From a virus (Duplodnaviria > Caudoviricetes): a stretch of 24,594 bases of DNA. Where the stretch lies: the IMG/VR virus record IMGVR_UViG_3300020045_010569, positions 1-24,594 of that record; one strand, written 5' to 3'. Shown here in pieces: positions 1 through 24,594 of the stretch. Position 1 is the stretch's first letter. Each line of letters begins with the position of its first letter. Below the pieces are notes generated by a model. That model was not told where the DNA came from, did not search any database, and worked only from the letters and a program-made list of their open reading frames with translations. The position numbers and the translations under genes are program-made.

Positions 1-246
1 GATTCGCAAAATAATTATAATGCATTCATTATTGAATGGTTTGACACTCAAAATGTTTTTATTTTACCTTGTATGAGTGGTAAAGTATTTAGTTTTGATA
101 TTAAAGATTATATTACTAACAGTGATTTAGGTGTGTTAAAAACCCATATAGGTGAACAATACATGGATAGGGCTAACACCTTAAAAAATGCTATTAAGGT
201 TGCAAATAAAATATATAATAAAAAATATGAGAATAAAAATAATTAA
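1..246 (+). CDS. Hypothetical phage protein, 5'-partial (DSQNNYNAFIIEWFDTQNVF...NAIKVANKIYNKKYENKNN)
   Basis: Frame 1 is open from the window start to TAA 244-246 and overlaps the next ATG at 227. Confidence 0.75.
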   Translation, partial: DSQNNYNAFIIEWFDTQNVFILPCMSGKVFSFDIKDYITNSDLGVLKTHIGEQYMDRANTLKNAIKVANKIYNKKYENKNN

Positions 247-385
247 ATGCAGCAATTCTGAATATTGGTATGCTGATAAAATAGGTGAAATATATGATGT
301 TTACGATATAGTATTTGGAGATTATAGAGTTAAGCAAGAAGTCGGTGCTTATTGTGTGCTAAACGAAGATGTAGAGCTGTTATGA
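227..385 (+). CDS. Hypothetical protein (MRIKIIKCSNSEYWYADKIGEIYDV...)
   Basis: ORF track 188..385; ATG 227 preferred for its A-rich context; ATGA coupling to the next gene. Confidence 0.7.
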   Translation: MRIKIIKCSNSEYWYADKIGEIYDVYDIVFGDYRVKQEVGAYCVLNEDVELL

Positions 386-519
386 ATAAAACTAAAACAG
401 TCGGACGCCCCAAAATGTACAATGAAGACACAACGTATCTTAACTTCCGTGTCCCCATAAGCCACAAGGAGCGTATAACAACAATTGTAAAAGAATATTT
501 AAACAAACTTAAACAATAG
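382..519 (+). CDS. Small putative DNA-binding protein, GRPK motif plus RHH-like region, 45 aa (MNKTKTVGRPKMYNEDTTYLNFRVPISHKERITTIVKEYLNKLKQ)
   Basis: Read by hand, absent from the ORF track; ATGA overlap with the upstream stop; GRPK followed by an alternating beta strand (LNFRVP) and a helix. Confidence 0.7.
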   Translation: MNKTKTVGRPKMYNEDTTYLNFRVPISHKERITTIVKEYLNKLKQ

Positions 520-523
520 TATT

Positions 524-859
524 ATGAAAAACAGACAATTAATGAGGCTTAATTTAGTGAGCCACAAAGGTCAAGTAAAAACAATTGATTGCATCTCGCC
601 TGGTCAAGTTATTTTATTAGAAGATAGAAATACTGAAGAATCATTTGGTGGATGGGTTGATTTAGATGAAATTGAATTTATCGAATTAACAGAAGAATTT
701 TTGCTGAAATTCGGGTTTAAGAACAGGATAGATATAAATCCTCCATTTAGAAATTACAAAAACATTTTCGTAAAAAATAGCTTTTTATTTTGTTTTACAA
801 TATTACAAATAATAAATAACACTCGCAAACTTTATTTTATTAATTCAGGGTTCTCATAG
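524..859 (+). CDS. Hypothetical phage protein (IELTEEFLLKFGF family), C-terminus probably truncated or rearranged
   Basis: Familiar LTEExLLKFGF motif; the 3' end runs through a minus-strand promoter-like element and overlaps the YopX end by 28 nt. Confidence 0.6.
   Translation: MKNRQLMRLNLVSHKGQVKTIDCISPGQVILLEDRNTEESFGGWVDLDEIEFIELTEEFLLKFGFKNRIDINPPFRNYKNIFVKNSFLFCFTILQIINNTRKLYFINSGFS
796..835 (-). promoter_or_regulatory. Putative Bacteroidota-type promoter, TTTG-N20-TAATATTG
   Basis: Minus strand reads AAAGTTTGCG...TAATATTGTA; one mismatch to TAnnTTTG; same boxes as 1510-1556. Confidence 0.45.
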
Positions 860-1179
860 ATATTACCGACTACTAAAACCGAAGAACAATAAAAGGATTG
901 CCAATTACCAAAAGTTGTGAAATGCGATCCTATTATAACCTTTCCAATCTGATTTATTATTTCTTTTTCGTTTCCTGCATCTACATTAAATTCTACTATA
1001 TCTCCTTCGTAAATTGCTTTTCCTGTTCTGTCTTTTAAACCCGTAAACTGCATAATAAACATACCTATTCCATCTGATTCCCATTGAAATATTGATTGGT
1101 TACTCATGTAATCCATACGATTAAGAATAACACCATTAGCATTTACTGTCCATGACCTAAATTTAATTTCTCTTTCCAT
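832..1179 (-). CDS. YopX family protein
   Basis: Motifs REIKFRSW, MQFTGLKDRTGKAIYEGDIV and VGNIYENPELI. Confidence 0.9.
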   Translation of the reverse strand: MEREIKFRSWTVNANGVILNRMDYMSNQSIFQWESDGIGMFIMQFTGLKDRTGKAIYEGDIVEFNVDAGNEKEIINQIGKVIIGSHFTTFGNWQSFYCSSVLVVGNIYENPELIK

Positions 1180-1184
1180 AATTT

Positions 1185-1253
1185 TTACCTATTAATTATC
1201 ATTCCTAAAACAAAACCTATTAAATACCAAAATATAATTTCTTTATTTTTCAT
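1185..1253 (-). CDS. Small single-TM peptide, 22 aa (MKNKEIIFWYLIGFVLGMIINR)
   Basis: Fills the gap between the HTH gene and YopX; start overlaps the upstream gene end; hydrophobic core. Confidence 0.45.
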   Translation of the reverse strand: MKNKEIIFWYLIGFVLGMIINR

Positions 1254-1488
1254 AGAATATGTTTTTAATTTTATTCAATTCATTTAATGCTATTTCAGCA
1301 TCGGATATTCTATCTTGTAAGTATGGCTTTAGAATTTTAAATGCTTTGCCTTGTAGCTGTGCTATGTTTTTAGGAATAAGTCTGCCATTCTCCATATTAG
1401 CGTAATTAGATTGTTCAATACCTAATTTTTCAGCTAATTGAAATTGTTTAATTCCACAAATAAGCCTTAATTCTTTTACTTCTTTCAT
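1243..1488 (-). CDS. XRE/Cro-type helix-turn-helix regulator
   Basis: VKELRLICGIKQFQLAEKLGIEQSNYANMENGR matches the HTH_3 pattern. Confidence 0.88.
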   Translation of the reverse strand: MKEVKELRLICGIKQFQLAEKLGIEQSNYANMENGRLIPKNIAQLQGKAFKILKPYLQDRISDAEIALNELNKIKNIFYEK

Positions 1489-1509
1489 ATTATTGCTTTA
1501 ATAATTATA

Positions 1510-1556
1510 TACAATATTAGATATTAGATATTATATTTTATATACGCAAACTTTAT
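1510..1556 (-). promoter_or_regulatory. Putative promoter for the HTH gene with a 7-bp tandem duplication in the spacer
   Basis: Minus strand TTTG-N20-(TAATATC)-TAATATTG; plus strand shows ATATTAG ATATTAG ATATTAT. Confidence 0.45.
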
Positions 1557-1576
1557 AAGAAAAATATTAATTTATT

Positions 1577-3088
1577 TTAAAAAAAGAAAACATCGACTTT
1601 AGGCTCAAGTTCAAAACGTTCACGCATCATAAACATGTCCATAATATCGGGAGAATCACCATTTAACTTAGCTTTTTGCGCTCCTTTACTGTTTATACAC
1701 AATTTATCATCCTGATCTAATTTATCACGTTGTATAGCCTTTCTTTCATGTAAGAACCTTTGGCGAACCGTCATTTTAGCATCATACATTTTATTAGCCA
1801 CGATCTCATTAATCTTATATTCGCCTTCAGAAACTTTTTTAGCTGACCTATAATAACACTGCGTTTTTAAATTCTTATATTTTTCAGGCTTATTATAGTC
1901 TTTTTCGCCGTGTTTTATTTCAGGATTAGGCATTGGTGAACCTCCATTATGAAAAGGTATAGCGCCAGGAATAAAACCTTCAATAAATCCCCCTACTCCA
2001 TCATTATCATAACATATGTTTTTATTCTGGACTTTATGACGTGAAGCCATTGATTTAATATCATCTATAACTTCTTTACCGTTTGATTTATCCACTATTT
2101 CAATATCCATTAATTCTCGCCCATAGAAACACCCTATAATGAATTTATCAGACCCTTCTAAGGCTATATCAGCGGTTATAAATCTTTCTTTATGTTCTAC
2201 TTCATAAACATTATTAAACATCCCTAAAAACGATGAATAATCATAAAGATCATTTTCTGAAATTACCACTTTCCAATTAGAATGAAGTAATGCCATTTGC
2301 GTATCTTTATCTTGAGCTAATAAATTACCTAAATAAGCGGGGTTTTCTTTTAATAATTCCTTATTATCATAAATACTACCACCAATAAAAGTAACGGATT
2401 TTACAAATTCATTGGGATCTATTCCTGAACGATTAACAACTTCTTCTAAGATATGCCAACCTTTTTCTATTACTTCAGATTTAGAATCACCCCAAATAAA
2501 GTTATCACCATCAACAATCAAGTATCTTAATACTCCACGTCTTTCGGGTATTGCGTAGCCTGTTTCCTGATCTATCCACCACGATATAAAATCAGCTACC
2601 CAACTATCGGGATCAGGATTACACGTGGCTCTAACATAAGGATTGACCCCGCAAACTGAACGATTACGAGTGAGTAAATAAAAGAACATTTTTTTACTAA
2701 AATGGGTAAGCTCATCAAACCCTATTAATGGTATCTGTGAACCTTGCCAATCGTAAATATTCTTTTCGTGTTCTAAATGTGAGAATTTAAGTTTAGACTT
2801 GCCAAAATCCCATTCTAAATTGGTTTGTCTTGGCTTGGCACCTAAAGCATTATAAAGACCTTCAGAGGTGTCCCATAAACCGCCCTCATTTCTAATCTGT
2901 GGATTTGTACGCCTGAATATTACTGAGCCGAACCCTTCAACATCTTTATGCCTTATAGGCTCTAATAATAATGAAAAAGTTTTACCAACCCCCGCAGCAC
3001 CTCCACCAATTACAATATCAGCAGAAGAAGAAGCGAAATCCATTTGATAACCTTCTTGAGGTCGAATAATAACTTGTTTATCTGCCAT
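1577..3088 (-). CDS. terL: Terminase large subunit
   Basis: Walker A GGAAGVGKT, Walker B IGFDE, RATCNPD motif, C-terminal RNase H-like nuclease (ADIALEGSD...SPDIMD). Confidence 0.95.
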   Translation of the reverse strand: MADKQVIIRPQEGYQMDFASSSADIVIGGGAAGVGKTFSLLLEPIRHKDVEGFGSVIFRRTNPQIRNEGGLWDTSEGLYNALGAKPRQTNLEWDFGKSKLKFSHLEHEKNIYDWQGSQIPLIGFDELTHFSKKMFFYLLTRNRSVCGVNPYVRATCNPDPDSWVADFISWWIDQETGYAIPERRGVLRYLIVDGDNFIWGDSKSEVIEKGWHILEEVVNRSGIDPNEFVKSVTFIGGSIYDNKELLKENPAYLGNLLAQDKDTQMALLHSNWKVVISENDLYDYSSFLGMFNNVYEVEHKERFITADIALEGSDKFIIGCFYGRELMDIEIVDKSNGKEVIDDIKSMASRHKVQNKNICYDNDGVGGFIEGFIPGAIPFHNGGSPMPNPEIKHGEKDYNKPEKYKNLKTQCYYRSAKKVSEGEYKINEIVANKMYDAKMTVRQRFLHERKAIQRDKLDQDDKLCINSKGAQKAKLNGDSPDIMDMFMMRERFELEPKVDVFFF

Positions 3089-3599
3089 TACTTGGCAATT
3101 GGAAAATAGTAACCTGCGATTCGCCTTTCTTTTGTTCGTTGTCTTTAGAATAGAATCCTAACATTTTATTGATAGTGTCAATAGCTTTTAACTTATCGTA
3201 AGATTCAATCTTTTTAATAGTTGACTCAATAAATACTTCGCCTTGTGCTTGACTCTTCTCTTGCTGAACTGTGACCGACTTAATAGATGCTGATATTTGA
3301 TTTTCTAATTCGTTAATATCAATTAATCTACCCATATCATCAAAGTAGTTTTTAACGTCGCCAAAAGCAATCTTACAAAGCTCTTGCAATACCTTATTTT
3401 GGGTTATATTAAGCTCTTCTGACTTACTTTGTTGCAGTTTTGATATATATTCTTGAATGTTATCATTTGATAGCAGTCTTGACCCTTCTACTCTTGCGCT
3501 TCCTTCGGCATAACCGGCACGGATAGCAGATTGCGCACCATTCAAATCAATGATGTATTCTTCGCAGAATCTTTTTTGTTTATCCGTTAATCCTTCCAT
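3078..3599 (-). CDS. terS: Terminase small subunit
   Basis: LTDKQKRFCEEYIIDLNGAQSAIRAGY N-terminus typical of Terminase_2; directly upstream of TerL. Confidence 0.95.
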   Translation of the reverse strand: MEGLTDKQKRFCEEYIIDLNGAQSAIRAGYAEGSARVEGSRLLSNDNIQEYISKLQQSKSEELNITQNKVLQELCKIAFGDVKNYFDDMGRLIDINELENQISASIKSVTVQQEKSQAQGEVFIESTIKKIESYDKLKAIDTINKMLGFYSKDNEQKKGESQVTIFQLPSNGR

Positions 3600-3604
3600 T
3601 ACTT

Positions 3605-3778
3605 TTATTTCTTATAGTAAGTTATTACGCAGTCACCTTTTACGGTAATTGTTTTAATACACTTTGTTTCACGTTGCTTTAATTCAGTCAATCGTTGGTT
3701 TGCTTTGATACGTTCTTCGAAAGCTATGCTTATAACTTCCAATTCATTTATTAAACTGCCTGATAAACTGTTTTTCAT
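3605..3778 (-). CDS. Hypothetical protein, 57 aa (MKNSLSGSLINELEVISIAF...)
   Basis: Read by hand; TAATG coupling with the upstream gene; fills the gap before TerS. Confidence 0.6.
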   Translation of the reverse strand: MKNSLSGSLINELEVISIAFEERIKANQRLTELKQRETKCIKTITVKGDCVITYYKK

Positions 3779-4119
3779 TAGTCTATAATATTTCCAATTC
3801 CTTTAACTGTAAAAGACCAACTCTGTTTATTTGTTACTTCTTCAATAATCAATTCAGCGCAATATTGACTGTTTTCGACTGCATTCACTCCTGTTAATCC
3901 AAATGGTTTATAACTATCAATTACTTCTTGAATAGTGTTTTCATTTATAATAGTAAAAAGTTTAATATCTAAACGTTCTTCTTGTAGTCGAATAGCATCA
4001 ATAATATATTGACACTCTTCATAGTTTTCTTCTCTTTCAAAGTGTTCTAATACGAAAAGCAAAGAAAGTATTCCGTATTTAAACATTTGAATTCTATATT
4101 TTTCAACTTCTTTATTCAT
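3778..4119 (-). CDS. Hypothetical protein with a UVR-like ENYEECxxI motif
   Basis: ORF track; coupled to both neighbours. Confidence 0.75.
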   Translation of the reverse strand: MNKEVEKYRIQMFKYGILSLLFVLEHFEREENYEECQYIIDAIRLQEERLDIKLFTIINENTIQEVIDSYKPFGLTGVNAVENSQYCAELIIEEVTNKQSWSFTVKGIGNIID

Positions 4120-4235
4120 AGTTTAGCTATTACTTTAGTTTTAGCCTCTTGGAGTGAATTAAATTTAATCTTCGGTGTTTTGAATATTATTTCGTCTGTC
4201 TTAGTCCAATTGGCTTTTATTTGTTCGATAGTCAT
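4116..4235 (-). CDS. Hypothetical protein, 39 aa (MTIEQIKANWTKTDEIIF...)
   Basis: Read by hand; ATGA overlap with the next gene. Confidence 0.55.
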   Translation of the reverse strand: MTIEQIKANWTKTDEIIFKTPKIKFNSLQEAKTKVIAKL

Positions 4236-4240
4236 TTTGT

Positions 4241-4456
4241 TTAGTTTTTAGAAAATGTATTTAAGTCTGATTTTAGTTCTTTATTTCCTTCAATTATAGT
4301 ATCATATTCTAATACTGAATTTAAATCAAACCACTCACATATTCTTTTCTTTTGACTTAAATAATCATCTTTCAATTCGGCGTTAAAAAACACGTGTCCG
4401 AACTCTTCCCATGGGAAATGATATTTAATATATTCTATTTCAAATTGCGTTATCAT
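4241..4456 (-). CDS. Hypothetical protein
   Basis: ORF track; first gene after the 4571-4599 promoter and leader. Confidence 0.7.
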   Translation of the reverse strand: MITQFEIEYIKYHFPWEEFGHVFFNAELKDDYLSQKKRICEWFDLNSVLEYDTIIEGNKELKSDLNTFSKN

Positions 4457-4570
4457 GGTTTAATGATTTTAAAAATGTAGTCTTTCCCACTGTCACCACG
4501 TTTATCAAAGGTTGAAATTTATAATTGATTGTACTTCTCAATTAATGTACCACAGAAAACAATTGTATTA

Positions 4571-4599
4571 CAAATGTAGTAAATATTTTATTAATCAAA
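4571..4599 (-). promoter_or_regulatory. Promoter TTTG-N17-TACATTTG driving the operon that includes TerS/TerL
   Basis: Perfect TAnnTTTG -7 box (4571-4578) and TTTG (4596-4599) in an intergenic gap. Confidence 0.65.
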
Positions 4600-4609
4600 G
4601 AGTTAAAGT

Positions 4610-5053
4610 TTATTTTTTAATATACTCCGATTCATCTAAGCCGAAAACGTTGAAATTCCAATCCAAAAGCTTATTAAACATATCTATGGAAATTCTGTTA
4701 GTTATTTTTAAGTCATTCAATAATGCATCAATAGCCTTCTGTTTTCGAGTGTCACAGCAAAATGAATCAGGGTTAACGCTTCTCATTTTCATTAAATAAT
4801 GTACGGGAATAAACCTTTCTCTTTTATGCTCTATTTCTTTTGTGAGCATATCCATTGAGTAAAGAATTGGTTTAAACAACCAATAATGATCTGATTGAAA
4901 CATATTTGAAATTCCTAATCGCGCATCATCGCTATCATCTACACAAAGAATTGATTGTAATATCCCAAATTGTTCACTTTCTTGATATTGCATTTCCAAC
5001 TGATACGGCAAGTAAGCCGAATATATTTTTAAAAGTTCTTCTTTTGTTTTCAT
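4610..5053 (-). CDS. Hypothetical phage protein (YLPY...KPILYSM...FNVFGL family)
   Basis: ORF track; motif pattern recurrent in Bacteroidota phage accessory proteins. Confidence 0.8.
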   Translation of the reverse strand: MKTKEELLKIYSAYLPYQLEMQYQESEQFGILQSILCVDDSDDARLGISNMFQSDHYWLFKPILYSMDMLTKEIEHKRERFIPVHYLMKMRSVNPDSFCCDTRKQKAIDALLNDLKITNRISIDMFNKLLDWNFNVFGLDESEYIKK

Positions 5054-5056
5054 GGT

Positions 5057-5188
5057 TTATTTTCTTTTTTTAGGTCTTTTTGAATTGTTACCTGCACGAT
5101 ATTTTTTATAAGGTTTTTCCCATGGTTCCAGAAATACCTTATTGCCATTTCGCTTATATTCTTTCAGAAGTTCTTTGGTTGTTTTCAT
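5057..5188 (-). CDS. Small basic protein, 43 aa (MKTTKELLKEYKRNG...NNSKRPKKRK)
   Basis: Read by hand; fills the gap between neighbours. Confidence 0.55.
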   Translation of the reverse strand: MKTTKELLKEYKRNGNKVFLEPWEKPYKKYRAGNNSKRPKKRK

Positions 5189-5190
5189 AA

Positions 5191-5427
5191 TTACATTTTG
5201 TTTAATTCGTTTTTTATTTCCTGCCAATAAATCAAATTAGGGTTTAATTTCCCTCCCATGTCAGACAGGTAAGTGTCTATATACTCCCATTGTTCTATTA
5301 TCTCGTCAACAGCTATTTTAGCGCATTCAATGGCTAATAAATCCCACATTCCATCATAATCTTTCAGTAATTCACTCTTTTGATATTTTTCTACTAAGCT
5401 TTTCGCTTTATCTTTCGCTGTTTCCAT
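5191..5427 (-). CDS. Hypothetical phage protein (AKIAVDEII...YWQEIKNEL family)
   Basis: ORF track; recurrent flavobacterial phage motif. Confidence 0.8.
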   Translation of the reverse strand: METAKDKAKSLVEKYQKSELLKDYDGMWDLLAIECAKIAVDEIIEQWEYIDTYLSDMGGKLNPNLIYWQEIKNELNKM

Positions 5428-5974
5428 TTTTAATTTCTTTTATTTTGTTTTTATAGTATTGTATTTTTTCTTTGATTTCGGGGATGGATAGTTTAGATGA
5501 TTCATTAAAATTTTCTAACCATTCCACTTTTTCAACACCTAATTTAATAACTAATTGTTTTCTGTATTCTAACAAATGACCATGCTTATCTCTATTGCAA
5601 GGCACGCATTGACCAAAACAATTTTCTTCATTAAATCTTAATTGTGGATTTCCTCCAACACTTCGGAAGTGCCCCGCATCGAATTTCCTACCCTTTAAAG
5701 GTCTTTGACAGCTAATGCAGTTTTCTTCAGCGTCACGGGTTCTTATAAACGTGTTAAATGTTACTTGCAACAGTTTAAGCCACTCCGAATGCGTCATTAT
5801 CGCTTCTTTCCGTTCTTTTTTTTCCTTTGCCCATTCCTTAGCCTTAACTTTAGTTTCTTTATCCTTAGAATAAGACATTGCGCATAAAGGAGAACAACAT
5901 ATTTGAGTAGTCGAATAAGTTGGAGTAAACATCTTACCACATTGACGGCATTTCTTAGGCTTTACTTTGAGCAT
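5408..5974 (-). CDS. ninG: NinG/Rap family recombination endonuclease
   Basis: N-terminal CxxC...CSPxC zinc motif, FIRTRD-x4-CISC, DAGHFRS, LRFNEENCFGQCVPCN. Confidence 0.92.
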   Translation of the reverse strand: MLKVKPKKCRQCGKMFTPTYSTTQICCSPLCAMSYSKDKETKVKAKEWAKEKKERKEAIMTHSEWLKLLQVTFNTFIRTRDAEENCISCQRPLKGRKFDAGHFRSVGGNPQLRFNEENCFGQCVPCNRDKHGHLLEYRKQLVIKLGVEKVEWLENFNESSKLSIPEIKEKIQYYKNKIKEIKNGNSER

Positions 5975-6429
5975 TATCCGAATATTTGTTTTATTGCTGA
6001 TTCTGTTAATTCAATTAAACATTCTTTTTTAAATCGTGTTAATAAGCTTTCAACTGTATTATTTTTAAGCTGATCTAAAGAAAAAACATGAGGAAATTCG
6101 TTTTTCACATATTCCCATTTCTTTCCATCTTTGTCAATATTGAATTTATACGAAAAGCCTTTAAATAAAACCTTTTCCTTTGCTTCTCGATAGTCTCTTA
6201 ATTCGTATGGATATCTTTTTTGGCTTGTTTTATTTGGTATAGGTTCAACTATGCTAATTCCGTCTTGCCTTAATGGAATAAACATTTCTAATTTCAAAGG
6301 AAGTTTCAAAAACTCAGCATAGTTAAAAATAGATTGATATTGAGACATAAAAGAAAAATCTTTAAATCCTGATTGATTACATTTTTCTTTAACCTCTAAA
6401 ACAAAGTCAGTCATTGATAATAATTTCAT
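5974..6429 (-). CDS. Hypothetical phage protein (MKLLSMTDFVLE...YAEFLKLPLKLEMFIP)
   Basis: ATG 6429 preferred over TTG 6453, which lies inside the -7 box; preceded by AAATAAATACT. Confidence 0.82.
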   Translation of the reverse strand: MKLLSMTDFVLEVKEKCNQSGFKDFSFMSQYQSIFNYAEFLKLPLKLEMFIPLRQDGISIVEPIPNKTSQKRYPYELRDYREAKEKVLFKGFSYKFNIDKDGKKWEYVKNEFPHVFSLDQLKNNTVESLLTRFKKECLIELTESAIKQIFG

Positions 6430-6450
6430 AGTATTTATTTTTGTTGAGTA

Positions 6451-6480
6451 CAAAGTTAGTACATTTATTTAACCACGCAA
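6451..6480 (-). promoter_or_regulatory. Leftward promoter TTG-N19-TAACTTTG
   Basis: Exact match to the Flavobacterium/Bacteroides sigma-A consensus. Confidence 0.8.
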
Positions 6481-6509
6481 TAGTAAATATTAAAATAAAT
6501 TTTAATTAA

Positions 6510-6521
6510 TTGATAATCAAT
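6510..6521. promoter_or_regulatory. TTGATAATCAAT box, copy 1 (near-palindrome, overlaps an IHF-like site at 6503-6515)
   Basis: Identical 12-mer at 6868-6879; minus strand TATCAATTAATTA fits WATCAANNNNTTR. Confidence 0.5.
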
Positions 6522-6582
6522 GTTATAATTTTTATTTTGTTTTATTTTTGTACGTTATAGTATGTACATTAAATATTATACT

Positions 6583-6590
6583 TAATTTTG
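6583..6590 (+). promoter_or_regulatory. -7 box TAATTTTG for the 6609 gene (weak -33 box)
   Basis: TAnnTTTG 18 nt upstream of ATG 6609. Confidence 0.55.
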
Positions 6591-6608
6591 CTTAAAATAA
6601 TTAAATAC

Positions 6609-6881
6609 ATGACAGCAACGCAAGAAATTAAAAAAGCAAAGAAAGAACAAATTCACAGATTATCTTTGGATTTAGTTAAACTAATGAGTTTAAACCATAA
6701 TGAAGTATCTAAAGTGCTAAACTGCAAGACAGGAACAGCCATTAAAAAAACATTAGACAAACAAGATAGGTTCTTTACCGAAATAGACCTTATTACTTTA
6801 TTAGGCTATTCATCTGAAAAATCAAGATTGTTAATGTTAAAACAAAGGGAAATTAAAAATTTTATACTTGATAATCAATAG
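6609..6881 (+). CDS. Putative HTH transcriptional regulator (Cro-like position)
   Basis: Start moved to ATG 6609; LNHNEVSKVLNCKTGTAIKK resembles an HTH; lies in the divergent control region. Confidence 0.6.
   Translation: MTATQEIKKAKKEQIHRLSLDLVKLMSLNHNEVSKVLNCKTGTAIKKTLDKQDRFFTEIDLITLLGYSSEKSRLLMLKQREIKNFILDNQ
6868..6879. promoter_or_regulatory. TTGATAATCAAT box, copy 2 (overlaps an IHF-like site at 6873-6885)
   Basis: AATCAATAGTTTA fits WATCAANNNNTTR; identical to 6510-6521. Confidence 0.5.
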
Positions 6882-6905
6882 TTTATAATAATTAAGTGCA
6901 TTTTA

Positions 6906-6937
6906 TTTGCACAATTAAAATAAACGTCTTACATTTG
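6906..6937 (+). promoter_or_regulatory. Early rightward promoter TTTG-N20-TACATTTG
   Basis: Perfect Bacteroidota consensus. Confidence 0.85.
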
Positions 6938-6971
6938 TAGAAGCAAAAACAAATAAATAAAAATAAACATT

Positions 6972-7106
6972 ATGACAACAGTTCAAAAAATAGAAAAAAA
7001 GGGATATACAGTAGTATTCTTTATGGGGGGCGATGGCGTTCAGGCTATTAAAGGAATGCAAAAAATTACCGCCAAAAACGTTACTTCACTATTAAAAAAA
7101 ATATAA
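6972..7106 (+). CDS. Hypothetical protein, 44 aa (MTTVQKIEKKGYTVVFFMGGDGVQAIKG...)
   Basis: Read by hand; AAATAAACATT-ATG start; TAATG coupling to the MTase gene. Confidence 0.72.
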   Translation: MTTVQKIEKKGYTVVFFMGGDGVQAIKGMQKITAKNVTSLLKKI

Positions 7107-8017
7107 TGGATAATTTAGATTTATTTGGCGAAATAGTTAAAACCAATCAATCTTTAGCTGACAAGTTCCTAATGTGCCCTACTTCAATATTAAATAAGCG
7201 TGATCCGAAATGGCAACAATTAAGGAAAAAGTGGCTTAAATTAGGTATTAAATCTGAAATTGGAAGGGATAGTATGTTTATGAATTTCAGTGGATCAAAA
7301 GACATTGATATATTAAATACTGAAACATGGAGTAATTCAACAAAAGATGTGGTTAATAAAATATCTAAATCATCTAAAGGGCAATCTATATTTGATCCTG
7401 TTATATGTGAGATAATTTATAAATGGTTCTGTAAAGATGGTGGTTTAATATTAGATCCTTTTGCAGGAGGATCAGTTAGGGGAATTGTTGCTAATAAATT
7501 AAATTTTAAATATACAGGCATTGAATTAAGGCAAGAGCAAGTAGACAGTAACAGGGAACAAGCAATTGAAATTCTTGACGTTAATAATCAACCTCAATGG
7601 TATGTTGGAGACTCGGATAAGATTATTGAAACCCTAATACATGAATATGATTTAATATTCTCTTGCCCTCCTTATATGAATTTAGAAGTTTATTCTGATT
7701 TACAAGATGATTTATCTAATATGAATGATAATTTATTTAAATTAAAGTATGCTTCTATTATTAAAAAATCAGTTGATAAATTAAAAGTTAATGGTTACGC
7801 TGTATTTGTTGTAGGTGATTTGAGAGATAAACAAGGATTTCAAAAAGACTTTACAGGATTAACAAAAAGGCTATTTATTTCTTCAGGAATGAAACTTTAT
7901 AATGAATTAATATTAATTGAACCTGTAGGTACAAAGGCTATGACTATGGAAAAAGGATTTACTAATGGTAAATTAGCCAAAGTACATCAGAATATTTATA
8001 TATTTAAAAAACCTTAA
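7106..8017 (+). CDS. Orphan amino (N4-C/N6-A) DNA methyltransferase
   Basis: SAM-binding LDPFAGGS followed by catalytic FSCPPY. Confidence 0.88.
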   Translation: MDNLDLFGEIVKTNQSLADKFLMCPTSILNKRDPKWQQLRKKWLKLGIKSEIGRDSMFMNFSGSKDIDILNTETWSNSTKDVVNKISKSSKGQSIFDPVICEIIYKWFCKDGGLILDPFAGGSVRGIVANKLNFKYTGIELRQEQVDSNREQAIEILDVNNQPQWYVGDSDKIIETLIHEYDLIFSCPPYMNLEVYSDLQDDLSNMNDNLFKLKYASIIKKSVDKLKVNGYAVFVVGDLRDKQGFQKDFTGLTKRLFISSGMKLYNELILIEPVGTKAMTMEKGFTNGKLAKVHQNIYIFKKP

Positions 8018-8019
8018 TT

Positions 8020-8361
8020 ATGAATAATTACAATCCACAAGATAAGCAAAAAGCTTTAGAGTTAGCAAATAGCCTAACCTTTGAGAATGAAAACATAGTA
8101 GACAATCACATGGAAATATCATTCGTGTTGTTTATGGACGATAATAACGGCATTTGGACGATTGACGGCACTTACTACGGTAAATACAAATTAAGCTACG
8201 AAAATGAGCGTGTTTGCAGTATTGACAACCCTTTAGAGTTACTGTTAGATGAATATATTGAAAACTACCGTAATGTAGATGAAAGGGAACAACACGAGGA
8301 AGAAGAGTTTAGGGATTTTCAAGATGAACTTTGGGTAAACACGAATAGAAATCACTTTTAA
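8020..8361 (+). CDS. Acidic hypothetical protein
   Basis: ORF track; 26 D/E versus 9 K/R in 113 aa. Confidence 0.75.
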   Translation: MNNYNPQDKQKALELANSLTFENENIVDNHMEISFVLFMDDNNGIWTIDGTYYGKYKLSYENERVCSIDNPLELLLDEYIENYRNVDEREQHEEEEFRDFQDELWVNTNRNHF

Positions 8362-8372
8362 AAATAAATACT

Positions 8373-8534
8373 ATGAATTTTTCTAAATCAATTATTTTTA
8401 TATTTACAACTATGGTTGCCATATTTTGCGCAATAGCAACATTTGAAACTAAAGAAATGTTTTTAAAATTTTACTACGCCTTTCTTTTTTCAGTAAATAT
8501 TTTTTCACTTTTTAAATTAACACAAAACAAATAA
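8373..8534 (+). CDS. Small 2-TM membrane protein, 53 aa (MNFSKSIIFIFTTMVAIFCAIATF...)
   Basis: Read by hand; AAATAAATACT-ATG start; two hydrophobic segments. Confidence 0.65.
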   Translation: MNFSKSIIFIFTTMVAIFCAIATFETKEMFLKFYYAFLFSVNIFSLFKLTQNK

Positions 8535-8539
8535 ACATT

Positions 8540-8758
8540 ATGAAAAGAATCACAGCAAAACAAGCAAGAAAATTAACAGAATACAAAGAAGAACCTACTA
8601 TGACACTTGATGAAATATATGAGAATATTTTATTAACAACCGAAAAGGGATTTGAAAAAATGGCATTTCCTGCTATCTTATCTAAAGTCACTGTTTTAAT
8701 ACTTGAAAGTGACGGTTATATTTTAACAAACAAAGGTTTTATGTGGGAAATTTCATAG
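8540..8758 (+). CDS. Hypothetical phage protein (ITAKQARKL...GY...WEIS)
   Basis: ORF track; AAATAAACATT-ATG start. Confidence 0.75.
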   Translation: MKRITAKQARKLTEYKEEPTMTLDEIYENILLTTEKGFEKMAFPAILSKVTVLILESDGYILTNKGFMWEIS

Positions 8759-8780
8759 TCTTAAAACAAAAATAAATATT

Positions 8781-8993
8781 ATGAACACTAAAGAAAAACT
8801 TATGCAATTGTTAGAACTTTGCATTGAAAAAGGATTAGACTTTGAATCATGCATAAATACAGTTGCTGCAACAAGATGGGAAGGTGATAATACTTGGTTA
8901 TTTAGAGAAAGAATTTGGCTTTCAAATGACATAGAAACTAATGATAAACATTTAGACGGATTAATCACTAAAGTTAAAAACTACCAACCATGA
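8781..8993 (+). CDS. Hypothetical protein
   Basis: ORF track; AAATAAATATT-ATG start. Confidence 0.72.
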   Translation: MNTKEKLMQLLELCIEKGLDFESCINTVAATRWEGDNTWLFRERIWLSNDIETNDKHLDGLITKVKNYQP

Positions 8994-9151
8994 GAACAAT
9001 ACTAAACACATTTATATGCCTTACTTTTTTCATGTTGGGTTGGAGCATAGGCGTAGCATTTGAAAGCAAATCACAAGACTTGACTAATGTATTTATCCTT
9101 TGGGGGATATTATTAGGATTGTTTTTATTAAGATTTAAAACTAAAAAATAG
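8990..9151 (+). CDS. Small 2-TM membrane protein, 53 aa (MRTILNTFICLTFFMLGWSIGVAF...)
   Basis: Read by hand; ATGA coupling; two TM segments and a basic tail. Confidence 0.65.
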   Translation: MRTILNTFICLTFFMLGWSIGVAFESKSQDLTNVFILWGILLGLFLLRFKTKK

Positions 9152-9156
9152 ATATT

Positions 9157-9450
9157 ATGGAATTCAAAGGAACAAAAGGGAAATGGCGATTAAACTCAAA
9201 TAGTGGATCTGTAAATAATAGTTATAATAGTTGTGTTATAGATTAAAATGATAATACTATTTGCAATGTTTTCTATACTCATGATGAAACTTTAGCTAAT
9301 GCATTATTGATATCTAAAGCCCCCGAAATGCTTGAAATGCTGAAAGTGGCTAGAGATAAATTTCTTGATTTGAAATATGAATATGATTCGAGTCTAAAGG
9401 ATATACAATGGGAAATAGAACAATTAATGAAAGAAGCAACTGAATTATGA
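9157..9450 (+). pseudogene. Phage protein (MEFKGTKGKW...ANALLISKAPEMLEML...KEATEL) with in-frame TAA at 9244-9246
   Basis: One continuous frame with recognisable N- and C-terminal family motifs, interrupted by a single stop. Confidence 0.75.
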
Positions 9451-9545
9451 AAGAACTAACTGAATTTGTAGAATCGTACACTGCACTTGGTGGCATGATT
9501 ACCAATGAACAATTTGAAAACCTTATACAAAAATTTAAAGATTAA
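9447..9545 (+). CDS. Hypothetical protein, 32 aa (MKELTEFVESYTALGG...)
   Basis: ATGA coupling; fills the gap before ERF. Confidence 0.5.
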   Translation: MKELTEFVESYTALGGMITNEQFENLIQKFKD

Positions 9546-9548
9546 AAA

Positions 9549-10100
9549 ATGAATACTAAATTCTTAAAAAAAATATCTGAACTAAAAAAAGAAACAGGAA
9601 AAATGTCTAAGGACTCAACAAATCCTTTCTTTAAATCTAAATACTTCGATGTTAATCAGCTATTGGAACACTTAGAACCAATTGCAGAAGCTAAAGGTTT
9701 ATTGATTTTACAGCCTATTGTTAATGGTGAGGTGTATTCTCAAATAATTGATATTGAATCAGGCGATAAAATCGAAAGTTCTATTGCGTTGACACAATTT
9801 AATGACCCGCAAAAAACAGGCTCTGCAATCACTTATTATAGACGTTATTCTTTGCAATCTCTATTAAGTTTACAAGCTGAAGATGATGATGCAAATAAAG
9901 CAAGTGGAAACGTTGAAAATAAACCTAAAGAAAACAAATCAAACGGTTTGCCGTGGATGAATGAAAACGACGCTAATTGGAAGGTTTTAGAAGGTGTTGT
10001 TAAATCTGGTCAAGTTCCTACAATGGCACAAATCAGAAAGAAATACAATGTAAGCAAGGCTACGGAAGAAAAATTGAAATCAACATTTAATATTTCGTAA
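9549..10100 (+). CDS. ERF-family single-strand annealing protein
   Basis: KDSTNPFFKSKY and DPQKTGSAITYYRRYSL...EDDDAN signature. Confidence 0.92.
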   Translation: MNTKFLKKISELKKETGKMSKDSTNPFFKSKYFDVNQLLEHLEPIAEAKGLLILQPIVNGEVYSQIIDIESGDKIESSIALTQFNDPQKTGSAITYYRRYSLQSLLSLQAEDDDANKASGNVENKPKENKSNGLPWMNENDANWKVLEGVVKSGQVPTMAQIRKKYNVSKATEEKLKSTFNIS

Positions 10101-10330
10101 TGGAAAGGTCAAAAGAATACTATTTAAGACTTCAAGAAGAAAAGTATTCAAGTCTTTCATTTGATGAACAGTGTTATCTTAACGGTTTAGGTTTAGAGGT
10201 TAGGCAAAAACCGATTGAAATAGATGAAACAGACGAACACTATAAGAAGCTAAAGAAAGAGCGTTTAAGAGCTTGGAATGAAGAGCAAGAGTATTTATTT
10301 AAGAAACGTAATAAAATGAATGGCTCATGA
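10100..10330 (+). CDS. Hypothetical protein
   Basis: ORF track; coupled on both sides. Confidence 0.75.
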   Translation: MERSKEYYLRLQEEKYSSLSFDEQCYLNGLGLEVRQKPIEIDETDEHYKKLKKERLRAWNEEQEYLFKKRNKMNGS

Positions 10331-10740
10331 AAATAACACTAATAAAAGGCTTAAATAACACTTTTAAAATTGCTTTTGATTCTGACTACGAAAAGGCTAA
10401 AAAAATAAAAGTAGGTGAACCTTACGAATTTGAATTTAAAAACGTTAGAAATCCTAAATTTCACAGATTATATTTTGCTTTATTGAATATGGTTTTCCAG
10501 AATCAAGAAATGTATAATAACATCGACCACCTAAGACGAGATTTAACGATAGAATCAGGTTACTACGATTTAAGAGCAAATATACACGGTGAAGAAATTA
10601 AAGAGCCTAAATCAATATCTTTTGCCTCGATGAATCAAGAAGAATTTAGTGAGTATTACAATGCGGTTTTAGATACGATTGTTAAATACTTTCACTTTGA
10701 TAAAGAAGATATAATTGCAAACGTCGAACAATACTTTTAA
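10327..10740 (+). CDS. DUF1367-family protein
   Basis: RNPKFHRLYFALL and PKSISFASMNQEEF...Y motifs. Confidence 0.8.
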   Translation: MKITLIKGLNNTFKIAFDSDYEKAKKIKVGEPYEFEFKNVRNPKFHRLYFALLNMVFQNQEMYNNIDHLRRDLTIESGYYDLRANIHGEEIKEPKSISFASMNQEEFSEYYNAVLDTIVKYFHFDKEDIIANVEQYF

Positions 10741-10752
10741 AAAATAAATATT

Positions 10753-10965
10753 ATGAATAGATACTTTTTTATATCATATGCTGGAATATTTAAAAATTCA
10801 AACTCGTATTTAGGATGCTGTGTTAATATTACAGATGGTAGTTATTTTAACATACCTAAATTTAGGGAGGATATGAAAAATGAAATTAAATGTGAACAAG
10901 TAATAGTAGTCAATATTATTGAATTAACAGAATCAGATTATAATGATATGTACAAAAAATGCTAA
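10753..10965 (+). CDS. Hypothetical protein (RYFFISY...NIIELTESDY)
   Basis: ORF track; AAATAAATATT-ATG start. Confidence 0.75.
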   Translation: MNRYFFISYAGIFKNSNSYLGCCVNITDGSYFNIPKFREDMKNEIKCEQVIVVNIIELTESDYNDMYKKC

Positions 10966-11099
10966 TATCCAATAATTACCACTTAGGTCAACTCGGTAGC
11001 ACTTTTATTCTTTGGAATAATATCGAGTTGATTTATTTAACTTCTAAAAATTTACAAACCGCCGGGAAAGAAGCGGAAGAAATAATTAAAAATAAATAA
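10959..11099 (+). CDS. Hypothetical protein, 46 aa (MLISNNYHLGQLGSTFILW...)
   Basis: Read by hand; overlaps the upstream stop and ends 1 nt before the next ATG. Confidence 0.6.
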   Translation: MLISNNYHLGQLGSTFILWNNIELIYLTSKNLQTAGKEAEEIIKNK

Positions 11100-11100
11100 A

Positions 11101-11523
11101 ATGGAAAATACAGAAAAAAATAAAGTAAGATTCTTCGCTGAATATTGGGGGTAAAAAGTATTTGTAAATCCGATTTTGGATTCAAACCCAGTTAGTAATA
11201 TTTATCTATTTGCTTATGATGAACCTGAAGATATTGAAATGGAATATTTGCAACTTAAAAATTTATCATCAATTAGCAATGAAGATGCTAAACAAATAGC
11301 AATTCAAAATAGATATACACATGGTAAAAATGATGAAGCATTTATTAAAGTTGGTAAAGATATTTTAGATAGGATATTTAATACTGAAAAATATTATACT
11401 GAATATCCTATATGTTTAACCGCTGAATCATGTGATTTTCTACGTTCAAAAGGATATGCAATGCCGTGGATGGGAGTTAGTGTTGAAAAATTAGTTGAGT
11501 ACGGTTGGATTAAATTAGTTTAA
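11101..11523 (+). pseudogene. Phage protein (MENTEKNKVRFFAEYWG*KV...DFLRSKGYAMPWMGVSVEKLVEYGWIKL) with in-frame TAA at 11152-11154
   Basis: ATG 11101 is in frame with ORF 11176..11523; the stop lies where, from my recall of the family, YWGQKV occurs (CAA>TAA). Confidence 0.78.
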
Positions 11524-11525
11524 CC

Positions 11526-11627
11526 ATGAGTACCACAATAAACCAAGACGTAATAAAAGCCCATGAAGTAGTAGCGGGATATAAAGAACTAAACAAAAAA
11601 AATAATAATAAAAATGACAGATTTTAA
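11526..11627 (+). CDS. Possible small protein, 33 aa
   Basis: Open frame filling the gap before the MazG-like gene. Confidence 0.35.
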   Translation: MSTTINQDVIKAHEVVAGYKELNKKNNNKNDRF

Positions 11628-11964
11628 AAACAACATCAACGAATTTTCACAGCACTGTTATAATCAATCAAAACAAGCGGGATGGCACGATAAAGAACGT
11701 GAAATTGGAACTATGCTAATGCTTATTGTATCTGAAGTTTCTGAAGCTATGGAAGGAGACAGAAAAGGCTTAATGGATGACCATTTACCACATAGAAAAA
11801 TGATAGAAGTTGAATTAGCAGATGCTATTATTCGTATTGGTGATTTAGCTGGAAAATTAGGTTTAGATTTAGGCGGTGCTATTGATGAAAAATTAGCATA
11901 TAATCTAAACAGACCCGACCATAAAAAAGAGAATAGATTGAAAGAAGGCGGTAAAAATTATTAA
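11614..11964 (+). CDS. MazG-like NTP pyrophosphohydrolase
   Basis: LIVSEVSEAMEGDRK and EVELADAIIRIGD (ExxE...ExxD all-alpha NTP-PPase motifs). Confidence 0.85.
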   Translation: MTDFKNNINEFSQHCYNQSKQAGWHDKEREIGTMLMLIVSEVSEAMEGDRKGLMDDHLPHRKMIEVELADAIIRIGDLAGKLGLDLGGAIDEKLAYNLNRPDHKKENRLKEGGKNY

Positions 11965-12027
11965 ATATGAAAAAAAATAACAGAAACTAAAGGTAGCGTT
12001 CATTCGATTGAATATAAAAACAATGAA

Positions 12028-12372
12028 ATGTCAAAGGCAGAAAACGCACTTAAATTAGCTAAAAGTTTAAATAGACCTTGTCGTAGGGATTCAAATTCAG
12101 AATGCGAATTTAGTCGTAATTTAAAAGCTGAGAAACCTAAAAAAATAGAACAAGAAGTATTACCCAATTATATGACGGTAAAACAGTCTGCTGAATTCTT
12201 AGGTATGACTTATGGTACATTTAACGATAGACAGAATAAGCACAAAATACCATTTAAAAAACATAATAGATTAAAATACTTTTTAATTAGTGATATAGAA
12301 AAATATAAGATTGATTATCCTATTCATTTTCAACATAAAGAAAAAAGAAAATATAAAAATAAAGTTGCGTAA
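12028..12372 (+). CDS. HTH (excisionase/HTH_17-like) DNA-binding protein; possible frameshifted 5' extension from ATG 11967
   Basis: YMTVKQSAEFLGMTYGTF...IPFKK...KYFLISDIEKY. Confidence 0.75.
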   Translation: MSKAENALKLAKSLNRPCRRDSNSECEFSRNLKAEKPKKIEQEVLPNYMTVKQSAEFLGMTYGTFNDRQNKHKIPFKKHNRLKYFLISDIEKYKIDYPIHFQHKEKRKYKNKVA

Positions 12373-12395
12373 TTAAAAAACTATTTATAGATTTG
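12365..12395 (+). promoter_or_regulatory. Promoter TTG-N20-TAGATTTG for the replication module
   Basis: Bacteroidota consensus directly upstream of the structured leader. Confidence 0.8.
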
Positions 12396-12400
12396 CTACA

Positions 12401-12505
12401 TGTTAAGATTGTGAGTCCTACTAAAGCGATCTGATTAACGAAAATATTTTAAAAAATCATCTAATGATTTCGGAGTAGGACCCGAATGACTTAGATGATT
12501 TTTTT
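12401..12505 (+). ncRNA. Structured leader RNA: two hairpins with complementary 8-nt loops; hairpin 2 is terminator-like
   Basis: Loop GTCCTACT (12415-22) is the reverse complement of loop AGTAGGAC (12474-81); 14-bp perfect stem 12451-64/12491-504 ending in a T-run. Confidence 0.7.
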
Positions 12506-12528
12506 GTTTAATTATAAATACGGAAAGT

Positions 12529-13068
12529 ATGGATTTTTTAGAAAAGGATTTGGAACAAATCATCTACGAAGCAACAGACGAACAAGTTTTTGATCAACTT
12601 TATTTAAAAGGTAAAAGATTTAGACAATTAAGAATTGGAAATTATGGAATATCTGATTTAATTTTTGTTAGAAAGGAATATAAGAACAATATTGATTATC
12701 AAAACTACACTTATAAAATAGAAGAATGTGGCATTGTTATAACAATATGTGAATTAAAAAAAGATAAAATAGGTATTTCAGCATTTTTACAGGCTATAAA
12801 TTACGCAAAAGGCGTGAAAGAATATTTAGAAAAAAGAGAGTTTTATAATTTTAACATTGAAATTCTATTATGTGGCAGGAGTATTGACTCAAGTGGCGGT
12901 TTTATATATTTAACTGACTTATTTAATCAATATGAAAACTACATGGATAATGAAAATGATTTTTCAAGATCAATAAAATGTATCGATTTTTATACTTATT
13001 CTTATGGTTTTGACGGGATAAAGTTTAAAAAAGAAGATAATTATACATTAGTAAATAATGGTTTTTAA
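12529..13068 (+). CDS. PD-(D/E)xK nuclease, NucS/EndoMS C-terminal-like
   Basis: LEKDLE, RQ, SDLI, ELKK and QAINY motifs in the canonical order. Confidence 0.7.
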   Translation: MDFLEKDLEQIIYEATDEQVFDQLYLKGKRFRQLRIGNYGISDLIFVRKEYKNNIDYQNYTYKIEECGIVITICELKKDKIGISAFLQAINYAKGVKEYLEKREFYNFNIEILLCGRSIDSSGGFIYLTDLFNQYENYMDNENDFSRSIKCIDFYTYSYGFDGIKFKKEDNYTLVNNGF

Positions 13069-13070
13069 TT

Positions 13071-13850
13071 ATGAATTATATAGAGCAAATTAACGGTTTC
13101 TGGAATAAGTCTGAAGATTCAGATTTAACGGGATTAGATATTGCGGTTTATATGTCATTATTAAAATACTGCAACAGATTGAATTGGTTAAATCCTTTTG
13201 TATGCCATTGGGATATTGTTTGTCAGACTTCTAAAGTGTCTAAAAATGCTTATTATAAATCAATTGAGAGACTTACTGAATTTGGATTTATAAATTCTGA
13301 AAAAGGAGTTAAAAACACCAACCAAAAACCTAAAATTTTTATTCTTGAATTAAAGAATAATGAAGGAACAATAAGGGAACAAAAAGGGAACAACGAAGGA
13401 ACAGAAGAGGAACAGAAAGGGAATATATATAAACATTTAAACAATAAACAAATAAACAATATACTTTCTTTCTTTGATAAATTACCTGAAGAAGAAATTG
13501 ATATTTACATTTCGAATCTTAAAATAATTGACACTGACAAAATAGACTTTGAAAAATTAAAAGACTTTATAAATAAAAAAACGGGAAGGGATTTTAAATT
13601 AGTAAATAAGCAAGTTAAAGGAAAATATTTAGCCAGATTAAAAGATGGTTATACTAAACAGGATATTTTAGATGCTGTTTCAAATGCTGTTAAAAACGAT
13701 TATCATAAAGAAACTGAATTTAAATATTTGACTTTAGAATTTTTTTCACGTGCTGATACTTTAGATAAGTATTCAAACACTAAAAAAGACACCTCAGAAC
13801 CTAAACCACAAAAAACAGAAGTAACCTATTCTGGTCCATTTCACAACTAA
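13071..13850 (+). CDS. Phage replication initiator (N-terminal wHTH, C-terminal Phg_2220_C-like domain)
   Basis: MNYIEQINGFW...AVYMSLL wHTH start; FINKKTGRDFK...ARLKDGYT...KYLTLEFFSR...LDKY; internal iterons; precedes the helicase. Confidence 0.85.
   Translation: MNYIEQINGFWNKSEDSDLTGLDIAVYMSLLKYCNRLNWLNPFVCHWDIVCQTSKVSKNAYYKSIERLTEFGFINSEKGVKNTNQKPKIFILELKNNEGTIREQKGNNEGTEEEQKGNIYKHLNNKQINNILSFFDKLPEEEIDIYISNLKIIDTDKIDFEKLKDFINKKTGRDFKLVNKQVKGKYLARLKDGYTKQDILDAVSNAVKNDYHKETEFKYLTLEFFSRADTLDKYSNTKKDTSEPKPQKTEVTYSGPFHN
13360..13460 (+). repeat. Putative replication origin: six 11-bp iterons (NNNNNGGAACA) plus AT-rich TAAACA repeats
   Basis: ATGAAGGAACA ATAAGGGAACA AAAAGGGAACA ACGAAGGAACA GAAGAGGAACA GAAAGGGAATA (13360-13425), then four TAAACA repeats. 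Confidence 0.78.
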
Positions 13851-13860
13851 AAACTAAAAC

Positions 13861-14934
13861 ATGGGATTTTACGATATACAATCTTATCAAAAGAAAATGC
13901 GTGTTCTCAGAGAGAATGGCGAGATTATACCCATTAAGTTTGGTTTTGAAAGTTGGAATCAATATGATAAAGAACGTTTAATAATGGGTAGTAGAAAAGC
14001 CACTGTACTAATCGGAGGAGAACCAAATCACGGCAAGTCAGCGTTTGCCAATGAGTTAGTAATGCAGTTGATAGAATTACACAGTTTTAAGGTGGCTATA
14101 TTTACAACAGAATCGGGAGAAGTAGAAAAAGTGTTTAGTAATTTTTGTGGCCTATACCAAGGAAAGCCCTATTCAAAGATTCGGCCAGATGGAAAAGTAA
14201 ACAATTACGCTATGACTGATGATGAATGTACGGAGGCTGAATATTTTTTATTGGATAAGCTTTATGTTTTCAAACAAGATCGGAAAGACACTAAATATCA
14301 AACTTTAGATAATATCTACAAAAAGGTGGCCGAGGCCGAAAATTTATACAATGTTAAATTTGACTGTTTGGTGATAGATCCTGTTTATGACGTAGACGAT
14401 TTTGAACCAAAGGCCAATGAAGTATTAAGAGTCTTAAATAGGTTTAATTTAGAGGCTGAAGAAAACAACCGTTTTGATATTATGGTTAACCACGTAGCAG
14501 ACACCCATAAAAGCTACGATATGAAAACTGGAAAGCGTAGAAAAACAGTTGCATTAGCCGATGAATTTTACGGAGGTAAGAACAATAACAGAAAGGCCAT
14601 GTTACAATTATTAGTTAGTAGGCCAGAGCCGTGTGATGGTGAAGGAGACCAACCCGTAGTATTAGAAAACCAAACTAATATACACGTTTTGAAAGTTAAA
14701 CCTGAAGGAGTGGCCAAATGGGGTGTATATCCAATTTATTATGATTGGCGAAGAAGAAGATATTACGAAACTTTTGATGGTGAAGATGGATACTCAATAT
14801 CAAAGTACTCAAATAACACTAAATTTAGCGACAAACACCCCACAAAAAGCATCGATGTTTATAAAGTGGTAGTTACACCCCAAGAAGCCTTTGAAATGCC
14901 TAAAAATGATGATGAATTTGATTTTCCGTTTTAA
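13861..14934 (+). CDS. DnaB-like (SF4) replicative helicase
   Basis: Walker A GEPNHGKS, FTTESG, Walker B LVIDP, VNH, LKVK; follows the initiator. Confidence 0.85.
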   Translation: MGFYDIQSYQKKMRVLRENGEIIPIKFGFESWNQYDKERLIMGSRKATVLIGGEPNHGKSAFANELVMQLIELHSFKVAIFTTESGEVEKVFSNFCGLYQGKPYSKIRPDGKVNNYAMTDDECTEAEYFLLDKLYVFKQDRKDTKYQTLDNIYKKVAEAENLYNVKFDCLVIDPVYDVDDFEPKANEVLRVLNRFNLEAEENNRFDIMVNHVADTHKSYDMKTGKRRKTVALADEFYGGKNNNRKAMLQLLVSRPEPCDGEGDQPVVLENQTNIHVLKVKPEGVAKWGVYPIYYDWRRRRYYETFDGEDGYSISKYSNNTKFSDKHPTKSIDVYKVVVTPQEAFEMPKNDDEFDFPF

Positions 14935-14943
14935 AATAAAAAT

Positions 14944-15354
14944 ATGAGCAATTTAGATAAAAATTTTAAACTTTGGCGTGATAGATACGATGACAGAATT
15001 TACACGTTAGACGATAAAGAAAACGAGCAAATAATAAAAAACAGATGTGATTATATTTTTGCTAAGATTGAAATACTTTTAGGCCAGACAGATAAAAAAG
15101 TTGTTGAAAAGGCCATTAAAAATTTAGTTCCTGAAAGTATAGAATATTGCGAGGCTTATCATAAGGCTACTGAAGAAAATAAAAAAAAGGAATTTTACAA
15201 AGATTTAAAAAAAGCTTCACATTATGCAACGGCCATACGTTCTACCATTTCAGATATATTTGAATTGAAAAATAGAAGGACGTTAGAAATATTTCAACTA
15301 AGAGCCGAAAACTCAAAATTAAGAATAGAATTAAATAACTTAAAAAATAAATAA
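14944..15354 (+). CDS. Hypothetical protein with C-terminal coiled coil
   Basis: ORF track. Confidence 0.8.
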   Translation: MSNLDKNFKLWRDRYDDRIYTLDDKENEQIIKNRCDYIFAKIEILLGQTDKKVVEKAIKNLVPESIEYCEAYHKATEENKKKEFYKDLKKASHYATAIRSTISDIFELKNRRTLEIFQLRAENSKLRIELNNLKNK

Positions 15355-15356
15355 TT

Positions 15357-15698
15357 ATGGATTTAGAAGGTAGAAAAAGTAACATTTACTTTGATAAAAC
15401 AGGAAAACAAATATTACCAGGTGATTTATTGAAAATCTTTCATTTCAGAACAAAAGGCAAAATTTATTATATGTATCATGTAGCCGTTATAGAAGATACA
15501 AATGATTTTCCAGTAATGGCGGCTAAGTGCTATTCAAGCGATAAACCACACTATAGATTTTATGTTTTATGTGATAATGAACAGAGAATTTATAAAAGAG
15601 CTCAAATAGTAAGTGAATTTGATTATTTAACAAAACGAATAAAAATTAAACCAATAATTCAGGAAACGTTATCCAAAACAAAAAATACTAACAATTAA
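15357..15698 (+). CDS. Hypothetical protein (YopX-like DKTGKQILPGDLL segment)
   Basis: ORF track. Confidence 0.75.
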   Translation: MDLEGRKSNIYFDKTGKQILPGDLLKIFHFRTKGKIYYMYHVAVIEDTNDFPVMAAKCYSSDKPHYRFYVLCDNEQRIYKRAQIVSEFDYLTKRIKIKPIIQETLSKTKNTNN

Positions 15699-15707
15699 AA
15701 AATTGAA

Positions 15708-16700
15708 ATGAAACATAAATTTAATTACGATTGGACATTAAAAGATGCAATATTTACTAAAGATAAAGGCAAAGTATTTTCATGCTTTGCTTGTGGTGGC
15801 GGTTCAACAATGGGATATAAATTAGCAGGATTTGATGTTATAGGATTTAATGAGATAGATCCTAAAATGGCAGAATGCTACATTGAGAATCACAAACCTA
15901 AACACACATACATAGAAGATATTAGAATATTTAAAGAACATGATGATTTACCACAAGAACTTTATAATTTGGATATTTTAGATGGGTCACCGCCTTGTAG
16001 TAGCTTTTCAATGGCTGGTAATCGTGAAAAAGATTGGGGGAAAGAAAAAGTTTTTAGAGAAGGTCAATCTGAACAAGTTTTAGACACTTTATTTTTTGAT
16101 TTTATTGATTTAGCCGAAAAACTACAACCCAAAATAGTAATTGCTGAAAACGTAGAAGGTATTATTTTAGGAGCCGCAAAAGAATATGTCCACAAGATAT
16201 TCAATCACTTTGAAAAAATAAACTATACAGTTAAATGCTTTTTACTTAACTCAAAAAAAATGGGAGTTCCTCAAAAAAGAAAAAGAGTATTTTTTATTGC
16301 GGTTCGTAACGATTTAATTAATCAATTACCTGTTAATGATTTAATAATGTTTGATGAATTTCCTTTATTAAATTTAGAATTTAATGAGCCGGTCATTTCA
16401 ATACGAAATTTTGTAGAGTTTGAAGAAAAAAAAGAAACTCAAAATTATAGTGAAAAAAGATTTGGTGACGTATTATTAAATTTAGATGATGCCGCAAATA
16501 CAATTACTTCAGGTGTTAGATTTTGGCTAAACGAAAAGTATATTTTAAAAAGAGAATGTTATAATTTAATCGGATCCTATCCTGGTGATTATAATTTCAA
16601 AGGTCAAGATAATATTTATTTAATTGGAATGAGCGTACCTCCAATAATGACAGCTCAAATAGCATCAAGAATTTACGAACAATGGAAAACAATATTTTAA
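15708..16700 (+). CDS. Orphan DNA (cytosine-5)-methyltransferase
   Basis: Motifs I FACGGG, IV GSPPCSSFS, VI ENV, VIII QKRKRVF, X IGMSVPP. Confidence 0.93.
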   Translation: MKHKFNYDWTLKDAIFTKDKGKVFSCFACGGGSTMGYKLAGFDVIGFNEIDPKMAECYIENHKPKHTYIEDIRIFKEHDDLPQELYNLDILDGSPPCSSFSMAGNREKDWGKEKVFREGQSEQVLDTLFFDFIDLAEKLQPKIVIAENVEGIILGAAKEYVHKIFNHFEKINYTVKCFLLNSKKMGVPQKRKRVFFIAVRNDLINQLPVNDLIMFDEFPLLNLEFNEPVISIRNFVEFEEKKETQNYSEKRFGDVLLNLDDAANTITSGVRFWLNEKYILKRECYNLIGSYPGDYNFKGQDNIYLIGMSVPPIMTAQIASRIYEQWKTIF

Positions 16701-16702
16701 TT

Positions 16703-17125
16703 ATGAACAACTTAAACATTACCGAACTATTAAAGAAGCGTCAGCCACCTATCGCAACGCAATTTCTACAAACTAAGAAAGTAGAAGCAAAGCCATTTAT
16801 TAAGCCGTTGAAAGGTCCACACCAATATAACGACAAAGACCGTGATTCAGTTGAAAAATGGCTATGTTACACGTCAATAGGCACGCAAATAGTTGAAACA
16901 GGCACAAAGATGTTAGCGCATAAAGGATTATTAAAGGGAAGAGACGGCGTTTTTGATCTCATTACAGCATTCAAACAGTTAAATAAACACTTTACGGGTA
17001 ATGAAAATTACGACCAAAAAGAATTAGGTATTGATGATTTTATTTTTTCATTCCTAACATTGACAGATGAACAGCAAGTTAGGGTAATTAAGTTCCAGGA
17101 AAGCCTTATTAATAAAGCAAAATGA
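16703..17125 (+). CDS. Hypothetical protein
   Basis: ORF track 16682; ATG 16703, just after the MTase stop, is preferred. Confidence 0.75.
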   Translation: MNNLNITELLKKRQPPIATQFLQTKKVEAKPFIKPLKGPHQYNDKDRDSVEKWLCYTSIGTQIVETGTKMLAHKGLLKGRDGVFDLITAFKQLNKHFTGNENYDQKELGIDDFIFSFLTLTDEQQVRVIKFQESLINKAK

Positions 17126-17177
17126 AAAATAATTTAAAATATATTTAATTTTAGTGTTATAATTCAAAATAATGTTA

Positions 17178-17185
17178 TATCTTTG
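17178..17185 (+). promoter_or_regulatory. -7 box TATCTTTG (weak -33) followed by a small AATGAG/CTCATT hairpin
   Basis: Consensus match in an intergenic gap. Confidence 0.6.
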
Positions 17186-17230
17186 TAAGAGAAATGAGAG
17201 ACAAACCAACTCATTCTAAAAATAAACATT

Positions 17231-17458
17231 ATGAATAAAGAATCAAAAAAAATCTATGAAAAACTAGATGTAGTGGATCAAACAATTCTATTTTATTTAA
17301 AAGAAGGGATGACACAAACAGAAATTAGCGAGGCTTTTAAAAAAGCTAATCACAAACCAAATAGCTTAAGTATAATAGAAAAAAGATTAAAATCTATAAA
17401 GATTAAATTTGAGGCTAAAACTAATTTTCATCTAGCAGTAATCATTTACGGTATTTAA
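17231..17458 (+). CDS. Stand-alone LuxR-like HTH resembling the output domain of flavobacterial response regulators
   Basis: DQTILFYLKEGMTQTEIS...PNSLSIIEKRLKSIKIKFEAKTNFHLAVI. Confidence 0.75.
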   Translation: MNKESKKIYEKLDVVDQTILFYLKEGMTQTEISEAFKKANHKPNSLSIIEKRLKSIKIKFEAKTNFHLAVIIYGI

Positions 17459-17464
17459 TTTAAC

Positions 17465-17491
17465 GACCTAAGCAAGTCATAAAACTGCTTA
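17465..17491 (+). ncRNA. Compact H-type pseudoknot upstream of ATG 17498
   Basis: S1 GAC/GTC, L1 C, S2 TAAGCA/TGCTTA, L2 A, L3 ATAAAAC. Confidence 0.5.
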
Positions 17492-17497
17492 TTTATT

Positions 17498-17647
17498 ATG
17501 CACGGAGGAAAAAGATTAAATGCAGGACGACCAAAGAAATACGGTGAGCCACTTAAAAGAATGGTTATCTATTGTCCGCAAAGTAAAGAAATCGAATTAA
17601 AACAAATTATAAACGAAAAATTGAAAAATTATGAAACCAACAAGTAA
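17498..17647 (+). CDS. Small DNA-binding protein, GGKRxNAGRPK plus RHH-like region, 49 aa
   Basis: Read by hand: MHGGKRLNAGRPKKYGEPLKRMVIYCPQSKEIELKQIINEKLKNYETNK. Confidence 0.75.
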   Translation: MHGGKRLNAGRPKKYGEPLKRMVIYCPQSKEIELKQIINEKLKNYETNK

Positions 17648-18281
17648 AAAAGACTTGCCTTATATTGTTAAGGTAAATTCAAGAGAACAAGCGAAAAATG
17701 TAATTGAAAAACTTATAGAATTAGGTTTTAAAAGCGATAAACGTTGGAATGATAATGAATTAAAAGATATTTATTATAATAATTTTCCTAACAACATTTA
17801 CATTCATCTAGGTAATTATAGAGATTCAAACATTCAAATACATACACGCAATAATAACTCGGCTTTTATTTTATTTGATGAATGGCAAAATCTTACAGAA
17901 TATGATCCCAAAGATGTAGCATTTAAAAACGATGTTTATTCTAACTCTGAATTTAACAGCCAATCAAAAGTAATAGGTTATAAGCTGATTAAGGAAGAGT
18001 ATAAGAGAGCTGTAAGAGAAGTTTTAAGAAGCGTTGATTCGGATTGGTTCGATAAAGCGTTTGAATATAATTTAATCCACAAAGGATATAATTTTGTGAT
18101 ATGTGAAAAATTCAATTCAATTAATTGGCAATTAAAAAAAGCAGGAGTTATGCATTGGTTTGAAGCTGTATATCAAGACGAATCAATCACACTTAAATCA
18201 GGCAAGTTTTTAACAGCATCGGAAATTGAGGAAGTAAAAGAAATATTAAATAATGAAAACCGTAATAATAATTTAATTTAA
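17631..18281 (+). CDS. Hypothetical phage protein
   Basis: ORF track; IGYKLIKEEY and LKKAGVMHWFEAVY segments. Confidence 0.8.
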   Translation: MKPTSKKDLPYIVKVNSREQAKNVIEKLIELGFKSDKRWNDNELKDIYYNNFPNNIYIHLGNYRDSNIQIHTRNNNSAFILFDEWQNLTEYDPKDVAFKNDVYSNSEFNSQSKVIGYKLIKEEYKRAVREVLRSVDSDWFDKAFEYNLIHKGYNFVICEKFNSINWQLKKAGVMHWFEAVYQDESITLKSGKFLTASEIEEVKEILNNENRNNNLI

Positions 18282-18286
18282 ATAAT

Positions 18287-18294
18287 TATATTTG
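18287..18294 (+). promoter_or_regulatory. -7 box TATATTTG for the lipoprotein gene
   Basis: Consensus match 52 nt upstream of ATG 18347. Confidence 0.65.
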
Positions 18295-18346
18295 CATCGG
18301 GATAGCCGAAACCCTTAATAGTAGGCAATATTAAAAATAATAATTT

Positions 18347-18784
18347 ATGAAAAAGCTATTAACTTTAGCAATGATCGCAATGATCGCAGTTTCTTGTAAT
18401 AATGCAGATACACCACAATCTGTAAACCAAGAAGTAAATTCAAACTCAAAAACCAATCTACAAGCAAGGGGCGAAGGTGAGGAAATTAAAGACCCTAGTA
18501 ACCTAACAGAAGAAGAAAAAGCCGAATTAGTTGAAGAGGCTATTACAACAGTTAAGTATTTTACTGAAAATCCTGAGGTGTCAGAATTTACAACACAATC
18601 TGGAAGAAGAGCGGTAATTCTTTGTCACGATAATTATAACGCATCTTCAGGTAATGCTTGTGTTTATAATTCAAGTGGTTATCTTGTAGAAGTAACTTGG
18701 TATCCAAAACAAAGAAACAATCAAACACCTCCTGATGCAGGAATTCAATATTCAGGAACAATAGTAAGTCAATGTAACTGTTAG
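18347..18784 (+). CDS. Lipoprotein (moron) with a Cys-containing C-terminal domain
   Basis: Signal peptide II MKKLLTLAMIAMIAVS-C; four further Cys, ending QCNC; own promoter and terminator. Confidence 0.85.
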   Translation: MKKLLTLAMIAMIAVSCNNADTPQSVNQEVNSNSKTNLQARGEGEEIKDPSNLTEEEKAELVEEAITTVKYFTENPEVSEFTTQSGRRAVILCHDNYNASSGNACVYNSSGYLVEVTWYPKQRNNQTPPDAGIQYSGTIVSQCNC

Positions 18785-18808
18785 TTTTTCATATTATTTG
18801 GTTTATTT

Positions 18809-18836
18809 AGCCGATGTTTAACAGCATCGGTTTTTT
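18809..18836 (+). terminator. Intrinsic terminator
   Basis: AGCCGATGTT-TAAC-AGCATCGGTT stem with a T6 run. Confidence 0.8.
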
Positions 18837-18841
18837 GCATT

Positions 18842-18869
18842 AAAAAAGGCTAAACCTGTAGGAATAGCC
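18842..18869 (-). terminator. Intrinsic terminator of the late operon
   Basis: GGCTA...TAGCC stem followed by T6 on the minus strand. Confidence 0.6.
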
Positions 18870-18918
18870 GATTAGATAATTTCACCTCATTTTTTAATGT
18901 GATAATTAAACCACTTGA

Positions 18919-19152
18919 TTAATAATTCTCGATTAGCCCTTGAATAGCATCATAAGAATTGACTTCTAATTGAAGGGACGCTTCAAATTCTGATTTCTCA
19001 AGATCATTTAATTCTAAATATTCTTCTTCCTCAACCTCGCTATTTATAGCCGTTAAAAAATCATATTGAACTTGTGCAAATTCAAACATTAACGCCTGGA
19101 TTCTTTTTGGTCTTTTACCCATAGACTCTTTGGGTGGTGTTATTTCAAACAT
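18919..19152 (-). CDS. Acidic hypothetical protein
   Basis: ORF track. Confidence 0.65.
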   Translation of the reverse strand: MFEITPPKESMGKRPKRIQALMFEFAQVQYDFLTAINSEVEEEEYLELNDLEKSEFEASLQLEVNSYDAIQGLIENY

Positions 19153-19163
19153 ATATAAAAAAT

Positions 19164-19961
19164 TTAATATTTTACTGATAGAGATATTCTTGTGATGCTT
19201 GTTATTTCAACGATTAGATTGCTGTCTGAGAAACTTAAATCGCATTGTAATACAAAACCATTCGGAGATGGAACGGATTGACTATTTGATATTGTAATAA
19301 CATTCTCGTCAAAAGTTCCCAAAGTTCTACCCGATGGCAAAGTTATATTTTTTGAAACAAATAAATTGTTATTCGTATTCCTTAAAGTCAAATCTAAAGC
19401 TCCATTATTTCCCGAACCTTTTCCCGAATATTTACCTTGTATGCGCCATAAATTAACCTGTCCTTCAATTTCATTTTCAATTAACCTACCCGCGGGGCTT
19501 GTTCCTCTCGTAGCGTCAAAAAGACCAGCGTAAGAATTTACGGTGCTATTTGGATATTTAGTAATAGGATAAGGCGCTAACGTAGCTGATGCCGAATTAA
19601 TATCAAATGTTTTCGGTACATTTTGAGAAAAATTAGTGAGAATTAATCCTGTATAATTAGCTTTAACCTGCCCTGTTTCATTTAAGGGGTCAGGCTCCCC
19701 CGAACTAAAATTTCCCGTGTTGGAAGTTATAAAGTTTTCAAACGCATTAATATCAGCAAAATACAGGTCGTTTTCGTTTACAAATTCAGTCCATAAGTTT
19801 GATTTTAATTCGTCAGGCGTTTCTTTCCCGATAGAATAAAGCCTAAAAATATCATCATCTTCACGGCTTTTAACAAAATAACATAAACTTTTTGGGCGCT
19901 GATATACGATACTGTCAAACTCTATAATTAAATAGTTATTTTTGGTGTAAATTTTTTTCAT
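19164..19961 (-). CDS. Hypothetical, possibly virion-associated beta-rich protein
   Basis: ORF track; N/S/T/G-rich C-terminal domain after an FSSGEPDP linker. Confidence 0.7.
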   Translation of the reverse strand: MKKIYTKNNYLIIEFDSIVYQRPKSLCYFVKSREDDDIFRLYSIGKETPDELKSNLWTEFVNENDLYFADINAFENFITSNTGNFSSGEPDPLNETGQVKANYTGLILTNFSQNVPKTFDINSASATLAPYPITKYPNSTVNSYAGLFDATRGTSPAGRLIENEIEGQVNLWRIQGKYSGKGSGNNGALDLTLRNTNNNLFVSKNITLPSGRTLGTFDENVITISNSQSVPSPNGFVLQCDLSFSDSNLIVEITSITRISLSVKY

Positions 19962-20503
19962 GATATTATTGATTCAAATGTTTTGGCATAGTTTGCAATT
20001 AATTGAGCCTTATCAGTTCCGTTAATGCACCTTCTTGCACCTTTATAATCTTTTGTTTGACCGTTTATATAATCTGATATTTTCTTTCCTGTAAAGTCAC
20101 CGTTAATAAACCCGTCAATTAAAATACGAAAAGCATATTTAGGAAGCATTACTAAATCGGGATTCTTTACGAAATCTTCACTTAATTGCTTGCTGAATTT
20201 TTCATAATTAGCTTTCCATGTAATTTGAACAAAACCTCTTCCATAAAATGGAAAATAGCGAAGGTTTTTTCTTCTCCAATCTTCAGACAACCAATAAGCT
20301 TCCTTAATAGGCAGAAATGTGGCGTTTGTCTCGTGAAAAGTTGTCGCAAATACATAAGCCCATTGCGGAATACTTAATCGTTTAAACTCTTTATCTACCA
20401 TATCCAAAAATACCGTTAAAGCATTTACTTCAGATTGAGATAGTTTTTTATCAGGATCTAAATTCTGACGATAAGCATTGAAAAATAATTTTCTATTTAC
20501 CAT
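19958..20503 (-). CDS. Endolysin, glycoside hydrolase family 19
   Basis: AYVFATTFHET, YGRGFVQITWKANY and ARRCING motifs. Confidence 0.9.
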   Translation of the reverse strand: MVNRKLFFNAYRQNLDPDKKLSQSEVNALTVFLDMVDKEFKRLSIPQWAYVFATTFHETNATFLPIKEAYWLSEDWRRKNLRYFPFYGRGFVQITWKANYEKFSKQLSEDFVKNPDLVMLPKYAFRILIDGFINGDFTGKKISDYINGQTKDYKGARRCINGTDKAQLIANYAKTFESIIS

Positions 20504-20771
20504 TTCTTAACAGCTTTTTATATTTTCTTATTTCTATTTTCTGAAGCCTTACAACTTCCTCTAAACTATCAATCTTTGAATTGGTATTAGATATTTTTTT
20601 CATTATCTTTTTATCAATTTTTTTTTCAAATTTAGTAGCTAAAACAATCGCTGAATCAACCTTAGTTTTTGGCAATTCCTGTGTTTGTGAGCTTAAATTT
20701 AAATCACTATTAAACGCTTTCGGTATACTTGCAACAAAGGCAAACAACGCTATATACATTATCGTTTTCAT
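20493..20771 (-). CDS. N-terminal hydrophobic segment plus coiled coil (spanin-like lysis accessory?)
   Basis: Architecture and position next to the endolysin. Confidence 0.6.
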   Translation of the reverse strand: MKTIMYIALFAFVASIPKAFNSDLNLSSQTQELPKTKVDSAIVLATKFEKKIDKKIMKKISNTNSKIDSLEEVVRLQKIEIRKYKKLLRNGK

Positions 20772-21016
20772 TTTATTGAATCTTTAATTTGTTGTTTTTG
20801 AACTATGCTTAATAATTTCTCGTTAAGAATATCAACCTTTTTTTCTAAGTTTTTATTATTGTCTTCACATTTTTTTAAAGACTCTTGAGTTGCTATATAT
20901 TCTCTATCGGCACTTTTTAACCATAATTGGAATATAAATACTAATGCAAGAATCGTGGCAAAAGCATAAAACGCATTCTGATTTTTTTTAAACTCTGCAA
21001 AACTTGGCAAATTCAT
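20768..21016 (-). CDS. Single-TM plus coiled-coil protein (holin or i-spanin candidate)
   Basis: AFYAFATILALVFIFQLWL TM segment followed by heptads. Confidence 0.65.
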   Translation of the reverse strand: MNLPSFAEFKKNQNAFYAFATILALVFIFQLWLKSADREYIATQESLKKCEDNNKNLEKKVDILNEKLLSIVQKQQIKDSIK

Positions 21017-21028
21017 TTCTTTTTCTTA

Positions 21029-21409
21029 TTAGTTTTTATTATTATTATCGATATTATGACCTCCAATAATATTGCGTAAATATTCTCTACAATTAATTTT
21101 ATAATGTTTTGCATACTCTATTGATATTATTAAAGGAATTAATATTAAATCAGAATAGGAATAGTTCCTTTCTTGAAAGAAAAAATTTACTACAATATTA
21201 TTAATAATTATTGATATAAATACGCTTTCAATTAAACTTACAACACCATTATTAATACTTTTATATTTTAATGATAATACAATAAGTATGCAGTATATTG
21301 AAACCTTTAAATCCCAAAAACCTACAACATCATTCGGGTAAATTAAATTACATATATGATAATTTGCAAAATAAGTAAAGATTATAATTATGCCAACAAA
21401 CTTATTCAT
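21029..21409 (-). CDS. Multi-pass (about 4 TM) membrane protein
   Basis: Four hydrophobic segments; TAATG coupling to the upstream peptide gene. Confidence 0.75.
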   Translation of the reverse strand: MNKFVGIIIIFTYFANYHICNLIYPNDVVGFWDLKVSIYCILIVLSLKYKSINNGVVSLIESVFISIIINNIVVNFFFQERNYSYSDLILIPLIISIEYAKHYKINCREYLRNIIGGHNIDNNNKN

Positions 21410-21582
21410 TATTTCTTTGGTGGGTAATTTGGATTTTGAGGATCTGTATTATCAACAGGTGGTTCTAAATCATCATTTAAACCCTCTCTTTTTGTTGACT
21501 TAATTTCATCATGTATTGTTTTTCCTGCGCTTAATACAGCAAGTACAATTTTAATAATATTTAAAAAATTGAATTTTTTCAT
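21409..21582 (-). CDS. Small protein, 57 aa: amphipathic N-terminus with acidic Pro-rich tail (DDLEPPVDNTDPQNPNYPPKK)
   Basis: ATG 21582 in A-rich context preferred over TTG 21621. Confidence 0.7.
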   Translation of the reverse strand: MKKFNFLNIIKIVLAVLSAGKTIHDEIKSTKREGLNDDLEPPVDNTDPQNPNYPPKK

Positions 21583-21601
21583 TTTATATAATTTTATTGT
21601 T

Positions 21602-21673
21602 TTATAATTCATTAACAGCAAGAGCGAAAACCACCCCTGCTGTTGCTAAATCTAATATTTTTATCTTGTTCAT
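21602..21673 (-). CDS. Possible 23-aa hydrophobic peptide (MNKIKILDLATAGVVFALAVNEL)
   Basis: ATG 3 nt after the tailspike stop; fills the gap. Confidence 0.35.
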   Translation of the reverse strand: MNKIKILDLATAGVVFALAVNEL

Positions 21674-21676
21674 TTA

Positions 21677-23719
21677 TTAAGAATTATTACTTCTGCATTT
21701 CTCAACCCAAATAGTACCTTCTAAGCAGATTAAAGTTATAGTATCGTAGTCACCTAACAATATATCATTTCCTCCTTGAAGTCGTATGTTTGAACCATGA
21801 CCAATGGTTGTATTATTATCGCCAAAACCTATAATCGTCAATTCTTGTCCTACGTAACCGTTAGTAATTTGATTTATAGTAGCTGCGGATGAAAAATTAT
21901 TTGTTCGACAAATTTTTAAATCTTTTGCTGAAATAGTAGTCCCAGATTGAATTAATTCTGGGTAATTCCCAGCGTGATAATCAGGAACTTTCTGTAATTG
22001 AGACACCATCCATCCTGATTCTGTCTTAACCCAAAGCCTATTGTCACCATATCTAATATCTCCCCTCTGTCCTGCTGCTTGTGTACCATAAGGTTCAACG
22101 GGTGTTTTATGATACATTGGTAATTTATCACCCGATCCAGTTCTATTTTTTTGATTTGATAATTGAGCAATCGGGTGGTCAACTAAATCAACAGATAAAT
22201 CAGAGCCAGAAAAAACGTTGTCATAAGTTGAGCAATTAAATGCTATTTCTTCGCATATCTTCCCATTTTTAATACTGTTAGATGTTTCGCCTACAATAAA
22301 GTTTTTAGAAACAGTTGATCCCAGAACATTACCACCCGTAGCATCATTGCCAATCGTAACGCTATGAAGTCCGTAAATTAGATTTCCTGAAATATCAATA
22401 GATGAAATCAAACATGATTCTCCATTAGAACATTTATTTGCAATGTAAATTTCTTCTCCGAAATTATTTTCAAAGTGATTATTTATAATCCTAATAGACT
22501 GACATCCTTTTGGTGAATCTATGTAAATAGATTTTTGATTTCCTTCAAAATCACAATTCAAAAAAGTATTTGTGTCTAATTCACCACTTGCTATATCCTG
22601 TCCACTTGTAGGATCAGCATAAAACCCTTTTTCACAAGCTAAAAAAGCACACAATTTATAAAGTATGTTGTTTACTTGTCCAAAAGAACGAATTCCATTA
22701 ATACACCCGTTAATCCTAACTGCGTTTATCTCGGGAGAAGCGTAAACACTCTTTAATCTAATAGCATCCGTAAACCCTCCAAATATATAAAGATCTCCTA
22801 AAAATATCTTTTTTTGACCTCTTACATCAATCGCTACCGAATTTGTAAAACCATTATTATCAAAATCAATGTTTTTTATCTTAACAAATCCGTAACCATC
22901 TTGAGAACCTTCATAAGAAGCATCCCCAACCGTTAACAAAGTTCCTTCAAACCCTAATTTAAAAACTGTTTTTCCAATTCCTTTCATTAAAAAGAAAGAA
23001 TTTAAATCATTTAATTTTGAAACTAAGGGCGATCCGATTAAATATAAAGGTTTGTCAAAATATAAATCTTTGTGTGTTATTTGGCAATAATCTATAGCTT
23101 TTTGAATAGAAGCCTGATCATCAGTTACACCGTCACCTACTGCTCCAAAATCAGATGCGTACACAATGCCTGTAAGTTTTTTCTCTAAATATACTCCTCC
23201 TTCTTTAAAATAAAACTCATTATCTACTTTTGCGTCTGTCATTATTGATCCATCGAAATAAAATTCTGTAATACCTAGATTAACAGGGTTTTTATTATTT
23301 AAATCAACTCGCGGATAAACTCCAGATGCAATCGATCCATCAGTATAAAAATTTATTTCATCCTTAGATATTTTATTCCATTTGTTACCCGAATATATTA
23401 AATAATCACCAGGAACTAAGATTAAATCACCACTTCCAAAATCTTGAGTTCCAGGAACATTAACAATATAGTATTCATTGTCATTTCCAATTGAATTAGA
23501 TATATTTGGAATATTATTTTCGGCATCATAAACACCCAAAAATTTAAGATCTGATAAGTCCAAATATTGTGTTGGAATTTTACCTTTAGAATTTAACTCA
23601 ACTAAATTTTTTGTTGAAATTTGTTTGAACTCATTATTATTATAGCCCACTAATTTAACATCCGCAGCTTTTATTGCTGAAAATGGTTTATTTTTTATAT
23701 CTTCAATTTCAATAGCCAT
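21677..23719 (-). CDS. Tailspike / receptor-binding depolymerase with pectate-lyase-like beta-helix
   Basis: DFGAVGDGVTDDQASIQKAID (Pectate_lyase_3 start), Asn/Ile-rich beta-helix rungs, N-terminal fibre module (GVYDAENNIP...GDYLIYSGNKWNKI). Confidence 0.88.
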   Translation of the reverse strand: MAIEIEDIKNKPFSAIKAADVKLVGYNNNEFKQISTKNLVELNSKGKIPTQYLDLSDLKFLGVYDAENNIPNISNSIGNDNEYYIVNVPGTQDFGSGDLILVPGDYLIYSGNKWNKISKDEINFYTDGSIASGVYPRVDLNNKNPVNLGITEFYFDGSIMTDAKVDNEFYFKEGGVYLEKKLTGIVYASDFGAVGDGVTDDQASIQKAIDYCQITHKDLYFDKPLYLIGSPLVSKLNDLNSFFLMKGIGKTVFKLGFEGTLLTVGDASYEGSQDGYGFVKIKNIDFDNNGFTNSVAIDVRGQKKIFLGDLYIFGGFTDAIRLKSVYASPEINAVRINGCINGIRSFGQVNNILYKLCAFLACEKGFYADPTSGQDIASGELDTNTFLNCDFEGNQKSIYIDSPKGCQSIRIINNHFENNFGEEIYIANKCSNGESCLISSIDISGNLIYGLHSVTIGNDATGGNVLGSTVSKNFIVGETSNSIKNGKICEEIAFNCSTYDNVFSGSDLSVDLVDHPIAQLSNQKNRTGSGDKLPMYHKTPVEPYGTQAAGQRGDIRYGDNRLWVKTESGWMVSQLQKVPDYHAGNYPELIQSGTTISAKDLKICRTNNFSSAATINQITNGYVGQELTIIGFGDNNTTIGHGSNIRLQGGNDILLGDYDTITLICLEGTIWVEKCRSNNS

Positions 23720-24206
23720 TCGTTACGCCTTTTTCGTTATTTACAATTAATGTATTATCTAATCCTAATCCTTTTCTTTTAAAATCTATTTCAGGTTTCC
23801 CATATCCTTTTAATGAAGCCGAAAACGTTATAAAACCATCCGCTTCGTCACTATCTGAAATAGATATAATATGAGCTTTTCCACTATCAATATAATATCC
23901 ATCTAAAGTTTCTCTCTTCCATTCAATTAATTCTCTATTACGTTTCATTGCTCGTAATTCGCGATACGATAAAACTTCATTATCAGAATCCGAATCATCC
24001 TTTACCATTAATCCACTTAAGTCAATTGTGTAACTTTGATTAGTTGGTAAATCGGTAACCCACCCTTCATTTTCTCGCGTTGTAGTTTCTATAGTCTGAA
24101 CATCTTCAAAAATAGGTGAAGCCGTTAAACAAGCCACAGGAAAAAAAACATCATTTTTTTTGATGAAAAACATTGATTCTTTTCCCCTGATATAGTCTAA
24201 ACTCAT
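23709..24206 (-). CDS. Tail-tube-like protein
   Basis: PVACLT, IETTTREN-GW, SYTIDLSG, GKAHIISIS and TFSASLKGYGKP motifs of TP901-1-like tube proteins. Confidence 0.8.
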   Translation of the reverse strand: MSLDYIRGKESMFFIKKNDVFFPVACLTASPIFEDVQTIETTTRENEGWVTDLPTNQSYTIDLSGLMVKDDSDSDNEVLSYRELRAMKRNRELIEWKRETLDGYYIDSGKAHIISISDSDEADGFITFSASLKGYGKPEIDFKRKGLGLDNTLIVNNEKGVTNGY

Positions 24207-24210
24207 AGCT

Positions 24211-24241
24211 CTAATATACGTTAATTATTTTAATTTATCAA
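24211..24241 (-). promoter_or_regulatory. Putative internal late promoter TTG-N20-TATATTAG, 4 nt from ATG
   Basis: One mismatch to TAnnTTTG with correct spacing. Confidence 0.45.
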
Positions 24242-24594
24242 TTGATTAGCGTAACCTTGCTTTCATTTCCGAAATTCTCTTTAATAGTAACTTTAAATTG
24301 ATCTTCTCCAAAGAAATAATTATCGTTGTATTCTTTAGCTGTCATTTTACAAATGTCATTATCAAATGAATATGAATACTTTAAAAATTGGAACTTTTTA
24401 GGCACAATAAAGCCGTTTTCAAGCTTTGTAAATGTGTCAATATTGAAATAATTCATGTATGGAATATAACCCTTAAAATCACCTTCAAAAATAGTCATTG
24501 GTCGTGGTGAAATCTTTAAATTATCTTCAGCGTTAATTTCTAACACCTCTTTAAATTCTGAATAATCATTTTTAACCCATCCACCACCTTGTTC
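24238..24594 (-). CDS. Putative tail structural protein, C-terminal part (5'-partial)
   Basis: Frame is open from the window edge (EQGGGWVKNDYSEFKEVLEI...) to TGA; position in the tail module. Confidence 0.7.
   Translation of the reverse strand, partial: EQGGGWVKNDYSEFKEVLEINAEDNLKISPRPMTIFEGDFKGYIPYMNYFNIDTFTKLENGFIVPKKFQFLKYSYSFDNDICKMTAKEYNDNYFFGEDQFKVTIKENFGNESKVTLIN

Follow-up and report, generated by a model that had tools for sequence, protein, structure and literature searches.

The window, a 24,594-nt fragment (24.6 kb, a partial record) of a small tailed phage, carries all of its GGCC words in a single island of 11 palindromic sites without strand (14149..15234), eight in a replicative helicase gene and three in the next gene. 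We regard such restriction-word islands as a real, selected and recurrent feature. It is apparently undescribed: we found no account of such islands in the full-text literature, a body of text with most subscription papers outside its coverage. Our best explanation, to which we give a probability of roughly 35%, is that the island is a set of selected restriction-modification target words in the helicase module, which the phage would use as a programmed break zone cut by a host Type II enzyme.

The window encodes terminases, NinG, ERF, an initiator, a DnaB-like helicase, two methylases, a lysin and tail genes; no integrase was recognized in these 24.6 kb of the partial record. The DnaB/SF4-like helicase (13861..14934, + strand, 357 aa) matches PHROG 239 (E = 1e-22), PHROG 19 (E = 7e-8) and, weakly, DnaB_C, and lacks a primase domain. 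The 136-aa gene that follows (14944..15354, + strand) has no assigned function, and neither a family search nor a relative search gave a real relative or family. Upstream of the helicase lies a lambda O-like replication initiator gene (13071..13850, + strand; PHROG 428, 18020 and 270) that is free of GGCC and contains an array of 11-bp direct repeats (13344..13420, + strand). The preliminary description had placed the island about 0.7 kb after an iteron origin. The array is there and ends 729 bp before the first GGCC site; from lambdoid and SPP1 layouts (PMC6316719) we infer that its repeats are iterons and mark the replication origin. GC skew tracked gene direction and did not locate an origin. 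The ERF single-strand annealing recombinase (9549..10100, + strand; PF04404, E = 6e-22) is the predicted partner for repairing or using a break, and the terminase genes lie ∼ 11 kb from the island on the opposite strand. Downstream, an exchangeable slot holds an orphan C5 cytosine methyltransferase gene (15708..16700, + strand), an earlier call borne out by PF00145 (E = 3e-47). The possible PD-(D/E)XK nuclease encoded before the initiator (12529..13068, + strand), an accessory gene product, had been called NucS-like. This can be kept as a lead only: its product has no Pfam or PHROG match, and NucS_C occurs in 10–70% of the members of its Atlas neighbours. An intergenic inverted repeat (12451–12504; 23-nt arms, 83% complementary) lies upstream of the nuclease-like gene, and pieces related to it occur among the short contigs of runs X1 and X3. 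A flavobacterium is the probable host, since the nearest named relatives of the helicase (61–69%) come from Riemerella phages and from genomes of Chryseobacterium and Cruoricaptor. Genome searches gave no close prophage, the best matches being 61–72% identical.

A full scan of the window placed GGCC at 14149, 14183, 14328, 14334, 14412, 14595, 14621, 14712, 15082, 15111 and 15231, in exact agreement with the preliminary description. Outside 14001–15400 none was observed against 17.5 expected under a Markov model (P of zero = 2.5e-8), so the avoidance is stronger than the ∼ 10 expected sites of the first estimate implied. The probability that all 11 sites fall within 1,083 bp by chance is ∼ 3e-13. 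Every site lies inside a reading frame, and the codon contexts listed earlier (GTG GCC, GAG GCC and others) are as given. The local enrichment also holds: codon usage of the other genes predicts 0.74 GGCC in the two genes rather than 11. Synonymous GGCC opportunities are filled at 8/17 in the helicase gene and 3/7 in the 136-aa gene (11/24 together), and at 0/176 in 21 other window genes. The codon-shuffled null that had been proposed, applied within the two genes, gave a mean of 3.9 GGCC and reached 11 in 1 of 20,000 shuffles. Half-sites are at background once GGCC is masked, and this restriction of the enrichment to whole palindromes is expected of a two-fold symmetric reader. The sites show no regular spacing and share no longer consensus, their flanks varying with the codons. 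Without the sites the GC3 of the two genes is ordinary (0.28 and 0.19), and CCGG, CTAG, CGCG, GGNCC, CCNGG, GCNGC and GCGC are all absent from the helicase module. An origin of the sites as a by-product of a GC-rich gene does not apply to the window. Other Type II palindromes are scarce outside the island as well (CTAG, 6 vs 42.5 expected; CCGG, 3 vs 16 expected). Of the module's 13 unfilled opportunities, nine differ from GGCC by a single step, as GGCT or AGCC (14094, 14235, 14454, 15153, 15165, 13998, 14556, 14886 and 15303), and are possibly decayed sites.

A 38,295-nt contig in run X2 matches window positions 13801–15350 at 94%. Between 14140 and 14730 there are 41 differences, and all 38 listed ones are at third codon positions. 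Silent G/C positions are unchanged in X2 at 10/10 places inside six GGCC sites vs 24/45 outside (Fisher p = 0.0045), a test confined to the six sites in the fully listed zone, with 14712 and the three sites of the 136-aa gene left out. This comparison shows the silent GGCC positions of the module to be under selection. The site at 14149 appears unchanged in X2, and a C at 14457 turns the one-off GAG GCT of the window (14454..14457) into an extra GGCC. The helicase gene itself is under strong purifying selection, and many of the GGCC sites need A-to-G or A-to-C changes relative to relatives. By its alignment in one block with the helicase in X2, the 136-aa gene travels with the helicase. The surroundings do not: X2 has other sequence in place of the nuclease-like gene, which is absent at the matching place, the initiator stretch, a 113-aa gene and the C5 methylase. 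The methylase slot is skipped in the X1 and X3 contigs and in X2 holds a gene that begins like an N4/N6 methylase (nine codons only).

Around the gene, all 32 relatives of the window helicase have three or fewer GGCC, and in the 26 whose flanks are long enough no island of any of 16 motifs is present. Within the stretches compared, none of 80 terminase-selected loci has a GGCC island comparable to that of the window. A two-site DNA pattern scan of viral contigs gave six matches, all unrelated GC-rich sequences. One 88%-identical relative on a short contig (L022:193-2020) has seven CCGG and no GGCC in 2.1 kb, and is possibly a CCGG form in this helicase family.

The cultivated Flavobacterium phage tooticki6-1 carries a CCGG island in a different gene, a TOPRIM-fused primase-helicase that was not retrieved with the window helicase as query. 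Fourteen of its 15 CCGG lie in the stretch that starts at the initiator's end and takes in the primase-helicase gene, where 13/28 opportunities are filled vs 2/270 in 19 other genes; its terminase, capsid and tape-measure genes have no island. We examined the best 80 of 230 viral primase-helicase relatives, 77 of which have at least 2.5 kb of flank. Only three of 32 palindromes are enriched in the primase-helicase gene at p < 1e-4, namely CCGG (15 loci), GGCC (5) and GGNCC (5). Among these best 80 of 230 relatives, 19/77 loci have an island (three of them with identical proteins) and 58/77 have none. Sites per locus are mostly bimodal, at 0–2 or 9–17 with a few at 3–5. In a quick tree of 59 of the 80 proteins, from which near-duplicates and some fragments had been dropped, islands fall in six places, most with island-less sisters (e.g. 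L225, L230, L151 and L164). On the evidence of these loci and of the window, the island pattern has arisen in two different helicase families. Site positions turn over among the CCGG-island genes, which fill 40–57% of their opportunities. In eight of these genes sites are better conserved than background in 28/28 pairs, 22 of them at p < 0.05, the pairs being non-independent. The loss alleles are mostly CTGG/CCAG (14/26); codon position constrains them, so they do not indicate the methylated base. Selection also appears to reach the protein sequence, because Gly-Pro pairs, which force GGNCC, occur in 4/5 GGNCC-island proteins vs 1/54 others.

Several observations stand beside this pattern. Pro-Gly and Gly-Pro are nearly absent from these 600-aa primase-helicases (L148–L270), apparently a protein-level avoidance of CCNGG and GGNCC. 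The primase-helicase is present in 2/401 Flavobacteriales genomes, neither with an island. A small C5-methylase-like gene of the Muminvirus group (PHROG 757; L146:3332-3988, L166:3163-3819, L193:1649-2305) holds a second CCGG cluster of six sites (6/19 opportunities), the only CCGG cluster seen in phages without the primase-helicase; its phi19:1 homologue has 2/16 opportunities filled. Phages mumin9-1 and snusmum6-1 grow on the same two hosts as island phages and have an alternative replication module without a CCGG island. All five of their CCWGG lie in or just after this alternative helicase-VirE module (L193:13255-17863, L146:15238-19200). Two further readings were rejected. An effect at the RNA level is not indicated by folding (z = -0.71) or by promoter-like sites (29 vs 28.7 in shuffles). 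Recognition by a primase does not fit, given that half-sites are not enriched, that island and non-island proteins differ at no telling residue, and that the window helicase lacks a primase domain.

Across these loci the island goes with the origin-linked helicase gene beside the initiator, beginning where the initiator ends or shortly beyond and extending across the helicase gene. It is independent of the terminase, of the initiator family and of any one phage methylase, as the following distributions show. Island phages have terminases 22–100% identical to that of tooticki, and L151, with a large terminase 92% identical to tooticki's, has only two sites. Judged by N-terminal sequences, at least four kinds of initiator accompany islands and two of these also occur without them. 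In L151, L152 and L154–L165 unrelated-looking initiator kinds are freely swapped before one conserved primase-helicase. Island genomes carry three different C5 families or, as in the complete genomes G412, G413 and G414, only N4/N6 enzymes. The N4/N6 family of G412 and G413 is also found in the island-less L165 and G001, and phi19:1 lacks an island although it has the small C5 gene. Some methylase is present in each complete island genome examined; the complete island-less genomes G407 and G408 gave no match to 14 methylase queries. The idea that every island phage has a C5 methylase is overturned by G412–G414, in which none is detectable. All 34 Muminviruses have a C5-type enzyme (PMC7077304, Table S13); it belongs to one of three families, found in 28, 4 and 2 genomes, whose complementary distribution makes them look interchangeable. 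The link drawn earlier between the island and the neighbouring C5 methylase and NucS-like genes is not needed, since the island persists in X2 where other sequence has taken the place of both, and a C5 methylase is undetectable in three complete island phages. As far as comparative genomics can tell, the neighbouring C5 methylase is not required for the island.

The closest solved relative of the window C5 enzyme is CmoX (PDB 8YF3, E = 7e-44). Like CmoX of Synechococcus phage S-B43 it has the SPPC motif, whereas R350, which binds carboxy-SAM in CmoX (PMC12783734), is replaced by methionine. The arginine that defines CmoX is thus missing from the product of 15708–16700, and neither CmoA nor CmoY was recognized in the window. 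The methionine is a property of the window methylase family and also corresponds to N304 of HhaI. Similarity to M.HaeIII is confined to the catalytic part (residues 24–209), and the variable region is ∼ 25 residues shorter than in five relatives.

GGCC is the target of HaeIII and GGNCC that of Sau96I. CCGG is the target of HpaII, and an HpaII-like system is among the two most prevalent in F. psychrophilum (PMC11837570). In the family of Chryseobacterium sp. Leaf180, HaeIII-like nucleases were found in 4/201 genomes and HpaII-like nucleases in 12/201. The Muminviruses show host-dependent plating typical of restriction-modification (PMC7077304). GATC, CGCG, CCNGG and GCSGC, which are also targets in F. 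psychrophilum (PMC11837570), never form islands. In five hosts that have HaeIII- or HpaII-like nucleases, the dnaA and dnaB regions contain no island. One host genome (G205; L196 and L197) has CCGG at ∼ 5–6 times the base-composition expectation (25 in 4,961 and 43 in 7,962 bases), and GGCC, GATC and CTAG are low in it.

The preliminary description had left a choice between a neutral import and a functional cluster, and the data favour function: sites are conserved above the synonymous background, are gained and lost singly, and the pattern occurs in two helicase families. A selected build-up combined with a purge, recurrent and in interchangeable words, argues that some enzyme reading a restriction target must benefit the phage at this place. 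Whole palindromes, three Type II targets, the purge and a benefit that seems to rise with site number all point to a restriction-modification enzyme acting at one place. We suggest that DNA from the last host would arrive methylated and safe. Rapid re-initiation would then produce origin-proximal daughter arms with an unmethylated site, replication outrunning methylation, and the host Type II enzyme would cut or nick the island while forks are still moving. The cut may change replication from theta to rolling circle, or it may feed a recombination-dependent mode mediated by ERF; either way the outcome would be the concatemers needed for packaging. This scheme uses a predicted origin position and a predicted fork direction. 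Each additional site near the origin would make a cut in time more probable, whereas sites elsewhere would only destroy finished genomes, a benefit and a cost that together predict a single island and a purge of the rest. Which word is used would depend on the common Type II target that is fixed in the host population. More broadly, and tentatively, lytic flavobacterial phages may have repeatedly domesticated host Type II enzymes as a replication timer, by purging the word and keeping 10–20 copies in the helicase gene.

A break zone is favoured by the HaeIII- and HpaII-like nucleases of the likely host group and by the plating behaviour of the Muminviruses. It also fits the theta-to-sigma switch of SPP1, for which a double-strand break plus an annealing recombinase has been proposed (PMC6316719), the window having ERF. 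Several points weigh against it. A phage that enters a new restricting host unmethylated should be killed by its island, copies of the helicase gene would be lost to cuts, and the methylase present in every complete island genome examined could block cutting. Most primase-helicase loci, 58 of the 77, have no island, and mumin9-1 and snusmum6-1 grow without one on the hosts of island phages. A break zone also gives no explanation of why GATC, CGCG, CCNGG and GCSGC are never used, and the island-less G407 and G408, with no methylase match, fit better with a mark that is read.

Such a mark is the main rival, doubtful in our judgement yet a serious contender. Methylated or hemimethylated palindromes would not be cut. 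They would license, time or shield initiation, in the manner of the GATC clusters of E. coli oriC, or would identify the phage DNA as 'self' to a defence that checks DNA under replication. The same positional and selection data serve this reading, and so do the four orphan methylases known to have motif clusters at origins (PMC4752239) and the complementary C5 families of the 34 Muminviruses (PMC7077304). However, no phage methylase family tracks the island: G412–G414 do without C5 enzymes, the N4/N6 family of G412 and G413 recurs in the island-less L165 and G001, and the small C5 gene of phi19:1 comes without an island. The five nuclease-bearing hosts have no island at dnaA or dnaB. With three words in use, a dedicated reader would need to change specificity, and marking alone does not explain the purge elsewhere.

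The remaining explanations are less probable. Protection of the most conserved gene by modified sites, whether from CRISPR interference or from the homing endonucleases that co-infecting phages bring, is unlikely. HNH- or GIY-YIG-like genes do stand beside helicase genes in several relatives (phi19:1 by annotation; L023, L159 and L163 from ORF starts), and a benefit that rises with site number fits; but one site per 100–150 bp covers a minority of target sites, and the terminase, capsid and tape-measure genes of tooticki carry no island. Quite unlikely, too, is that a MutH- or Vsr-like nickase of host methyl-directed repair reads the sites as strand signals, with local antimutator cover or a strand-displacement nick as the result. 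The strong purifying selection on the gene would suit it, whereas such second-order selection is not expected to fill 40–57% of opportunities or to add Gly-Pro pairs. We consider a methylation-gated packaging site of the P1 type very unlikely. In P1, pac lies within a coding region and consists of seven clustered hexamers that contain GATC (PMC10028697), but the window terminase genes are remote and on the other strand, islands occur with distant terminases, the large terminase of L151, 92% identical to tooticki's, accompanies only two sites, and island sites share no longer consensus. A fuse or switch operated by the adjacent C5 methylase and NucS-like gene, as first proposed, is highly unlikely. 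The module does lie between these two genes, and C5 genes are found close to the islands of G406 and G411 as well, but X2 keeps its island with both replaced, the N4/N6-like start of its slot gene (nine codons) leaving room for a substitute of the same specificity. Import of the module from a GGCC-rich lineage with an incomplete purge is scarcely credible: the helicase and the 136-aa gene do form a mosaic block, but all other avoidances hold in it, its GC3 is ordinary without the sites, sites persist and are added in the face of AT-biased drift, an island combined with a purge is seen in complete genomes too, the 32 helicase relatives include no GGCC-rich donor, and the Vsr-type enrichment invoked earlier is unlikely because, on our reasoning, T:G repair would not make the many A-to-G or A-to-C changes.

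Restriction sites are usually treated as pure liabilities for lytic phages; here they are built up in one essential gene. The island bears on why phages carry orphan methylases and on how small phages switch to concatemer synthesis, and it is a pattern that whole-genome avoidance statistics hide. If the host enzymes do act as a replication timer, the island word (GGCC, CCGG or GGNCC) would reveal the host's resident restriction system from phage sequence alone. The question is directly testable, since the CCGG form is present in cultivated phages of the Muminvirus group whose environmental hosts are Flavobacterium sp. LMO6 and LMO9, and is missing from close relatives that grow on these hosts.

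Origin clusters are described for orphan methylases with GATC in Gammaproteobacteria, TTAA in Arthrobacter, CTCGAG in Nocardia and CATG in haloarchaea (PMC4752239). The island resembles them as a dense methylatable palindrome at or beside a predicted origin, conserved between relatives. Unlike those clusters, which are non-coding and served by one enzyme (PMC4752239), it is in a phage, coding and written in codons, its word is purged elsewhere, three words are interchangeable and no single methylase is conserved. The pac site of P1 is 161 bp with a fixed hexamer in the terminase gene (PMC10028697, PMC12707154), whereas islands span 1.1–3 kb of the helicase region without a longer consensus or co-segregation with the terminase. 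The near-total purge is like the avoidance of orthodox Type II targets in non-temperate phages (PMC6286503). That survey is of whole-genome counts, and the words 'cluster', 'local' and 'overrepresent' are absent from its main text; here the purged word is in selected local excess, the reverse of what the survey describes. The island departs in a defining property from origin clusters, P1 pac and avoidance surveys alike. SPP1 has its origin inside the initiator gene, as predicted for the window, and the two share a DnaB-type helicase downstream, an annealing recombinase and a proposed break from which concatemer synthesis would start (PMC6316719, PMC3485210). The break for the theta-to-sigma switch of SPP1 is proposed to arise through its own proteins at a stalled fork (PMC6316719, PMC3485210), whereas in the phages described here the breaker would be a restriction enzyme of the host.
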